Assembly (NCBI GenBank): GCA_041745765.1
Contig: JBGTIH010000062.1
Coordinates: 595 to 64,594 of the forward strand
Reading direction: 5' to 3'
DNA: 64,000 nt
DNA from: Pyrinomonadaceae bacterium
GTDB lineage: Bacteria > Acidobacteriota > Blastocatellia > Pyrinomonadales > Pyrinomonadaceae
Both the position numbers and the translations under genes were made by a program. The notes below the pieces were generated by a model that saw only the letters and a program-made list of their open reading frames with translations, was not told the DNA's origin and did no database searches. Positions 1 through 64,000 of this stretch are shown here, in pieces (positions within the stretch are counted from its first letter, which is position 1; each line of letters begins with the position of its first letter).

Positions 1-2690
1 CTTTTGCCGGTTTATCCGTAATTGCGCCGGAAGCGCGTCCGGTCGGCAATTTCGACCCGACAAAAACCCGTGTCGGTAATGTTGCCTTTAACGGCGGCGA
101 CGGGCGCCAGGTAAATGTCAATGTGGACGGCGGCGACAACAAGGATAATGTGGTCGGCAGCCTTCTTCAAAATTTTTCCTACGAATCAATTCAGGAATTT
201 CAGGTTCTCCAGCATAAATGGACGGCTGATCAAGGACGTTCGGTTGGCGGAGTCGTTAATGTTGTGACGAAGAGCGGCACAAACCGTTTGCGAGGTTCGG
301 CTTTCTTTAACTATCGCGGCGAGGAACTCCGCGCATTAGACTTTTTTGATAAACAAACACTCGCCACTAATCCGGCTTATACAAAACCGTATTTCGCGCG
401 TCAAGAGTTCGGAGGCAGTTTCGGCGGACCGATCATCAAAGAAAGAACATTCTACTTTTTAGCCCTCGAGCGATTTCGTGAACGTCAGAATGTAGCGGTT
501 TTAGGAAGTGTTGTCCCGCAAATTCAAGCTATTCCGGGAAACCAATTCGTTCCGGTTATTCCTCAGCCGTATGATGATACTTTATTTACGGCAAAAGTAG
601 ATCATAGATTTACAAATGCACACAACGTGTTTTTCCGATTTTCCTACCAAGGAAATGATTCGCCGAACGATCAGGTCGGAAATCCCGCCAGAACTGATCT
701 TTCCGGCGGAAACCAGACCACCAATAAACTTTACAGTTTTATTGGAAATTACACTTATAATGTTTCGCCCAACGCTCTGAACACCTTCATCTTCCATTTT
801 CAAGATTTCAAAAATGAGATTTTGCCGAATGCGGAAGGTTTAACACTAACTTTTCCCGGCGGTATTACAATCGGTCAAAATGCCAATACACCGCAAGCAA
901 CTTTAGAGCGCAAATTCCAGTTTCGTGATGATTTTACTCTGATCTCCGGCGACCATACGATGAAATTCGGCGTAAATTATATTCATACGCTTCTCGATGG
1001 TTATTTTTATTTCGGAACACGCGGATATTCACTTACCTTTAACCAAACACCGACAGCGATTGCCGCGCTTCCCATGGGATATGCTACGCCGGGACTTCTG
1101 CAATCACTTACATATTCCGACGGAGCAAGCTCGCATCTGCAAACAATTGATCAACTTGCTTTCTATTTTCAGGATGACTGGAAAATAACACCCAATTTAA
1201 CATTAAATCTCGGTCTTCGCTGGGACGCGAATATCGGTAATCTTCCCCGTCAAGATCAAAATCGAACAATGCTTTTGCTTTCTCAGCTAAATCATCCTTT
1301 AGCCAGAGCGTTAACGCAAGATCAGGAAAAACTGCAAAGAACGACACCGAGTTGGACGGAATTTCAACCGAGATTCGGATTTGCCTGGGATCCTTGGGGA
1401 CAAAGCAAAACCGTTATTCGCGGCGGATACGGTATTTTCTATGATCAAATTTTTCAAAATCTCTCGCTTTTCTCTCAAGTTCAATCGGAACCGCAGATAT
1501 TTCAAACAGCGATTAATTTACAAGGCGCGGAACTGGCGGCGTTTAGATACGGCACTGATCCGTTACCGGCAGTCCCTGCCAATTTCAATTTCAGCAATTT
1601 AGTTCCGGGAGCGATTGGGCGTATCAACGATCCCGACGCGACAGAACCGTATGTTCAGAAATTCTCGATTGGTTTTCAGCACGAGCTTTCGAGAACTATG
1701 TCAATTTCGAGCGATTTTGTTCACACGCTCGGATTGCACGAACCGAGATTTTTGAACGTGAATCCGACAATTCAAAAGGTATGTAATCCGGATTATCCCG
1801 GCGCATTGCAAGCCAATAATCCCGCGTATGCGGCTACTTGCCCTCGCGGAATCAATACACGTCTACTTGATCCAGCTTTTCAAGCCGCCGGTTTGGGACT
1901 TAATCGTTTGAGTCAGATCAATATGTTTTCAACGAACAATCGGTCAAATTTTGATAGTTGGGCAACAACTTTCAAATATCGAACGAACAACATATTGTTT
2001 AACGCAAGTTATGTCTTGGCTAGCTCAAAATCGTGGGGCGGTCAGCCGACGGCATCTTATTCGGGCAACGCAATCGTTATTACGCCGGAAAATCAGTTCG
2101 CTGAAGGTGAATACGGACCGACGAGAATGGATGAAAGACACAGAATCGTGCTGAGCGGCGTAATCGGACTTCCGTGGGGTTTCCAGGTATCGCCGATTCT
2201 GCAATACGGTTCACCCAGACCATTTTCGGCTAATACCGGATTTGACATAGACGGTGACGGAGTTGCGACAATTGACCGTCTTTGCCGGGGAGTTGATCCG
2301 GCGGCGGCATTCGCCGTTCGCGGCAATCTGGCGGCACTCCGGGCATTAAATCCGCTCGGTTGTGTTCAAGCACCTGTCAATTCTCTGCGCTCCGGATTTA
2401 TTGTCAACGGCACGACAGTTGAAGAACGCAGTCACCGATTTTTTAACGTGGATATGCGCGTGTCGAAACTATTCAATTTCGGGGAACGCTACAGACTTAG
2501 TTTAAATGCGGATTTCTTTAATCTGTTTAATACGGAAAATCTTGCTTACGGCTCTAACGCCAGACTGGGTTTAAGCGTTGCTACTTCCGGTCCGACATTT
2601 CTTCAGCCGACTTCCCTCTATGGTCCGGGATTCGGTCCGCCGGTCGGCAGACCTTTTACCGCCCAATTTGGTGCCAGATTTACTTTCTAA
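1..2690 (+). CDS. TonB-dependent-receptor-like outer-membrane beta-barrel, C-terminal part (5' end lies outside the window)
   Basis: The ORF is open to the window edge. The sequence is long and rich in Gly/Asn/Tyr/Phe beta-strand residues and ends ...FGARFTF, an aromatic C-terminus typical of OM barrels. It is paralogous in style to 4162-7458 and 55655-58789. Confidence 0.8.
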   Translation, partial: FAGLSVIAPEARPVGNFDPTKTRVGNVAFNGGDGRQVNVNVDGGDNKDNVVGSLLQNFSYESIQEFQVLQHKWTADQGRSVGGVVNVVTKSGTNRLRGSAFFNYRGEELRALDFFDKQTLATNPAYTKPYFARQEFGGSFGGPIIKERTFYFLALERFRERQNVAVLGSVVPQIQAIPGNQFVPVIPQPYDDTLFTAKVDHRFTNAHNVFFRFSYQGNDSPNDQVGNPARTDLSGGNQTTNKLYSFIGNYTYNVSPNALNTFIFHFQDFKNEILPNAEGLTLTFPGGITIGQNANTPQATLERKFQFRDDFTLISGDHTMKFGVNYIHTLLDGYFYFGTRGYSLTFNQTPTAIAALPMGYATPGLLQSLTYSDGASSHLQTIDQLAFYFQDDWKITPNLTLNLGLRWDANIGNLPRQDQNRTMLLLSQLNHPLARALTQDQEKLQRTTPSWTEFQPRFGFAWDPWGQSKTVIRGGYGIFYDQIFQNLSLFSQVQSEPQIFQTAINLQGAELAAFRYGTDPLPAVPANFNFSNLVPGAIGRINDPDATEPYVQKFSIGFQHELSRTMSISSDFVHTLGLHEPRFLNVNPTIQKVCNPDYPGALQANNPAYAATCPRGINTRLLDPAFQAAGLGLNRLSQINMFSTNNRSNFDSWATTFKYRTNNILFNASYVLASSKSWGGQPTASYSGNAIVITPENQFAEGEYGPTRMDERHRIVLSGVIGLPWGFQVSPILQYGSPRPFSANTGFDIDGDGVATIDRLCRGVDPAAAFAVRGNLAALRALNPLGCVQAPVNSLRSGFIVNGTTVEERSHRFFNVDMRVSKLFNFGERYRLSLNADFFNLFNTENLAYGSNARLGLSVATSGPTFLQPTSLYGPGFGPPVGRPFTAQFGARFTF

Positions 2691-2732
2691 CAGATTGTAA
2701 ATAGTGAATTCTTGTTTTTACAAGCTTAAAAA

Positions 2733-2770
2733 TAAGCGGAGCCGAGATATTCTCGCTCCGCTTATTTTTG
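2733..2770 (+). terminator. Rho-independent terminator-like hairpin
   Basis: TAAGCGGAGC(C)GAGA-tat-TCTCGCTCCGCTTA followed by TTTTTG, about 40 nt after the stop codon of the receptor gene. Confidence 0.6.
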
Positions 2771-2954
2771 TCGGAATTGTAGATTAAAAATAGAAAAAAG
2801 AACTGGCGCGACTTGAAAAAAACATCGGTGTAAATGTTTAAAAAATAAGTCAAAAAAGTAAGCAAATTCTCTCGTTTATTTTAAGAAAACCCTACGAAAA
2901 TCTGCGTTAATCCGTTGTTAAAAATCAATCGCAAATTGCAAATCGCAAATAAAC

Positions 2955-4052
2955 TTACTCGTTTGTTAAAACCAAAACTGGATCAATATCGGAGGCGCGC
3001 CACGCCGGATAAAGCGCACCGAAAAGACTGCCGCCAACGGCGATAATAATCGCGGTGATGATCCAATTGCGACTGAATTCAAATTGCAGACCGAATTGAT
3101 TTTGAATCAAAAATGCGGCAAGAAATGAAACTCCGAAACCGAGTAAAACGCCCAAAATTCCGATCAAAAACGCTTCGCCTTCGATCACTTTGATAATAAA
3201 TGTTTTCGATGCGCCGAGCGATTTTAAAATCCCGATTTCCTTGCGCCGTTCAGTGATGGTCGTGTACATCGAAAGCAGTACGAAAATCGTCGAAACAAAC
3301 GCGCCGAGTCCGACCAGAACGCGCAAAAACGTATTCAGACCGGGAATTCTGTCCTGCGCGTCAATTACCAAATCCTGCGTCAGATTGATTTTATTACCGG
3401 GAAGTTCCTGCTCGATTCGCGCCGCAACCTGTTCGGCATTTGCACCGTCTTTGATTTTGACAAGAATAAAAGTGCAGCGGTTCGGGGCTTTCAGCGCGTC
3501 CTGCATCGCGCCGAGCGACATTTTTATACGCGCTCCCGAAGGCGGCGAAAATACTCCCGTGATTTTATAATTTTTGTTCAAAAGCTCGATCTCGTCGCCG
3601 AGTTTATAATTATTTTCCGTCAGATGCCGTTCGTCAACAATGATCTCATCATTGGCGGTCGGCGCGCGTCCTTCGAGAATCTGCATATCGTTCATCGCGG
3701 CAAACGGCTGCCAGTCAACGCCGTCGAGCTGCTGAATTCCCCAGCGTTCATTCGGATTCGCCGTAATGTAGCGAATGACCGGAACGGTTGATTCGACGCC
3801 TTCGATTTCCAGTAATCTTTGCGCGTAAGTCGTGCTGACGGAAGCGTTTGAACTCGTCATCTCCATCGCGCCGGGACGCGTAAAAACAATTTCCGCCTTC
3901 CAATTCGCCGCCCGTTTCGACATATCATTGCTCATCCCTTGTGCCAAACCTGTAAAAAGAATGACCAAAACAACGCCCAGAGCGACACCGATCACGCTGA
4001 TCAATGTGCGAAACGGACGGACTCTTAAATTGGCTAAAACTAATTCGAACAT
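2955..4052 (-). CDS. ABC-transporter permease, FtsX/MacB-type, with no adjacent ATPase
   Basis: 365 aa. An N-terminal TM helix is followed by a large periplasmic domain and a C-terminal 3-TM FtsX-like block (...RRKEIGILKSLGASK...). Confidence 0.8.
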   Translation of the reverse strand: MFELVLANLRVRPFRTLISVIGVALGVVLVILFTGLAQGMSNDMSKRAANWKAEIVFTRPGAMEMTSSNASVSTTYAQRLLEIEGVESTVPVIRYITANPNERWGIQQLDGVDWQPFAAMNDMQILEGRAPTANDEIIVDERHLTENNYKLGDEIELLNKNYKITGVFSPPSGARIKMSLGAMQDALKAPNRCTFILVKIKDGANAEQVAARIEQELPGNKINLTQDLVIDAQDRIPGLNTFLRVLVGLGAFVSTIFVLLSMYTTITERRKEIGILKSLGASKTFIIKVIEGEAFLIGILGVLLGFGVSFLAAFLIQNQFGLQFEFSRNWIITAIIIAVGGSLFGALYPAWRASDIDPVLVLTNE

Positions 4053-4092
4053 TAAATTTCTTCAAAAGGCGAAATTATAACCGATGAAAAAC

Positions 4093-4133
4093 CAAAAAGC
4101 ACGGCGGAAAAATTGATTTTCCGCCGTGCTTTT
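4093..4133 (-). terminator. Terminator hairpin downstream of the 4162-7458 receptor gene
   Basis: AAAAAGCACGGCGGAAAA-attg-ATTTTCCGCCGTGCTTTT, a GC-rich stem flanked by A/T runs on both sides. Confidence 0.6.
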
Positions 4134-4161
4134 GGGCTGTTTGTGTAATGAAAGATGCGGT

Positions 4162-7100
4162 TTAGAAAACCAATCTTCCGCCGATGATGATGCGGCGATT
4201 TCCGCCGTTTGTCGCACCTTCGTTCAGGAAGTTCGCGCCGGCGTTAAGTGCTGCATTCGGAATACCGTAGTTGCGGTGATTCGCCACATTGAACATATCC
4301 ACACGAATTTGAGCGCGGACTCTTTCAGTAATCATCGTATTTTTGATTACGCCGAAATCAACCAACGCGATACCGTCTGCCCGCAGAATGTTTCTTCCTG
4401 CAGTTCCGACTCTTTGCCCCGCTGTTACCGGAGAGAAAAAGTTAGGACAGGCATTACCCGGAATCGGCGTTCCGCATTGCGCCTTGATTTCCCGAACGGA
4501 CATACCGGATATATTCGTATTGGTAATCAGATTCGGTCTGATCGCATTTCCGACCAAGCCGGAAATTCCACTTAACGCGCCAGCCGGATCAGCTCCGTTC
4601 AAGACCGTGAACGGTGCGCCGCTCTGGAATGTAAAGAACGAATTAAGCTGCCAGCCGCCGAGAAGTTTTCCAGCGAAACCTTGTTGACCGCGATAGAAAG
4701 GAAGCTGATAAACAAAGTTTCCGGTAAAGCGGTGCGGGCGGTCATAACTAGAACGTCCGCGTTCTGAAGCCCGGTTAAACGAATCTTGCGAAACCGCAAC
4801 TTCTCCGGTTGACGGATTAAAGATTTCCGATGCCGTATCAATAAATGAACTCCATGTGTAATGAATACCGGCACTAAAATTATTACTCAGACGTTTGTCA
4901 AGACTGACCTGCATCGAGTGATAAATCGAATTTGCCGAATTAGCCCGAAGCCGGATTACACCGCGCGTCGGATCAACCCGCGGACAGGGATTGGCAGCCG
5001 TTCCGCCGACACAAGCCGTGCGCGGATTGCCGTCTATTGTCTGGAAAAGTCCTGTTCCTCTTGTTCCGACATACCCGACTTTAAAAACTGTATCTTTGGT
5101 TAATCCTCTTTGCATTTCCAAAGAAAATTGATCTGCCGCCGGAGCGCGAAAATCATCGCCGACAATTGTGCGGGCGATGAAATTCGGATTTGCCACATTC
5201 GGCGCACCTAAACTCTGCATCGAAGCAAAAGCATTTTGTCTGGTCGGCTGTCCCGGTTCGCCGAAATTGATCGCAGCGACAAACGGAAATGCCGTCGCTA
5301 CGTTAAGATTAATGTTGATAAAGTTAGCATCGTAGGTTCGTGCGTAACCCCCGCGAACGACCATTCGGTCTCCGCCGGTCAAGAATCCTAACACACCCGT
5401 ATTACGCGTAGTCGGATTCCAGTTAAAACTAACACGCGGCATAAAATTATTTTTATCCGGTTGCGGAACAGGCGTAAAAGTAAAAGCCGGATTATTTCCG
5501 TTTGCCGCTAAAATACGCTCGTTCAGGTCTTTCAGATAAGTAAATGAATCGCCGGGATATTCGTATCTAACGCCATAGCTCAATGTAAAATTCGGCGTAA
5601 CCCGCCACTGATCCTGAGCATAGAAGTAGAACTCCTGCCACTCATAGAAACCGAGAGTGTCGCCGCCGGCTAACGGACGGTTAATTGTTGCGGCAACATC
5701 GGCGTTATCATCAACAAAATTTTGCAATGTTGAATAAGCCAGACGACCGCGAACTGTCGGGAAGAAAAAGCTCTTGACTTGCAGCCAACGCCAATCTACT
5801 CCGAATTTCATTGTATGGTTGCCTTTGACGAAACTCAAACTATCTTGAATTTGATAAGTATTATTGATACGGAACTGCGGCAGATTTACAGCCAAACCGA
5901 TTGCCGTGCGGTTCGCCGCAGCATTAAAACCCAGTAATCCAAGGTTGCTGATCTCAATTGAAGGAATAGTTTCCGAACTTGGATCAACCGCATTCGTGCT
6001 TGAATCGTATCGGGCGTAGGAAAGCCGCAGTTCGTTGGTTACATTGCTTCTAACGACGCTATTCCAGACAAATGTCGTGGCTTGCGAAAGAAGTTCGCCC
6101 TGATTTGTCAGTCCGGGCGGCGTAACCTGTCCGGTGCCGGCGGTTGTCTGTTTGGCAAAACGATGCCGACCGTAGATTAAATTTCTGTCATTAATTCGAT
6201 GATCAACGCGCACCGAGCCTTGATGATCGTCGAATTTGAAGGAGGACGAGCCGGTTACATTACCAAGCGGAACGGTAAAGGTTTGACCGTTAGCGGTAAA
6301 ATTAACGCTTGATCCGTTCGGCGTACCTGCCGGAACGAATTGTAAAAGAGCTTGAACTTGCGGACGATTGCCGACTGCTTGCTGCAGAATCTGTCTTCCG
6401 GCGGCGGTCGGCGCACCGCTCAAGGTAAAGCCCGAACCCGAAGCGCGGTCAGACCATCGCTGATAGTCGCCGAAGAAAAACGTGCGGTCTTTTCCGCTTA
6501 TAATATGGGGATTTTTTCGACCGAAACCAAATGCCGGAACCGGAAGAGGTCCGCCGACGGTAAAGCCGATTTGATTTTCGAGTCTAAGCGGAGCAAAAGT
6601 TCTCGCCGGATCCGTAGCATTCGGATTACAAAAACCGGCACTTTTATCCGTATTGCTGCAAGCATTCAGCCTCTTGTTATTATGAAACCAGAAAAGCGAA
6701 CCGTTAATATTGTTAGTTCCCGATTTTCCGATAAAATTAACAACCGAACCGGAATTGCGTCCGTATTCGGGCAAAAATTGACTGGTAACAATCCGAACTT
6801 CCTGAAACGCATCAGGATTATTCAGCGCAAGCTGTCCGCCGGCAACGCTCGGATCATTTATATCCTGCCCGTCAATCATAAAATTGTTTGAACGAACACG
6901 CCCGCCGTTTGAAGAAAAACTGATACCGTTGGCAAAGCCTGTTTGACCGCTTCCCAATTGGCTTACGCCCGGAACAGACAGTAAGACATTAAAAACACTG
7001 CGGTTTGACGCAATCGGAAGTTCCGCCAAGCGTTTTTCATCAAAGCGTGTGCTGACTTCTGCAGTAGTTGTATTTAATACCGAAGCATCTTCTGAAACGG

Positions 7101-7458
7101 TAACAACTTCTTCGATGCCTCCGGTTCTAAGCGTCGCATCAACAACAGCATTTTGATTTACGACAAGTGTAATGCCTGTCTGAACATATCTGGCAAAATT
7201 AGGGGCTTCGACCGTAACTTCATAAGAGCCGAGCGGTAAATTCACAACTTGATACCGACCTTCACTACTTGTTTGAACAGTACGCGAAAAGCCTGTTGAA
7301 ATACTTCGAATTGTTACATTTGCGTTGGGAACTACTGCCTGCTGTTCGTCTACTACCGTTCCTGAGAGTGTTGCGGTAGTTGATTGAGCAAAAGCATTGT
7401 TTAGACTGAGAACTAGAATCAGTCCCAGAAGAAATGCACAGAATTTTGTGTGTTTCAT
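4162..7458 (-). CDS. TonB-dependent receptor with carboxypeptidase-regulatory-like N-terminal domain
   Basis: 1098 aa. Signal peptide MKHTKFCAFLLGLILVLSLNNAFAQ, then an N-terminal Ig-like block (TLSGTVVDEQ...GSYEVTVEAPNF), then a long barrel ending ...IIGGRLVF. Confidence 0.85.
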   Translation of the reverse strand: MKHTKFCAFLLGLILVLSLNNAFAQSTTATLSGTVVDEQQAVVPNANVTIRSISTGFSRTVQTSSEGRYQVVNLPLGSYEVTVEAPNFARYVQTGITLVVNQNAVVDATLRTGGIEEVVTVSEDASVLNTTTAEVSTRFDEKRLAELPIASNRSVFNVLLSVPGVSQLGSGQTGFANGISFSSNGGRVRSNNFMIDGQDINDPSVAGGQLALNNPDAFQEVRIVTSQFLPEYGRNSGSVVNFIGKSGTNNINGSLFWFHNNKRLNACSNTDKSAGFCNPNATDPARTFAPLRLENQIGFTVGGPLPVPAFGFGRKNPHIISGKDRTFFFGDYQRWSDRASGSGFTLSGAPTAAGRQILQQAVGNRPQVQALLQFVPAGTPNGSSVNFTANGQTFTVPLGNVTGSSSFKFDDHQGSVRVDHRINDRNLIYGRHRFAKQTTAGTGQVTPPGLTNQGELLSQATTFVWNSVVRSNVTNELRLSYARYDSSTNAVDPSSETIPSIEISNLGLLGFNAAANRTAIGLAVNLPQFRINNTYQIQDSLSFVKGNHTMKFGVDWRWLQVKSFFFPTVRGRLAYSTLQNFVDDNADVAATINRPLAGGDTLGFYEWQEFYFYAQDQWRVTPNFTLSYGVRYEYPGDSFTYLKDLNERILAANGNNPAFTFTPVPQPDKNNFMPRVSFNWNPTTRNTGVLGFLTGGDRMVVRGGYARTYDANFININLNVATAFPFVAAINFGEPGQPTRQNAFASMQSLGAPNVANPNFIARTIVGDDFRAPAADQFSLEMQRGLTKDTVFKVGYVGTRGTGLFQTIDGNPRTACVGGTAANPCPRVDPTRGVIRLRANSANSIYHSMQVSLDKRLSNNFSAGIHYTWSSFIDTASEIFNPSTGEVAVSQDSFNRASERGRSSYDRPHRFTGNFVYQLPFYRGQQGFAGKLLGGWQLNSFFTFQSGAPFTVLNGADPAGALSGISGLVGNAIRPNLITNTNISGMSVREIKAQCGTPIPGNACPNFFSPVTAGQRVGTAGRNILRADGIALVDFGVIKNTMITERVRAQIRVDMFNVANHRNYGIPNAALNAGANFLNEGATNGGNRRIIIGGRLVF

Positions 7459-7676
7459 AACGTAAAGCTCCTTATCTTAATTTTATTTTTTAGTTTAAAG
7501 CCCTTTTATGAATTCAGTTTATAAATACAAAATACTTGCTAAAAATTAGAGGCAAAAGATATGCCGATGTTTTTTATTGTGTTAAATCTTTCTAAAATCA
7601 GAACTTGCTTAACAAAAATATAAGACGGTTTGAGTAAAAAAATAGATAAATATACAAAAAAATGGATTTTTGAGAT

Positions 7677-9050
7677 TCAGGAATCAAGCGAAGTTTTATT
7701 GCTTTTCATAAGTCGGGAATATTTAAATTTTTCAGATTCATCCGCAGCGGTGAAAAGATCCCGCTTTTTTAGAAAATCTGCATAGATTTTATCGTAGGTT
7801 TCGATTAAAAAATCGGTTGATTTTTCCCGCGTGTTATTTTTCGCAGTTTCCAGCGCGTTCTTGATCTTTTCTTCTTTTAACTCAGGATTTTCAATGATTT
7901 CACGGATCGCTCCGGCAAAATCTTCGCCCTTTGGTTCACAAAGCCACATATTTTCATTTGTCGCGTAAGACAGAAGCCCGCCCGCATTCGGCGCGACGGT
8001 CGGTGTGCCGGAAGCCATCGCTTCGAGCGGCGCGATGCCGAACGGTTCGCGCGGGTTCGGATGGACGAAAATATCGGCGTTGGCGTAATAATTTGCCAGC
8101 GTTTCCTTGTCTAAATGCCCGAATTGAATGATCTTATTCGGAATGAATTTTTCGGTTTGCTCTTTCAGCCATTCGGCTTGCGGTCCCGCGCCGGCAACGA
8201 GCAGGCGGTAATCTTTTTCGCCCTTTACCAGCAATTTCATAAATTCGGGCAGAAGTTCGATATTTTTTTCCGGCGAAATTCTGCCCGCATACAGCAAAAT
8301 TACCGCGTCTTTCGGAATTCCGCTTTTTTCGATCATTTCGTTGCGCACTTTTTCAGATTTTCTTTCGGGCGAAAACTGCAGAATATCAACGCCGCGCGGA
8401 CAGACGAAAACTCTTTCTTCAAGCGGCACACGCGGAGCTTTGAAAAACTGCCAGCATTTATTGAAAAACCAGTTCGAACGCTTCGGATTCTCGGTTTTTT
8501 CAAAAGATTCGTAAAATTCCTCAGCCGTATAAGGCGAATTGGCAATGTGATAATCGAACGACGGCAGATTGTAATTTCCCATCACGCGCCGCGCAAACCA
8601 TTTGCCGATTTTGCCTTTGCTTAAAAACGAGCCGATATTGTCGTCCATCCGTTCGCACGAAAAATGCACGAGAACCGGGCGATTCAGTTGTTTGAATTTT
8701 CCGATGCGAATCATCGCGCCCATCATCGAAAGCGTGTATTTATCGGTAACTTCGATCAGATCGGGCATTTCGTCCATTAAAATTTTCCGAATCAGCGAAC
8801 CGTCCGGCATATATTGCCACGGCATTATTATGCGGTAGCGTTTATCAAAAACAGGCGATTGTTTGGCGGGAATGTAATAAATTTTGGCGTAGTCATTGAC
8901 TTCTTCGACCGCTTCGGTTTCGCCCGGAACGATCAGACGCATCTGTCTTTTATGCCGACCGGCAGCAGCCATCAAAGCATTGTAAGACGTGCTGATTCCG
9001 CCGGAATTTTTGTGGTAATAATTGGTTAAATGAACTGTTTTAATTGACAC
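7677..9050 (-). CDS. Glycosyltransferase, GT4/GT-B family
   Basis: 457 aa with the C-terminal E-x7-E type motif ...PREPFGIAPLEAMASGTPTVAPNAGG... Confidence 0.8.
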   Translation of the reverse strand: MSIKTVHLTNYYHKNSGGISTSYNALMAAAGRHKRQMRLIVPGETEAVEEVNDYAKIYYIPAKQSPVFDKRYRIIMPWQYMPDGSLIRKILMDEMPDLIEVTDKYTLSMMGAMIRIGKFKQLNRPVLVHFSCERMDDNIGSFLSKGKIGKWFARRVMGNYNLPSFDYHIANSPYTAEEFYESFEKTENPKRSNWFFNKCWQFFKAPRVPLEERVFVCPRGVDILQFSPERKSEKVRNEMIEKSGIPKDAVILLYAGRISPEKNIELLPEFMKLLVKGEKDYRLLVAGAGPQAEWLKEQTEKFIPNKIIQFGHLDKETLANYYANADIFVHPNPREPFGIAPLEAMASGTPTVAPNAGGLLSYATNENMWLCEPKGEDFAGAIREIIENPELKEEKIKNALETAKNNTREKSTDFLIETYDKIYADFLKKRDLFTAADESEKFKYSRLMKSNKTSLDS

Positions 9051-9056
9051 GAATTA

Positions 9057-9662
9057 TTATTTTCCAAAGACTTTGCTGACGGAAATCTTCCAATCAAAAA
9101 GTATTTTCGATTCTGCCGTTTCGCCTTTCGTGTAGATTTTTCGTTGCCAGAAAAGAAAACCGTCTTCCGAATCGGCATTTCTGACTTCTATTTCTTCTTT
9201 GTCCGCATCGATCAGCCACAATTCCTTTACGCCGAGCGCGAGATATGTATCGGCTTTGGTCGTGCGGTCATAGACACCTGTGCTTTCCGATAAAAACTCG
9301 AAAACGATGTCGGCGGACGTGCGGCGGTCGCCCATTTGTTCGCGCAACTCGTTGGAAACATACATCATATCCGGTTCGAGATATGTTCCCCAAATATCTT
9401 CGACATAAATCGAAGCACGCGGGTGAAAAACCTTTCCGGGATCATCATTTTGAGCTAAAAAAAGTATTAAAGAGCGGCTTAAAAAAGCGACTAATTCATC
9501 GTGTTTATTTTTCGGCGGCGGCACAATATGTAAGACTCCTTCGATAAGTTCGTAGTGCGAACGGTCGGCGGGTTCGGGTAACGCCCAAAATTCTTCGAGT
9601 GTGTAGCGTTTGAGCAAAGACGAAAAAGCTATTTTATTTTGGACGGTTTCTAAAGTCTGCAT
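9057..9662 (-). CDS. Uma2-family (DUF820) putative endonuclease
   Basis: 201 aa. Contains ...YELIEGVLHIVPPP...H..., PDMMYVS and ADIVFEFLSES...TKADTYLALGVKELWLID, the PD-(D/E)xK-like layout typical of Uma2. Confidence 0.7.
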   Translation of the reverse strand: MQTLETVQNKIAFSSLLKRYTLEEFWALPEPADRSHYELIEGVLHIVPPPKNKHDELVAFLSRSLILFLAQNDDPGKVFHPRASIYVEDIWGTYLEPDMMYVSNELREQMGDRRTSADIVFEFLSESTGVYDRTTKADTYLALGVKELWLIDADKEEIEVRNADSEDGFLFWQRKIYTKGETAESKILFDWKISVSKVFGK

Positions 9663-9825
9663 AACCGGAAGTTTAGCAGAAAAATCCTCATCTTAAAAGC
9701 ATTTAATCGGGCAAAAAGTAACGTCTCAACAAAACTTGCAGATATAATCAGAAAGCCGTCGCAAATTCGTATCCGCTATAATATGAACGAGTAGGCAAGA
9801 CTCTTATATTAAATCGAAGTTTGAT

Positions 9826-12800
9826 TTAAACGGAGATAAAATCCAAAACTTCGCGCGCTCTTTCAATCGGATTTTTTCCGGTTTCGACAACCTGCAAAAT
9901 TCCGCTCTGCGAAAATTTCGACCCTTCGTTTTCTTCTAAAAACTCCATCAATTTTTCCGGCAGAACGCGCGCATTTTCACTGAGTTTGACGGCAAAGCCT
10001 TCTTTTGTTTTATCGATCGAAATAATTCTCATCTGTTCGGCGAGCTTTCTGAGGCGTGCGAATTCAAAGAGATTTTCGACCGAATTCGGCATTTTTCCGT
10101 AGCGGTCCTGGATTTCCGTGTAAATTCTCCGCAGAGTTTCTTCGGAATCGGACGAAGAAATGCGTTTATAAGTTCTAAGTCTTTGGGAAGTTTCGTTGAT
10201 ATAATCGTTCGGAATCGAAACGTCAACGCCGAGGTTGATCGAAACGCTCGATTCGTCTTCGATTTCTTCGCCTTTGAGTTCGGAAATGGTGCGTTCGAGC
10301 ATTTTAGTATAAAGATCAAAACCGAGCGCATCGAGTTGACCGGATTGCTGACCGCCCAAAATATTTCCCGCGCCGCGCAGTTCTAAATCGAGTGCCGCAA
10401 TGCGAAATCCCGCGCCGAGATCGGAAAATTCTCTGATTGCCGAAAGTCTTCGCCGCGCAATCGGCGTTAATTCCAGTTCGCCCGGAATCAAGAGATACGC
10501 GTAAGCCCGCCGGTTCGAACGCCCGACTCGACCGCGAAGCTGGTAAAGCTGCGAAAGCCCGTAATTATCAGCGCGATTGATAATTATCGTATTCGCCCGC
10601 GGAATATCTATGCCGTTTTCGATGATCGTCGTCGCGATCAAAACGTCGTATTTGAAATCAACGAAATCGAGCATAATTTCTTCCAGAATCTTTTCGTTCA
10701 TCTGCCCGTGCGCGAAAACGACACGCGCATTCGGCACGATTTTTTTGATATGCGCACTCATTGCTTCGATCGTTTCGACGCGGTTGTGAATAAAGAAAAC
10801 CTGTCCGTTTCGCGCCAGCTCGAGCTCGATTGCCGATTTGATCACGCCTTCCGAAAACTGCACAACCTGCGTATTGATCGCCAGACGATCGCGCGGCGGA
10901 GTTTCGATCACCGACATATCGCGCATTCCCAAAAGAGACATATTCAAAGTGCGCGGAATCGGCGTTGCGCTCAGAGTTAAAACATCAACTTTTTTCTTCA
11001 GATGCTTTAATTTTTCCTTGTGCGCGACGCCGAATCTTTGTTCTTCATCAACGACGACCAGACCGATTTTCGGGAGTTTCACGTCATTTGACAGAATTCT
11101 GTGCGTTCCGATCAAAACATCAACTTCCGCTTTTTCCGCTTTTTCGACGACTTCCTTTTGCTCTTTTTTTGAACGAAACCGCGATAAAAGCTCGATTTTG
11201 ACGGGAAACGCCGCAAACCTCTGTTTAAAGGTTTCAAAATGCTGGTAAGCGAGAATCGTCGTCGGTGTTAAAACGGCGACCTGTTTGCCGTCCATCACAG
11301 CTTTAAATGCCGCCCGCATCGCAACTTCCGTTTTTCCGTAACCGACATCGCCGATAATCAGGCGGTCCATCGGGACGGCGGTTTGCATATCTTTTTTCGT
11401 GTCTTCAATTGCGCCCGCCTGATCGGTCGTCAATTGATACGGAAACGCATCTTCAAATTCTTCCTGCCACGGCGTATCTCCGGAAAATGCAAAGCCTTGC
11501 ACGAGTTTTCGTTCGGCGTAAAGCCGCAATAATTCGTCCGCCATATCGCGCATCGCGCGTTTGGCTTTTGCCTTTGTTTTCTGCCAGCCCAAACCGCCCA
11601 AACGGTCAAGCGTCGGCTGCGCCGCTTCGCCGGAAGAATATCGCGAAACCAGATCCAGACGTTCGACCGGAACGAAAAGTTTCGAGTTTTCGGCGTAGAT
11701 CAGGAGCATAAACTCGCGGGATACGCCGCCCGTTTCCAACACCTGCAAACCCTCGAAACGCCCGATTCCGTGATCGACGTGAACGACGAAATCACCGGGT
11801 TTCAGGTCGCGGAAATCGGAAACGAAGGCACTTATTTTGGTCTTTGATCGTTGGTCTTTGATCTTTGTTTTTTGAAATTCGGCTTGCGTCGTTTCGCCGA
11901 AAATGTCCGTTTCGGTGAAGATTTTCAGGTTGAACGAGGGAATTTCAAAACCGCCCGACAGATCACCGATTTTAATTTGATCCGGCGGCAAAACAATATC
12001 GTAATCGCGCAAAATATCGGAAAACCTTTCGGCAATGCCGTGCGCTTGAAAAACGAAAAATTGTCCCTCGTTCCTCGTTCCTCGTCCCTCGTCCTTCATT
12101 TCACGAGTAAATTCTTTGACATTTCCGCGATATTTACGCGTCGGGCGCGAGCCGATCTCGAAATCCGAAGATTTTTCGGCGGTCGGGAATAAAAATAAGG
12201 GTCTTTGATCTTTGATCTTTGATCTTTGATCTTCGGAATTTGAGATTTGAGAAAGCGTTTCAGCAATTTGATCTTGAGTTTCTGAATGTTGAAATTCTTC
12301 ATCGGTTTGCGCCGCCGTTTTGCCGAGCGCGCGGAGTTCGATGCGGCTAATTGAATTTAATTTTTCGCGCAAATTCTCGGCGCTTAAAAATAATTCGTCC
12401 GGCTCTAAACCGATCTCGCCCTGTTCGTTGATTTCGGCGTAATGCGTCTCGATAGTTTCGTAAAAAGTTTCGAGCGTTTTTTCGATCATCGCCGGTTCGT
12501 CTAAAACGAAAATACAATCTTTTAGAAAATCAAAAACGCTCGAATTTCGCGGTTTTACAAGCGGAATCAGGAATTCCCAGCCGGAAAAATCTTCGCCTTC
12601 TTCGGCAAATTGGGTGCGGTCGGTCAGATTCCGCACAAATTTCTCGTCCGAGAATCTCTCACGCGCAAAAAACGCCCAATCCTTAAAATCCTGCGCGGAC
12701 GCGGAAAACGGACGCATCGGCACGATGCGGGTTTCTTTCAGCTGGCTGATTGAAAGCTGCGATTCGGCATCGAACTCTCTGATCGAATCAACCGTGTCGC

Positions 12801-13488
12801 CGAAAAACTCGATTCGCACCGGATATTCCGCGTCCGGCGACCAAACATCGATTATTCCGCCGCGCAGAGAAAATTCGCCGATATTTTTGATCGGTTCTTC
12901 GCGGACATAACCGGAAGAGGCGAGCTTTTCCAACAATTCGTCGGGTGGAAAATCCTCGTCGCGTTTCAAAACCGCGCCTAGTTTCTGCATTTCTGCGGGC
13001 GAAAGCGTTTTGGTAATCAGGGATTTTGCCGAAGTTACGACAAAATCCGTCTGACCGAAAGACAAATTCCAGAGCGTCAGTGCGCGTTTTTCCAGCGTTT
13101 CGGCGTGCGGCGAAATTCCGGCGTAAACGTCCGTTTCCATCGAAGGCAAAGTTTCGATTTTGGATTTTGGATTTTGGATTTTGGATTGATTTTCTCTTGA
13201 ACTTTGAACTTTGGACTTTGAACTTTGAACCGAATCTTGCCAGAAAATCAAATCTGATTCCCACGTTTCGATCTCTTCATTTGAGTCGGCGACGATGACG
13301 AAAGTCTTATTTGTATCGCTTTGAAGTTTTGATAATACAAAGGCTTTGGCGGCGATCGAGGTTAAACCGCTCAGCGAAATTACGCGCGTGCCGCGCTTTA
13401 TTTCGTCGCGTAAGTGTTTTAATTCATCGGTTGTTTCGGATGCAGAATTCATTTCAATAATTTTAGAGAAAATTTCAGGAAGTTGCAC
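9826..13488 (-). CDS. mfd: Transcription-repair coupling factor Mfd
   Basis: 1220 aa. It has the RNAP-interacting block (GDFVVHVDHGIGRFEGL), an SF2 translocase with Walker A (GDVGYGKTEVAMRAA) and DEEQRFG, and a TRG region. The start is either the GTG at 13488 or the ATG at 13452. Four low-complexity inserts are encoded by heptamer repeats. Confidence 0.95.
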   Translation of the reverse strand: MQLPEIFSKIIEMNSASETTDELKHLRDEIKRGTRVISLSGLTSIAAKAFVLSKLQSDTNKTFVIVADSNEEIETWESDLIFWQDSVQSSKSKVQSSRENQSKIQNPKSKIETLPSMETDVYAGISPHAETLEKRALTLWNLSFGQTDFVVTSAKSLITKTLSPAEMQKLGAVLKRDEDFPPDELLEKLASSGYVREEPIKNIGEFSLRGGIIDVWSPDAEYPVRIEFFGDTVDSIREFDAESQLSISQLKETRIVPMRPFSASAQDFKDWAFFARERFSDEKFVRNLTDRTQFAEEGEDFSGWEFLIPLVKPRNSSVFDFLKDCIFVLDEPAMIEKTLETFYETIETHYAEINEQGEIGLEPDELFLSAENLREKLNSISRIELRALGKTAAQTDEEFQHSETQDQIAETLSQISNSEDQRSKIKDQRPLFLFPTAEKSSDFEIGSRPTRKYRGNVKEFTREMKDEGRGTRNEGQFFVFQAHGIAERFSDILRDYDIVLPPDQIKIGDLSGGFEIPSFNLKIFTETDIFGETTQAEFQKTKIKDQRSKTKISAFVSDFRDLKPGDFVVHVDHGIGRFEGLQVLETGGVSREFMLLIYAENSKLFVPVERLDLVSRYSSGEAAQPTLDRLGGLGWQKTKAKAKRAMRDMADELLRLYAERKLVQGFAFSGDTPWQEEFEDAFPYQLTTDQAGAIEDTKKDMQTAVPMDRLIIGDVGYGKTEVAMRAAFKAVMDGKQVAVLTPTTILAYQHFETFKQRFAAFPVKIELLSRFRSKKEQKEVVEKAEKAEVDVLIGTHRILSNDVKLPKIGLVVVDEEQRFGVAHKEKLKHLKKKVDVLTLSATPIPRTLNMSLLGMRDMSVIETPPRDRLAINTQVVQFSEGVIKSAIELELARNGQVFFIHNRVETIEAMSAHIKKIVPNARVVFAHGQMNEKILEEIMLDFVDFKYDVLIATTIIENGIDIPRANTIIINRADNYGLSQLYQLRGRVGRSNRRAYAYLLIPGELELTPIARRRLSAIREFSDLGAGFRIAALDLELRGAGNILGGQQSGQLDALGFDLYTKMLERTISELKGEEIEDESSVSINLGVDVSIPNDYINETSQRLRTYKRISSSDSEETLRRIYTEIQDRYGKMPNSVENLFEFARLRKLAEQMRIISIDKTKEGFAVKLSENARVLPEKLMEFLEENEGSKFSQSGILQVVETGKNPIERAREVLDFISV
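11839..11870. repeat. Tandem GGTCTTTGATC(G/T)TT x2 (2x7-nt period) inside mfd
   Basis: Read directly from the sequence. It is translated as KTKIKDQRSKTKI. Confidence 0.8.
12064..12098. repeat. Heptamer array T(C/T)CCTCG x4-5 inside mfd
   Basis: tccctcg ttcctcg ttcctcg tccctcg tccttca, translated as KDEGRGTRNEGQ. Confidence 0.8.
12202..12251. repeat. Heptamer arrays TCTTTGA x4 then ATTTGAG x2 inside mfd
   Basis: Read directly from the sequence. It is translated as ...SQISNSEDQRSKIKDQRP... Confidence 0.85.
13156..13231. repeat. Two adjacent heptamer arrays (GATTTTG x4, TTGAACT x5) inside mfd
   Basis: Read directly from the sequence. It is translated as VQSSKSKVQSSRENQSKIQNPKSKI. Confidence 0.85.
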
Positions 13489-13497
13489 ATAGAGAAA

Positions 13498-13557
13498 CAG
13501 AAAATGAAAAATGGAAAATATATTCGTTAAATTTATAAATTTTCATTTTTCATTTGC
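13498..13557. repeat. Heptamer-word hairpin (GAAAATG/AAAAATG arms) in the mfd-lysS divergent spacer
   Basis: cagaaaatgaaaaatggaaaat ... attttcatttttcatttgc, with complementary arms. Confidence 0.65.
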
Positions 13558-13814
13558 AGAAGAATTCTTCCTTTTCAAGTTCGGCAAATTGCCGAACTTA
13601 CGCGCTCTCGCTTATACTTTTTCTTTATATAATCTAAATTGCCAGTTATGAAAATTTAGGACACTTTGCCCGCGAAATACGCGAAAACACGCGAAAAAAG
13701 GAATAAAGTTAATTGTTTTTGTCTTTTTTTTAGCGCATTTCGCGTATTTCGCAGGCAATTTCTCCAAAATGTTGATGACTGAAAACTTGGGATATATAAA
13801 TCGAAGAAAAAATT

Positions 13815-15767
13815 ATGAAAATTGCATCATTTGACGAAATTATCGAACCGAACGATCAGACCGAAGCGCGGCGCGTTCATCTGGAAAAATTGCGGACGTT
13901 GGTCGGAAATGTTTATCCGAATAAATTTGAACGCTCGAAAGTTTCCGGTGAGGAAGACACGATCACGAATCTCGTAAAATTCGCGCCCGTTGCGGAAATT
14001 GTCAGGCAATTAAAGGACAACACGCCCGAAGGCGCGAAACCGGATCAGGAATTAAAGGCAAAACTCAACGAAAAATTAAATGAATTCGGCAGCGTCAGAA
14101 TTTCGGGAAGATTGGCGGTTCCGCCGCGCGTGATGGGCAAAGCCGCGTTCGTACACCTCAGCGACGGCGTTAAGCGTCTGCAAATCTATGTTCGCAAAGA
14201 CGATGCGAAAGGGATTTACAACGGGTCAGACCCGTCTGCGGTAGCGGGCGGTTTAACGTCTGCTTCGGAAAGCTCGAAAAATAATCTTCAACCATCCGCT
14301 ACCGCAGATGGTTCTGACCTGAGCGGTTGGGAACTTTTCGGCTTTCTCGATCACGGCGATTTTATCGGCGCGGAAGGTTTTTTGTTTTTGACGAATACGG
14401 GCGAATTGTCGGTTCACGTTGAAACGATTCAATTTTTATCAAAAGCACTTCTTCCGATGCCGGACAAGATGCACGGAATTGCCGATCCCGAATTGCAGCG
14501 CAGGTTTCGTTATGCCGATCTGATCGCGTCGAGTTTGCAGATCGAACACGAAGGTTTAACGACGCGCGAGGTTTTCGAACGCCGCGCCAAACTTATCAGC
14601 GGAATGCGGCAGTTTCTCGATTCGCACGGCTACATCGAAGTCGAAACGCCGATGCTCACGCCGAAAGCGACAGGCGCGGCGGCGACTCCGTTTGAAACGC
14701 ATCACAACGCGCTCGATATTCCTCTATACGCGCGAATCGCGCCCGAACTTTACTGAAAAAGATTAACGGTCGGCGGTTTTGAAAAGGTTTACGAACTCAA
14801 CCGCAATTTTCGCAATGAAGGTTTGTCGCACAAACACAATCCCGAATTCACGATGCTGGAATTCTACTGCGCTTATATGGATGTCAACGGGATGATGGAT
14901 TTCGCCGAAGCGATGATTAAAGAATCGGTACAGAAAGCGACGGGCGGAAGTTTGGTTGTAAATTACGACGGTAGAGAGATTGATTTTTCAAAGTTTAAAA
15001 GATTGTCAATGATTGATGCCATAATCTCAAAAATGCCTAATTTATTAAAATGGGCAAGCCTTATTAAGGACAGAGACGAGTCAAGTCCTCTAAACTCGAA
15101 AGTGAAAGAACAATTTAATCCTAAAATGATTTTTGAATTATGGACATTGTTTGAAGAATATGCTCATGAAGACAAAGAAATTGTTTTAGAAGACGAACAT
15201 AAAGATTGTAGTGAAGGACACAAAAAATTCCAAGCATTTGAAGAAAAAGTTCTCGAAACTAAAAAGAAATATGAAGGAATTGAAATAACTTCAGCGGAAT
15301 CTGATAAAGACGTATTGGCTTTATTTGAAGATTTTGTTGAAGGAAACTTAATCCAACCAACCTTCATCATTGATTACCCGAAATCAATTTCGCCCTTGTC
15401 GAAAGCGTCGCCGGAGAATCCGCAGATTGCCGAGCGGTTCGAGCTTTTTATCAACGGAATGGAATGCGCCAACGGATTTTCGGAACTCAACGATCCGCAG
15501 GAACAGTATGCGAGATTCATTGACCAGATGAAAGAGCGCGAATCGGGCGACGCGGAAGCGATGGTTTTGGACGAAGATTATATTCGCGCGCTCGCTTACG
15601 GAATGCCGCCGGCGGCGGGAATCGGCATCGGAATCGACCGTTTGGTGATGTTGCTGACAAACAAACATTCGATTCGTGATGTAATATTATTTCCGCATAT
15701 GCGTCCGGTTTCCAGAGAAGAAGAAAGCGAAAATGATTCTGAAGAGGAAAATCAGGACGAGAAATGA
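13815..15767 (+). CDS. lysS: Lysine--tRNA ligase, class II. The reading frame is interrupted by one in-frame TGA (14754-14756), so the ORF track shows two halves.
   Basis: Both ORFs (13815-14756 and 14823-15767) are in the same frame. The sequence across the stop reads ...[45 protein letters not shown], which is the conserved class II LysRS motif region. Downstream motifs are also present ([31 protein letters not shown]). Confidence 0.9.
14224..14320. repeat. Palindromic dispersed element, copy A (inside lysS, translated in frame)
   Basis: GGTCAGACCCGTCTGCGGTAGCGGGCGGTT-36 nt-AACCATCCGCTACCGCAGATGGTTCTGACC. The arms recur at 51683-51788. Confidence 0.85.
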
Positions 15768-15806
15768 GATAATAAAAATTAAATTTAACAAGGGAAGGAA
15801 AACACT

Positions 15807-16058
15807 ATGGGACAGACAGCAAAAGAACAAGGCGAAATGACCGAACAGGAACGGGCGGCAAGCGAACGCGATCTGCCGAATCGCGGCGGCGCGGTTTCCG
15901 ATGAAGATATGGACAAGGCTTCGGGCGAAACGGACGACAAACCGACCGGACAAGATCATTCGCTCGACAATTACGCGGAAACAATGCCTGACGAAGGAGT
16001 CGGCGCGGTGCAGGACGCTTCGACGATCAGAGACGGTGTTGCAGATATCGAAGAATAA
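15807..16058 (+). CDS. Small acidic hypothetical protein
   Basis: 83 aa with a strong SD-like AAGGGAAGGAA upstream of the ATG. The composition is D/E-rich and looks disordered. Confidence 0.55.
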   Translation: MGQTAKEQGEMTEQERAASERDLPNRGGAVSDEDMDKASGETDDKPTGQDHSLDNYAETMPDEGVGAVQDASTIRDGVADIEE

Positions 16059-16091
16059 ATAGGAAATTTATTATTTGAAAAATATAAAACA

Positions 16092-16490
16092 ATGAAATTT
16101 ACAGACACGGAATCGCAAATAGAAGGAATCGAAGAGATCTTTGCCGAAGCAAAAAGCGAAGATAATTGGAATTTGGATGAAGAAATGCTTTACAGCTATT
16201 ACTTCGTGGATAAGAGCGTTGAAAAACTCGAAACTTTCGGTCATTTTCTCGAAGAAAAAGGTTTTGAATTTATAGACATTTTCGAACTCGGCGATGAGGA
16301 AACCGACGAATCTACTGGCGAATATCTTCTGCACATTGACAAGGAAGAAATACACACGCCGCAGTCGCTCGCCGAAAGAAATGTTGAATTTGCAAAACTT
16401 GCCGAAGAACACGAAATCGCCTTTTATGACGGTTGGGAATTCGGCGAAGTCGGCGTTTATGACGACGAAGGCGAATTGGACGAAGAGTAA
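16092..16490 (+). CDS. RraB-like (RNase E inhibitor family) protein
   Basis: 132 aa and acidic. The C-terminal ...EIAFYDGWEFGE... resembles the E. coli RraB ...VEYDGWGTYFED... block, and the overall size and charge are similar. Confidence 0.55.
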   Translation: MKFTDTESQIEGIEEIFAEAKSEDNWNLDEEMLYSYYFVDKSVEKLETFGHFLEEKGFEFIDIFELGDEETDESTGEYLLHIDKEEIHTPQSLAERNVEFAKLAEEHEIAFYDGWEFGEVGVYDDEGELDEE

Positions 16491-16559
16491 GTTTGAGTCC
16501 CGCCTTTAGGCGGCAAAGCGCAGCGGATGCCGCCTAAAAGCGGGACTCCAAACTTTTTT
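16491..16559 (+). terminator. Long GC-rich terminator hairpin
   Basis: GTTTGAGTCCCGCCTTTAGGCGGCA...TGCCGCCTAAAAGCGGGACTCCAAAC followed by TTTTTT. Confidence 0.7.
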
Positions 16560-16657
16560 AAAATATGGCAAAAGTTCGGATAAAGATTCGGGCATTTTGC
16601 CTTTTTTTGTCAGAAATATAAATCGTCAGTTTTTTTTGTGTAGACTTGATTTTACGA

Positions 16658-18187
16658 ATGGAAAACGAAGTTCAGGAAAGCGAAAAAATCGAAAATGTGC
16701 GCGTTTTGCGGCTGTGGCAGATGATCTTTCTCGGCAAGGGAACGCTTGTGCGCCAGCTTATTCACGCCATTATCAGCGTCGCGCTTCGTTTGTTTTTCCG
16801 GCGGATCGAAGCGGTCAATGCCGAAAACGTGCCGCCGGAAGGCGCGATTATTTTCGTGCTAAATCATCCGAACGGCTTGGTTGATCCCGCGCTCGTTTTT
16901 GTTTCGCTCATCCGGCGCGTTTCGTTTCTTGCCAAATCCACGCTTTTCGATATTCCGGTCGCCGGATTTTTGCTGCGGACATTCGAGATTTTGCCCGTTG
17001 CGCGGCGCGTTGATTCGGCGGGCGATATGTCGAAAAACCGGATGACGTTTCAGAATTGTTTTGACCTGCTCGTCAAAGGACGCTGCATCGCCATTTTTCC
17101 CGAAGGAATCTCGCACAACGAAACAAAGCTCCAGCCCTTAAAAACCGGCGCGGCACGCATCGCGCTCGGCGCACTCGGATTTACGGAAGAAGAAGAGAAA
17201 GAAAAATTTCAGATTTCAGAAAATGAAGAAACAAATGACGAAGGACAAAGGTCAAAGGACGAAACCAATCCAAAATCCAAAATCCAAAATCTAAAATTAA
17301 AAGTCATGGCTGTCGGGCTTTATTACACTTCAAAAACGTCTTTTCGGAGCGAGGCTTTGATTCGTTACGGCGATCTGATCGAAGTCGAGCCGGTTGAATT
17401 AGACGAAAACGGCGAACCGCCGCGCGAAGCCGTCTATGCGCTGAACGCGAAGATCGAAGACGCTTTGCGAAAAGTAACGCTCAATCTCGAATCGCAAAGC
17501 GAACTCGACACCGTTCTCAAAGCTGAAGCGTTGTTTTCGTCCGTTTACGAAAATCTTTTGTTTAAAGACACGCTGACGCAGAGTTTTAACCGTTTGCAAT
17601 CGCTCGCCGAAAAATACGCGCTTTTGGAAAAAAACGATCCGCAGAAAATGAGCGAACTCGGCGAAAAGGTAACGCGCTACGAAAACGCCCTGAAAACGAG
17701 CGGCGTCACGGCGGAGAGTCTTTCGGTTCTGCATCATCCGACATCTTATGTGTTTCGCTATTTAATCTTGCGCGTCCTGTTTTTGCTGATTCTCGCGCCG
17801 CTTGCCGTCATCGGCGCGATCATTCATTCGCCCGCTTATTTTTTCTCAAATCTTCTGGGGCGCACCGTGACGACGCACGACGTAGATGCTGCCGGTTCTT
17901 CGTCTAAAATAATTGCCGCGATGATCTTTATGCCGCTAACGTGGCTGATAGTTGCGCTTGTTATACTTTTTTTTTTCGGCTGGCAGCTTGCGCTTATTTC
18001 GATTCCGGCGACGATTTTGTGCGGTTATATCGCGCTTCGTTCGTCGGAAACGTTGATTGATCTGAACGTCTGGATAAAATCGGCGTGGCTTCTTTTTCGC
18101 CAGCGTGCGCTCTTTCTTCGATTACTCGTCCGGCGCAAATCTTTGCAGGAAGAGATCGGCGATATTATCGAAAAAGACGAGAGATGA
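16658..18187 (+). CDS. PlsC-family acyltransferase with a C-terminal membrane domain
   Basis: HX4D motif (VLNHPNGLVDP) and FPEGISH motif, with C-terminal TM helices. The ATG at 16658 is preferred over the TTG at 16646. Confidence 0.8.
   Translation: MENEVQESEKIENVRVLRLWQMIFLGKGTLVRQLIHAIISVALRLFFRRIEAVNAENVPPEGAIIFVLNHPNGLVDPALVFVSLIRRVSFLAKSTLFDIPVAGFLLRTFEILPVARRVDSAGDMSKNRMTFQNCFDLLVKGRCIAIFPEGISHNETKLQPLKTGAARIALGALGFTEEEEKEKFQISENEETNDEGQRSKDETNPKSKIQNLKLKVMAVGLYYTSKTSFRSEALIRYGDLIEVEPVELDENGEPPREAVYALNAKIEDALRKVTLNLESQSELDTVLKAEALFSSVYENLLFKDTLTQSFNRLQSLAEKYALLEKNDPQKMSELGEKVTRYENALKTSGVTAESLSVLHHPTSYVFRYLILRVLFLLILAPLAVIGAIIHSPAYFFSNLLGRTVTTHDVDAAGSSSKIIAAMIFMPLTWLIVALVILFFFGWQLALISIPATILCGYIALRSSETLIDLNVWIKSAWLLFRQRALFLRLLVRRKSLQEEIGDIIEKDER
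17243..17305. repeat. Heptamer arrays (CAAAGGN x2, AAAATCC x3-4) inside the acyltransferase gene
   Basis: ggacaaag gtcaaag gacgaaa ccaatcc aaaatcc aaaatcc aaaatct aaaatta, translated as GQRSKDETNPKSKIQNLKLK. Confidence 0.8.
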
Positions 18188-19020
18188 AAATATTCTTTTT
18201 AACCGCCTTTGCACTCGTTTGTTTCGCGCTTAATTCGATTCTGTGCCGCCTTGCGCTTCGGACGGACGAGATTGACGCGCCGAGTTTTACGGCAATCCGG
18301 CTCGTTTCGGGCGCGCTTGTTTTATTCATTATTTATTCGTTTTTCGGTAGAAAAGATACGGAAACAACTAAAGGAAATTGGCTTTCCGCGTTTTTTCTTT
18401 TCGCGTATGCGATCTGTTTTTCGTTTGCCTATACCAGTTTGACGACCGCGACGGGAGCGTTGATTCTTTTCGGTTCGGTGCAGGCGACGATGCTGATTTT
18501 CGCCGTCGTTTCCGGTGAACGACCGAAGATTTTGGAATGGCTCGGATTTTTAATCGCTATTGCGGGTTTGATCTATCTGGTTTTTCCCGGCTTGAGTGCG
18601 CCGCCGCTCGTCTTTTCGCTTCTGATGAGCTGCGCGGGAATTGCGTGGGGGTTTTACACCTTGCGCGGCAAATCGAGCGCAAATCCGCTCGCCGAAACGA
18701 CCGGAAATTTTATCCGCACGATTCCGTTTATGTTTGCGGCGTTTCTGCCGTTCGTTTATCAAACGAATTTATCGGCGAAAGGCGTTTTGCTCGCCGTTCT
18801 TTCCGGCGCAATCGCTTCGGGAATCGGTTATTCGGTCTGGTATGCCGCGCTGAAATTTCACACGGCGGCGCGGGCGGCGATTCTGCAGCTTTCCGTTCCG
18901 GCAATCGCCGCCGCCAGCGGAGTTGTTTTATTAAATGAACCGCTTTCGCTTCGATTATTGCTGGCAAGTGGTCTGATCTTAGGCGGAATCGCGCTGGCAA
19001 TCAAAGGACGTAAAGTTTAA
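18184..19020 (+). CDS. EamA/DMT-family transporter
   Basis: About 10 TM helices in a duplicated EamA-like pattern. The ATG at 18184 overlaps the upstream stop (ATGA). The longer ORF from 18085 is unlikely. Confidence 0.8.
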   Translation: MKIFFLTAFALVCFALNSILCRLALRTDEIDAPSFTAIRLVSGALVLFIIYSFFGRKDTETTKGNWLSAFFLFAYAICFSFAYTSLTTATGALILFGSVQATMLIFAVVSGERPKILEWLGFLIAIAGLIYLVFPGLSAPPLVFSLLMSCAGIAWGFYTLRGKSSANPLAETTGNFIRTIPFMFAAFLPFVYQTNLSAKGVLLAVLSGAIASGIGYSVWYAALKFHTAARAAILQLSVPAIAAASGVVLLNEPLSLRLLLASGLILGGIALAIKGRKV

Positions 19021-19062
19021 TCTGCAAAACGGTTTTATTAAGGAATCCGGCATATGAAAAAA

Positions 19063-19099
19063 AGTTTGGAGTCCCTGCTTTAGCAAGAACTCCAAACTT
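19063..19099. terminator. Bidirectional terminator hairpin between convergent genes
   Basis: AGTTTGGAGTccctgctttagcaagaACTCCAAACT flanked by an A-run and a T-run. Confidence 0.6.
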
Positions 19100-19123
19100 T
19101 CTGTAAGTTACGCGTTGGCGTGA

Positions 19124-20263
19124 TTAACTGTTTGCTTTAGCGGCGAGTCCGTCGATCAAATCGGTAAGCGGCGTATATTCCAAATCTTGCGCTTCGGCAA
19201 CGGCTTCGTAGGTCAATTTTCCGCCGTAGGTATTTACGCCTTCCGCCAAACCTTTATCATTTTGAATCGCTTTTTCAAAACCTTTATTGGCAAGCGCGAG
19301 TGCATACGGCAAGGTCGCGTTGGTTAAAGCGAAAGTCGAAGTTCGCGGAACCGCTCCGGGCATATTTGCCACGCAGTAATGCAAAACGCCTTCTTCGTAA
19401 TAAGTCGGGTTCGAATGCGTCGTTGCGTGCGTCGTTTCAAAACATCCGCCCTGATCAACCGCTACATCAACGAGAACTGAACCGTTCGGAATGTCTATAA
19501 GCATATCGCGCGTAACTAATTTCGGAGCCGCCGCGCCGACGACCAAAACGCCGCCGATAACCAGATCGGCGCGTGAGATAGCTTCGTGAATTTGATAACG
19601 GCTCGAAGCAAGCGTTTGCACTTTTGACAGAAAAATATCGTCCAATTGGCGCAGACGGTCGAGATTTATATCAATGATCGTTACGTGCGCTCCCAAACCG
19701 ACCGCCATTTTTGCCGCTTCCGTGCCGACCACGCCGCCACCCAGGATGACGACATTCGCCGCCGGAACTCCCGGAACGCCGCCGAGCAAAATGCCTTTGC
19801 CGCCGTTCATTTTTTCCAAGTAAGTCGCGCCAACCTGCACGCTCATTCTGCCCGCGACTTCCGACATCGGAGTCAGCAGCGGCAAGCGACCTTGACGGTC
19901 TGTAATCGTTTCATACGCTACGCCCGTAACTTTGCGTTCCATCATTTGTTTGGTCAATTCAAATTCCGGCGCGAGATGCAGATATGTGAAAAGCAGTTGA
20001 TTTTCACGCATCCGCGGATATTCCGGCGCAATCGGTTCTTTAACCTTGACGATCATATCGCCCGTTTCCCAAACCTCGTCCGCTGTTTCGATCATCGTCG
20101 CGCCGGCTTGAACGTATTGTTCGTCGGCAAAACCCGAACCTTCACCAGCCGATTTTTGCACAAAAAGTTCGTGTCCGGCATCCTTTAGAGCCTGCACGCC
20201 CGCCGGTGTCAGCCCGACGCGGTATTCGTTATCTTTAATTTCTTTCGGTAATCCGATCTTCAT
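19124..20263 (-). CDS. ald: Alanine dehydrogenase
   Basis: [23 protein letters not shown]..., NAD-binding [14 protein letters not shown], 379 aa. Confidence 0.95.
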
Positions 20264-20390
20264 TTAATAAATTCTCCAGAATGTAAAATAGATTTTTTTA
20301 ATAGCGTTTTAGCAAATCAATAAAATACCATTTGAACTGGGTAAAAACAATTTGCCGCAATTGAAATTGTCCAAAGTATTTCGAGCGATC

Positions 20391-22169
20391 TTAAAATTCC
20401 CAGAAAACCGGAATCAGAAATGTCGCCATCAGCCAGAAGATTATGTTCAGCGGCGTTCCGACTTTGACAAAATCGAAAAATTTATATTGTCCGGGACCGT
20501 AGATCATCGTGTTGGTTTGATACCCGACTGGAGTCATAAAGCTCGCCGAAGCCGCAAAAGTTACCGCCACTAGAAACGGCTGCGGATTTACGCCGAGAGT
20601 CGCGGCGGTCGCAATTGCAATCGGCGCAAGGAGCGCGGCGGTCGCATTATTCGACATCGTTTCCGTCAAAACCGAAGTTAATAAATAAAATGCCGAAACG
20701 AGCGCGACTAAACCGAGCGTGCCGACCGATGAAACGATATTCGAAGCGATCAGACGCGCCGCACCGCTTTGTTCGAGGGCGATGCCGAGCGACAAAACTC
20801 CGGCAAGCAGGAAGATAATTTTCCAGTCAATCGCCTGATACGCTTCATCGAGCGTGATGCATTTAAACAAAATCAGCAGAATCGCCCCGACCACCGACGC
20901 GACGACAATCGGCGCAAAACCCAAACTCGCGGCTAAAACCACACCCGCCACGATTGCTATGGAAAAAAGAACTTTATTGCGCCGAAATTCGACGGATTCC
21001 ATTTCGGAAGCAATGATAAAATCATTGCTGCGTTTGAAGGCATTGAGCCGTTCGAGATGTATTTCAACTAAAAGCAGATCGCCCGCGCTCAGCACCGTAG
21101 CGGAAATCTTTTCGCGCAGAAGTCTGCCGCGATGCCGCATCGCAAGCACGGTCGCGCCGTAGTTTTCGCGGAAATTAGACGTTCTCAAAGTCTGCCCGAC
21201 CAGTCCTGAACTCGGCGCGATGACGACTTCGAGAAGACGGAAATCTTCCGAAGAAATGCTTTCATCGCCCCATTTCGCCTGCGGTTTGAGCCGAATTCCC
21301 TCGCGCTCCTGCATCGCGCGGATTTTTTCCAGATCGCACCGGACAAGCAAAATATCGTCCGCCATCAAAACCACATCCGGACCGGGTTGGTGAAAAACAT
21401 CATCTTTACGCCGGATTTCCAGAATGGCAATATCCAAATCATGTACGATCGCCGAGTTTTTAATTTTTTGTCCGACCGATGCGGCTTCGGGCAAAATCAC
21501 GATTTCGGTCAGATATTCATTGAGCGCGAAGGCTTCCGTCAGATCGCCCTCGCCGCGCCGTTCGGGAATCAGTTTGATGCCGATGAGCAGCATATAAGTC
21601 GTGCCGACGGCAAACATCAACAAGCCGAGCGGGGCAAATTCGAACATCGAAAACGCCCTGATTCCGTTTTCTTCGGCAATCGAAGAAACGAGAATATTGG
21701 TCGAAGTCCCGATCAGAGTGCAAACGCCGCCGAACATCGAGGCGAACGAAATCGGCATTAAAATCTTTGACGCGCTGATGTGCGTTTCCCGGGCAACGCC
21801 GAGCAGAATCGGCAAAAAAATCGCAATCACCGGCGTGTTATTGATAAAAGCCGACAAAACACCGACCAGAATCATCACGACCAGCATCGCTACAAGAAAA
21901 CTTTTTTTGAAAATTTTATTAACGAACGTGCCGAGAAAACTGACCGCGCCGGTCTTAAAAAGCCCCGCACTCAAAATAAACATCGCGCCGACGGTGATCG
22001 TCGCCGTATTGCTGAAACCCGACAGCCCTTGCGTCGGCGAAATAATGCCGCTGACCAGAAGCAGAGCCATCACGAGCAGGGCGACCAGATCAACCGGCAG
22101 TTTTTCCGTAACGAACAGAAAAACGGCGAGAAGAAGCACGGCAAAAACGAATATCATTTCATACGACAT
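20391..22169 (-). CDS. SLC13/DASS-type permease with two internal TrkA-C (RCK_C) domains
   Basis: 592 aa. Multiple TM helices on both sides flank two soluble ~70-aa blocks (...[15 protein letters not shown]... and ...[16 protein letters not shown]...). Confidence 0.85.
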
Positions 22170-22214
22170 ATTTTATAAATCGGCAGAAAAATGTGAAAAT
22201 CAGATAAACCCAGT

Positions 22215-22256
22215 ATAAATAAAAAACCGCAACTGAACAAAAACAGTTGCGGTTTT
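22215..22256 (-). terminator. Rho-independent terminator of the 22311-22751 gene
   Basis: On the minus strand, AAAACCGCAACTG-loop-CAGTTGCGGTTTT followed by TTTTTTATTT. Confidence 0.75.
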
Positions 22257-22310
22257 CCGTTTACGGATAATTCGAGCATTGCAATAATATATTGCTTCTT
22301 TACATTTCTT

Positions 22311-22751
22311 TTATTCATCAATCGGCGGATCATCAACGGTTGCCGGTTCGCCGTTTCTGTCTGCGCCGCGCAAAACTGCGGTTTGGTCAATAAAAAATGA
22401 ACGTTTCCCGCTTTTTCCGTATCTCTGCGGGACGGCTGAAACCCGGAATTCCGCCGGTTGATTCGGCGCACTGCTGATGATCGTAATTGTAAACCGGTAA
22501 GAGTATTTTTCGCCCGTCGCTAAAACGGAATCAATAATACCTATATTTCCTAATTCTTCAAAAGTTCCGAAATTTCCGTTCCCCGCTGTCGCCATAAATG
22601 TCATTTGTGCGCCCGCAAGAGTTCGCAGAGTTTGCATTACAAATTTTTCATTTCTGATTCGCGGCGAGCTTTTCGCTTGAACGGCTTCGGTAAAACCTGA
22701 GCCGATCAAAAATAAAACGAGAAAAAGTTTGACAAAAAATCCGGCAGGCAT
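22311..22751 (-). CDS. Small secreted protein with a type-IV-pilin-like globular region and no prepilin methylation motif
   Basis: 146 aa. A signal peptide is followed by ...MQTLRTLAGAQMTFMATAGNGNFGTFEELGNIGIIDSVLATG..., which resembles the head domains of acidobacterial pilin-like proteins. Confidence 0.5.
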   Translation of the reverse strand: MPAGFFVKLFLVLFLIGSGFTEAVQAKSSPRIRNEKFVMQTLRTLAGAQMTFMATAGNGNFGTFEELGNIGIIDSVLATGEKYSYRFTITIISSAPNQPAEFRVSAVPQRYGKSGKRSFFIDQTAVLRGADRNGEPATVDDPPIDE

Positions 22752-22880
22752 AAATTTAATTCTCCTTGAAGTTTGACATTAGTGAGAGTAGAACTTCGGA
22801 TTCTCACTTGTCTAAGTGTATCAAATACCTGCCGGACATTGCTATAAAAATTAATTCTCGACCAGATCAATTTGCGATTG

Positions 22881-25001
22881 TTATTGTTGGTGCTGCCATA
22901 TAAACTTAATTTTTGCGGGCAGACTTTTTGTAAATTTGTTTTCGGCAATTAGTACCAACTCGCTGTCCCTTCTCGGCACTTGAACAATCAATTCCGAAGT
23001 ACCGTCAGTATTTTTTGATTTTTCCGTTGCGGGCAGTCTTACCTCGCGTCCGTCAATTAATGCTCTGACGGCAGTTATCGGTTCACCCGAATGATTACGA
23101 ATGTCATAATTGAGTTTGACGGTCGTGTCGGACACTTCTTTAATTTGCGGCGAATTAATTTTAATTACCGGAGGCAGTATTTTGGCAATGCTTAACGGCG
23201 CATCTTTACGATTGGCTTTTTTATTGGCAAGTTTTACTGCTGATGATTCATCAACGGTTTGCAGAATCGTATCAATTACGTCGGGTCGGTAAAAATAAGC
23301 CTTGAATAAATGATTCGGAAAAAAATCTGCCGCCGCGTCTGCGCCGTTGTTGACGTGCCAGCCGATCAGATCTTCGGCATCGGGCGAAGCGTCATAATAG
23401 CCCGAAGGTGTCCATAAAATCCAACGCCCGCTGCCGTCATTCGGCGCGAAAAACGCCATCAATTCTTGTCCGTCAGACGTGCGATGCCAGCGAATAGTGC
23501 CGTCGCCGTACATTACTACGGCAATTTTCCCGGTTTTGTCGGTATTGATGGCTCTTGCATTTGACGGTGAATGTATTTGCCATAATTCCTCTCCGTCGCT
23601 GTTATACAATCTCAAATACCAACCTGTTCCGAGCAGAAATGTTTTTTCGTCGGGTAAAATCGCCAGACTATGCGAATCTTCATAGTCGAGCAATTCAAGT
23701 TTGCGACCGTTCAAAGTCGGAGTTTTTCCTTTCCGCTTCCAATCACGAATCTCTAATTTTTTGGAGTTGATTCGCGCCGGCTTTAAGTTTTCCCTTCGAC
23801 TGCTTTCAAACTCCAATTTCCGTTCAGTAACTGAAAATATCGTCGGAAATTTATCGTATCGTTGATTTGCAAATCGAAATTGCGTCGCTTTTTCGTTGAT
23901 TAAAATACCTTCAAACGAAAGATTAAAATCCGCTGCTTTCGCATCTACAAAAACGTTTCGCCGACCGTTTGTATCTAAAGTTCCCCATCCCGCTGGACCT
24001 GCCGCTGCGAAAACTACACCACCGTCCGGCAGAGACTTTATGTCATAGATGGATCTGATTCCTATAGCCGTTTCCTGGAACTCGCGCCCGTTTGTCCAGT
24101 AGCAAATCGAATTAATCCCGGTTTTTATATTTCCGATTCTTCCGACAGCATAGAGCGTTCGCCCATCTGCCGACCACGTGACGACCGATAATTCACCGTT
24201 GCGGACATTACTTAAATCCGGTTCATAGAGAACACTTAAATCAGTTGAAGATAAGACTTTCACTTGCAGCACATCGGCAAAACCGACGGCGATACTCGCT
24301 CCGTCGGGTGAAAACTTAACTCCGACGGGTATTCCGCGACTTTGCATTGATTGTTTTTTTACCAGCCGCAATTCATCTTCATCAAGTTCATAAAGCCTTA
24401 AATAGCCATCGAACGAACTTGTTACCAACCGTCTGCCGGTCGAATCAAAACTTAAAAACTCGCCGCGAACCGGGTAATTTCTGTCTTCTCCGATTATTTG
24501 GTAATTATCCGTTTTATATATTTTGATACCGGAAGTAGGTGCTATTGATACACCTAAGTATTTTCCGTCGGGAGAATACTCGAGATGCTGGATCACATGC
24601 GGTAAATTTGTGATTCGCTTGATGATTTTTCCGCTTTCGCGGTCAAACAGATAAATACAATTTGCGTTGTCCCATTCATATCCGGTCCAGCCTCCGGCGG
24701 CAATCGTATTTCCATCAGGCGAAATGGCAACCGTAAAAATCTTTCCTTCGTGGTCTGTTCCAATTGGCGGACGTAAAATATTTAAGAGTATTCCGCTGGC
24801 AAGTTCCCATACTCGAACCGTTTTATCTTCCGAAGCAGTTACCAGATAAGTTCCCGTTGCATCTACGCTTACTCTCGATATTTTGCCGGTATGCGATCCG
24901 GTTTCAATCCTTAAAACCGGATCATTCGGAACTTGTTGTCCGGTTAGAGTGGTATTTGTAGGGAATAAAAAAAATAATAGAAAAAAGATTGTTAGTTTCA
25001 T
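22881..25001 (-). CDS. Secreted WD40/beta-propeller repeat protein with a C-terminal Ig-like domain
   Basis: 706 aa with a signal peptide and WD40 signatures (DKTVRVWELASG, DGTIRWHRTSDG). Confidence 0.8.
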   Translation of the reverse strand: MKLTIFFLLFFLFPTNTTLTGQQVPNDPVLRIETGSHTGKISRVSVDATGTYLVTASEDKTVRVWELASGILLNILRPPIGTDHEGKIFTVAISPDGNTIAAGGWTGYEWDNANCIYLFDRESGKIIKRITNLPHVIQHLEYSPDGKYLGVSIAPTSGIKIYKTDNYQIIGEDRNYPVRGEFLSFDSTGRRLVTSSFDGYLRLYELDEDELRLVKKQSMQSRGIPVGVKFSPDGASIAVGFADVLQVKVLSSTDLSVLYEPDLSNVRNGELSVVTWSADGRTLYAVGRIGNIKTGINSICYWTNGREFQETAIGIRSIYDIKSLPDGGVVFAAAGPAGWGTLDTNGRRNVFVDAKAADFNLSFEGILINEKATQFRFANQRYDKFPTIFSVTERKLEFESSRRENLKPARINSKKLEIRDWKRKGKTPTLNGRKLELLDYEDSHSLAILPDEKTFLLGTGWYLRLYNSDGEELWQIHSPSNARAINTDKTGKIAVVMYGDGTIRWHRTSDGQELMAFFAPNDGSGRWILWTPSGYYDASPDAEDLIGWHVNNGADAAADFFPNHLFKAYFYRPDVIDTILQTVDESSAVKLANKKANRKDAPLSIAKILPPVIKINSPQIKEVSDTTVKLNYDIRNHSGEPITAVRALIDGREVRLPATEKSKNTDGTSELIVQVPRRDSELVLIAENKFTKSLPAKIKFIWQHQQ

Positions 25002-25057
25002 AAGGCTTTATTGTGTAATTTTGCTGGGTTGTTATTAAATTCACCAGTTTTTTGGTG

Positions 25058-26617
25058 TCAAATCTCGACTTCGTCAATCTGCGCCTTTTGCAGTTTGCCC
25101 GAATAATCTATGTAGAGCGATTTCCATTCTGTGAAAATATCGAGAACCTGCGTTCCGGCTTCGCGGTGTCCGTTGCCTGTTCCCTTTGTGCCGCCGAAAG
25201 GCAGATGAACTTCCGCGCCGATGGTTGCCGAATTGACGTAGCAGATTCCGGTGTAGAGTTCCTGCATCGCGTAGAATGATTGATTGACGTCCTGTGTGTA
25301 GATTGCCGAACTCAAGCCGTATTTCACGTCGTTGACAATATCTATCGCTTCGTCGAGAGTTTCAAATTGGATAACGACCGTGACAGGTCCGAAAATTTCT
25401 TCCTGCGCGATGCGGTCGTTGCGTTTGACGTTGGTGAAAACGGTCGGTTCGATAAAAAAGCCGTTTTTGTAAATGCCTTTGGTCAGACGGTTTCCACCGC
25501 ACGCCAAAGTTGCTTTGTCTTCTGTTTTGCCGATTTCGATATAATTTAAAATCTTGTCCATCGCGGCTTCGTTAATTACCGGACCGACTTCCGTTTTCTC
25601 GTCCAAACCGTTGCCGACGCGCAATTTCTTCGCTTTTTCGACCAGTTTTTCGCAGAATTTTTTATAAACTTTTTTGTGAACGACTAATCTTGAGGAAGCC
25701 GTGCAACGCTGTCCGCTCGTGCCGAACGCGCCCCACAGCGAGCCTTCGACGGCGTTGTCAATATCGGCATCGTCCATCACGATGATCGCGTTTTTGCCGC
25801 CCATTTCGAGTGACACGATCTTGTTGTCGCGCGCGCATTGTTCGGCGATAATTCTGCCTACATCGGTCGAACCTGTGAACGAAATCAAACGCACATCTTC
25901 GTGTTTAACCAACGCTTCGCCGGATTCGGCAAAACCGTTGACGACGTTAATCACGCCCGCCGGAATTCCGGCTTCTTCGCACGCTTTGACTAAATTTATC
26001 GTCGAAAGGGGAACGTCTTCGCCCGATTTAATGACAACCGTATTGCCGCAAACGAGCGCGGGAATCAATTTCCAGCTCGGAATCGCCATCGGAAAATTAA
26101 ACGGCGTGATCAAACCGCAGATGCCGACGGGCTGGCGCACACACATCGCAAATTTGTTCGGCATTTCCGCCGGAGTCGTAAAACCGTGCAGTCGTCTGCC
26201 TTCGCCCGCCGTGTAATATGTACAATCAATCGCTTCCTGCACGTCGCCGCCTGCTTCCTTTAAAACCTTGCCCATCTCGCGCGTCATATCGCGGGTAAAT
26301 TGCTCTTTATTTTTTTCGAGAATTTGCGCCAGACGAAATAAAATTTCCGCACGTTTCGGCGCGGGCGTTCTGCGCCAGCGCGTTGCCGCATTTTTTGCCG
26401 CTTCGACCGCCTTGTCAACATCTTCGGCATTCGAAGCCGGAAAACGCCCGATGATGTCGGTCGTGTCTGCCGGATTGACGTTATCAAACCATTCGCCCGA
26501 AGAAGATTTTACCCATTCGCCGCCGATATAATTATGATAAGTCGCGATTTTTGTTTTAGTTGTTTTTGTCGTTTTCGATTTTTTCGTTGTTTTTTTCGCT
26601 TCTTTTGCTTTTGCCAT
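25058..26617 (-). CDS. Aldehyde dehydrogenase family protein with a Lys/Thr-rich N-terminal tail
   Basis: ...YIGGEW..., catalytic EMGGKN and ...GQRCTA... motifs, 519 aa. Confidence 0.9.
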
Positions 26618-26630
26618 ATTTAAAAAAATT

Positions 26631-26716
26631 AAGTTTCAAATTTCAAGTTACGAGTTCCAAGTTAAAAAATTACTTGGAACTCGTAACTTGAAACTTGGAA
26701 CTTTGAACTTTGAACT
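26631..26716. repeat. Heptamer-word hairpin (AAGTTNC / ACTTGNA arms)
   Basis: caagttacgagttccaagt-taaaaaatt-acttggaactcgtaacttg, flanked by further 7-nt words. Confidence 0.75.
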
Positions 26717-26722
26717 GTTAAA

Positions 26723-28273
26723 TTATTGAACCGTAAATTGAACCACGCTCATCTGCGTATTCCGGCGCAAGCGGTCATAGCTTACAATATGCAAAACGAC
26801 CGCATCGCCTTTTTTCAGATTATTGACATAATCGTTAAAACTCTTCAGATCCGTAACCGGCTGGCGGTTAATTCTTTGAATCAAATCACCTTCGTTCAAC
26901 GCGTCGCCGCCGGTCGAACTTTTGACATCGGCAATAAAACTCGCCGGATTGATGCTTTTGACGATCAAACCTTTTTCGCCTTCGAGCCTATAAATCTTTG
27001 CGACATCGAGCGTTAGTTCGGTCAAAGTCAGACCGAACGGCTGCTGCGCTTTAATATTTTTATCAATCGGCAGTTTGCGTGGTTCTTCTGTGTCAATCAC
27101 GCGGTTATTTGAAGGACGCTCGGCAAGTGTGATCGAAGTTGTTTTGCGTTCGAGTCTTGTTCCGACTTCGCGCAGATACGTAACATTTACAGTTTGATCG
27201 GGCGCGGTTGAGGCAACTTTTTGAATCAAATCCTGAGCATTTTCCACCTTTTGCCCGTTAAATTCCAGAATCACGTCATTTGCCAGCAAACCGGCATTTG
27301 CCGCCGCGCTCTTTTTTTCCCGCACTTCGGTAATGATCGCGCCTTTGGCTTCCGGCAGATCATAAACTTTGGCGAATTCGTTTTTTACCGAATCGAGCAA
27401 AACGCCGAGATAGCCGCGCCGGACTTTGCCGTTTTGGAGAATCTGCCGATAAACATTTTCCGCTTCATTTGACGGCAGAGCAAAACCGATACCATTGTAA
27501 TCGCCCGTCGAAGTGGCGATCTGCGAATTAACGCCGATGACTTCGCCCTGCATATTAACAAGCGGTCCGCCCGAATTTCCGCGATTGATTGCTGCGTCGG
27601 TTTGAATAAATTTTTGAAACGCATTGCCGGAAGGAGTTTCTCTCTGCGTCTGCGAAATAATGCCGGCTGTTACGGTTTTTGCCAGACCGAACGGCGAACC
27701 GATTGCCAGAACCCAATCGCCGACCTGCGCTCTGTCCGAATTTCCCAATCTGATCGAAGGCAGATCGCGCCCCGTTTCGATTTTCAAAACCGCCAGATCG
27801 GTTTCCTCGTCCGTGCCGATAACTCTCGCCACATATTCTTCGCCCGAAGAAAGCTTGACGGTGATCCGCACCGCTTCTTCGATAACGTGATAATTCGTTA
27901 AAATATAGCCGCTTTTATCAACGATAAATCCGCTTCCGACGGCACTCGCCGGACGGCGCGGAAGTTGTCTTTTAAAGAATTCCAGAATATCGTCCGAATC
28001 GCCCGCCGATTCATCGCCTTTTAATTTTACTTCGGGGATTTTTCCTTTGGTATCAATGCTGACTACTGCCGATTCGACGCGTCTTGAAACCTCGGCAAAT
28101 GATGCGGAAAGTTTTTCAGGAGTAATTGAGGCTTCTGCTCCGACATTTTCGATTTGAGCAAACACCTGTCCGGAATTGCCGCTTAAAGCAGCGACCGCAA
28201 AAATCAAACCGGCAACCCAGAAACGGATTTTTCCGGCGATGATTCCATTTGAATTATTTTTATAATTTAACAT
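26723..28273 (-). CDS. HtrA/DegP-family serine protease with two PDZ domains
   Basis: Catalytic ...TNYHVI..., ...DLAVLK..., ...GNSGGPLV..., 516 aa with a signal/TM N-terminus. Confidence 0.9.
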   Translation of the reverse strand: MLNYKNNSNGIIAGKIRFWVAGLIFAVAALSGNSGQVFAQIENVGAEASITPEKLSASFAEVSRRVESAVVSIDTKGKIPEVKLKGDESAGDSDDILEFFKRQLPRRPASAVGSGFIVDKSGYILTNYHVIEEAVRITVKLSSGEEYVARVIGTDEETDLAVLKIETGRDLPSIRLGNSDRAQVGDWVLAIGSPFGLAKTVTAGIISQTQRETPSGNAFQKFIQTDAAINRGNSGGPLVNMQGEVIGVNSQIATSTGDYNGIGFALPSNEAENVYRQILQNGKVRRGYLGVLLDSVKNEFAKVYDLPEAKGAIITEVREKKSAAANAGLLANDVILEFNGQKVENAQDLIQKVASTAPDQTVNVTYLREVGTRLERKTTSITLAERPSNNRVIDTEEPRKLPIDKNIKAQQPFGLTLTELTLDVAKIYRLEGEKGLIVKSINPASFIADVKSSTGGDALNEGDLIQRINRQPVTDLKSFNDYVNNLKKGDAVVLHIVSYDRLRRNTQMSVVQFTVQ

Positions 28274-28403
28274 AGCTTATTCTCCTTAAAATTCAAGATT
28301 TCCGCCCTCGATACGCAGATTTACAAAGTATAAATTTATCACGGGCAAGCGAGCAAGTAAATTTTCAGATACCTTTAATAATATAGAGATAATACGGGCT
28401 TTT

Positions 28404-29363
28404 TCAAATATTTTTTAATAAAACTTTCATTACGCCCTTTTGCGCCGCCTTTTCCAACGCGCTTACGCCTTCGTTTAAACCGAATTCCGCGCTGATCAGA
28501 TTTTCAACCTCGACTTCCCTTTTTTGCAGAAGTTCCAAAGCCGCGCCGAACTTGCCGCAGCGCGAACCGATGATCGAAATCTCATCTACGACGACGCGCC
28601 ACATTTCCAAATTTGTCTTGCCCTGAAAGGTTGATTTCAGAACGAGTTTTCCGCGCGGTTTTAACAAATCAAGAGCCAGACCGAAACCTGATTCCGAACC
28701 GCTCGCTTCGACAACGACATCGAAATCACGCGCCAATTTTTCGGCATCTTCAAGCAAAACGCCCTCGATATTACGTTTTAAAACCAGATCGAGTTTCTCT
28801 TTGTGCTTGCCGATCAAAACGGTCTTCCGGCTTTTCAGCGCAAGACTCTGAGCGCAGAGATTTCCCAATTTTCCGTCGCCGATCACGGCAACGCGGGTTT
28901 CCGGCAAAATTTCAACCTGTTCGGTGATTCCGAAAGCCGCCGCCAGCGGTTCCGTAAAAACGGCTTGCACGTCTGAAACGCCAGGCGGAACTTCCAGAAG
29001 ATTGCGCGCCGGCAAACTTAAAAATTCGGCGTGTGCGCCGTCGCGTCCGACGATTCCTAAAACTGTTCGATTCGGACAATGGCGCGAATCGTTGCCTCTG
29101 CATTTTTCACAAACTCCGCAGCCCGCGTTTATTTCGCCGACAACTCTTTTTCCAACAAGGTGTTGCGCATCGCCCGCCTTTTCGACAATGCCGACGAATT
29201 CGTGTCCGATTGTGCCTTCAAAACCCGCGTAACCGCGTACGATTTCCAGATCGGTGTTGCAAATTCCCGACATTAAAACGCGAATAATTGCTTCCGATTC
29301 TTTTTCCGGCTTGGGAATTTCAGCTAAACTCAGTTTTTTGTTTTCAAATGTTAAGGCTTTCAT
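28404..29363 (-). CDS. Zn-dependent alcohol dehydrogenase (MDR superfamily)
   Basis: CNTDLEI...GHEFVG catalytic Zn motif, structural Zn Cys cluster GCGVCEKCRGNDSRHC, and Rossmann motif VIGDGKLG. Confidence 0.85.
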   Translation of the reverse strand: MKALTFENKKLSLAEIPKPEKESEAIIRVLMSGICNTDLEIVRGYAGFEGTIGHEFVGIVEKAGDAQHLVGKRVVGEINAGCGVCEKCRGNDSRHCPNRTVLGIVGRDGAHAEFLSLPARNLLEVPPGVSDVQAVFTEPLAAAFGITEQVEILPETRVAVIGDGKLGNLCAQSLALKSRKTVLIGKHKEKLDLVLKRNIEGVLLEDAEKLARDFDVVVEASGSESGFGLALDLLKPRGKLVLKSTFQGKTNLEMWRVVVDEISIIGSRCGKFGAALELLQKREVEVENLISAEFGLNEGVSALEKAAQKGVMKVLLKNI

Positions 29364-29412
29364 AAATTATTTATTAGTGATGTTTCAGAATTTAAGCAAA
29401 GGAAAAATACTT

Positions 29413-29504
29413 TCGGAATAAGTGAAAAGTGAAAGGTAAATAGTGATAGATGATTCTTCGATAAAACCTATCATTTATCACTTATCACCTTTTACTTATT
29501 CCGA
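29413..29504. repeat. Heptamer-word hairpin (AAGTGAA/TAGTGAT arms)
   Basis: tcggaataagtgaaaagtgaaaggtaaatagtgatagatga ... tatcatttatcacttatcaccttttacttattccga. Confidence 0.75.
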
Positions 29505-29543
29505 AATGTAAAAGCCTAAAAAACTTCGTTCCGCATAAATCCT

Positions 29544-30515
29544 TTATTTAACGAAATAAACCTTCAGATCGCGTTCGCTCGTGATTTTCCATCCGGCGCC
29601 CGTATTTCGGAGTTTTAACTGCGTCTGAACCTTACCTTCCGAAGTTTTCTCGAAATTCTGAAAAACCCACGCTTTATCAAAAACGGCGGTTGCCGTTTCG
29701 CCCGTTTTGTCGGGCGTAATGCTTAGATTGCTGAAATTCATTTTTATCGAATCATACTGCGTAAAGGCTTTCTGCTTATCGTTTCGGACAAAACTTTTGG
29801 CGGCGTTTTTCTTATTGTAATAATCGAGATTTTCGTCATAGCTTTCCATATAAGCATTTAAGTTGCGCGATTCCGCCAGAGATTTCCACGAATAAATCCG
29901 GTCGGAAACCTGTTTTTTAACTTCTTCCGCATCGAAATTCGGCGGCGGAGTTGCGGTTTTAACAGGCATTTGCGCGGCGTTGGAATCTTTTTTGGTCGGC
30001 GCGGGAGTCGGCGAATCTTTTTCGGCATCATCATCTTTTGAGATTATTTTTTCATCGCTGTTTGGTTTAGTATTCGTGTTTGCGGCGATTTCATTTCGAT
30101 CTTTCGAGAAATAAAACCACCACGCGCCGATTCCGGCAACGCCGAAAAGAATGAGCATAACGAGCGCGGTCGTTAAAACCGCGACTAAAGCATTCGATTT
30201 CTGCGGCGGCATGGGCGACGCGGGATATGAAGCAATCTGTGTTTCGCGGCTTTTTTCCCAATTTTCGGCGGACGATTCCGGCACGTTAACCCGCATTTGA
30301 CGGGCATCTTTGTTAGTCGTAAAACGATTGGTCGGCTCGTTTGCAAAAAACTGTTCGGTTACTTCGTCTTCTGTCGTTTGTCCGCTTTGCCCGAAAGCGA
30401 GCGTCGGCGTTTCTGTGTGTGAATCTGCGCTCCCGACCAACGACGTTCCATCCTGCAGACAGAATTTCAGCGTGTCATCGGCATAACTCGAACGGCACTT
30501 CGGACAATGTTTCAT
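29544..30515 (-). CDS. Zinc-ribbon membrane protein with a C-terminal extracytoplasmic domain (hypothetical)
   Basis: MKHCPKCRS...FCLQDG zinc ribbon, one TM helix (ALVAVLTTALVMLILFGVAGIGAWWFYF), and a C-terminal ~130-aa globular domain. Confidence 0.6.
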   Translation of the reverse strand: MKHCPKCRSSYADDTLKFCLQDGTSLVGSADSHTETPTLAFGQSGQTTEDEVTEQFFANEPTNRFTTNKDARQMRVNVPESSAENWEKSRETQIASYPASPMPPQKSNALVAVLTTALVMLILFGVAGIGAWWFYFSKDRNEIAANTNTKPNSDEKIISKDDDAEKDSPTPAPTKKDSNAAQMPVKTATPPPNFDAEEVKKQVSDRIYSWKSLAESRNLNAYMESYDENLDYYNKKNAAKSFVRNDKQKAFTQYDSIKMNFSNLSITPDKTGETATAVFDKAWVFQNFEKTSEGKVQTQLKLRNTGAGWKITSERDLKVYFVK

Positions 30516-30680
30516 AGTTTTATTTCCCGCATTTTTGCTTATCCGTAAATTAAAAATCCCAGTCCGGCGGCGGAGCAGTAATTATAACTATAAACCTACA
30601 TAAATTCGTTTCCAAATTTACTTTTACCGAAACACTATTTATACTTTTAAAATATTTTGCACAAATCAGGAATAAAAAAA

Positions 30681-31331
30681 ATGTTGAAAATTAAAAATTA
30701 TCGAAAAATATTATTTGCGCTTTTAATACTGGCTCTTCCGTCACTGCTGATTTCCTGCACCGAGGCGGAAACGAAGGTCGAACCCGGAAACGCCGCATCG
30801 CCGACCGAAGCCTACAAAATGCTCTACACGGCGGTAAAAAGCAAAGACACCGAAAAGATCAAACAAATGATGTCGAAAGGAACAGTCGCTTTTGCCGACG
30901 GCGTTTCAAAACAGCAAAACAAAGAGATCGGAGAGATTTTCGCCAACGGTTTTACGGCAACCACTTTTGCCGAAACGATGCCGGAAATCCGCGACGAACG
31001 CATCAATAACAATTACGGCAAGGTCGAAGTTTTTAATCAAAAAGACAATCGCTGGGAAGATCTGCCGTTTATCAATGAAGACGGCGGCTGGAAACTTGCC
31101 GTCGGGGATATTTTTGCCGGAACATTTCAAGACCCCGGAAAATCGGCGGCGCAAATTCAGGCTGATGCCGCCAATGTCAATAAAATGATTCCACTGTCGC
31201 CTGATATTGACGGAAACTTTTCAAGCGGCGATCCGACGATGAATGCCAATACGAATATGAAAACAAATGCTAATACGTCAAACGTCAACACCGCGCAGGT
31301 CAAACCCGAAGATCAAAACGAAAAGAAATAA
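30681..31331 (+). CDS. Hypothetical lipoprotein
   Basis: Lipobox-like ...LPSLLISC. The ATG at 30681 is preferred over the TTG at 30657. Confidence 0.6.
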   Translation: MLKIKNYRKILFALLILALPSLLISCTEAETKVEPGNAASPTEAYKMLYTAVKSKDTEKIKQMMSKGTVAFADGVSKQQNKEIGEIFANGFTATTFAETMPEIRDERINNNYGKVEVFNQKDNRWEDLPFINEDGGWKLAVGDIFAGTFQDPGKSAAQIQADAANVNKMIPLSPDIDGNFSSGDPTMNANTNMKTNANTSNVNTAQVKPEDQNEKK

Positions 31332-31372
31332 TGATTACGGAAAATCTGATTCGTGATATTTTATCGCAATAC

Positions 31373-31410
31373 GCAAAACACGGCTAGAATCTAAGCCGTG
31401 TTTTGCTTTT
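31373..31410 (+). terminator. Terminator-like hairpin after the lipoprotein gene
   Basis: GCAAAACACGGCT-agaatcta-AGCCGTGTTTTGC followed by TTTT. Confidence 0.6.
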
Positions 31411-31672
31411 ACCGGAAACCGCAAAAAAACTTTCCGACTCGCTTGACGCGCTTTTCGGCGATGCCGAGATTGTTTCAAGCGGTGTAAACGCGGCGTGGTT
31501 TTCGCGTCCTTCAAAGAAAAATCGAGTGGCGTGGGAGCTTCGCCACCTAAGCGAGAATCCATTTGCGCTTTTTGAAACTTTCGATGAAAATGACGATAAA
31601 GATTTTATCAAAGAATCTTTAAACGAAATGGAAACCCGTTTGCAAGATCGCACATCAAAGCACAAGAATTGA
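31403..31672 (+). CDS. Hypothetical small protein (start uncertain; see the finding on the in-frame TAG)
   Basis: 89-aa ORF with protein-like composition. The only start in the ORF is a TTG inside the upstream hairpin. Confidence 0.35.
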   Translation: MLLPETAKKLSDSLDALFGDAEIVSSGVNAAWFSRPSKKNRVAWELRHLSENPFALFETFDENDDKDFIKESLNEMETRLQDRTSKHKN

Positions 31673-31697
31673 GTCGGCAATTTACAATTTCAGTAAA

Positions 31698-32336
31698 TTG
31701 TTGCAAACTATCCATATTGAAATGATGATTAAAGATTTCGGTGCGCGGGTTATAAGTGTTTGGGAAGGCTTGCGACCGATGACACAAAAAATGTTGGTCG
31801 GTGCGTTACAAACGAGCTTTGAAAAAACCAACCCACCAACCCAAAAATTCTCTTACGACACCCACGCCGATTGGGAACTTAGCCGTTTGCTTTCTGCGCT
31901 CGATGAACAGACAAACGATGAAGAAATCAAGAAAGACGCGGAAAATTTAAGGGAAATAAAACAATTAGCCGACACGTGCGCCAGGGTTTTGCAGGCGCAA
32001 ACCGAATCTGCCGAAGTTTATATCCAGCTCGTCAAACGCGCGATTTCCCGCAGCGATTATGATTTAATTGACCGCTTGGGCGATATTCTCGTGCAAAGAT
32101 TTTCAATCGGCGAAATTGCGGAAATCATCCGGCAAACAAAATCGCCGCACATCTGCGCGATCGCTTACGAAACGCTTGCCTTAAAACCCGTCCAGATGCT
32201 TCTGCCGCTGCTCGATGATCCGATTTATTTTGAAATCGGACGAACCTCCATCGAACAGCAAGCGTATGAATTCGACAATATGGAAGCCCAGCGCGTGATT
32301 GCCGAATTGGAATCGGATGATTACGATTTCGATTAA
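31698..32336 (+). CDS. Hypothetical protein
   Basis: 212-aa ORF, helical and acidic, with no motif recognised. Confidence 0.55.
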   Translation: MLQTIHIEMMIKDFGARVISVWEGLRPMTQKMLVGALQTSFEKTNPPTQKFSYDTHADWELSRLLSALDEQTNDEEIKKDAENLREIKQLADTCARVLQAQTESAEVYIQLVKRAISRSDYDLIDRLGDILVQRFSIGEIAEIIRQTKSPHICAIAYETLALKPVQMLLPLLDDPIYFEIGRTSIEQQAYEFDNMEAQRVIAELESDDYDFD

Positions 32337-32359
32337 CCGGAAACAAAAAAAATACGAAA

Positions 32360-32399
32360 AAATGAGAAGTGAAAAATTTTAACATTTCACTTCTCATTT
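32360..32399. terminator. Bidirectional terminator hairpin between convergent genes
   Basis: Perfect 15-bp stem AAATGAGAAGTGAAA-10 nt-TTTCACTTCTCATTT with A/T-rich flanks. Confidence 0.7.
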
Positions 32400-32411
32400 C
32401 TTATTTCTCAC

Positions 32412-33404
32412 TTAACTTCCCTGCTTTTTCATCAAATCGGCGTATTGACCGTCGTCAACCCACTTTAGAATTTCGGAAACGCGCCAGATCGGAAACGGAT
32501 GCGAAAGTCCGGCATTGATAATGTCCGCCCAGAATTTATCGAGTTTTTTCTCGTCGTAATTTTTCTGAAATTCGCGAGCTTGCTCTAAAAACAGTTCATA
32601 ATTTATTTTTGAAGCGAGCGTTCCGCCGGCGAGTTTCATCATCGTTTTGCCGATCACGTGCGGGTCTTGCGTCACGAGCAGCGCGGCTCTGTCGCAGGAA
32701 AGTTCCGCCCGGCGCATCCACGCCAGAAGCGCGCCGCGCATCGAAGCCGTCAGTAATTCCTTGATCAGTCCGGCAATCGGAAGCGATGCCAGCGGAATCG
32801 TCGCCACCGCCAAAAGCAGTTGCGCCGCCGTCAGATAAAGCACGTGTTCGGCGTGAATATGCCCGACTTCGTGCGCGATTACCGCTAAAACTTCATCTTC
32901 GTTCAACCGTTCGAGAAGTCCCGAATGCAGAACGATAATCGGTCGGTCAACGCCGCCCGTAAAAGCATTAACAATCGGATTTTGCTGAATAAACAAATCC
33001 GGCATATCCACGCCGAGCGTCGTGCAAGCAATCTGCAATTTAGCGTGCAGATCGGGACACTGCTTCGGCGTAACCTTGACCGCGCTCGCCATAAAAGTTA
33101 CGCGAATCGCCGATTCGCCCGTAACCTTGAGAAGTTGTTTCAAAGCCGTGTCAATTCCCGGAATCGCCCGCAGCGCGGCAAGGGCTTTACTGTCCGCCGG
33201 ATGAATATACTCGTGTTTGCTCAGATCGGCAAACTTTTTGTGAAATTCGTTGGAAAGCGGTAATTTACAACGCCCGCATTTAGCTTCGCCGTTTACATAA
33301 CCTTCTTTGACGGTATTTTTTTGACCGCAATACCGGCATCGAACAAATAAAGTTTTTTCAACTGCTGCTGATTCGCTGTTGGAATCTGTTTTTTTTCTTG
33401 CCAT
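32412..33404 (-). CDS. M48-family Zn metalloprotease with an N-terminal zinc ribbon
   Basis: HEVGHIHAEH (HExxH) motif and N-terminal CRYCGQ...CGRC, 330 aa. Confidence 0.85.
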   Translation of the reverse strand: MARKKTDSNSESAAVEKTLFVRCRYCGQKNTVKEGYVNGEAKCGRCKLPLSNEFHKKFADLSKHEYIHPADSKALAALRAIPGIDTALKQLLKVTGESAIRVTFMASAVKVTPKQCPDLHAKLQIACTTLGVDMPDLFIQQNPIVNAFTGGVDRPIIVLHSGLLERLNEDEVLAVIAHEVGHIHAEHVLYLTAAQLLLAVATIPLASLPIAGLIKELLTASMRGALLAWMRRAELSCDRAALLVTQDPHVIGKTMMKLAGGTLASKINYELFLEQAREFQKNYDEKKLDKFWADIINAGLSHPFPIWRVSEILKWVDDGQYADLMKKQGS

Positions 33405-33649
33405 AGAATTTAAGTGTAATTTACAAGTCTCGGATATTTCAAATGTCTGTGGTGTTAAACGTCAGAAAAATCAATTTGTTTGTTTATTTGTGAGGCATTT
33501 GCGCAACATTTATGAAAATTTGACTTCCGTTTTCAGTTTTTAGAGGCAATTCGCAAAAGGACGGTGGAAGAACCGAAAATCAGTCGGGCTAATTGAACGA
33601 AGCGCAAGATACGTTGGAAATTAACGTCAAGATATTTTTTACGCGAAAC

Positions 33650-34864
33650 TTAATGCACGGAATCGAAAACTAAGCGCACAACCGTTTCAATATGATGAGT
33701 TTGCGGAAATAAATCTATCGCGGTAATTTTTTCGATCTTGTAACCGTTTGCGGTTAAGATTTTCAAATCACGTGCCAGAATCGAAGGTTCGCACGAAACG
33801 TAAGAGATTTCTTTCGGTTGCAGTTTGATCAGATTTTCGATGGTTTCTTTTTCCGTTCCGGCACGCGGCGGATCGAGCAAGACAAAATCTATATTTTTAA
33901 ATTCTTCGCTGTTTTCCCGTAAAAAATCGGAAACCGGTTCGCGGTAAAATTCCGCGTTTTCGAGCCGCGCGTTTTCCGCATTTTTTTCCGCAAAATCAAC
34001 CGCCCGCTGATAGGCTTCAACACCGACGACTTTTCCGAAACTTTCCGCCAGCGGCAGCGTGAAAAGCCCGACTCCGCAATAGAGATCGAGCGCGATTTCG
34101 CCCTTCGCGCCGGAAATCGCCGACTCAATCAGTTTTTCGATTAAAAACGGATTTCCCTGAAAAAAGATATTCGCGCTGTAAAAGTATTTTCTATCGTTCA
34201 GCTCAAAGGCGATTTCTTCGGTCGGTTCGAGAATTTCGTCGGAAAAAATAGAAACTTTTTCGCCGGCATTTGCCGCTTCGATCTCGACAATTTCCGCATA
34301 AAAACTTTCCCAAACGATGCTTTCGCGCAGTTCGGAAAGCGTTTCGTTTAATTCGGGCGTGAGTATCGGGCAATGCGCGACATCTATAACGCGATGCGAA
34401 TTTCTCTGAAAATAACCGATTTTTCTGCGCCGCGTGTCAATGTGCCACTGAGCGCGGGCGCGGTAATCGAACGGTTTCGGACTCGCAATTATTTCGATTT
34501 CACCTTGAAAATCAATTTTAGCGAGCCGCGTCAGACAATCGCGCAAGATTTCGATTTTGGCTTCGAGCTGCGCGTCATACGGCATTTGCTGAAAATTACA
34601 GCCGCCGCATTTGCCAAAATAAACGCACGGCGGCTCAATTCTCTCCGGCGAAGGTTCGAGAATTTCCAGAATTTCGGCAAATGCGGTTTTGCCTTTTATT
34701 TGATAAATTTTGATGCGAAGCCGGTCGCTTCTCACAGAAAGTGGCACAAAAACGGTTAAATTTTCGGCAAACGCCAGACCGTAGCCGTTCGGCACGATTT
34801 TTTCGATTGAAACTTCTAAAATTTCACCGTTTTTATATTTTCTGCTCAAATTAAACGCTCTCAA
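33650..34864 (-). CDS. RlmD/RumA-type 23S rRNA (uracil-C5)-methyltransferase
   Basis: N-terminal TRAM-like domain, Fe-S Cys cluster (CVYFGKCGGCNFQ), and SAM motif LDLYCGVGLFTL. The start could be the TTG at 34864 or the TTG at 34849. Confidence 0.85.
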   Translation of the reverse strand: MRAFNLSRKYKNGEILEVSIEKIVPNGYGLAFAENLTVFVPLSVRSDRLRIKIYQIKGKTAFAEILEILEPSPERIEPPCVYFGKCGGCNFQQMPYDAQLEAKIEILRDCLTRLAKIDFQGEIEIIASPKPFDYRARAQWHIDTRRRKIGYFQRNSHRVIDVAHCPILTPELNETLSELRESIVWESFYAEIVEIEAANAGEKVSIFSDEILEPTEEIAFELNDRKYFYSANIFFQGNPFLIEKLIESAISGAKGEIALDLYCGVGLFTLPLAESFGKVVGVEAYQRAVDFAEKNAENARLENAEFYREPVSDFLRENSEEFKNIDFVLLDPPRAGTEKETIENLIKLQPKEISYVSCEPSILARDLKILTANGYKIEKITAIDLFPQTHHIETVVRLVFDSVH

Positions 34865-35171
34865 CCTCGATTTCGATTCCGCCGACCATTTTGGCGAAAA
34901 TATTATAGATCAGCGAACCGATTATACCGCTGATAAATCCCATAATTCCATAAATAACCGGAAAAGCAACGATCATAACCAGTCCCATCACAATACCGCC
35001 GCCGCCCGCCGCCAGACCTTCGCGCTGTCCCAATCCGATGACCATCACGCTCATCAAAATCATCATCAGACCATAAAGTATGCCGATGATCAGACCGATC
35101 ACCGCAAACATTACCGCATACATTTTAGCAACTGACAGAATATCGAATTTTTTGATTCTAAGTTTATTCAT
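34851..35171 (-). CDS. Small integral membrane protein (hypothetical)
   Basis: 106 aa with three Gly/Ile-rich TM helices. Confidence 0.6.
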   Translation of the reverse strand: MNKLRIKKFDILSVAKMYAVMFAVIGLIIGILYGLMMILMSVMVIGLGQREGLAAGGGGIVMGLVMIVAFPVIYGIMGFISGIIGSLIYNIFAKMVGGIEIEVESV

Positions 35172-35234
35172 TTTTTTGTCCTCTTTTTAGAATTTGGATA
35201 AAGACGGGTAAATAAATGTATTTTTTGCTTAGAT

Positions 35235-36005
35235 TTATAAATAAAATAAACTCAGCCGCGGAATTTCGCGTTCATCCCGAAGTTTTTTAAGAAGCATCAG
35301 CTTAAATGTCCGCTCATAAACTTCTCTTTCCATTTTTGTCTGATAATCGGCGATTTTCTTTGACGTTTCAGCTTTTAATTTTTCGGTAACGAATGATTTT
35401 AATAAAATTTCGTCAATTGAAGCGTCCAATTTTTCGAGATTTTCCTCGAGTTTTTCAGCCGAAAGTTTTTTGTTTTTCAGCTGATTCAAACTTTCCGAAA
35501 CTTTTTCCAAAATTTTCTTCAAATCGCCGACGGCATTTTCGGCGGCGAAATCCAATCCGGCGGAAATTGTTTGAAGATGTTCGGCAATCGTTTCATCGGA
35601 AAACAACTCGTTTTTCGGATGATTTTCTTGGCTTTTATCCGGCGTTTTAATCTCCGTTTTGCCGTTTTTCCCGATTTGCGATTCGAGCCATTCGGCGTAT
35701 TGCGCTTCGATTTCTTCTTTGCAATACGACAGAGATTTGATCGTCCGGCGTTTGTTCGGATTTTTATCGTAAGCATCGAAAACATTTTCGATGCCGCGCA
35801 AAATAATATGAAGCGGCACGCCGCGCTCTTGCCACGTTTCGATCAAAGCCCAATCCAGAGGATTTAAAAGCAAATTGCGCCCGCGCCGGCGGATAAAAGC
35901 TTCTTCGATTTCGGAAAAATAGTTAAAGTAATTCAATGGTGAATGGTGAACGGTGAATGGTGAATTATAAATTGGTTTTTTTATTAACCATTCATCATTC
36001 CCCAT
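35235..36005 (-). CDS. Hypothetical protein with a C-terminal coiled coil
   Basis: 256-aa ORF. The first ~24 codons are encoded by the hairpin repeat at 35934-36014, so the true start may be the TTG at 35936. Confidence 0.55.
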   Translation of the reverse strand: MGNDEWLIKKPIYNSPFTVHHSPLNYFNYFSEIEEAFIRRRGRNLLLNPLDWALIETWQERGVPLHIILRGIENVFDAYDKNPNKRRTIKSLSYCKEEIEAQYAEWLESQIGKNGKTEIKTPDKSQENHPKNELFSDETIAEHLQTISAGLDFAAENAVGDLKKILEKVSESLNQLKNKKLSAEKLEENLEKLDASIDEILLKSFVTEKLKAETSKKIADYQTKMEREVYERTFKLMLLKKLRDEREIPRLSLFYL

Positions 36006-36014
36006 TCACCATTA
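35934..36014. repeat. Heptamer-word hairpin (AATGGTG arms)
   Basis: caatggtgaatggtgaacggtgaatggtgaatt ... aaccattcatcattccccattcaccattaatc. Confidence 0.75.
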
Positions 36015-36015
36015 A

Positions 36016-36273
36016 TCAAAATTTTATCTTCATTCGGCGCAGAGTTCGCAGGTCTTCGTCAGTTAAATCGAGTTCGATTTCTTCGTGAAAATCTTCCGAT
36101 TCATTATCAATTTCCTGCAGACCGATCTCGAGCCGGAGCATCAGATTCGGTTCATAACCGAGACCGCGCAAATACTCTATCGCGTCCGCCACGCGTTCGG
36201 AATTTTCGATTGCCTTATTGATCGCTTCGCCGAGTTCGCGCACGGCTCTTTGTGCATTTTTATCGAGTTCCAT
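36016..36273 (-). CDS. Small acidic hypothetical protein
   Basis: 85-aa ORF with no motif recognised. Confidence 0.5.
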   Translation of the reverse strand: MELDKNAQRAVRELGEAINKAIENSERVADAIEYLRGLGYEPNLMLRLEIGLQEIDNESEDFHEEIELDLTDEDLRTLRRMKIKF

Positions 36274-36322
36274 TTTCTATTAGCGATGCTACGCGACTCG
36301 CGCGAAAGTTTCAAGTTCGCAT

Positions 36323-36455
36323 AAAAGTTCAAAGTTTAGAGTTCAAAGTTCAGAGTTATCGTTTAGAATAGCATTGCTTATAATTTTGCATTTCAAAAAA
36401 CATTTGCTTTAAAGTATAACCAAACCTTGAACATTAAACTTTGAACTTTGAACTT
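36323..36455. repeat. Long-loop heptamer-word inverted repeat (AAGTTCA arms) in a divergent spacer
   Basis: aaaagttcaaagtttagagttcaaagttcagagtt ...65 nt... aaccttgaacattaaactttgaactttgaactt. Confidence 0.7.
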
Positions 36456-36463
36456 AAACGAAA

Positions 36464-38053
<1,590 letters not shown>

Positions 38054-38149
38054 AAATTTTGATTTGAACCAATAAAGCCGAAAAAAATTTCACCGAAGAT
38101 TCAAGAAAGCGGCGCCTTAGCGAAAAATGCCGATGTCGTTTTTTTATTT

Positions 38150-39004
38150 TTATTTCGTTTGACCGTTTTCGTTTCCGGCACGTTTGGCTCTGTTTTTTTT
38201 AGGAATGATCGGGCAGCGGTCGTGCAAATTAAACTTGAAGCCTTCCGGCAAAATATGTACCTTGACATTGACGAGCGCGAGATTCTCGCCTTTTTCGGCT
38301 TCCGGTGCGTTTGTATAGCTCATCGCGCCGCCGTCAATGATAGTAACCGCGCCTTCGCCGATTACTTCAAATTTATCTTTATTAACCAGCATCGCCGTGT
38401 TTTCGTCAATTCCAAAGCCTAAATCCTGCGGGAAATGAGCAATTGCGGAAATCAATCTGCCGTATCTGCCGCGCTGCGAAAAATGTGTGTCAATAATCGC
38501 TCCGACGATCAAATCCATTCCGGGTCCGATTTCAACTTCCCGCATCCGTGGATTTTCTTCGTTTGCACCGTTAATAATCATCGAATTGGACATCATCGCC
38601 GCGCCCGCGCTCGTGCCGGCGATGACCAGACCTTCGACATATCTTTGTAGAATTATTTTCTGCAAAGGCGAACCGCCGAGCAGACTCGTAATATGAATCT
38701 GATCGCCGCCCGTAAAAAACAGCGCGGTCGCTTTTTTTATCGCTTCGATGCTTTTTTCCAGCCTCGCATCTTCTCTTTCGGAAACATCCACGACCTTGAT
38801 ATTTTTAGCCCCGAGACTCTTAAAAACTTTAGTGTATTCCTTGCCGACTTCTTCTACCTCGTCGGTGGCAACCGTTAAAATAACAATTTTTGAACTTGCG
38901 TTTCCGGCAAGCTCGACAAATTTTTTCAAAATTCGCGGATTATCTTTCCTTTCTTCGCCACCGCCGATTATTACAAGCTTTCCTCTTGCTTCCGTCAACT
39001 CCAT
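38150..39004 (-). CDS. cphE: Cyanophycinase (peptidase S51)
   Basis: LVIIGGGEE..., FFTGGDQ and GTSAGAAMMS (nucleophile elbow), 284 aa. Confidence 0.8.
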   Translation of the reverse strand: MELTEARGKLVIIGGGEERKDNPRILKKFVELAGNASSKIVILTVATDEVEEVGKEYTKVFKSLGAKNIKVVDVSEREDARLEKSIEAIKKATALFFTGGDQIHITSLLGGSPLQKIILQRYVEGLVIAGTSAGAAMMSNSMIINGANEENPRMREVEIGPGMDLIVGAIIDTHFSQRGRYGRLISAIAHFPQDLGFGIDENTAMLVNKDKFEVIGEGAVTIIDGGAMSYTNAPEAEKGENLALVNVKVHILPEGFKFNLHDRCPIIPKKNRAKRAGNENGQTK

Positions 39005-39317
39005 AATTTGTAACTCCCCCTCTAAAACTTAAAGCAAAACACTTTAACGGAAACAATATCTGCCGCACTCCTTCCGATAAAATTCAGTAAAAAAAAATAC
39101 AACCGTTATCAAATGCAAAAATAGGTGACAGCTGGCAGTTGGCGTTTTTCAAACAAAAATTATTAGCCTCTTTCCGCTCTTTCATTTAGTCGTAATCAAT
39201 TACGATATAATTGATCTTTAAATTGGATAAAGTCGAGCTAAGTGAGTTTATGGTCAAAGAGAAAGACAGTTCTGTTTTTAAGAAAACTGTCTTTCTTGAG
39301 TAAAATCGTCTTTTTCA

Positions 39318-40235
39318 CTAACCCAGACCTTGTTTTTTTACTTCTGTATTAAAAGTATCCGCCGCATTTCCGGTAACTTGTTGTACCTTTTCAACGACAT
39401 CCTTTTTTACTGAATTTACTGTTTCTCCCGCGACATTTTTAACATCTTGAATTGTTTCTTTAGCGGCGTGCTGCGCTTTTGAAATCAGATTTTGACGTGT
39501 TTCTCCGAGCATTTCATTTTCGTAACCGGTCGAAGGAATCGCCAGACCGACGAGTGCGCCCGCTGCCAGCGCAACTGCTCCGACTGCCAGAGGGTTTTCC
39601 TCGATGTAATAATCATAACTGTCGCGCACCTGTATGCCGAGATTTTCAACCTTTTCCGCGGTGTTTCCGGCAAAGTCGCCGACGGTTTCATAAACGGTAT
39701 TTGCCGCTCCTTCCGCACTTTGATAAAGCGAACTTCCCACGCTTTCGATTTTTTCCTGCGCATTTTTTAATGTTGACGAATCATTTGACAAATTACCGGA
39801 ATTTGTCGCACCGGATAAATTTCGCCGCTCGTTTCCATTATGATTTGATTTTCGTCCATTCTTGCTCTTGAAAATCAAAAGCCCCGCGCCAAACGCGATT
39901 AAGAATAACGGCAGCGGATTTGCGACCGCCTTTTCTAAAATTCCGGATCGTTGTATTTCCTTATTTACATTTTGCATAAATTTTCCCGCCTTGCCTATTG
40001 TGGCACTATAAACATTGTCCTTCGCCGCTTCGAAAAGTTCCGAAGCCTTTTCCGAAATCTGCTCGGAAACCTGTTCGGAGATATTTTCCAAACTTAATTT
40101 TTCCTCGATTGCTTGAATCGTTTCGCCCATTTCCTGACGGGTTTCTTCGATTCGTTCGCGGATTTGATCGGTTTCATCGCCGCCTTCTTTCCCTATTTCT
40201 TCGACGTCTTTCGTTAAATCTGTTCTTTCACCCAT
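39318..40235 (-). CDS. DUF3618-like membrane-associated protein
   Basis: N-terminal ...IRERIEETRQEMGETIQAIEEKLS... helix, a central TM segment (PLPLFLIAFGAGLLIF), and helical repeats. Confidence 0.55.
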   Translation of the reverse strand: MGERTDLTKDVEEIGKEGGDETDQIRERIEETRQEMGETIQAIEEKLSLENISEQVSEQISEKASELFEAAKDNVYSATIGKAGKFMQNVNKEIQRSGILEKAVANPLPLFLIAFGAGLLIFKSKNGRKSNHNGNERRNLSGATNSGNLSNDSSTLKNAQEKIESVGSSLYQSAEGAANTVYETVGDFAGNTAEKVENLGIQVRDSYDYYIEENPLAVGAVALAAGALVGLAIPSTGYENEMLGETRQNLISKAQHAAKETIQDVKNVAGETVNSVKKDVVEKVQQVTGNAADTFNTEVKKQGLG

Positions 40236-40612
40236 TTGACATCCTCCTTCAATGATTCGACCGATTCCTTCGGCTTTAAATCCATACTTTTTAAATTATT
40301 CAGCCCTTTGGAGATTAAAACCGCCGCCGCAATTCCAATTATCAGAGCGACAATCAACGCCGCCAGCCAGAACTGCATAAAATTAGCCAGTCCGGCAATT
40401 ATCGCCGCGATAAGTGCAAGAAACGCCGCATTGGCGACCGTCCCGCCGATCACTAAAAAACCGACATTTTTGCCGATTTTCTCTACCTTCTGCGTTAGCT
40501 CGACCTGCACCAGCGCGACTTCCTGCTTAAGCAAGGTTGTGGTTTCACCAGCAAGTTCGGAAAATAATTCGCCGATTGAACGATCATCTTTCACAATTTG
40601 TTGTTGTGCCAT
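40214..40612 (-). CDS. Holin-X / phage-holin-family (DUF1469-like) membrane protein
   Basis: 132 aa. N-terminal amphipathic ...SIGELFSELAGETTTLLKQEVALVQVEL... followed by two TM helices. Confidence 0.6.
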   Translation of the reverse strand: MAQQQIVKDDRSIGELFSELAGETTTLLKQEVALVQVELTQKVEKIGKNVGFLVIGGTVANAAFLALIAAIIAGLANFMQFWLAALIVALIIGIAAAVLISKGLNNLKSMDLKPKESVESLKEDVKWVKEQI

Positions 40613-40627
40613 TTAAGAAAACCTCCC

Positions 40628-41131
40628 TTATTTTCCCGTTGAGCGGCTTTTCGAAGTTTGATTTGGCGAGGAAGACTTTAAAAATCTTGCCGCCATAACT
40701 CCGACCAGAAAAGCTCCGCCGACAAATAGTGCGGGCTGCCGCCGCGCAAAACTTTTCGCGTCGCGGGTTATATCTTTGAGCGTCGCCTGCTCGATATAGC
40801 CTGAAAGACCTTCGATTTTATCGGCTAAACTCTCGCCGTATTGAGCTGTCGTCAGCGCGATCTTGTTTTTATCATCCGAATCACGCAGATTTTCACCGAC
40901 TTGTCGGATGCTGTTGGCAACATTACTTAATCCTGTTGTCAGAGTTGCTTTCTGTTCATCTAAGAGACCCGATGCTTTTTCTTTTACTTGCCCGACCGCG
41001 TTGTTGGCGGTTTCTTTAATAGATTGGTCGCTTTTTTGATTATTAACCGTTGATTGCTGACGGTTTATTGTTTCGTTGTTTTGTGAATTGTCTGCTTGTC
41101 GGGCAGTTCCGGTATTTTGTTTGGTTTCCAT
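40628..41131 (-). CDS. C-terminally membrane-anchored, Q/N/T-rich hypothetical protein
   Basis: The ATG at 41131 is preceded by a strong SD (AAGGGAGAAATT). C-terminal TM segment PALFVGGAFLVGVMAARFL. Confidence 0.55.
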   Translation of the reverse strand: METKQNTGTARQADNSQNNETINRQQSTVNNQKSDQSIKETANNAVGQVKEKASGLLDEQKATLTTGLSNVANSIRQVGENLRDSDDKNKIALTTAQYGESLADKIEGLSGYIEQATLKDITRDAKSFARRQPALFVGGAFLVGVMAARFLKSSSPNQTSKSRSTGK

Positions 41132-41703
41132 AATTTCTCCCTTTGTTCGTAATTTGTTCAAGATTTCCATTACAATACATTCGAGCTTTTCATACTGTGT
41201 GCTGTCATACATAAGAAAGTTTTTTTTGATAAAACTTAACCTTTCTTTAAATTCCTTTGCAGCATAAATCCAACTAAAATAAACAGTCAGAGCTTATGTT
41301 TAATAAAATAACAAGTCCTGAATCTTTATTTTAAGATTTCTCGTTTTGTTTACTATTTTACAGATTAATCGGAAAAGTTTCCGGCAGCTGATCTATTTGA
41401 CAAGGAAATTAAAGTCATAAATACAAAAAAATTTATTTACTTACGATAAGTTCAGCGCAGTTTGAATAAAGAAATGTACTCAAATGATTTAAGAATTTCG
41501 TTTTAACAATTTCGGAATGACTAATTTCAAAATCTTAAAAAGGCTTTTATCGAATATGATTTCCCAAAAACGTATCGGAACAATACGGCTTGAATGTGTG
41601 TTCCAGCTACAAAATTATTTAACATCCTTATTTTTCAGTAGTAGCGGGATTTTATTTTTTTCGGCACGTCTATTGCGGTAATAGTTTACAAGAGGAAAAA
41701 AGA

Positions 41704-41913
41704 ATGGCACAAGAAACATCAAATGAAGAAAGAGCTGCGGAAAAATCTTTTAATGAATCACCGAAAACTATAAATAAAGCGACTACGGTAATGGTAATCG
41801 GGGGAATTATATTGTTGATTATTGCTACGGTAATGCTCTTGTCTTTTTGTCGAAATGACACAAACACAGGAAATTCCACTACTCCAGCCGCAACTAACAG
41901 GGCTTCACCGTAA
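41704..41913 (+). CDS. Possible small single-TM protein
   Basis: 69-aa ORF with SD-like AGAGGAAAAAAGA before the ATG and one hydrophobic helix. It lies in an AT-rich, gene-poor stretch. Confidence 0.35.
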   Translation: MAQETSNEERAAEKSFNESPKTINKATTVMVIGGIILLIIATVMLLSFCRNDTNTGNSTTPAATNRASP

Positions 41914-42146
41914 GTTTTTGTAAGAAAAAATACTGATTGTCTGTTTAAGCAAAGAGAGTCTTCATGATTTATGCAAATCTGAATAAATCGGAATTATTAC
42001 AAATCAGTAGATTAAATTAAGTCTGACGGCAAATTATTGCCGTGTCGCGCTCGAAGAATGCTTAGGGGTTTTATTATATTAGATTTTGGCTAATCTCAAA
42101 CTCGAACGATTAATATTCATTCCTACTCTTTAATCAATTTAGATGA

Positions 42147-42261
42147 TTAGGTCTTTGGCTTTCGGTCTTTAATTTTTGCTCTGATATTTAGAGTTTCGTT
42201 TCAAAAATCAGTTGCTTTTTATTAAAATGACTTTTGCAAAGACCAAAAGCTAAAGTTCTAA
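42147..42261. repeat. Long-loop heptamer-word inverted repeat
   Basis: ttaggtctttggctttcggtctttaa ...63 nt... gcaaagaccaaaagctaaagttctaa. Confidence 0.55.
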
Positions 42262-42332
42262 TCAGCTATAAATCAATTTTCGTAATCCAGATCAGGCGAA
42301 AGCTTTTTGACGATTTGATTTAAGAAAAACTC

Positions 42333-42379
42333 AATGCTATTGTTTCATAGATGAAACAATAGCATTAAACAATAGCATT
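42333..42379 (+). promoter_or_regulatory. Perfect 34-bp palindrome plus a third direct half-site, 20 nt upstream of the Rad52-like gene (operator or RNA switch candidate)
   Basis: AATGCTATTGTTTCAT-AG-ATGAAACAATAGCATT followed immediately by AAACAATAGCATT. Confidence 0.55.
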
Positions 42380-42399
42380 AAAAAAGGCAGGAAACTAAC

Positions 42400-42831
42400 A
42401 TGACACCGTCAGCAAACACAGAAGAATTTGAAGAAACCGAAAATTTTGTAGAAGGAAAATACGAACTTCGTTCGATCAGACAGATTACGGCGGATCTGTC
42501 GAAACCCGTTGCTAAAAGACATCTTCGCCTTCGCAAACAAGGCGGCAAGGAAATAAAATATCTCGCGTGGCACGATGCGATTAAATATTTAGACCATTAT
42601 GCGAGCGGTTGGAATTATGAAATCCGTTCGATTGATTCGGTCGGCGGAAAATTGATCTTGACCGTGCGGCTTTCGATTCCGTGCGCCGAAGGCATCGTCT
42701 ACCGCGAAGCGACCGGACAGGAAGACGAAGACAAGGAAACTTACGGCGATTCTTCGAGCAATGCCGAATCAATGGCTCTGCGCCGCGCCGCGAGCAAGTT
42801 CGGTTTGGGTTTGTATCTCTACGATCAATAA
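42400..42831 (+). CDS. Rad52/Rad22-family single-strand annealing protein (DdrA/Sak-like)
   Basis: 143 aa. ...KYLAWHDAIKYLDHYASGWNYEI..., ...REATGQED... and C-terminal ...AESMALRRAASKFGLGLYLYD match the bacterial Rad52-like core pattern. Confidence 0.7.
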   Translation: MTPSANTEEFEETENFVEGKYELRSIRQITADLSKPVAKRHLRLRKQGGKEIKYLAWHDAIKYLDHYASGWNYEIRSIDSVGGKLILTVRLSIPCAEGIVYREATGQEDEDKETYGDSSSNAESMALRRAASKFGLGLYLYDQ

Positions 42832-42968
42832 TTAAAAAATTTATTTCACTCTAAAATATTTTTCAAACATTGCCGATATATTCGATTTTAGTGATAATGG
42901 CGTTGAGCTTTTGCCCTTTTTTGCGAAAAACTACATAATAAAAACTTGTTTTGAGCAATAAAAAGAAT

Positions 42969-43499
42969 ATGAATTTCATCACTAATACGAGGGCTTTGTT
43001 GATCGGTTTATGGCTCGGCGCGGCGTGTTTTTTCAGTTTTGCCGTTGCGCCGAGCGCGTTCGGCATTTTGCCTTCGCGCGAATTGGCGGGCAGCCTCGTT
43101 TCGCGCACGCTGATGATCGTCAATCTCAGCGGAATCGTCATCGGCTTGCTTTTGATTTTAACGACTCTGATCAAACGCCTCGATCTAAAACCTCTCCGGC
43201 TTTGGACGGAAAGATTTTTGCTTTTGATCGTCGTTGCCGCGTGCGCCGTCGGGCAGTTTGTCATCGGCAGTTGGTTGGCGATTGTCCGCACACAGATCGG
43301 CAGACCGATTGACGAAGTTGCGCTCGAAGATCCGCTCCGAATTCAGTTTAACGCGCTGCATCAATATTCGGTTTGGGCTTTGGTGGCGGCGATGATCGCC
43401 GCGCTTGTTGTGTATTTTTTAATTTCGGGAAAAAGCTTTAACAATTCCGCCGAAAAAACTTCAAAAGAAATAGATTTTCAGAATGATTTTGTCAATTAA
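42969..43499 (+). CDS. DUF4149-like membrane protein
   Basis: Four TM helices with N-terminal ...LIGLWLGAACFFSFAVAPSAF... The ATG at 42969 is preferred over the TTG at 42951. Confidence 0.5.
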   Translation: MNFITNTRALLIGLWLGAACFFSFAVAPSAFGILPSRELAGSLVSRTLMIVNLSGIVIGLLLILTTLIKRLDLKPLRLWTERFLLLIVVAACAVGQFVIGSWLAIVRTQIGRPIDEVALEDPLRIQFNALHQYSVWALVAAMIAALVVYFLISGKSFNNSAEKTSKEIDFQNDFVN

Positions 43500-43504
43500 A
43501 AATT

Positions 43505-44296
43505 ATGGAACTGATTGAAAAAGTTAGCGATTTTTCGGGGCGTTATAAAAGCTGGAACGCCAACGAAAATCTAAAGAATTATCCCTTTGTCGAAAATGTT
43601 GACGCGCCGTTCACCCCTTTGCAACGCGCTCTGCCGATGCTCAATCTGGCTTTGATTTCTTCCGCCGGAGCATTTATTGACGGCACGGATTCATTCGATA
43701 CAAATTCGCGCGACGGCGACGCAAGTTTCCGGGAAATTCCCATCGAGGTCGAAGCTGAAGATTTGCTTTATGCCGCTCGCGGTTATGATCCGACCGCCGT
43801 CAAAGAAGACCGCAACACGCAGATTCCGGTTGACCGTCTGCTCGAATACGAAGCCAATGCCGTGATCGGCAGATTAAATCACGTCTGGTGGAGTTTGGCG
43901 GGCTGGATTCCAAATGCGCGGCTTGTCGCCGAAGATACCGCGCCGCGCATTGCCGAACGGCTTACGCGCTACGAAGTTCAAGCCGCACTTTTAATTCCGG
44001 CATCGCGTCTTTGTCATCAAACTCTGGGAATCGTCGCCCGCGCTATCGAACAAACCGGAATTCCGACGATTATGCTTTCGGTTGATCGCCTGTTGACCGA
44101 TAAAGCGCGTCCGCCGCGTGTCGCTTATTACGACGGCGAATTCGGTTCGGTCGCCGGAAAACCCAATTGGAAAGAGCATCAATTCAGAATTTTAGATGAA
44201 TCTCTGCGCTGGATCGAGAGTCTGGATCAGCCGACTTCGCGTAAATTGGTCGTAAAATTGGAAACCGAAACCGAAATGTCGCGCGGCGAGCGGTAA
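43505..44296 (+). CDS. GrdB/PrdB-family (glycine/sarcosine/betaine reductase protein B-like) protein, non-selenocysteine form
   Basis: ...LALISSAGAF...D.SFREIP... and ...ALLIPASRLCHQTLGIVARAIEQTGIPTI... resemble the short GRDB-family proteins of non-clostridial bacteria. Confidence 0.55.
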   Translation: MELIEKVSDFSGRYKSWNANENLKNYPFVENVDAPFTPLQRALPMLNLALISSAGAFIDGTDSFDTNSRDGDASFREIPIEVEAEDLLYAARGYDPTAVKEDRNTQIPVDRLLEYEANAVIGRLNHVWWSLAGWIPNARLVAEDTAPRIAERLTRYEVQAALLIPASRLCHQTLGIVARAIEQTGIPTIMLSVDRLLTDKARPPRVAYYDGEFGSVAGKPNWKEHQFRILDESLRWIESLDQPTSRKLVVKLETETEMSRGER

Positions 44297-44314
44297 AAAA
44301 CGGAAGTGATTTGA

Positions 44315-44589
44315 ATCACAGATTACCACAGATTATTTTGAGAAATTAAAGAACGACAGTTAAGATCAACTATTTATAATAGCGTGAGTATCGGTCAAGA
44401 AATATTAAATCGCAGAAACGCGCCGGAGCGCAGAAAATTATAAATAAGTATCGAACAAATTCAGCATATATTCTGACGGATTAGTTCAATTTTGGGCAAA
44501 TACTACAAAAAAAACTCTGCATCTCAGCGTTTCTATGGTGAAAAATAGTTATCCAATACTCACGTTATAATATCTGTGTTCATCTATGG
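44315..44589. repeat. ~275-bp nested imperfect palindrome (MITE-like or structured-RNA candidate)
   Basis: There are three nested arm pairs. They are cacagattaccacagatt / atctgtgttcatctatgg, tataatagcgtgagtat / atactcacgttataata, and gcagaaacgc / gcgtttct. Confidence 0.5.
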
Positions 44590-44676
44590 ATAATTTATCG
44601 TTCGTCTTATAGCGTGAGAATTTAATTGTCTCGCGCTTTTTGTTTTTTTCACTAATTTCGTGCTTTAATTTTTCAA

Positions 44677-45762
44677 ATGAGAAAGAAAATCGGAATCGGA
44701 ATAATCGGAACGGGATTTGCGCGAAAGGTGCAGATTCCGGCGTTTCAAAATCTTGCAAATGCCGAAATCATTTCAATCGCCAGCCGACAATTAAAAAACG
44801 CTGAAGATGCGGCAAGCGATTTTGACATCGCGCATTTTACGGATGATTGGCGGGAAACCGTTGAACGTGAAGATGTTGAACTGGTTTGCATTACCACACC
44901 GCCCGACACTCATTTTGAAATGGCACTTGCCTCAATCGAACTCGGCAAGCACGTTTTGTGCGAAAAACCGATGGCGTTTGATGTGGCACAAGCGCAAAAA
45001 ATGACCGAAGCGGCGCACAAAAAAAATGTTCTGGCATTAATTGATCACGAACTACGCTTTTTAAACGGCAGACAAAAAGCCTTTAATTTATTGCGCGAAG
45101 ATAAAATCGGCAAAATCTTTCACTGCAAATATTTTTTTAACAACGCAACCCGCGGAAACGCTGATTTGCCCTGGAGTTGGTGGTCAAGCGTGGAAAGCGG
45201 AGGCGGCACTCTGGGCGCAATCGGTTCACATGCGATTGACACTTTGCGATGGTTTCTCGGCGCGGAAATCGCCGAAGTTTTCTGCCATCTGCACACCAAT
45301 ATTAAGCAAAGACCGGATGCGGAAACCGGCGAAAAGCGCGAAGTTACGAGCGACGACGAAGCATTAATGATTTTGAAATTTGCCGAAAGCGATCTGCTCG
45401 AAGAAGCAACGGCAAATGTTTCGCTCTCAATGGTCGAAGCCGGAAATTATCGTAACTGCGTGGAATTTTTCGGGACAAAAGGCGCAATCCGCATTGAAGA
45501 CAACGGCGAAATTTTCTTTACCGATATCAGCGAAAACATCTGGCAAGAAATTAAGGTCGAATTAGGCGAAGTTGTGCCGAAAACACCGCAAAACGGCTGG
45601 TCGCGCGGTTTTGCGGCGTTCTCTCACAAAATCATCAATGCCATTTCGGCAGGAAAAACCGAAATTAAATATGCCGCCACTTTCAAAGATGGTCTGGAAG
45701 TTCAAAAAGTTTTAGATGCCGCGCGGAAATCCGATGAAACAGGCTGTTTGATAAAAATCTAA
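44677..45762 (+). CDS. Gfo/Idh/MocA-family oxidoreductase
   Basis: N-terminal Rossmann IGIGIIGTGFA and EKP motif (VLCEKPMA), 361 aa. Confidence 0.85.
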   Translation: MRKKIGIGIIGTGFARKVQIPAFQNLANAEIISIASRQLKNAEDAASDFDIAHFTDDWRETVEREDVELVCITTPPDTHFEMALASIELGKHVLCEKPMAFDVAQAQKMTEAAHKKNVLALIDHELRFLNGRQKAFNLLREDKIGKIFHCKYFFNNATRGNADLPWSWWSSVESGGGTLGAIGSHAIDTLRWFLGAEIAEVFCHLHTNIKQRPDAETGEKREVTSDDEALMILKFAESDLLEEATANVSLSMVEAGNYRNCVEFFGTKGAIRIEDNGEIFFTDISENIWQEIKVELGEVVPKTPQNGWSRGFAAFSHKIINAISAGKTEIKYAATFKDGLEVQKVLDAARKSDETGCLIKI

Positions 45763-45811
45763 AAATCATTTCAGATTCCAAATTCCAAATCTGAAATCTG
45801 AAATGATTTTT
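45761..45811. terminator. Heptamer-word hairpin acting as a bidirectional terminator
   Basis: aaaaatcatttcagatt-ccaaattccaa-atctgaaatctgaaatgattttt, between convergent genes. Confidence 0.7.
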
Positions 45812-45825
45812 AGATTTAAATTATT

Positions 45826-46251
45826 TTAAGAAGTTATACCGGAAGAAGGCAAAGTCAGAAAAAGCTTGCCGTTTTTGATGCCTTTCAAGCTCAAAAGCCG
45901 GTTGGAAAGTTCGACGATTTCGGACACAATGCCGCGCAGGGCAATGATTTCCATACAATCATCGTGGCTGACGTGAAGGTGCATTACGGACAAAATATTA
46001 TCGTGAAAATCGTGCTGAATCGCGCCCATTTCCTGCGCCAAATTTCGGGCGTGATGGTCATAGACGAGCGTCAAACTGCCGAGTGCATTTATTTCGGTTT
46101 GCGTTTCAATTTTTTGCTGAATTAATGCTTCACGAATCAGATCGCGCAACGCTTCGGAACGCGTCGCATAGCCGCGATCGTTAATTAAACGGTCGTAATT
46201 TTCCAGTAAATCCTGATCTATGCTGACACCAAATCTGACTAATTCACTCAT
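45826..46251 (-). CDS. nikR: Nickel-responsive regulator NikR
   Basis: N-terminal ribbon-helix-helix (LVRFGVSIDQDLLENYDRLI...GYATRSEALRDLIR) and a C-terminal ACT-like domain with His/Cys metal ligands (HDHHA..., HLHVSHDDCME). Confidence 0.85.
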   Translation of the reverse strand: MSELVRFGVSIDQDLLENYDRLINDRGYATRSEALRDLIREALIQQKIETQTEINALGSLTLVYDHHARNLAQEMGAIQHDFHDNILSVMHLHVSHDDCMEIIALRGIVSEIVELSNRLLSLKGIKNGKLFLTLPSSGITS

Positions 46252-46273
46252 TTTGTATTTAATAAAATATCAT

Positions 46274-47239
46274 TCAATCACCCAAAAATTTATCGGGAAT
46301 CAGATAATTCTGCACATAATCGGCGACGGATTCGTGTAAAGACATTATTTTTTTGTCGTAGCCGGTTTCACGAATTCGTGTCAAATCGGCTTGCGTGTGA
46401 TATTGATAACGATCCCTTAAATGTTCGGGCATTTCAACGAATTCGATTGCGGGCGGCAGATCGAGCGCGTTAAAAATCGCTTTAGCAAGTTCGTTCCAGG
46501 TGTGCATTTCGCCCGAGCCGACGTTGAACAAACCGCCGATTTTATTTTCTATAAAATGCAGAGTCATTTCCGTAACGTCTTTCACATAAACAAAATCGCG
46601 GCCGAATTCGCCGTCTTGATAATCGGGATTCGCGCTTTTGAAAAGCTGTAATTTCCCCGTGTCGCGAATCTGCGCAAAGGCTTTGTTGATGAGCGAACGC
46701 ATATCTTCTTTATGGTTTTCATTCGGTCCGAAAACATTGAAATATTTCAGCCCGATGATTTCTTTTAATAATCCGGTGCGATGCGCGTAAAGATCGAAAA
46801 GATGTTTCGAGTAGCCGTAGACATTGAGCGGGCGAAGCTTTTCAAGGTTTTCCGTGCCGTCTTCCATTCCTTGTTCACCGTCGCCGTAAGTCGCCGCGCT
46901 CGATGCGTAAATAAAGCGTTTGCCGTTTGAAACAGACCAATTAGCGAGCGTTTTCGTAAATTCGTAATTATTCCGCATCATAAAATTAGCGTCGCGCTCA
47001 GTCGTCGCCGAACACGCGCCTAGATGCAGAATAATTTCGGCTTTATTATGCTGTTCTAGATTCGCAATAAAATCGTCCGCGTCCAAATAATCCGCAAACT
47101 TTAACGGCGCAAGATTTTTCCATTTGTCCGAAGAATCCAGCCGGTCAACGATCAAAATATCCGTTTCGCCCAATTGATTAAGCCGCCAAACAAGCGCACT
47201 TCCAATAAATCCCGCGCCGCCGGTAACAATAATTTTCAT
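46274..47239 (-). CDS. hldD: ADP-L-glycero-D-manno-heptose 6-epimerase
   Basis: MKIIVTGGAGFIGSA..., ...HLGACS.TTE...MM.NNY... and ...YASSAATYG... track E. coli RfaD closely. Confidence 0.85.
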   Translation of the reverse strand: MKIIVTGGAGFIGSALVWRLNQLGETDILIVDRLDSSDKWKNLAPLKFADYLDADDFIANLEQHNKAEIILHLGACSATTERDANFMMRNNYEFTKTLANWSVSNGKRFIYASSAATYGDGEQGMEDGTENLEKLRPLNVYGYSKHLFDLYAHRTGLLKEIIGLKYFNVFGPNENHKEDMRSLINKAFAQIRDTGKLQLFKSANPDYQDGEFGRDFVYVKDVTEMTLHFIENKIGGLFNVGSGEMHTWNELAKAIFNALDLPPAIEFVEMPEHLRDRYQYHTQADLTRIRETGYDKKIMSLHESVADYVQNYLIPDKFLGD

Positions 47240-47313
47240 AATGGAAAATAGAAAATGAAAAATGGAATTTGTTTCTGATTATAATTTAACACTTATCCGT
47301 TTTCCATTTTTCG
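47240..47313. repeat. Heptamer-word hairpin (AATGGAA/AATAGAA arms)
   Basis: aatggaaaatagaaaatgaaaaatggaa ... tccgttttccatttttcg. Confidence 0.6.
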
Positions 47314-47322
47314 TTAAATAAA

Positions 47323-48303
47323 TTACCAACCGAGAATATAAGCGAACATCAGCGGCGCAACGATTGACGCGTCGGATTCGACGATGAATTTCGGCGTATC
47401 AACCGCCAATTTTCCCCAGGTGATTTTCTCGTTCGGAACCGCGCCTGAATAACTTCCGTAAGAAGTTGTCGAATCAGAAATCTGACAGAAATAACCCCAA
47501 ACGGGAACGCTTTCGCGTTGTAAATCCTGATGCAGCATCGGCACGACGCAGATCGGAAAATCGCCCGCGATGCCGCCGCCGATCTGGAAAAACCCGATGG
47601 TCGAATCGTCAATCGCGTTTTCGGTGTACCAATCGGCGAGCATCATCATATATTCGATTCCGGTTTTGACCGTATGAACATTTTTCACATCGCCCGTGAT
47701 GACGTGTCCGGCATACATATTCCCCATTGTTGAATCTTCCCAACCGGGAACAACCATCGGCAGATTTTTCTCCATCGCCGCATACATCCACGAATCTTTC
47801 AGATCAATCTGGTAATACTCTTCGAGCGCACCCGATTTCAAAACCTGATACATAAATTCGTGCGGAAAATAGCGTTTTCCTTCCGCGTCGGCTTTCGTCC
47901 AAACGTCAACCATCGCTTTTTCAAGCCGCCGCATCGCTTCCATTTCGGGAATGCACGTATCGGTTACGCGGTTCATATGCCGGTCGAGCAAATCCTGTTC
48001 GTCCTGCGGCGTTAAATCTCTATAATCCGGCACTCGTTCGTAAAAATCGTGCGCGACGAGATTAAACAAATCTTCTTCCAGGTTCGCGCCCGTGCAGGAA
48101 ATTACCTGCACTTTGTCTTGCCGGATCATCTCCGCCAAAGACAATCCTAGTTCTGCTGAACTCATTGCACCGGCAAGAGTTATCATCATCTTGCCGCCGT
48201 TTTCTATGTGAGTTTTATAACCTTCCGCCGCGTCAATTAACGCCGCCGAATTGAAATGCCGAAAATGATGTTTGATAAATTCGCTGATTGTTTGATTATT
48301 CAT
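47323..48303 (-). CDS. Deoxyhypusine-synthase-like (homospermidine-synthase-like) protein
   Basis: ...MMITLAGAMSSAELG..., ...ISCTGANLEEDLF... and ...QIGGGIAGDF... The ATG at 48303 is preferred over the TTG at 48327. Confidence 0.7.
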   Translation of the reverse strand: MNNQTISEFIKHHFRHFNSAALIDAAEGYKTHIENGGKMMITLAGAMSSAELGLSLAEMIRQDKVQVISCTGANLEEDLFNLVAHDFYERVPDYRDLTPQDEQDLLDRHMNRVTDTCIPEMEAMRRLEKAMVDVWTKADAEGKRYFPHEFMYQVLKSGALEEYYQIDLKDSWMYAAMEKNLPMVVPGWEDSTMGNMYAGHVITGDVKNVHTVKTGIEYMMMLADWYTENAIDDSTIGFFQIGGGIAGDFPICVVPMLHQDLQRESVPVWGYFCQISDSTTSYGSYSGAVPNEKITWGKLAVDTPKFIVESDASIVAPLMFAYILGW

Positions 48304-48562
48304 AATAAAATTAAAAAAGCCCTGCAACCGCCTACGGAAATCTTCCGCTATCGAACGCTTTTTCGCGGCTTCGGGAATATAAAATTAAGTTTTAATCTAT
48401 ATCAATTTACTGCAAATTTGCAAACTTTACAGCTTTTAAGATTGCCGGAGAAAAGAGAAATGGAACGCAAATATACGTGGATTAGGCATTTTTTGCTGAT
48501 TTTTATAAAAACAATCAGCGTAAATCCGCTAAATCCGTGTTCATCCGCATCCCATTTCTTAT

Positions 48563-49027
48563 TTATTTCCGAGCAACTTCTTTCTGAATTTTCATAACTT
48601 CTGCTATTGAAGCGAGGATTTTCTCCGTGAAAGATTTCGGTTTTACTTCGCAAACGGCGTGCAGTCCGAGCAAAACGTGAACAACTTTGATCGCACACAA
48701 CACGGTTTGATCAACATCTTTAACCGAAAATTGCGGATTTATGCCGAGATTTACGCGCGCCGTTTCATCGCACCACGCATCGGCATTTTCGAGCGCGATG
48801 GCTTCGGCAATTATTTTCGTGTCGGTTTCAGGCGGCAAATGCAGGATCATAGAACAATATTCGCCGTCCAAAGATAAATCGCTTTCCACACCGACCGTTT
48901 CGAGAAAACCTTCGCGCACGTCTTTTGCCATCGTCAGCAAAATCTTATAAGTTTCAGGAAATAATTCTTCCTGATCCTGAGGCGCAGAAATATGCCCGGA
49001 AATAGATAAACCTTTTTCCTGTAACAT
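48563..49027 (-). CDS. Hypothetical protein that vaguely resembles the C-terminal domain of a fold-type-I PLP enzyme
   Basis: 154-aa ORF. The family was not confidently recognised. Confidence 0.4.
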   Translation of the reverse strand: MLQEKGLSISGHISAPQDQEELFPETYKILLTMAKDVREGFLETVGVESDLSLDGEYCSMILHLPPETDTKIIAEAIALENADAWCDETARVNLGINPQFSVKDVDQTVLCAIKVVHVLLGLHAVCEVKPKSFTEKILASIAEVMKIQKEVARK

Positions 49028-49216
49028 TTTCCACGCCGACGGAATTCGCCAGGCGTGCAGTTTTGTCCCGCGAACAGGCGGACCGCCCGTTAATGCAAGT
49101 TCTCAGAATTTTTCCCAACGTCCGCGCCAACGACTCATTTTGTTTGAAGCTCCTTTATTTAATTTCTTAGAAACTGTTTTAAAACTCAATTGAATGACAA
49201 TGTGTAAGGAGAGAAT

Positions 49217-49316
49217 CTATCAACTGTCAATTATCAACTGTCAACTAAAATATCAGAAAAACCATCGCTTTATTTTCTGTAATTTTAGTGGATAGTTGAA
49301 AGTTTATAGTTGATAG
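49217..49316. repeat. Long-loop heptamer-word inverted repeat (CTATCAA/CTGTCAA arms)
   Basis: ctatcaactgtcaattatcaactgtcaactaaaat ... attttagtggatagttgaaagtttatagttgatag. Confidence 0.7.
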
Positions 49317-49404
49317 TTTAGTCCACAAACTTTGTGCAATATTTGAGTTGTAAAATAGCTTTTCAGTTAAGTTATTCGTCAAAAGTGTCGTTTTCGGATT
49401 CAAA

Positions 49405-50190
49405 TTAAATATTAAAAGTAACCGAAGCCCAAAAACTTTCCCATTCAAAACTTTTCGCATTCGAGTGTTTTCTAATCAAATGCGAACGAACAAACCAATG
49501 TCCGTTTTGCGTGATTTCGATTTCGGCGAAACCATTTTCGTCCGTTCGCGTATGCGCCGAATACTTTCCGCCGTTTAAGTTTTCCGCGCCGTTTGAAACG
49601 CGCAGGTTTTCGACCGGTTTTCCTTCAAATAAAACCTGCACGCGCATAAGTTTAGCGGAAATTTCCGTTAAAACGATTTCAAATTTGTGACCGATTTTTC
49701 GAGTAAAAACTTCCGTGTTTTCAGCGTTGTTTTTTACCAAAACCTTGGCAAATTTCGCATAACTTTCGCGCTGTTGCTCACCCGTTTCGCCGATCACGAA
49801 ATCCGGCGCGGTGAACATTTGCGCCGCTTCGTCTTCGATATAATGCGCGAATCTGTCGGCTTCGAGCGTGATCGGATGCGGCAATAATTCGATTGCGGCG
49901 ACAAACGCCGTCTTCGGTTTTTCTTCGACAATTGCCGTCAAAGATTTTCCTTCAACTGTAAAATTGGTGATATTTTGTACGCCGTTTTTCGATAAAACCC
50001 TGAATCCGGCGATTCTTTCCGTCATTACCGCAGAATCGCTGGCGGGAAAATCGTCGCCCGTATTGATCTCGATCTTCGTTTTCTCCGCCGTTTCATTTTT
50101 GCCGACGAGCCATAAATTATGCCCGAAAATCAAGCATAAAGAAGATAAAAAAGTCAGTATTTCAAGTAAATTAAAATTTTGAATTTCCAT
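49405..50190 (-). CDS. DUF4198-like periplasmic protein (metal-uptake accessory candidate)
   Basis: 261 aa. Signal peptide then GHNLWLV..., with an Ig-like beta-rich composition. It lies 3 nt downstream of the ABC ATPase gene. Confidence 0.6.
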   Translation of the reverse strand: MEIQNFNLLEILTFLSSLCLIFGHNLWLVGKNETAEKTKIEINTGDDFPASDSAVMTERIAGFRVLSKNGVQNITNFTVEGKSLTAIVEEKPKTAFVAAIELLPHPITLEADRFAHYIEDEAAQMFTAPDFVIGETGEQQRESYAKFAKVLVKNNAENTEVFTRKIGHKFEIVLTEISAKLMRVQVLFEGKPVENLRVSNGAENLNGGKYSAHTRTDENGFAEIEITQNGHWFVRSHLIRKHSNAKSFEWESFWASVTFNI

Positions 50191-50193
50191 TTA

Positions 50194-51675
50194 TTATTTC
50201 TCCGATAAAATTTCCAAACCGCCGTTTTGCATTGAAAAAACGCGGTGACACCAGCGTTTTAATAAATCGTGATCGTGGCTGACGAGGACGATTGCCGTGC
50301 CTTTTCGCGCGGTTTCGGCGAAAAGTTTCATAATGAGTTCGCCGCTCAAAACGTCGAGCGATGAGGTCGGTTCGTCCGCCGCGATGATTTTCGCCTCAGC
50401 CGTCAGAGCGCGGGCGATAGCGATGCGCTGGCATTGTCCGATTGAAAGTTCGGTCGGTCGCGCGTCTAAATTTACATTTTCCAGACCGACTTCGCCGAGT
50501 TTCTCTCTGGCAATTTCGCGCCGTTCAATTTTTAAAAATTTCTTCTTCCGGTGTTTTGCCGTCAAAGGTTCGGTGATGATTCGCCAGATCGCCCAACGCC
50601 GGTCAAGGCTTGCCAAAGAATCTTGAAAAACGGGCATAACAAAACCGTTTCGCGCGTTTCGGCTTAAAATTTTGCGCGTTTCGCCGTTTGAAACGAGTTC
50701 GCCGCCGAGATAAATTTCGCCTCTTTTCGGGGTTTCAATCGTTGAAACAAGCCGCAGAAGAGTAGATTTTCCGCAGCCCGACGCGCCGTAGATTCCGACG
50801 ATCTCGCCTTGTTTGATCTCTAAATTCAAACCTTCGATCAGTTCGTTTTGCCCGTAAAAATGACCGAGATTTCTTGTTTCCAAAACAGTTTTCGCGTTTT
50901 CCAAAATTTGCGCCGTTTCCCGGATTTTCAGATGCGAAACGGACAATAATTTTTTCGTATATGCGTGCTGCGGATTATGAAAAATATCACACGCCGCGCC
51001 GCTTTCGACGATTTTGCCGTCAAACATTACGGCAATCCGGTCGGCGTATTTTTCGACTAATTTCAGATCATGGCTGATGAGCAGAACGGCAGTTTTCAGC
51101 TTTCGCAAAGATTCCAAAACCGCTTGATTCAGCTCGGCATCGAGCGCGCTGGTCGGTTCGTCGGCGATAATCAATTTCGGCGAATGCGCCGCCGCCGCCG
51201 CGATTCCGGCGCGTTGCAGCATTCCGCCGCTCCAGGCGTTCGGAAATTGTCTGACTTTTGATTTTGCGTTTTCGATTTTGAGTTTTTCGAGCGAATTTTC
51301 AACCGCATTTTTCGGCGGAACAATTGAATGAACGCGCCACGCTTCACCGACAAAATCGCCGACCGTCGCTAGCGGATTACAAGCCGAAAACGGGTCTTGC
51401 GCAACAAATCCGATGACCAAACCGCGCAATTTTCGCAAAGTTTTTGCGCTCGAATTTATGATTTCTTTCCCGTTCGCAAAGATCGTGCCGTCAATTTTAG
51501 TTTTCGGCGGAAGAACGCCGAGCGCGGCGCGAGCCAGAGTTGATTTTCCGCAGCCCGATTCCCCGACGAGCGCGAAACATTCGCCCGCCGGTATCGAAAA
51601 CGAAACCTCGTCGAGTGCCCGTTTGCCGTTCGGATATGTTACCGAAACTTGTTGAAAATCAAGAACTTTGGACAT
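50194..51675 (-). CDS. Fused double ABC ATPase (NikD/NikE- or DppD/DppF-like)
   Basis: Two Walker A motifs (GESGCGKST, GASGCGKST) and two signature/Walker B sets (SGGMLQR...IIADEPTSALD, SIGQCQR...IAADEPTSSLD). The ATG at 51675 is preferred, because the longer start at 51693 lies inside the repeat element. Confidence 0.85.
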   Translation of the reverse strand: MSKVLDFQQVSVTYPNGKRALDEVSFSIPAGECFALVGESGCGKSTLARAALGVLPPKTKIDGTIFANGKEIINSSAKTLRKLRGLVIGFVAQDPFSACNPLATVGDFVGEAWRVHSIVPPKNAVENSLEKLKIENAKSKVRQFPNAWSGGMLQRAGIAAAAAHSPKLIIADEPTSALDAELNQAVLESLRKLKTAVLLISHDLKLVEKYADRIAVMFDGKIVESGAACDIFHNPQHAYTKKLLSVSHLKIRETAQILENAKTVLETRNLGHFYGQNELIEGLNLEIKQGEIVGIYGASGCGKSTLLRLVSTIETPKRGEIYLGGELVSNGETRKILSRNARNGFVMPVFQDSLASLDRRWAIWRIITEPLTAKHRKKKFLKIERREIAREKLGEVGLENVNLDARPTELSIGQCQRIAIARALTAEAKIIAADEPTSSLDVLSGELIMKLFAETARKGTAIVLVSHDHDLLKRWCHRVFSMQNGGLEILSEK

Positions 51676-51682
51676 TTCTAAA

Positions 51683-51788
51683 GTCAGAACCATCTGCGGT
51701 AGCGGATGGTTAAAAATAACTTTTCAAACCTTGGCAAATAACTCAAATTTTCGAGTTGAACCGCCCGCTACCGCAGACGGTTCTGACC
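51683..51788. repeat. Palindromic dispersed element, copy B (between the permease and ATPase genes)
   Basis: GTCAGAACCATCTGCGGTAGCGGATGGTT-46 nt-AACCGCCCGCTACCGCAGACGGTTCTGACC. The arms are the reverse complement of copy A with one mismatch. Confidence 0.85.
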
Positions 51789-51839
51789 TGTATATACAAA
51801 TATCTGCGTCCATCTGCGTTAATCTGCGGTTAAATTTTC

Positions 51840-52709
51840 CTATTCCGTCACATCCCGCAGAGCATTTCCGGTCAAATTTGCCGACATTACCGAAAGAAAA
51901 ATCGCCAGCGCGGGCGCGAACAGCAGCCACGGCGCGAATGTAAAAAACGAACGCGATTCGGCGAGCATCGCGCCCCATTCGGCGTTCGGCGGCTGAACTC
52001 CCAAACCGAGAAAAGAAAGCGACGCGAGCAAAATAATTATTCCGCCGAGATCGAGCGTCGCCACAATTAACATTTGAACGAAAACCTGCGGAAAAATATG
52101 TCCGATGACGATTTTTATCCAGCTGATTCCGCACAAACGCGCGACGATGACATCTTTTCTCTGTATTGAAATCCGCACAAACGAGCGCGCCAGACGCGTG
52201 TAAAAAGCCAGCGACGATACAAAGATCGCAAGCAACAGATTTTCAAAACCGACACCGAGAACGCCGACGATTCCCAGAGCTAAAACAATCGGCGGAAGCG
52301 CGAGAAAAACGTCAATCACGCGCATCGCGGCTGCGTCAATAATGCCGCCGATCATTCCGAAAAATGTTCCGAGCGCAATACTGACCAGCAGAATTAAACT
52401 CAAAACCAGAATTGCCGAACCGAGCGAACGAAGCCCGCCGCTCGCGATCCGCGTCAACAAATCGCGCCCGAACTGGTCTGTTCCGAACGGATGCGTCAGA
52501 CTTGGCGAAAGCAATTTTGCACCCGCAATTTGTTCGTCGGGCGAAAACGGCGAAACGAACGGATAAAGAATGACGAAAATTATCAATATCAATCCGACAA
52601 AAATTGCGAAACGCGCCGTTCGTTTTGTCCAGAGTTTTGCCAAAACGTGTTCGGTCGAAAATACCGGAATTTCTGTTCCGCGTTTCCAGAATGTCTCCAG
52701 CACGTTCAT
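51840..52709 (-). CDS. ABC permease, NikC/DppC-like
   Basis: 289 aa, 6 TM helices, binding-protein-dependent transport signature region. Confidence 0.85.
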   Translation of the reverse strand: MNVLETFWKRGTEIPVFSTEHVLAKLWTKRTARFAIFVGLILIIFVILYPFVSPFSPDEQIAGAKLLSPSLTHPFGTDQFGRDLLTRIASGGLRSLGSAILVLSLILLVSIALGTFFGMIGGIIDAAAMRVIDVFLALPPIVLALGIVGVLGVGFENLLLAIFVSSLAFYTRLARSFVRISIQRKDVIVARLCGISWIKIVIGHIFPQVFVQMLIVATLDLGGIIILLASLSFLGLGVQPPNAEWGAMLAESRSFFTFAPWLLFAPALAIFLSVMSANLTGNALRDVTE

Positions 52710-53659
52710 CAGTTTTGTGCCTCGCTGATTCGCGGATCAATCAATGCGCTTATTACATCAACCAAAAAATTCGCCGCCACATAAACAAGCGTCGCAAAAA
52801 CGATAAAGCCTTGCACGACCGGCAGATCACGCGCCGCGACCGCTTCGACGGCAAACGAGCCGATACCGTTCCAGGAAAAAACCGTTTCGACAATCGCCGC
52901 GCCGCCGAGCAGAGAACCGATGCCGACACCGACGACCGTCAAAAAAGGCAAAAGCGCATTCGGCAAAGCATATCGCCACAAAATTCGCCAACGCGTCGCG
53001 CCTCGCGCCTGCGCCATAAAAGAATATTCCGCCGACATTTTTTCGAGCAGATTGGCACGCAGAATCTGCGTCCAATCGAGCGCACGCGCCGTTGCCAGAC
53101 AAATCGCCGGAAGCCAAACGTCCGCCAAAGAAGTCGAAGAAATAACTTTTCCGATGCCGAAACCGACGACGACAAATTGCAGTAGAAAAAGCCCGAGCAG
53201 AAACGACGGAATCGCCGCGCCGGTTTGAGTTAGAAATTTAATCAGATGATCGGGAAATTTGTCGGCAAAATAAACGCTTGTCAGGCTCAAAACGAGCGAA
53301 AAGGAAATCGCCAAAACGAGCGAAACACTTGCCAGCATAACGGTTGCGGGAATTCTGCTGCCGATCTCGGCGGAAACCGATCTGCCGTTTTTATACGAAT
53401 TGGAAAAATCTCCGCGAACCGCTTTGGCGAGCCAATCGAAATATTGAATGGTTAAAGGACGATCTAAATTCAATTCCGCCCGAACCGCCGCGATTTCCGC
53501 CGGAGTCGGATTTTCAACGCCGCGCGATTGCAAGATCCGTTCCGGCGGATCGCCCGGCGCTAAGGGAAGCAAGCCCCAAATCAAAAGAGACGCCCCGAGC
53601 ATTGCCAGAATTGCTTGCCCGGCGAGAGTTAATATTTTTTTGAAAATCGAATTTTTCAC
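52709..53659 (-). CDS. ABC permease, NikB/DppB-like
   Basis: 316 aa. N-terminal ...LPLAPGDP... is typical of DppB/NikB permeases. Confidence 0.85.
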   Translation of the reverse strand: MKNSIFKKILTLAGQAILAMLGASLLIWGLLPLAPGDPPERILQSRGVENPTPAEIAAVRAELNLDRPLTIQYFDWLAKAVRGDFSNSYKNGRSVSAEIGSRIPATVMLASVSLVLAISFSLVLSLTSVYFADKFPDHLIKFLTQTGAAIPSFLLGLFLLQFVVVGFGIGKVISSTSLADVWLPAICLATARALDWTQILRANLLEKMSAEYSFMAQARGATRWRILWRYALPNALLPFLTVVGVGIGSLLGGAAIVETVFSWNGIGSFAVEAVAARDLPVVQGFIVFATLVYVAANFLVDVISALIDPRISEAQN

Positions 53660-53665
53660 TAAACT

Positions 53666-55219
53666 TTAATCGGCTTTTGTTTCAAAAGTTATATGAAACA
53701 TCTGCGGCGACGGCTGATAATTTTTGAATCTTTTGCCGACGACGGCTTTCGAACGCGAAAATCCGAGCCGCACGAGATAGGCTTTTTCGGTAATGATTAT
53801 ATCTTGAATTTCGCCTAAAATTTTGTTTCGCTCTGTTTCGTCAAATGTTCGGCTCAAAGTTTTAATTCGTTCGTCGAGTTCTGCGTCTGAAATTCCCGAA
53901 TGATTTTCTTCGGAATCGCTCGCATAATATCTCTGCAAGATCGGATCGGTTGCGCCGCCCGTCGTCAGATTTCCGTTTCCGAGAATATAAAAATTCCACG
54001 TTTTCGACAGTTTCAATTCACTCTGAATATCATCAACCTGCCGGATTTTAATAGCGAAACCGATTTGCCGAAGCTGCGCCTGAAGCGCGATGGCGAGTGC
54101 GGAAAAATCGGCTTGCTGCGAGTAAATAAGAATTTCCGCTTCGAGTTTTTTGCCGTTCTTTTCGCGGATTCCGGTTGAATTTGCAATCCAGCCGCTTTCG
54201 TCCAGAAGTTTTTTCGCCTGTTCAAAATCGGTTTTCTGATTCGGCTTTGCCCAGGGGAAATTCGGCGCGTAAAAACCATTCGCGGGCAGATAAATGCCGT
54301 CCATCGTTTCCACGGCGAGCGATTCGTAATTTATACCGAAACTGACGGCGCGGCGCACGCGTTCGTCGTCGAACGGCGCGATTTTCGTGTTAAAAAACAA
54401 ACTCGGTCCGCCCGTAGATTTGTCGCTCAATTTGAAAAAAGCGTCATCGCGATTTTCGAGCATTCGTTTATTCTGCGTTTGCGGATAGAGCGAAATATCG
54501 GCTTCACCGTTTTGCACGGCGAGAATCCGCGCTTGCGGATCGCTGACGAAAATAATCGAAACGCGCTCAAAAGGCGGCGTTCCCTGCCGGTAATACTCGT
54601 TTATTTCCATCAGCATTTCGCGTTCATCAACCGCCGCGATTTTATACGCACCCGTATAAACGCCTTTTCCCGCAAGTTTTAGCGTATCTGCTTCGACCTC
54701 TTCGACCGTTTCCACGTCATAGATCGGAAAAACCGTTTCGTCCGCCAGAGCCGAAGGAACGCTCGGGTTGGGAACTTCGGTCGTCAAAATAATTTCGTTT
54801 TCGCCCGTGTTTTTCGCGCTCGCTTTGCCCATCGCGACCTTTGTTTCGGGCGATTTTTCCAGATGCCGGTTCATCGCGCGGGCAAAGATTTCCGCCGTCA
54901 GAGGTTTTCCGTTTTGAAATTTGATGTTCGGACGAAGTTTGAGTTTCCAGTTTAATTTATCAATCTGTTCAAACGATTCGAGCAGCCACGGCTTGATTTT
55001 TCCGTCGGAATCGAGCCGCGCGGGAAGCTCCGCCGCGCCGAATTCGACCAGAAAATAATGCGCCGATTTAAGCGGATCGAGATGCTGAATCTTAAACGGC
55101 GTAACGACGCGCAGATGATTTGCGTCAGATATTTGATTCGTTTCAGACGAATTTTGACACGCCGAAAATAAGCAAATTAGTGCTGAGATCAGCGTGAAAA
55201 TTGAAAAATATGATTTCAT
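53666..55219 (-). CDS. ABC substrate-binding lipoprotein, family 5 (NikA/DppA-like)
   Basis: 517 aa with lipobox LFSAC and a family-5 SBP size and pattern. Confidence 0.8.
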   Translation of the reverse strand: MKSYFSIFTLISALICLFSACQNSSETNQISDANHLRVVTPFKIQHLDPLKSAHYFLVEFGAAELPARLDSDGKIKPWLLESFEQIDKLNWKLKLRPNIKFQNGKPLTAEIFARAMNRHLEKSPETKVAMGKASAKNTGENEIILTTEVPNPSVPSALADETVFPIYDVETVEEVEADTLKLAGKGVYTGAYKIAAVDEREMLMEINEYYRQGTPPFERVSIIFVSDPQARILAVQNGEADISLYPQTQNKRMLENRDDAFFKLSDKSTGGPSLFFNTKIAPFDDERVRRAVSFGINYESLAVETMDGIYLPANGFYAPNFPWAKPNQKTDFEQAKKLLDESGWIANSTGIREKNGKKLEAEILIYSQQADFSALAIALQAQLRQIGFAIKIRQVDDIQSELKLSKTWNFYILGNGNLTTGGATDPILQRYYASDSEENHSGISDAELDERIKTLSRTFDETERNKILGEIQDIIITEKAYLVRLGFSRSKAVVGKRFKNYQPSPQMFHITFETKAD

Positions 55220-55292
55220 TTAATTAGACATTATCGGAAATAAGATTGCTCCATTTCAATAACTTTTTTCTTTTGGCATTCCTTTAAATTGC

Positions 55293-55557
55293 CGTTGGCT
55301 TATGGTGTGTTCAAAATAAATCCGGTAATAAAAAGAAAGGCTTTCGGCTGGGAGCGCGGGCACCCTGCCTGCACCGTTCGAGGCTTGGCGAGAACGGCAC
55401 GCGCCCGTTTGTCACCGATAAACTTTCGAGTAATCAAGGCGTGCGTCCGTTCCTTGCTTCGCTCTGAACGGACGGGCAGGCAAGATGCCTGCGCTCCCGA
55501 CGTAAATGCTAACTTTTTTATTACGGCTTTTATTTTTTCAATGAACATTAGCCAACG
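55293..55557. repeat. ~265-bp nested palindromic element with a GC-rich core (MITE-like)
   Basis: ~45-bp imperfect terminal inverted repeats (cgttggcttatggtgtgttcaaaataaatccggtaataaaaag / cttttttattacggcttttattttttcaatgaacattagccaacg). The inner arms are gggagcgcgggcaccctgcctgcaccgttc / gaacggacgggcaggcaagatgcctgcgctccc. Confidence 0.7.
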
Positions 55558-55654
55558 ATAAGTTGATTCAAAACAAGGATTTAGACGAATAAATAAAAAT
55601 TTTACCTTTTTTACCTGGCTTTAGCCTACAGGCACTAAGAATATACAAACCTTA

Positions 55655-58600
55655 TTAAAAATTGACTTTCGCCGAAAGTTGAAACGAACGCGGTCCGCCG
55701 ATCTGATAGAGCGAACTCAAACCGCCGAGACCGTTGCCAAGCATCTGCACCGAACGTCCGAAATTAGCGTTCGGCAAAACACCGATCGGATTGGCAAAAT
55801 TCGGACGATTCAGGATGTTAAATCCATCGGCGCGAAGCTGAATGTTCAACGTTTCCGTGATTCCGAAAGTTCGTCTGAGCGACAGATCGAGCTGATTCGC
55901 GCCGAAACCGCGCAGAACGTTGCGTCCAAGCGTTCCTTGCCGGTTTTCCGACGCAGGCGGAACGACAAATGCATTGCGGTTGAAAATTCTTCCGCCGGGA
56001 GCGTTTCTGTCGTCAATATAGAGCGGTTGTCCCGCAACATAATCGGGGCGCAAAACGGTCGTCGTGCCGAGATTAAAGCGGTTTACGCCGGAAACGATGT
56101 TGACGGGCGTCGCGGTTCGCGCACGAAATGTCGCGTCCAAACCGAATCCGCCGAAGATCATTTTGCCGATTCCGTCTTTAAAAATCGAAGGAATTTCGTA
56201 AGAAACCGCCGCATTGAATGATTGCCGGATGTCGAAATTCGAATGTCCGTAATCGTTTCGCACGTCAAACGCATCGGTTCGCGCTTGAAGATTATTGTTT
56301 GCTTCTTCGGAAACATTGTCCAAAGATTTTCCGAAAGTGTAAGACGCGAGAACCTGCAAACCTCTGGAAAAACGGCGTTGATATTGCGCCTGAAGTGCGT
56401 TGTAATTTGAAAATCCGCCGTTGGTCGCGAGATCGATGCGCGGAAAATCCGCATTGACGCTGCGAATCGTTTCGGCGCGTCCGAGCCTTCGTCCGCGTGC
56501 GCCGATGTATGACAGCGAAAACGTATTATTTCCCGCAAAAGCCTTTTCAATCGCTAAATTATACTGCACAGTATAAGGCAATTTATAGCCGTTTTCGTAA
56601 GCAAAAATGCGCGGATACGGCGGATTCTGATTCACCGGCGGCGACTGCGCGGCAAAGGTCGGCGATGTGTAGGTTTGATTTGAAAGATTCGTGATGCTCG
56701 CAAACGGATAAACGCCCGTGCTGAAAGCCGTTCCCGCAAAATTGTAGCCGAGATCGTGAAAAATGCCGATGCCGCCGCGAATTACCGCGTCGAATTTCGG
56801 CAATTTATAGGCAACGCCGAAACGCGGCGCGAAATTATTAAAAGTCGTTTCATAAAAACGCGTGCCGGCGGGCGCGAGCGTAACTTTTGCAAAATTCGAC
56901 AGATCCGTGACGGTCGGCGGCAAGTGTCCGTTTTTTTCGTCCGGCGCGGGAACGACTTCGTAGCGCAAACCGTAACTCAAGGTCAGATTCGGATTGACGC
57001 GCCAGGTGTCCTGGACAAACGCCGAATAATTATCATAAATCGGCAGAAGTTCGAGCTGCGGCGCAATGATCGTCGCCGATGAAGGCGTATTGGCGACTAA
57101 ATTGGCAATCGAACCGGGAAGAAATTGGCGTTTGTAAAAACCGCTGAAACTTGCCGGAAAAAGTCTGCGATAATCAAAACCGAATTTGACGGCGTGATTT
57201 CCGACTGTCCAATTCGTCGTATTGACGATGTTAAATTGTCGCTGGCGAAAATCCGAAAAAAGCCCGTCGCTCAAGGTGTTTGAACCCGAAGCGTTGACTT
57301 CAATTAAAATATATCCTTGCGAACCGTTCGTAAATGAAGGATAAAGCGCGGCTTGCGACGGAACGACCGCACCGCCGAACGTATCTAGAAAATAGGTCTG
57401 ATTCGATTTCGATTTGCTGATATTGACGCGCAAATCGTTAGAAACATTTGCCGAAAAAATCATCGTTGAACCAATCGTCAAAGTCTGCGTTTTTGAAGTC
57501 AAACGACCGACACAGCTTGCCGCGCAAAATCTGGCGCGTTGGTCATCCTGCGACGGCGAATAATTATAACGCCCGAAAATGTTGAATTTCTCGTTAATTT
57601 GATGGTCAATCCGAAAACTCGTCGCGTCCAATTTCGCAGGATTTGTAAAACTGGCGATATACGGCGCGACATTCGGATTCGATGCGAGCGGCGCGCCCGT
57701 CGGAAGCGGAAAGGCGCTTAAAATTTCCTTCAAAACTCCGGTCGCATTATTTCGCGCTTCAATCGAAGGAACTTGCAGAGGTTCGCTGACAAACGGCTGG
57801 CGCAGGCGCAATCCTTCATACGAAAAAAAGAAAAATGTGCGATTCCGCCCGTCGAAGATTTTCGGAATAAAAACCGGACCGCCGACAAATGCGCCGAAAT
57901 TATTCTGGCGAAGCGGTTGCCGCGCTAACCGATTGGCGTTGGCAAACCAGTTGTTTGCGTCGAGTTTGTCGTTCCGTAAATAATTGAACACGCTTCCGTT
58001 TAAACGGTTCGTTCCCGAACGCGTCACGAGCGAAATCTGTCCGCCCGGCTGACGACCGAATTCCGCCGCGTAAGTCGAAGTTTGAATCGAAAATTCCTGC
58101 ACCGCATCAATCGAAGCGAGGCTCGCCGTCGTTCCCAAAACCGAATAAGCCGGAACTGCGCCGCCGAGTGCTTCATACGGCGTGGTTGCCGCGACCGAAC
58201 CGAAATTTCCGCTCACGCCGTCAACTGTCAGATAATTCGAACTCGTCCGCTGTCCGTTGACCGAAAATTGTCCCGGATTGACGAGATTCGACGGCGTAAT
58301 GACAACGCCGGGCGACAATTCGACCAGATTTTGAAACGACCGACCGTTGAGCGGCTGGTTTGCGATAAATTGGCGGTCAACGACCGTTGAAACCGCCGGA
58401 GAATCCGTTATAAGTTCGGTTGAAGTAACTTCGACGACTTCGCTGACCGAAGACACGCGAAGCTGTATCCGCAAGCTGCTCTGGTCATTGACATTTAAAA
58501 CGATTTTTGACTGCGAAACCGCAAAGCCTTGTGCCGCGACGGTTAAAATATACGCACTCGGCGGCAGTTGCGAAAACACAAAACTTCCATCAGCGTTGGT

Positions 58601-58789
58601 CGTTGCCGTTCGCTCAAAAGCGGTTCGCTCATTTTTGATTTTTATGACCGCATTCGGCACGATTGCGTTTTGTTCATCCGCAACGGAAACGCGCAAAGTT
58701 GCCGATGCCGTTTGCGCGTTTGCCTTCCAATTAAAGAGCAAAGCACATAACAGAAAGCCGAAAATGATTGATTTTTTGACATTCAACAT
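55655..58789 (-). CDS. TonB-dependent receptor with carboxypeptidase-regulatory-like N-terminal domain (candidate nickel receptor)
   Basis: 1044 aa. Signal peptide, then N-terminal TLRVSVADEQ...SAYILTVAAQGF block, then a barrel ending ...QLSAKVNF. A NikR-box-like palindrome lies on its promoter. Confidence 0.85.
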   Translation of the reverse strand: MLNVKKSIIFGFLLCALLFNWKANAQTASATLRVSVADEQNAIVPNAVIKIKNERTAFERTATTNADGSFVFSQLPPSAYILTVAAQGFAVSQSKIVLNVNDQSSLRIQLRVSSVSEVVEVTSTELITDSPAVSTVVDRQFIANQPLNGRSFQNLVELSPGVVITPSNLVNPGQFSVNGQRTSSNYLTVDGVSGNFGSVAATTPYEALGGAVPAYSVLGTTASLASIDAVQEFSIQTSTYAAEFGRQPGGQISLVTRSGTNRLNGSVFNYLRNDKLDANNWFANANRLARQPLRQNNFGAFVGGPVFIPKIFDGRNRTFFFFSYEGLRLRQPFVSEPLQVPSIEARNNATGVLKEILSAFPLPTGAPLASNPNVAPYIASFTNPAKLDATSFRIDHQINEKFNIFGRYNYSPSQDDQRARFCAASCVGRLTSKTQTLTIGSTMIFSANVSNDLRVNISKSKSNQTYFLDTFGGAVVPSQAALYPSFTNGSQGYILIEVNASGSNTLSDGLFSDFRQRQFNIVNTTNWTVGNHAVKFGFDYRRLFPASFSGFYKRQFLPGSIANLVANTPSSATIIAPQLELLPIYDNYSAFVQDTWRVNPNLTLSYGLRYEVVPAPDEKNGHLPPTVTDLSNFAKVTLAPAGTRFYETTFNNFAPRFGVAYKLPKFDAVIRGGIGIFHDLGYNFAGTAFSTGVYPFASITNLSNQTYTSPTFAAQSPPVNQNPPYPRIFAYENGYKLPYTVQYNLAIEKAFAGNNTFSLSYIGARGRRLGRAETIRSVNADFPRIDLATNGGFSNYNALQAQYQRRFSRGLQVLASYTFGKSLDNVSEEANNNLQARTDAFDVRNDYGHSNFDIRQSFNAAVSYEIPSIFKDGIGKMIFGGFGLDATFRARTATPVNIVSGVNRFNLGTTTVLRPDYVAGQPLYIDDRNAPGGRIFNRNAFVVPPASENRQGTLGRNVLRGFGANQLDLSLRRTFGITETLNIQLRADGFNILNRPNFANPIGVLPNANFGRSVQMLGNGLGGLSSLYQIGGPRSFQLSAKVNF

Positions 58790-58831
58790 AAGATGATATT
58801 CCTCTAATTTGTTAGCTATTCGCTGATTTGC

Positions 58832-58858
58832 GTGTTATGGATTCAATAATCGTAACAC
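58832..58858 (-). promoter_or_regulatory. NikR-box-like palindrome, GTGTTAC-N13-ATAACAC on the gene strand
   Basis: On the plus strand it reads gtgttat-ggattcaataatc-gtaacac, 43-69 nt upstream of the receptor ATG and just downstream of a -10-like hexamer. Confidence 0.55.
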
Positions 58859-58864
58859 GGAGGG

Positions 58865-58894
58865 ATAATATTTTCTTAAACTTTCGGATTTCAA
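58865..58894 (-). promoter_or_regulatory. Sigma70-like promoter candidate, TTGAAA-N18-TATTAT
   Basis: Read on the minus strand upstream of the receptor gene. The spacing and hexamers are plausible but not verified. Confidence 0.35.
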
Positions 58895-59049
58895 AATAAA
58901 AATTAAAAAAATTTGTACCGACGAAGCCGCACTAAAAAGCAGTAATTTTCGTATTTCTTATGTGCCGCTTTGTGGTTATTTACAATCTAAAGTTATTCAG
59001 ACAAGTTGGTTTAATATCAAAGACAAATATATTTTAGATCTTGAACAAT

Positions 59050-60045
59050 CTAATTTTTTGAGGCTTCTTTATAACCGCTCGGATTCGCTTCGTGCCATTT
59101 CCACGCGCTTTCGATTATTGATTCGATGTCGGGAAATTCGGGTTTCCAGCCTAAAACTTCACGCGCTTTTTTCGCGTCGGCAACGAGACGCGAAGGATCG
59201 CCCACGCGGCGCGGCGCGATGCGCGATTCGATCGGTTTTCCGGTAATTTTCCGCGCCGCTTCAACTACTTCTTTGACCGAAAATCCCGTTCCGTTTCCAA
59301 GATTTATAAACTGCGATTTGCCGCCATTGTTTAAAAAATCAAGCGCGAGCAGATGCGCCTGGCTCAGATCGGAAATATGGATGTAATCACGAATTGCCGT
59401 GCCGTCGGGCGTTGGATAATCGTCGCCGAAAATCGAAATAAATTCGCGTTTCTGTTGCGCGGCAAAAAGAATCAGCGGAATCAGATGAGTTTCGGGATCG
59501 TGATGTTCGCCGCACTTTTCGGTTGCGCCGCAGGCGTTGAAATAGCGAAGCGCGACATATTTCAAACCGTAAGCGCGGTCGTAATCCTGCAAAACTTTTT
59601 CGACCATAAACTTTGTCATTCCGTAAGGATTGACCGGATTTTGCGGATGATTTTCGTCAATCGGAACTTTTTGCGGTTCGCCGTAAGTCGCGCAGGTCGA
59701 GGAAAAAATGAATTTTTTGACATTGTTTTCGATCAAACAATCAAGCAGATGAAGCGTTTGAACAAAATTGTTTTCGTAATATTTCTGCGGTTTTTCGACC
59801 GATTCGCCGACGTAGGCAAACGCCGAAAAGTGCATACACGCGCTTATTTCGTGTGCTTGAATGATTTTTTCGACCAGGTTTTTGTCGCCGATATTTCCTT
59901 CATAAAAAGGAATTTTTGAATCAATGGCTTGCCGGTGTCCGTAGACGAGATTGTCTAAAACGACGACCGTTTCGTTTCGTGCCTGTAAATCTTCGACGAC
60001 CGCGCTGCCGATATATCCCGCGCCGCCTGTAACCAAAATTGACAT
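59050..60045 (-). CDS. galE: UDP-glucose 4-epimerase
   Basis: [14 protein letters not shown]..., YxxxK region ([10 protein letters not shown]), 331 aa. Confidence 0.9.
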
Positions 60046-60049
60046 ATAT

Positions 60050-60211
60050 AAAGTGGAAAAGTTTAAAGGTTTAAAAGTGAAAAAGTTTTTGGCGTATTTT
60101 GCGTTACGATTTAGTGAAAAATTAACGACTTTCTATTTGAAAAACTCAATTTACAATAATCAAGAACACATTTTCACTTTTAAACTTTTTCACAATTTCA
60201 CTTCTAAACTT
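60050..60211. repeat. Long-loop heptamer-word inverted repeat (AAGTGAA/AAGTTTA arms)
   Basis: aaagtggaaaagtttaaaggtttaaaagtgaaaaagttt ...~80 nt... acattttcacttttaaactttttcacaatttcacttctaaactttt. Confidence 0.6.
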
Positions 60212-62194
60212 TTAAGTTTCGAGTGCCGAATGCCGTGTTTTAATTAACTGTTCCGAGCCGACGGCTTTTGCCCTATTGACGGCAGTATTTTGTTTTTCGT
60301 CTTCCGTGATCTTCGCTTCGGGCAGAAAATGATTGAACAAACTGCGGATTTTGGGTTTGTCGTTTTCGCTCGTTGCCTGACGGAAACTGCTCAAAATCTG
60401 CGCGACTTCTTCGTTTGAATAAGTTGAAATTTTCCCGATAAAGATTTTCGGATGTTTGGTTTTCAGAAGATGTTCGCCCGTGATTTCAAGCTCTTCAAAG
60501 AGTTTTTCGCCTTTTCGCATTCCGGTAAAAATAATGTCTATGTCTTCATACGGCTGCAAACCGGAAAGCCGGATCATATCTTCCGCTAAATCCAGAATTT
60601 TAATGGGTTCGCCCATATCGAGAATAAAAATCTCGCCGCCCGCGCCCAATGCTCCGGCTTGCAGAACGAGCTGCGAAGCTTCGGGAATCGTCATAAAATA
60701 GCGCGTCATATCCTTGTGCGTGACGGTAATCGGCTTGCCTTGCTGAATCTGTTCGCGGAAAATCGGAATGACCGAACCGGTCGAACCGAGAACATTTCCG
60801 AACCTGACAGCCATATAATTTGTCGGGTAAATTTGATTCAAGCCCTGCAAAACGATTTCCGCGATGCGTTTTGACGCGCCCATTACGGAAGTCGGATTGA
60901 CGGCTTTATCGGTCGAGATCAGAACGAAATCTTTGACACCGGATTGTCCGGCGATTTCGCCGATCAGTTTCGTCGCAAAGACATTGTTTTTGATCGCTTC
61001 GGTCGGATTCGCTTCCATCAAAGGAACGTGTTTGTGCGCGGCGGCGTGAAAGACGACGTGCGGCGCGTATTCGGCAAAAATCTCGCGCATCCTTGATTCG
61101 TCGCCGATGTCCGCCAGAAGAGGAAGATAATTCAGATTCTCAAAATTTTTGCTAAGTTCGCGCTCGATCTGAAACAGCGGGAATTCGGTGCGTTCAACAA
61201 GTAACAGCAACTTCGGGTTGAATTCCGTAATTTGCCGGACAAGTTCCGAACCGATCGAACCGCCCGCGCCCGTAACCATCACGACTTTTCCGGTTAAAAA
61301 TTCGTGCAGATTTTTACTGTCCAGTTCGACGGGTTCGCGCCCCAGAAGGTCTTCGATCTGCACGTCGCGAATGCGGCTGACCTTGACGCGTCCGTGCATA
61401 ATCTCGTGCAGACTCGGCACGATTCGCGCCTTAACAGGAATTGCGCCGCAAATGTCCAGAATTCGCCGGATATCTTTGCCCTGCGCCTGATCAATCGCCA
61501 GAACGACTTGTTCGATATTCAGTTCGTCAACAAGTCTGGCTAAATCGTCAGTCGTGCCTAAAACCTTGATTCCATTAACGCTTCCGCCTTTTTTGCGTTT
61601 ATCGTCATCAACGAAACCCTTGATTTCAAATTCAGTATCGCCGCGTCCCAAAACGTCTTTAACAGCTAACGCGCCCATTCTTCCCGCGCCGACCATCAGC
61701 GTTGATTGTTTAACGCGGCGGCGTTTGCTGACCTGGAACGAGCGTTTTTCGCCGATTTCATAAACAAAACGGCGCACCAATCGAAGCGCGAGAAGTCCGG
61801 CAAACGCGAAAAGAGTGTCCATCAAAATAATCGAAAGCGGAACTTGCCATCGAATAAATTGGTCGGGAGAAAGCAGAAGTCTGACCAAAATCAAAATTAC
61901 CCCGGAAATAAAAGCGGCTTTTAAGAAGGCTTTGATGTCTTCAAAACTGACGTAACGCCAGATAATCGAATACGCGCCGACGAGGAAAAGCGAAGCGAAT
62001 TGAACAAGCACGACAAACGGAAGCTGATTAAGCGCGTTATTGAAATGATATTCGTCGAGATCAAACTCAAAACGCAGCAGGTATGCCAGAAAAAATGCGC
62101 CCGCTAAAACGGAAACATCAGCTAAAAACTGAAACGGTCGGCGCAGGAACCAAAGTTGTTCTTCTGATTGCTTTGTCTTAGAAAAAAAATTCAT
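60212..62194 (-). CDS. Membrane-anchored nucleotide-sugar 4,6-dehydratase/epimerase (CapD/WbpM/PglF-like)
   Basis: 660 aa. N-terminal 4 TM helices, two Rossmann motifs (MVGAGRMG, VTGAGGSIGSEL), and a CapD-type catalytic domain. Confidence 0.85.
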   Translation of the reverse strand: MNFFSKTKQSEEQLWFLRRPFQFLADVSVLAGAFFLAYLLRFEFDLDEYHFNNALNQLPFVVLVQFASLFLVGAYSIIWRYVSFEDIKAFLKAAFISGVILILVRLLLSPDQFIRWQVPLSIILMDTLFAFAGLLALRLVRRFVYEIGEKRSFQVSKRRRVKQSTLMVGAGRMGALAVKDVLGRGDTEFEIKGFVDDDKRKKGGSVNGIKVLGTTDDLARLVDELNIEQVVLAIDQAQGKDIRRILDICGAIPVKARIVPSLHEIMHGRVKVSRIRDVQIEDLLGREPVELDSKNLHEFLTGKVVMVTGAGGSIGSELVRQITEFNPKLLLLVERTEFPLFQIERELSKNFENLNYLPLLADIGDESRMREIFAEYAPHVVFHAAAHKHVPLMEANPTEAIKNNVFATKLIGEIAGQSGVKDFVLISTDKAVNPTSVMGASKRIAEIVLQGLNQIYPTNYMAVRFGNVLGSTGSVIPIFREQIQQGKPITVTHKDMTRYFMTIPEASQLVLQAGALGAGGEIFILDMGEPIKILDLAEDMIRLSGLQPYEDIDIIFTGMRKGEKLFEELEITGEHLLKTKHPKIFIGKISTYSNEEVAQILSSFRQATSENDKPKIRSLFNHFLPEAKITEDEKQNTAVNRAKAVGSEQLIKTRHSALET

Positions 62195-62456
62195 CTCGGT
62201 TATTGTCAGCTATACTTTGAAATTACTCGGCAAAAGCCAAACTGTCAACTATTAGAATAGTTAAGCCTCTTATATTTATTGGTAGAATCAATCTAATTGT
62301 AGAATTTGCCCGGCTTTTTCAGGCAGATTTAAAGCGTTTGTGAAATTATAACAGGCAACGGCTTCTACAAAAGGTTGAATCAAAGACGAGTCTGCGTTAT
62401 TCTTGTGCAAAATAAGAAATTATTTTATCAAAATATATATTTAAGTGAAAATTTTT

Positions 62457-63452
62457 ATGAAAATGAAGTTTGTTTTAGTATTTGCCCTTACATTCGGTTT
62501 ATTTCAAATTGCCTTTGGACAGATAAGTCCCATAACTCAAGATCAAGAAAGAGGTTATCTGGTCGGTCCCGGAGATGAAATATCAGTTAAAGTTCTCGGC
62601 GAACCGCAATTTGATACAGTTGCGCGAATTGATGAAGACGGAAAATTTCAAGTTCCGTTTTTTGAAGAAAGAGTCGCTGCCAGTTGCCGTTCTGAAAAAG
62701 AACTTCGTGCCGACATAACCCAGCTTTTGTCAAAATACCTGAGAAATCCGCAAATCAGCGTCAGCGTAACCGAACGCAAAAGCCGTCCGCCGGCAACGAT
62801 TTACGGCGCGATCAGAACGCCGCAGCAGATTGATCTGCGGCGCAAAGCGACATTGATGGAACTCATTTCGATTTCCGGCGGTGTAACCGAAGAAGCAGGC
62901 GGAATGGTTCAGATTTTCCGCACACAATCAGTAATGTGCGCTGAAACAACCGAAGAAAACACCTGGAAGGAAGAAGCCGGAGACGGAGTTGACGTTCCTT
63001 CAAGAATGTATAGTTTGACAAGTTTGCGTCTGGGGCGCGACGAAGCGAATCCCGAAATTATTCCCGGCGATATTATTATTGTGCTGAAAGCCGCTCCCGT
63101 TTATATTACGGGCGAAGTCGTTGCGCCGCAGGGACTTTATCTGAGAGAAGACGGCTTGACTCTGACCGAAGCAATTGCAAAAATCGGCGGCGTTCGGCGC
63201 GAAGCGAAAACAAAAGATATAAAAATTTACCGCCTTAAAGACAATTCAAAAGACCGCGAAATCATTGCCGTTAATTATGATCTGATCAAAAAAGGCGAGC
63301 AAAAAGATATATTGCTCGAACCTTATGACATTGTCGAAGTTGATAAATCGAAGAAAAGCATCGGTCAGACCATTTTGGAACTTGTTACAGGCGCAGGACG
63401 CGCAGGATTTTCTTCCGTAACCGGCGGACTTGGAACGAGAATTCTTTACTAA
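62457..63452 (+). CDS. Polysaccharide export protein (Wza-like, Poly_export + SLBB)
   Basis: Signal peptide, YLVGPGDEISVKV..., SLBB-like ...GDIIIV... and ...PYDIVEV... The start is the ATG at 62457, the ATG at 62463 or the GTG at 62445. Confidence 0.8.
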   Translation: MKMKFVLVFALTFGLFQIAFGQISPITQDQERGYLVGPGDEISVKVLGEPQFDTVARIDEDGKFQVPFFEERVAASCRSEKELRADITQLLSKYLRNPQISVSVTERKSRPPATIYGAIRTPQQIDLRRKATLMELISISGGVTEEAGGMVQIFRTQSVMCAETTEENTWKEEAGDGVDVPSRMYSLTSLRLGRDEANPEIIPGDIIIVLKAAPVYITGEVVAPQGLYLREDGLTLTEAIAKIGGVRREAKTKDIKIYRLKDNSKDREIIAVNYDLIKKGEQKDILLEPYDIVEVDKSKKSIGQTILELVTGAGRAGFSSVTGGLGTRILY

Positions 63453-63534
63453 TGGTGAAACTTTTTAATGGTGAATGGTGAATGGTGAATGATAAATGAT
63501 AAGAAATTTCTTACAATTTTCCATTTTCCATTGT
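63451..63534. repeat. Heptamer arrays (AATGGTG x4, AATGATA x2 ... TTTTCCA x2)
   Basis: Read directly from the sequence. The arms are only partially complementary. They use the same AATGGTG word as 35934-36014. Confidence 0.65.
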
Positions 63535-63537
63535 TGC

Positions 63538-63855
63538 CTATAATTTCTCGCCGATCAGATAAATCACCGGTTCTTCGCCGATGACGCGGGCGGAATGATA
63601 TGTGTTTGCCGGCATAAAATCGCGGTCTCCTGCTTCTAAAATGATCGTTCCGTAATTTTCAACCGTTACTTCGAGTGCGCCGGAGATTATCCAGTGCGAT
63701 TGGTCTTCGCGGTGGCTGTGCTGGGCGTAGCATCTTTCGGGCTGATCGCACCATTGAAAGACTTTGTAACCTTCGGTGAACAAAATATGCCGCAGCATCG
63801 CCGCATTCGGCGGATAGATTTCGCTCCATTTTTCGAATTGGTATTGTTTTCGCAT
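63538..63855 (-). CDS. Cupin-domain protein
   Basis: 105 aa with a two-His cupin motif region (...HSHREDQSHWIISG... and ...YHSARV...). Confidence 0.7.
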   Translation of the reverse strand: MRKQYQFEKWSEIYPPNAAMLRHILFTEGYKVFQWCDQPERCYAQHSHREDQSHWIISGALEVTVENYGTIILEAGDRDFMPANTYHSARVIGEEPVIYLIGEKL

Positions 63856-63913
63856 AAATTAAATTTTATCGCAAAAGTTTCTCTGCCTGCTAATGTTGTA
63901 TTACAATTCGTTT

Positions 63914-64000
63914 ATGATACAAAATCTTTCGGGCGCATCGGAAAAATTTCAAAATACGGTCGGCATCAACTTTCAGCTTTATAACTCGCTTTTCCTCTCG
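63914..64000 (+). CDS. 5' end of an unidentified gene running off the window
   Basis: ATG at 63914, then 28 open codons (MIQNLSGASEKFQNTVGINFQLYNSLFLS) to the window edge. Confidence 0.3.
   Translation, partial: MIQNLSGASEKFQNTVGINFQLYNSLFLS

Follow-up and report, generated by a model that had tools for sequence, protein, structure and literature searches.

The 64,000-nucleotide stretch of Pyrinomonadaceae DNA considered here (the window) contains a short Rad52-like gene preceded by a perfect palindrome, which raises the question whether this gene has a control system of its own, and if so, what kind of factor reads the palindrome and to which signal it responds. The preliminary description had interpreted the palindrome and an adjoining third copy of its arm either as an operator with an auxiliary half-site or as an RNA switch, and had suggested a damage-inducible circuit different from that of Deinococcus. 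The answer given below depends on what is conserved among related loci and what is peculiar to the window.

A chromosomal Rad52-like gene

The assignment of the 143-aa ORF to the Rad52 family was borne out by an HMM search, in which Pfam Rad52_Rad22 (PF04098) was matched with E = 3.5e-10 and 40.4 bits against a curated cut-off of 20.3, residues 26–143 aligning to profile positions 2–137 of 153. A PHROG search with the same protein led to Erf-like and Sak-like annealing proteins. An acidic and variable N-terminus (residues 1–22) precedes the core domain, for which the AlphaFold2 model (pLDDT 67) predicts strands at 42–55 and 72–109 and a helix at 119–133. As modelled, this is the beta-sheet against a long C-terminal helix with basic DNA-binding residues that is typical of the Rad52 N-terminal fold. 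With Foldseek, the top ten PDB entries retrieved by the model were all human RAD52, at probabilities of 0.99–1.0, with TM-scores of only 0.33–0.39. Since neither a sequence search against PDB chains nor hhalign against human RAD52 gave anything significant, the family call rests on Pfam and the fold search; among the NCBIfam models none matches the protein. There are 1473 homologues, of which the named ones are from Acidobacteriota/Pyrinomonadaceae and most of those listed carry a precomputed PF04098 match. An alignment of 25 orthologues has 77 invariant columns, and the motif ESMALRRAASKFGLGLYLY shows little or no variation among them. Going by its sequence, the protein is a short annealing protein of the Rad52/Rad22 family, with the annealing function assigned by family.

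The genome collection holds 113 relatives of the gene, and the 80 that were kept for comparison all belong to Pyrinomonadaceae, Pyrinomonadales, Blastocatellaceae or otherwise unclassified Acidobacteriota MAGs; several are located on chromosomes of 4–5 Mb. A methylmalonyl-CoA mutase gene is found upstream in 57/78 loci, and the synteny is conserved across species. The neighbours in the window are DUF4149, GRDB-like, DUF3618, Holin-X-like, cyanophycinase and methylmalonyl-CoA mutase genes, the cyanophycinase being assigned by reading its translation and the others checked with Pfam. No exonuclease, integrase or phage genes are present among the neighbours examined, and together with the conserved chromosomal position this upholds the earlier view of a stand-alone gene. 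As the loci compared indicate, it is a chromosomal, vertically inherited gene of the Pyrinomonadaceae (Acidobacteriota). A homologue with 55% identity is encoded on one IMG/VR viral contig, and the gene probably descends from a phage annealing protein. An ORF adjoining the phage homologue in locus L331 looked like NinB by eye, but this assignment found no support in Pfam and was dropped.

The recurrent neighbours across loci include a DUF2254-like membrane protein, a PIN-type toxin pair, and SnoaL-like and acetyl-CoA transferase-like proteins, all judged from translations, as well as a PilT-like ATPase that was checked with Pfam; no DNA-binding protein that could serve as candidate regulator is among them or among the window's own neighbours. 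Relatives have a purine-rich GGAG-like block at the same distance from the ATG as the Shine-Dalgarno-like element of the window (Table 1).

Table 1 Features of the Rad52-like locus in the window
Feature	Position	Strand	Remarks
-35 hexamer TTGATT	42315..42320	+	Inside conserved atTTGATTT block; 45 aligned promoters
Perfect 34-bp palindrome (16+2+16)	42333..42366		Operator arms of 16 bp instead of 7 bp, seen in this strain only
Extended -10 TGcTATTGT	42335..42343	+	Hexamer TATTGT at 42338-42343; 45 aligned promoters
Operator core TGTTTCA-TAGA-TGAAACA	42341..42358		Putative dimeric-repressor site; conserved across loci
Predicted transcription start	42349..42351	+	6-8 nt past the -10, at the palindrome centre; from promoter geometry
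Two exact tandem copies of AAACAATAGCATT	42354..42379	+	Second copy (42367-42379) is the 'third half-site'
Shine-Dalgarno-like GGCAGGA	42386..42392	+	7 nt 5' of the ATG; read from sequence
Rad52/Rad22-family ORF, 143 aa	42400..42831	+	Putative single-strand annealing protein

A conserved putative promoter and operator core

When about 85 orthologous loci are compared, the conserved part of the palindrome region is only an 18-bp core, TGTTTCA-N4-TGAAACA. The exact sequence GTTTCA-N4-TGAAAC is found in 40/80 related loci, once in each and always just upstream of the Rad52-like gene, and there is no second exact copy in the 64-kb window. With at most one mismatch the core is present in 44/78 orthologous loci; since the other 34/78, many of which lie directly behind another gene, are without it, the regulation is not universal.

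When 45 orthologous promoters are aligned by their operators, the positions of the TTGATT hexamer are 91–96% conserved at a distance of exactly 17 nt from the -10 hexamer. The TG of the extended -10 is present in 43/45 promoters and the T, A and final T of the hexamer in 43–45/45, and in the logo the -35, the TG and the -10 appear as independently conserved elements with sigma-70 spacing. A simple consensus promoter scan does not list TTGATT/TATTGT, a pair that matches 8/12 positions. The final two bases of the -10 hexamer are at the same time the initial two bases of the operator, and the right half TGAAAC(A) reaches the same conservation as the -10 (42–45/45, in promoters that were selected with at most one mismatch, the exact match remaining at 40/80 loci). 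From the promoter geometry, transcription is predicted to start at the palindrome centre and, by analogy, the ATG of the SplB-like gene discussed below has the equivalent position. An 18-bp palindrome covering the -10 and the predicted start has the layout of a repressor operator. Its non-palindromic centre occurs both ways round (TCTG/CAGA, TCTA/TAGA), with switches in several lineages. Thus, of the operator proposed initially, the part that stands is the conserved core over the -10 and predicted start (44/78 loci), whereas the 34-bp palindrome and the auxiliary half-site turned out to be strain-specific.

Whether the ATG/GTG in the right half-site might open a leaderless mini-ORF or a leader peptide was also considered, and this was rejected; its length would vary from 3 to 45 codons, and conservation ends with the operator-encoded M/V-K-Q/H/R.

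Origin of the long palindrome

The palindrome in the window is composed of AATGCTATTGTTTCAT (42333–42348), AG (42349–42350) and ATGAAACAATAGCATT (42351–42366), and is followed by an exact 13-bp third copy, AAACAATAGCATT (42367–42379), and then by 20 nt up to the ATG at 42400. The 16/16 complementary positions and the directly adjoining third copy reported at the outset were confirmed by the sequence itself and by repeat searches. An inverted-repeat search finds 16-nt arms that are 2 nt apart and 100% complementary, and shows that arm 1 also pairs with 42364–42379 at 94%, while Tandem Repeats Finder describes 42354–42382 as 2.2 copies of a period of 13 with 100% matches. The exact 13-mer AAACAATAGCATT is found in three places within the 64-kb window, all in the palindrome region. 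By chance, a perfect 16+16 inverted repeat with a fixed short spacing would be expected about 1e-5 times per 64 kb of random sequence. The allele is known from one contig alone (P0001: one member, one contig).

The five nearest relatives (L001, L002, L321, L322 and L323; 90–97% protein identity) have neither the long arms nor the third copy; at the palindrome site they read ...TATYGTTTCATCTGTGAAACAYATCTCATTA.... Positions 42349–42366 of the window, AGATGAAACAATAGCATT, match the reverse complement of the ancestral left flank AATGCTATTGTTTCATCT exactly, which is what a template switch would leave behind, and the 34-bp palindrome looks like the outcome of a recent switch by which the right flank was rewritten as an inverted left flank. 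The 13-bp tandem duplication, which is seen in no relative compared, looks like a later event. Owing to this duplication the predicted 5' UTR measures 49 nt, versus 32–42 nt in nearly all relatives (one outlier is a mis-picked start). On this comparison of alleles, the window has a derived state, and the 34-bp palindrome and the third copy lie outside the conserved mechanism.

Mutation by quasi-palindrome correction, in which the template is switched, is familiar from genetic work on E. coli and phages. The window allele resembles its products in that changes clustered within about 18 nt make a 7-bp dyad a perfect 16-bp dyad, and in that the new arm repeats the former left flank exactly in inverted orientation, with the former centre bases included. 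In our case the template switch is deduced from a comparison of alleles, and the tandem duplication of 13 bp is an event of its own, of the slippage type. The allele may serve as a clear example from nature of how a short operator dyad is turned into a long perfect palindrome by a template switch. Palindromes here are clearly prone to changes of the template-switch kind.

A second target gene

In 9/9 genomes checked, a radical-SAM gene of the SplB-like kind (PA0069/COG1533) carries the same -10/operator module, TATYGTTKCA-N4-TGMGAC, at its predicted leaderless start. These nine promoters have the form cTTGnnn-17 nt-TATYGT-T[TG]CA-N4-TG[CA]GAC, with 8 full matches to the promoter/operator pattern among them; deviations are GTTGCG in the left half in L325 and CATCGT at the -10 in L329. 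The SplB-like ATG is positioned exactly 7 nt past the -10 (TATYGT in 8/9, CATCGT in L329), which supports the -10 role of TATTGT at the Rad52-like gene. The sites are near-palindromic, e.g. GTTGCA/TGCGAC with 5/6 symmetric positions, and since the right half-site overlaps SplB-like codons 1–3, part of its conservation may be due to coding constraint. In 787 kb, the relaxed pattern GTYKCA-N4-TGMRAC matches the Rad52-like and SplB-like promoters only, about 0.75 other matches being expected by chance. SplB/COG1533 is under SOS control in several phyla (PMC8565304). The target gene families of the operator found so far are these two, so the terms 'regulon' and 'DNA damage' derive from the way in which SplB-like proteins are annotated in other phyla.

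Searches for a regulator and for further sites were carried out on a wider scale. A tblastn search with LexA, RecA and SSB of E. coli and LexA of B. subtilis gave no match in the window and the 80 loci, and the neighbours examined do not include an XRE/COG2856 (DdrO/IrrE-like) pair. A viral scan with TGTTTCA-N4-TGAAACA yielded at least 120 matches, and those listed are unrelated hairpins; the same holds for a metagenome scan with BTTGTTTCAYNNRTGAAACAAV, a pattern designed to skip the Rad52-like promoters, which also gave at least 120 matches, many of those listed being on human-gut contigs. The only match obtained in a stricter viral scan with TATYGTTKCATCTRTGMRAC falls within a long ORF on a viral contig, which corresponds to chance level. 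Full-text literature searches combining the motif with LexA or Acidobacteriota returned nothing relevant.

Proposed regulation and alternative explanations

We propose that the Rad52-like gene is transcribed from a sigma-70-type promoter (TTGATT, 17 nt, extended -10 TGnTATTGT), at which a putative dimeric, sequence-specific repressor bound to TGTTTCA-N4-TGAAACA would block RNA polymerase. Inactivation of this repressor would lead to expression of the Rad52-like gene, and the same -10/operator module would govern the leaderless SplB-like gene in the same bacterial family. Since SplB genes recur in SOS regulons, the inducing signal would most likely be DNA damage, acting through a cleavable repressor of the LexA or DdrO type. 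Repression, the inducing signal and the regulator type are what we infer from this arrangement, and the reading as a whole, i.e. a new damage-type regulon motif over a chromosomal Rad52-like annealing protein and a SplB-like gene, is in our opinion rather likely to be correct. The suggestion of a damage circuit distinct from Deinococcus RDRM/DdrO has gained support, in that the core is found in 44/78 loci, covers the -10 and start, and recurs at the SplB-like gene. A further-reaching proposal, which we put forward tentatively, is that Pyrinomonadaceae, and perhaps Blastocatellia, run an undescribed DNA-damage regulon with the operator GTYKCA-N4-TGMRAC and a domesticated phage-type Rad52 as a core member; the motif would then be bound either by LexA, as a new type of box, or by a repressor other than LexA.

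Other explanations have to be weighed against these. The operator may be real while its regulator answers to a non-damage cue, such as desiccation, stationary phase, redox or nutrient supply, so that the gene pair would be part of a general stress programme. In agreement with this, GTTTCA-N4-TGAAAC is not among the LexA motifs listed in PMC8565304, the Rad52-like gene in the window adjoins DUF3618 and Holin-X-like genes, dry soils are a typical habitat of Pyrinomonadaceae, and metagenomes from the Antarctic Dry Valleys are rich in Rad52_Rad22 homologues (PMC10140301). We nevertheless regard it as unlikely, in view of the annotation of both targets as DNA repair, the recurrence of SplB/COG1533 in SOS regulons (PMC8565304), and the occurrence of the motif at no metabolic gene in 787 kb. 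It is less probable still that no repressor is involved and that the shared TATYGTTKCATCT represents promoter, discriminator and initial transcribed region, for a particular sigma factor or for leaderless-type initiation, with the dyad symmetry being incidental or a by-product of hairpin-driven mutation. The identity between the Rad52-like and SplB-like promoters indeed lies mainly in the left half, which consists of the -10 and TTCATCT, the right half is coding sequence in SplB, and the palindromes are prone to rewriting as described above. Yet in the Rad52-like promoters the right half TGAAAC(A), which is non-coding and past the predicted start, is conserved like the -10, the SplB-like sites retain their near-palindromic form, and the centre has been inverted repeatedly with the arms left intact, which suggests a symmetric reader.

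Two further explanations concern the long palindrome itself. In the RNA-switch reading, arm 1 of a 5'-UTR hairpin would alternate between arm 2 and arm 3 and control translation or termination, and the region is indeed very stable when folded as RNA (-23.5 kcal/mol, z = -3.8, with 0/200 shuffles as stable) and arm 3 offers an alternative partner for arm 1. The predicted start at the palindrome centre would leave arm 1 outside the transcript, the long arms and arm 3 are confined to one allele, and a U-tract behind the hairpin is missing on the + strand. Moreover, the core helix is invariant in 46 distinct sequences and covariation in the flanks is below that of shuffled controls (score 0.061 versus a shuffled mean of 0.089, with 500/500 shuffles scoring at least as high), and Rfam at gathering thresholds has no match in the whole 64-kb window. 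This reading, one of the two offered originally, was therefore not borne out, and we consider it very improbable. Hardly more credit, if anything less, can be given to an intrinsic terminator for minus-strand transcription or to an assembly artefact. A simple scan does flag, on the minus strand, 19 pairs followed by TTTTCTTAAA, but only 4 of the pairs are G-C, and the terminator was ruled out since no minus-strand gene ends there, the right-hand neighbour being on the + strand. An artefact would fit an allele present on one contig only, but the contig is 67 kb long and has the element in its middle part, away from the ends, and the 18-bp core is found at promoter distance in dozens of genomes.

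Significance

If the damage-type regulation proposed here is correct, it offers a first handle on the control of DNA repair in abundant but rarely cultured dry-soil Acidobacteria, and it would be the second case, after Deinococcus DdrA, of a Rad52-type annealing protein recruited into a damage-inducible chromosomal programme. The regulon would then be an independent, convergent counterpart of Deinococcus DdrA/RDR in a second dry-soil phylum, with a bearing on RecA-independent repair of double-strand breaks following desiccation. The 18-bp operator, the two targets and the promoter layout can be used for genome-wide regulon prediction and for capture of the regulator.

Comparison with known systems

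In the Deinococcus DdrA/RDRM system, a palindromic operator over the promoter/start groups repair genes, and leaderless transcripts occur in the regulon. The locus described here resembles RDRM/DdrO-IrrE in its palindromic operator over the predicted promoter/start, the second, repair-type gene and the leaderless transcript, which is a prediction in our case. The operator GTTTCA-N4-TGAAAC is different from the RDRM dyad, and the neighbours examined do not include a DdrO/IrrE pair. Similar to DdrA, the protein is a chromosomal stand-alone member of the Rad52/Rad22 family, has no partner exonuclease and is found in organisms of dry or irradiated habitats. DdrA has about 208 aa and carries a C-terminal extension, whereas the 143-aa protein consists of the core and a short acidic N-terminus, ends 9–10 residues past the core helix and thus lacks such an extension; it also occurs in a different phylum and belongs to a protein family with its own phage relative at 55% identity. 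DdrA has been assigned to the Rad52 family (PMC10140301). The Rad52-like protein is analogous to DdrA and not a member of the DdrA family.

LexA motifs change greatly between phyla, as illustrated by the LexA boxes of Verrucomicrobia (TGTTC-N4-GAACA), Gram-positive bacteria (GAAC-N4-GTTC) and Bacteroidetes (CTAA-N5-TTAG). The half-site TGTTTC resembles the Verrucomicrobia half-site TGTTC, but the spacing is different (TGTTTC-N6-GAAACA). We know of no Rad52-like annealing protein that was described as an SOS gene. As in LexA/SOS regulons, a short dyad covers the promoters of repair genes, here the Rad52-like gene (44/78 loci) and the SplB-like gene (9/9), and SplB/COG1533 is a recurrent member of such regulons (PMC8565304); unlike in these regulons, neither a lexA gene nor an autoregulatory site was seen in the window and the 80 loci.

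The similarity to phage Sak/Erf-like annealing proteins includes the fold family PF04098, the PHROG matches and the IMG/VR homologue. Phage recombination modules differ from the locus, which has no adjacent phage genes, exonuclease or integrase and a conserved chromosomal synteny, and unlike the genes of phage operons, the Rad52-like gene has its own predicted promoter and operator.

Promoter and operator of the Rad52-like gene

When the upstream regions of all loci carrying a relative of the Rad52-like gene were extracted, a shared element was found. Of 80 loci, 40 have a single exact copy of the dyad GTTTCA-N4-TGAAAC, invariably 30–45 nt ahead of the Rad52-like start codon; if one mismatch is tolerated, 44 of 78 have the dyad. 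A logo of 45 sites reads atTTGATTT, a 17-nt spacer, TG-n-TAtTGT and the dyad GTTTCA-YNKR-TGAAAC-A, the first two bases of the dyad being the final two of the -10 hexamer. Judged by sequence, the upstream blocks are a sigma-70-type promoter with an extended -10 element, which a simple consensus scan does not list since only 8 of 12 consensus positions match. An operator covering -10 to +10 is in the classic position for a repressor.

Features of the window and of the SplB-like loci (arms, centre and third copy as read from the sequence)
Feature	Position	Sequence or content	Remark
Mutase gene	36464-38053	methylmalonyl-CoA mutase	
Insert genes	38150-41212	cyanophycinase, DUF3618, Holin-X-like (PF07332), 193-aa unknown protein	minus strand; cyanophycinase by our reading of the translation
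-35 hexamer	42315-42320		
Arm 1	42333-42348	AATGCTATTGTTTCAT	
TG of extended -10	42335-42336		
-10 hexamer	42338-42343		
Operator core	42341-42358		
Transcription start	about 42349-42351		predicted; at palindrome centre
Palindrome centre	42349-42350	AG	
Arm 2	42351-42366	ATGAAACAATAGCATT	
Third copy	42367-42379	AAACAATAGCATT	20 nt before ATG at 42400
PA0069/COG1533 SplB-like module	L015:6281-6300, L020:5408-5427, L324-L327:1488-1507, L328-L330:988-1007		

The operator is absent in 34 of 78 orthologues, many of which lie directly behind a mutase or SnoaL-like gene, and in these lineages regulation appears to be lost or replaced. In a sizeable clade (L014, L017, L023, L036, L040, L046, L048; region about 20–40 nt before the Rad52-like ATG) the Rad52-like gene directly follows the mutase stop codon, with no promoter or operator, and is apparently co-transcribed with this metabolic gene. 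Two genomes that lack a clean operator carry a degenerate dyad, GTTTCA-N4-TGCATC or TGTATC, some 110 nt upstream of the gene (L015:4840-4855, L020:4823-4838), which may be a decayed or diverged site.

A second target gene

The same two loci, L015 and L020, also have, downstream of the Rad52-like gene, a near-copy of the promoter/operator module, placed precisely where a 335-aa radical-SAM protein begins; some sources name homologues of this protein 'DNA repair photolyase' or 'PA0069 family radical SAM protein'. Together with seven orthologues taken from other contigs, 2–5 Mb chromosomes among them, all nine of these SplB-like genes have cTTGnnn, a 17-nt spacer, TATYGT and T[TG]CA-N4-TG[CA]GAC, two sites differing at one position each (GTTGCG in L325, CATCGT in L329). 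The sites are themselves near-palindromic, e.g. GTTGCA/TGCGAC. Because the ATG lies exactly 7 nt past the -10 element and a Shine-Dalgarno sequence is lacking, the SplB-like genes are probably leaderless, with the start codon within the right half-site; this is independent evidence that TATYGT serves as the -10 element. GTYKCA-N4-TGMRAC matches only these two gene families, the targets found so far, in 787 kb of Pyrinomonadaceae DNA, against about 0.75 matches expected by chance; scans of public collections, run to find more sites, were dominated by unrelated hits. Several phyla are described as having SplB/COG1533 under SOS control, and in Bacteroidetes it is described as a core SOS gene (PMC8565304; see also PMC3765255).

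DNA site or RNA structure

The layout of palindrome and third copy given in the preliminary description was borne out, including the coordinates, the 20 nt to the ATG and the 16-nt arms, 2 nt apart and 100% complementary; it is well beyond chance. That description had proposed either an operator with an auxiliary half-site or an RNA switch in which arm 1 pairs with arm 2 or with the third copy. An alternative partner of arm 1 does exist at 42364-42379 (94% complementary), and the region folded as RNA (-23.5 kcal/mol, z = -3.8) is far stabler than shuffled sequences. Against a switch, arm 1 would not be transcribed, since the predicted start is at the palindrome centre; across 48 aligned sites, 46 of them distinct, no variation occurs in the six core pairs, and flanking positions are paired in only 50% of cells, with covariation below shuffled controls; Rfam gave no match anywhere in the window. 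The switch was rejected on these grounds. The 4-bp operator centre (window 42348-42351) is non-palindromic, yet in L001-L080 both orientations occur (TCTG/CAGA, TCTA/TAGA, TCGG/CCGA), with several switches over the protein tree, as though the segment enclosed by the 7-bp arms were inverted again and again. This would be tolerable to a symmetric protein dimer reading double-stranded DNA, and would also be compatible with hairpin-mediated inversion of the centre. We conclude that the element is a putative protein-binding operator, not an RNA switch: the operator reading stands for the core over -10 and start, and fails for the auxiliary third half-site, which relatives lack. A mini-ORF from the ATG/GTG of the right half-site was also considered and rejected, as it is not conserved.

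Origin of the long palindrome

The five closest relatives (L001, L002, L321, L322, L323; 90–97% protein identity) read ...AATGCTATYGTTTCATCTGTGAAACAYATCTCATTAAAAA..., with arms of 7 bp and no duplication. In the window, by contrast, AATGCTATTGTTTCAT is followed by AGATGAAACAATAGCATT, a stretch that matches the ancestral left flank AATGCTATTGTTTCATCT exactly when reverse-complemented, old centre bases CT included. The clustered changes all raise complementarity at once, from which we infer quasi-palindrome correction, a template switch, as the source of the long palindrome. By Tandem Repeats Finder (period 13, 2.2 copies, 100% matches) the 'third half-site' proves to be a perfect tandem duplication of 13 bp, which would have come after the template switch; the 13-mer does not occur elsewhere in the window. 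The duplication lengthens the predicted 5' UTR from about 36 to 49 nt, as compared to 32–42 nt in nearly all relatives. Being derived, the 34-bp palindrome and third half-site, earlier taken as the functional unit, thus fall outside the conserved mechanism; this allele is known from one contig. The core operator of the window is intact, with the TAGA centre that is also found in L016, L019 and L032. Through template switch and duplication the extended -10 sequence TGCTATTGT is now also present twice on the minus strand (42351-42379), and these copies could act as divergent promoters needing no -35.

Other repeats were noticed. A long imperfect inverted repeat at 26630-26725, built of GTTTCAA/GTTCCAA-like units, lies between two minus-strand genes; its 32-nt arms are 94% complementary, and there is a third, related arm. 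A hairpin at 45755-45817, whose 30-nt arms are 93% complementary and enclose a 3-nt loop, sits between the convergent genes 44677-45762 (+) and NikR-like 45826-46251 (-) and is probably a bidirectional terminator. A recurrent low-GC element, AAAAACAGCAT-TTTGTTTCA-N4-TGAAACAAA-TCAAATGCTTGTTTTT, is present in L203, L206, L210-L212 and about 35 other metagenome loci, many copies being from human-gut contigs; its loop occurs in both orientations and it is unrelated to the Rad52-like operator.

The Rad52-like protein and its genomic setting

The assignment of the 143-aa ORF to the Rad52 family is confirmed by Pfam Rad52_Rad22 (40.4 bits, curated cut-off 20.3, E = 3.5e-10, nearly full profile covered). 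PHROGs matches are Erf-like and Sak-like annealing-protein families; no NCBIfam model matches. AlphaFold2, with moderate confidence (pLDDT 67), models a beta-sheet and then a long helix at the C-terminus; the ten best PDB matches of the model in a fold search are all human RAD52. Since sequence-only comparisons with the PDB and human RAD52 gave nothing significant, the protein is a divergent family member. Homologues number 1473 in a large protein collection, some on 4–5 Mb chromosomes, the named ones being Acidobacteriota or Pyrinomonadaceae; about 1000 clusters, many of longer proteins, were matched when a profile was run against 1.8 billion representative proteins. An alignment of 25 orthologues has 77 invariant columns, the C-terminal ESMALRRAASKFGLGLYLYDQ among them; the acidic N-terminal ~20 residues vary.

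A one-genome-per-species scan returned 113 relatives; the 80 kept are without exception assigned to Pyrinomonadaceae, Pyrinomonadales or Blastocatellaceae, or are Acidobacteriota MAGs with no finer classification. Upstream, 57 of 78 loci have a methylmalonyl-CoA mutase gene in the same orientation; downstream, a PilT-like ATPase is frequent. This conserved chromosomal neighbourhood and the taxon range indicate that the gene is vertically inherited, chromosomal and not part of a prophage, in keeping with its earlier description as a stand-alone gene outside a phage context. Relative to the closest genomes, the window has about 4 kb of other genes inserted between mutase and Rad52-like genes; the DUF3618, Holin-X-like and 193-aa proteins among them look like a stress-protein cluster. 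Within the 490-bp intergenic region (41913-42400), nothing upstream of the -35 element has a counterpart in relatives. The sole viral-contig relative, in IMG/VR (L331:3016-3390, IMGVR_UViG_3300049432_000203; 55% identity), lacks the palindrome and is located within a replication-like module, beside a replication-initiator-like HTH_36/RepL-like protein and a T5orf172/MUG113-domain protein, which hints at a phage origin of the family and domestication of the chromosomal gene.

Proposed mechanism and comparison with known systems

In the proposed scheme, at least two repair-type genes have GTYKCA-N4-TGMRAC across their -10 element and start site, where a putative dimeric repressor would bind; on DNA damage, or under some related stress, it would be inactivated and both genes expressed. 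A LexA-type repressor with a new motif is a serious candidate that falls short of even chances, an XRE/DdrO-like repressor is rather unlikely, and some other type of regulator takes what probability remains. The earlier idea of an independent damage circuit gains from the conserved core over the -10 element and predicted start and from its recurrence at the SplB-like gene (9/9). The system is rated as a candidate repressor–operator regulon of the damage type whose motif is new and which includes an unusual member. Full-text literature on the motif, Acidobacteriota LexA motifs and Pyrinomonadaceae DNA repair yielded nothing relevant, and the LexA motifs given in PMC8565304 do not include the one described here. 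A study of Antarctic Dry Valley metagenomes recorded Rad52_Rad22 homologues of Acidobacteria (PMC10140301); it did not address their regulation, and its 150-aa length filter would leave out the 143-aa protein.

Once expressed, the Rad52-like protein would, by its family, bind and anneal single-stranded DNA, like Deinococcus DdrA. DdrA has a C-terminal extension and an RDRM, whereas the protein described here has neither and so does not strictly belong to the DdrA family; still, it probably works similarly.

Follow-up and report, generated by a model that had tools for sequence, protein, structure and literature searches.

A candidate NikR operator in front of a TonB-dependent receptor and a NikABCDE-type gene row in the Pyrinomonadaceae (Acidobacteriota)

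A 27 bp palindrome in front of a TonB-dependent receptor gene of a Pyrinomonadaceae bacterium is very likely an operator for the nickel-responsive RHH repressor NikR. Read from the DNA alone, the arrangement is very probably a NikR switch on a receptor plus nickel ABC-importer operon, which is well supported yet of an expected kind, in a little-studied phylum. The stretch of DNA that was analysed is 64 000 nucleotides in length and is referred to as the window throughout. The features of the window on which the argument draws are given below.

58865-58894, minus strand: promoter-like pair TTGAAA-N18-TATTAT, identified by consensus match only (10 of 12 positions).
58832-58858, minus strand: candidate NikR operator of the inverted-repeat type, unique in the window, with the top matrix score genome-wide and kept in orthologous promoters.
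58852-58858, minus strand: promoter-distal half-site, GTGTTAC with GA behind it, unchanged in all six promoters that were aligned and identical to the published half-site (PMC545781).
58832-58838, minus strand: promoter-proximal half-site ATAACAC (consensus GTAACAC), of which TAACAC is invariant in the six-promoter alignment.
55655-58789, minus strand: TonB-dependent receptor TBDR1, 1044 aa, the first gene behind the operator, with Pfam CarboxypepD_reg, Plug and OMP_b-brl_4 domains and a signal peptide.
53666-55219, minus strand: NikA-like family-5 solute-binding protein, 517 aa, SBP_bac_5, with Opp5A_nikA and nickel_nikA as best NCBIfam models, below cut-off.
52709-53659, minus strand: NikB-like permease, with the Opp2B/NikB nickel ABC permeases as best NCBIfam models, below cut-off.
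51840-52709, minus strand: NikC-like permease, with Opp2C/NikC as best NCBIfam models, below cut-off.
50194-51693, minus strand: fused double ATPase of the NikD plus NikE type, with nickel_nikD and nickel_nikE as best NCBIfam models, just below cut-off.
49405-50190, minus strand: DUF4198 protein (Pfam DUF4198), the final gene of the row.
45826-46251, minus strand: nikR (NikR1, 141 aa), whose product presumably reads the operator, with RHH_1 and NikR_C domains and a match to NCBIfam NF003381.

The letters of positions 58832-58858 on the plus strand are GTGTTATGGATTCAATAATCGTAACAC, and on the minus strand, which is that of the receptor gene, the site reads GTGTTAC-GATTATTGAATCC-ATAACAC. It spans positions -43 to -69 relative to the receptor ATG (58789). 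A palindrome with 7 nt arms, a 13 nt spacer and one mismatch had been claimed in the original prediction, and re-reading of the sequence found all coordinates and distances to be correct. The single deviation from perfect symmetry is an A instead of G as the first base of the promoter-proximal arm, and the arms extend to 8 nt each when the flanking C/G is counted.

A NikR consensus of GTGTTAC-[N13/14]-GTAACAC has been described for the delta-proteobacteria (Rodionov et al., 2004, Genome Biol 5:R90; PMC545781), in agreement with the consensus given in the original prediction. The window site matches at 13 of the 14 arm positions, and its N13 spacer falls in the 13-14 nt range. In the same source the nik operons of D. 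vulgaris and D. desulfuricans are listed with GTGTTAt-[N13]-GTAACAC, so the arms in the window are those of Desulfovibrio, and everted sites, GTAACAC-N13-GTGTTAC, are given for D. psychrophila (PMC545781). The A variant of the promoter-proximal arm is common to these Desulfovibrio sites and to four of seven foreign sites from the family. The delta-proteobacterial operators (Geobacter, Desulfovibrio and Desulfuromonas) share the half-site, the 13 nt spacer and the 27 bp length, and they also lie upstream of nickel importers (PMC545781). Here, however, the site belongs to a different phylum, the Acidobacteriota (Blastocatellia/Pyrinomonadaceae), and the genes behind it are a TonB-dependent receptor and a NikABCDE-type importer rather than importers of the ECF type (NikMNQO/NikKMLQO). 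The NikR of Geobacter uraniireducens is said to bind such promoters, which was not used as evidence.

The pattern GTGTTAY-N13/14-RTAACAC had a single match in the window and no match in 100 shuffles, and the window site was the sole N13 match with at most one mismatch in the 4.76 Mb assembly (43% G+C). Because ∼0.8 such matches are expected by chance per genome under a uniform model (our own arithmetic), the window match taken alone lacks genome-wide significance; what makes it significant is its position before nickel-transport genes, its conservation in orthologues and its first rank under a matrix made from foreign sites. This matrix was generated from seven sites of other genomes, with the window site left out. 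Over the 4.76 Mb genome it placed the window site first at 30.5 bits, and the next distinct site scored 21.7 bits. The latter, ATGTTAC-N13-ATAACAT (C176:31142-31168; L135 7143-7169), falls on the start annotated for a fatty-acid desaturase ORF, with no evident link to nickel. Other two-mismatch matches of the genome scan fell in unrelated contexts and were rejected. One of them, GTGTTAG-N14-CTAACAC, is a perfect 28 bp palindrome whose arms are like those of a NikR box except in the last base (G for C) and whose spacer is N14. This palindrome (tAGTGTTAGAATTGAATTCAATTCTAACACTa, about 30 bp in all; C190:19956-19987; L001 5957-5988) ends 25 nt upstream of the ATG of a gene for alkaline phosphatase and is probably the operator of a different regulator.

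The box was found again in front of orthologous receptors. Within the genus, one relative carries a receptor that is 92% identical and whose ATG lies 42 nt behind a perfect box (G005), and in a second the receptor is 65% identical, the perfect box stands 37 nt before the ATG and the receptor is followed by nikA-nikB-nikC-nikDE-DUF4198 (G002). In another genus of the same family (G092) the order is nikR, box, receptor (64%), nikABCDE and DUF4198. When six promoters were aligned the invariant columns were essentially GTGTTAC and TAACAC, with little else, and protein identities of 64-65% argue against recent transfer of the whole promoter as the source of the shared boxes. G002 additionally contains a frameshifted, truncated nikR remnant directly upstream of the box and receptor (L142, about 4070-4200; G002:C1), which comprises RHH residues 1-43 only and is most similar to the intact nikR found at that position in G092. 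The ancestral layout, judged from these loci, was probably nikR, box, receptor and nik operon.

Occurrence of the box was assessed over a family sample of 201 genomes, with the reversed pattern as control. The exact inverted pattern yielded nine sites in 7 of the 201 genomes, compared with three sites for the reversed control. A nikR gene was present in all seven box-carrying genomes and in 57 of 201 overall (28%), a comparison between related genomes and not an independent-sample statistic. The genes directly behind the nine exact sites were receptors (six), CbiM/NikM(N) (two) and one other. The ninth site, in G079, has the degenerate variant in both arms, lies between glycosyltransferase and MarR genes without nickel context, and looks like a chance match. 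The spacer is N13 in all related sites but one. As to whether the motif occurs at random, which the original prediction had proposed as a check, the outcome was favourable: its distribution is non-random in both the genome and the family, and in this sample it marks TonB-dependent receptor and NikM genes, in nikR-carrying genomes only.

Conservation of the box is not universal among homologous loci. Outside the genus, the full-length receptor homologue of highest identity (79%; MAG SZAS-13, L035, 10001-18193) has no recognisable box in its upstream region. Behind it come DUF4198, a PepSY_TM protein, nikR, a direct-repeat site and a second receptor, without nikABCDE, and nikR and the direct-repeat site lie 2 kb downstream of the 79% identical receptor. 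A GTGTTAC-type box was detected in none of three Blastocatellia loci in which a receptor is coupled to nikABCDE (L041, L043 and L097), and TAGCAC...GTATG-like sequences at the equivalent place in L041 and L043 could not be shown to be sites. The upstream regions of about 80 homologous Acidobacteriota receptors, 1.4 Mb in all, contained three zero-mismatch half-site pairs, all before receptors; most of these homologues are paralogues without a box.

Behind the site in the window is a co-directional row of genes encoding the TonB-dependent receptor, a NikA-like binding protein, NikB, NikC, a fused NikDE and DUF4198. The row has the architecture of a NikABCDE-type importer (solute-binding protein, two permeases and two ATPase domains), with all NCBIfam scores under the equivalog cut-offs. 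The 12 best solved relatives of the NikA-like protein are all nickel-binding proteins (12 of 12), and for TBDR1 no sequence relative was detected among solved structures (PDB). DUF4198 recurs beside homologous receptors in other Acidobacteriota, in the arrangements TBDR-DUF4198 and TBDR-nikABCDE-DUF4198. The nikABC(DE)-like importer and DUF4198 that follow the receptor, predicted from their sequences and understated or overlooked in the original prediction, are the strongest local argument for nickel. The gap between the receptor and nikA is 435 nt, and it contains a GC-rich nested long hairpin at 55293-55557, with a MITE- or REP-like look, and a separate promoter-like pair, TTGAAA-N18-GATAAT, at 55259-55230; a scan of this gap for a NikR box gave none. 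Given the hairpin, the separate promoter-like pair and the lack of a box in this gap, regulation of the importer genes may not be tightly tied to that of the receptor.

The nikR gene that had been pointed out at 45826-46251 encodes a bona fide NikR by its domains, its NCBIfam score (NF003381: 163 bits, cut-off 105) and its intact His3Cys ligands. Alignment to the NikR proteins of E. coli (1Q5V) and P. horikoshii located equivalents of H76, H87, H89 and C95, all present, and the DNA-reading beta-strand is RFGVSI in NikR1, RFSISI in P. horikoshii and RVTITL in E. coli. The gene sits 3 kb beyond the DUF4198 end of the row, and it is preceded by a deoxyhypusine-synthase-like gene and a second epimerase gene (region 46274-49027). 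Relatives have an epimerase gene first (product 80-92% identical to that encoded at 59050-60045 of the window), with or without a 154 aa ORF like that at 48563-49027, then nikR, a direct repeat and the second receptor. In the window the receptor-nik operon sits between the epimerase gene and the 48563-49027 ORF, and the synteny around it suggests that a rearrangement has taken place in the window.

The genome carries a second nikR gene (C180:122657-123076), which shares 86% identity with the window copy. Behind it stands cGTGTTACttattttttattcGTGTTAC (C180:123130-123156; L134 9131-9157), in which the half-sites are repeated directly (GTGTTAC-N13-GTGTTAC), and a second receptor (823 aa) starts about 43 nt further on. 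The same direct repeat, with unrelated flanks, lies between nikR and the orthologous second receptor in G002, G003, G001, G006 and the SZAS-13 MAG. When about 30 nikR loci of the family were surveyed (NikR at least 74% identical), a pair of half-sites at N13 (one at N14) was found between nikR and the second receptor in 27, and these pairs were mostly direct, with two inverted. The exact direct pattern was present in 20 of the 201 genomes, compared with one for the control, and 18 of these 20 contain nikR. The single-contig genome G002 combines a single intact nikR with a single inverted and a single direct site, and G133 has the inverted form before an orthologue of the second receptor. A Bryobacterales MAG, TGS_ACI1, has a perfect everted site, GTAGCAC-N13-GTGCTAC (L048 9844-9870), about 130 nt before a receptor that is 50% identical to the window receptor and is followed by DUF4198. 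As a variant half-site, GTGCTAC is shared with several Pyrinomonadaceae direct repeats.

The direct-repeat arrangement in the Pyrinomonadaceae differs from the delta-proteobacterial sites listed in PMC545781, which are inverted and everted only. In NikR, two symmetric RHH dimers are attached through flexible linkers (PMC11672702). The GTGTTAC half-site has an internal pseudo-symmetry (GTnnnAC), so that such a dimer could dock either way round. On the pattern of sites found in these genomes, we lean towards the view that Pyrinomonadaceae NikR reads the half-site in either orientation, provided that the half-site centres are 20 bp apart. An orientation-free operator is the part of this work with some real novelty, and, if such reading is true, searches for NikR regulons that consider palindromes only would miss the commonest operator form of this lineage.

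These distributions bear on which protein reads the site. The palindrome might be the operator of a different protein, such as another RHH protein, a member of the Fur family or another metal regulator, with NikR merely a neighbour. The window nikR (45826-46251) is indeed apart from the site (58832-58858), at a distance given as 9 kb, three unrelated genes lie between it and the operon, and L041, L043 and L097 have the same operon and no box. However, confinement of the box to nikR-carrying genomes (seven of seven against the 28% background), its position directly after nikR in G092, the half-site directly behind nikR at 27 of the roughly 30 loci, and the identity of the site with a consensus derived independently for delta-proteobacterial NikR regulons (PMC545781) all speak against a different reader, which we consider improbable.

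The promoter-like pair consists of TTGAAA at 58894-58889 and TATTAT at 58870-58865, and ends 6 nt upstream of the operator. Six such pairs were found in 4.1 kb against 5.0 expected from shuffles, which is not above chance, and the two hexamers had no clear conservation in orthologous promoters. The 'classic repressor position' of the original prediction therefore holds in its distances to the hexamers and the ATG, but it depends on a promoter call that is at chance frequency and poorly conserved. For the same reason, that the site overlaps the promoter is deduced from the distance to the ATG.

NikR binding at this site, its nickel dependence, repression over activation and the position of the transcription start are all predicted here; nickel-dependent repression is the mechanism that the data favour most, and the following sequence of events would accommodate it. 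With sufficient cytoplasmic nickel, a Ni-loaded NikR tetramer would place one RHH dimer on each GTGTTAC-type half-site, the half-site centres being two helical turns apart. The site would overlap the core promoter or lie a short way downstream of it, between the -10 match and the ribosome-binding site, and its occupancy would block initiation or promoter escape. Control would probably reach the nikABC(DE)-DUF4198 genes by read-through from the receptor. When nickel is scarce NikR would be off the DNA, and the receptor, then the periplasmic NikA-like binder and then the ABC permease would form a two-membrane uptake route. All genes of the row would be transcribed together, and the substrate would be nickel or one of its chelates.

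NikR might also bind the site and act as an activator, or have a mixed role, with the receptor made under abundant nickel. H. pylori NikR is documented as both repressor and activator and provides a precedent at some promoters (PMC11672702), and the promoter call in the window is weak. Yet the genes concerned are uptake genes, whose induction by excess nickel would harm, and the characterised NikR-controlled importers are all repressed. The location of the site, 43 nt from the ATG and downstream of the only good -10/-35 match, also suits blocking of polymerase better than its recruitment, and an activating role appears decidedly improbable.

The palindrome could alternatively act as an RNA hairpin in the 5' leader, with a role in stability, attenuation or translation control. 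The arms do pair in the predicted leader fold (-14.2 kcal/mol, z = -2.6 against shuffles), but across orthologues they are sequence-invariant and not co-varying. The stem would be 7 bp with a 13 nt loop and no U tract, unlike a terminator, no terminator was called there, and an Rfam search of the leader and the receptor-nikA gap gave two sub-threshold chance matches only. Because the direct-repeat half-sites in the same regulon cannot pair, the hairpin reading is strongly disfavoured, and we give it very little weight. Least credible of all is a chance palindrome without function, for which the ∼0.8 matches expected per genome (at most one mismatch, uniform model) and the chance-like G079 match could be cited, since the box keeps its position in orthologous promoters of two genera with diverged flanks, has the highest genome-wide score with an independently built matrix and has nickel-transport genes behind it.

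Operation as a NikR operator is comparable with what has been described in E. coli and Helicobacter. E. coli NikR (1Q5V and 2HZV) is homologous to the window regulator (E = 7e-26) and has the same four nickel ligands. The E. coli nikABCDE operator also has two half-sites two helical turns apart and governs repression of a NikABCDE-type importer, but its sequence, GTATGA-N16-TCATAC, has half-sites unlike GTGTTAC. The E. coli nik operon is not known to include an outer-membrane receptor. In E. coli nikR adjoins its target (PMC2667541).

NikR-repressed, TonB-dependent nickel uptake is established for FrpB4 of H. pylori (PMC3856676), which confirms the precedent invoked in the original prediction. 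For H. hepaticus, NikR regulation of nikABDE and of a receptor homologue (NikH-like) is reported (PMC3856676). The H. pylori FrpB4 and FecA3 systems and that of H. hepaticus thus resemble the window locus in that NikR is placed over an outer-membrane TonB route plus inner-membrane uptake (PMC3856676, PMC11247825), an arrangement which in the window is predicted. In contrast, the operator of H. pylori NikR is AT-rich, weakly conserved and unlike the box described here, and the window receptor belongs to a CarboxypepD_reg/OMP_b-brl_4 class that is typical of Acidobacteriota. Outside Helicobacter, three receptors, Bll6948, Daro_3944 and Rgel01002199, have been tied to nickel by comparative genomics (Rodionov 2006, as cited in PMC11247825). 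According to PMC11247825 their assignment was likewise made through nickel transport genes and NikR, the receptors in these cases being proteobacterial, and NikR-linked TonB-dependent receptors outside Helicobacter had accordingly already been predicted (PMC11247825).

A search for nickel enzymes in the 95% complete assembly turned up no NiFe hydrogenase, HypA, urease gamma, Ni-SOD or CbiM. Weak Urease_alpha matches cover part of the domain in 540 aa ORFs, with no gamma subunit, and urease was rejected on this basis. The candidate nickel users seen in the assembly were two LarA-like (Lar_N) genes and one ARD gene only, and a nickel demand is consequently not obvious; the scoring matrix located no sites near LarA or ARD genes. 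Of the other nickel-related genes at which the original prediction had suggested looking for the motif, nikR has the half-site beside it, and hydrogenase and urease gamma were not found in the assembly.

Acidobacteriota carry dozens of CarboxypepD_reg-type receptors without a known substrate, and the present analysis gives a hint of function, nickel or nickel-chelate uptake under predicted NikR control, for one 1044 aa receptor of the Oar/CarboxypepD_reg type. The same hint applies to its recurrent partner DUF4198. Two predicted NikR-controlled receptors in a genome with apparently no hydrogenase or urease point to another nickel sink, for which LarA-type nickel-pincer enzymes are candidates. 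The direct repeat beside nikR poses the concrete question of how an RHH tetramer reads DNA. The GTGTTAC-type NikR signal would be extended from the delta-proteobacteria to the Acidobacteriota, with a family-specific motif that may be used in annotating nickel regulons in soil metagenomes.
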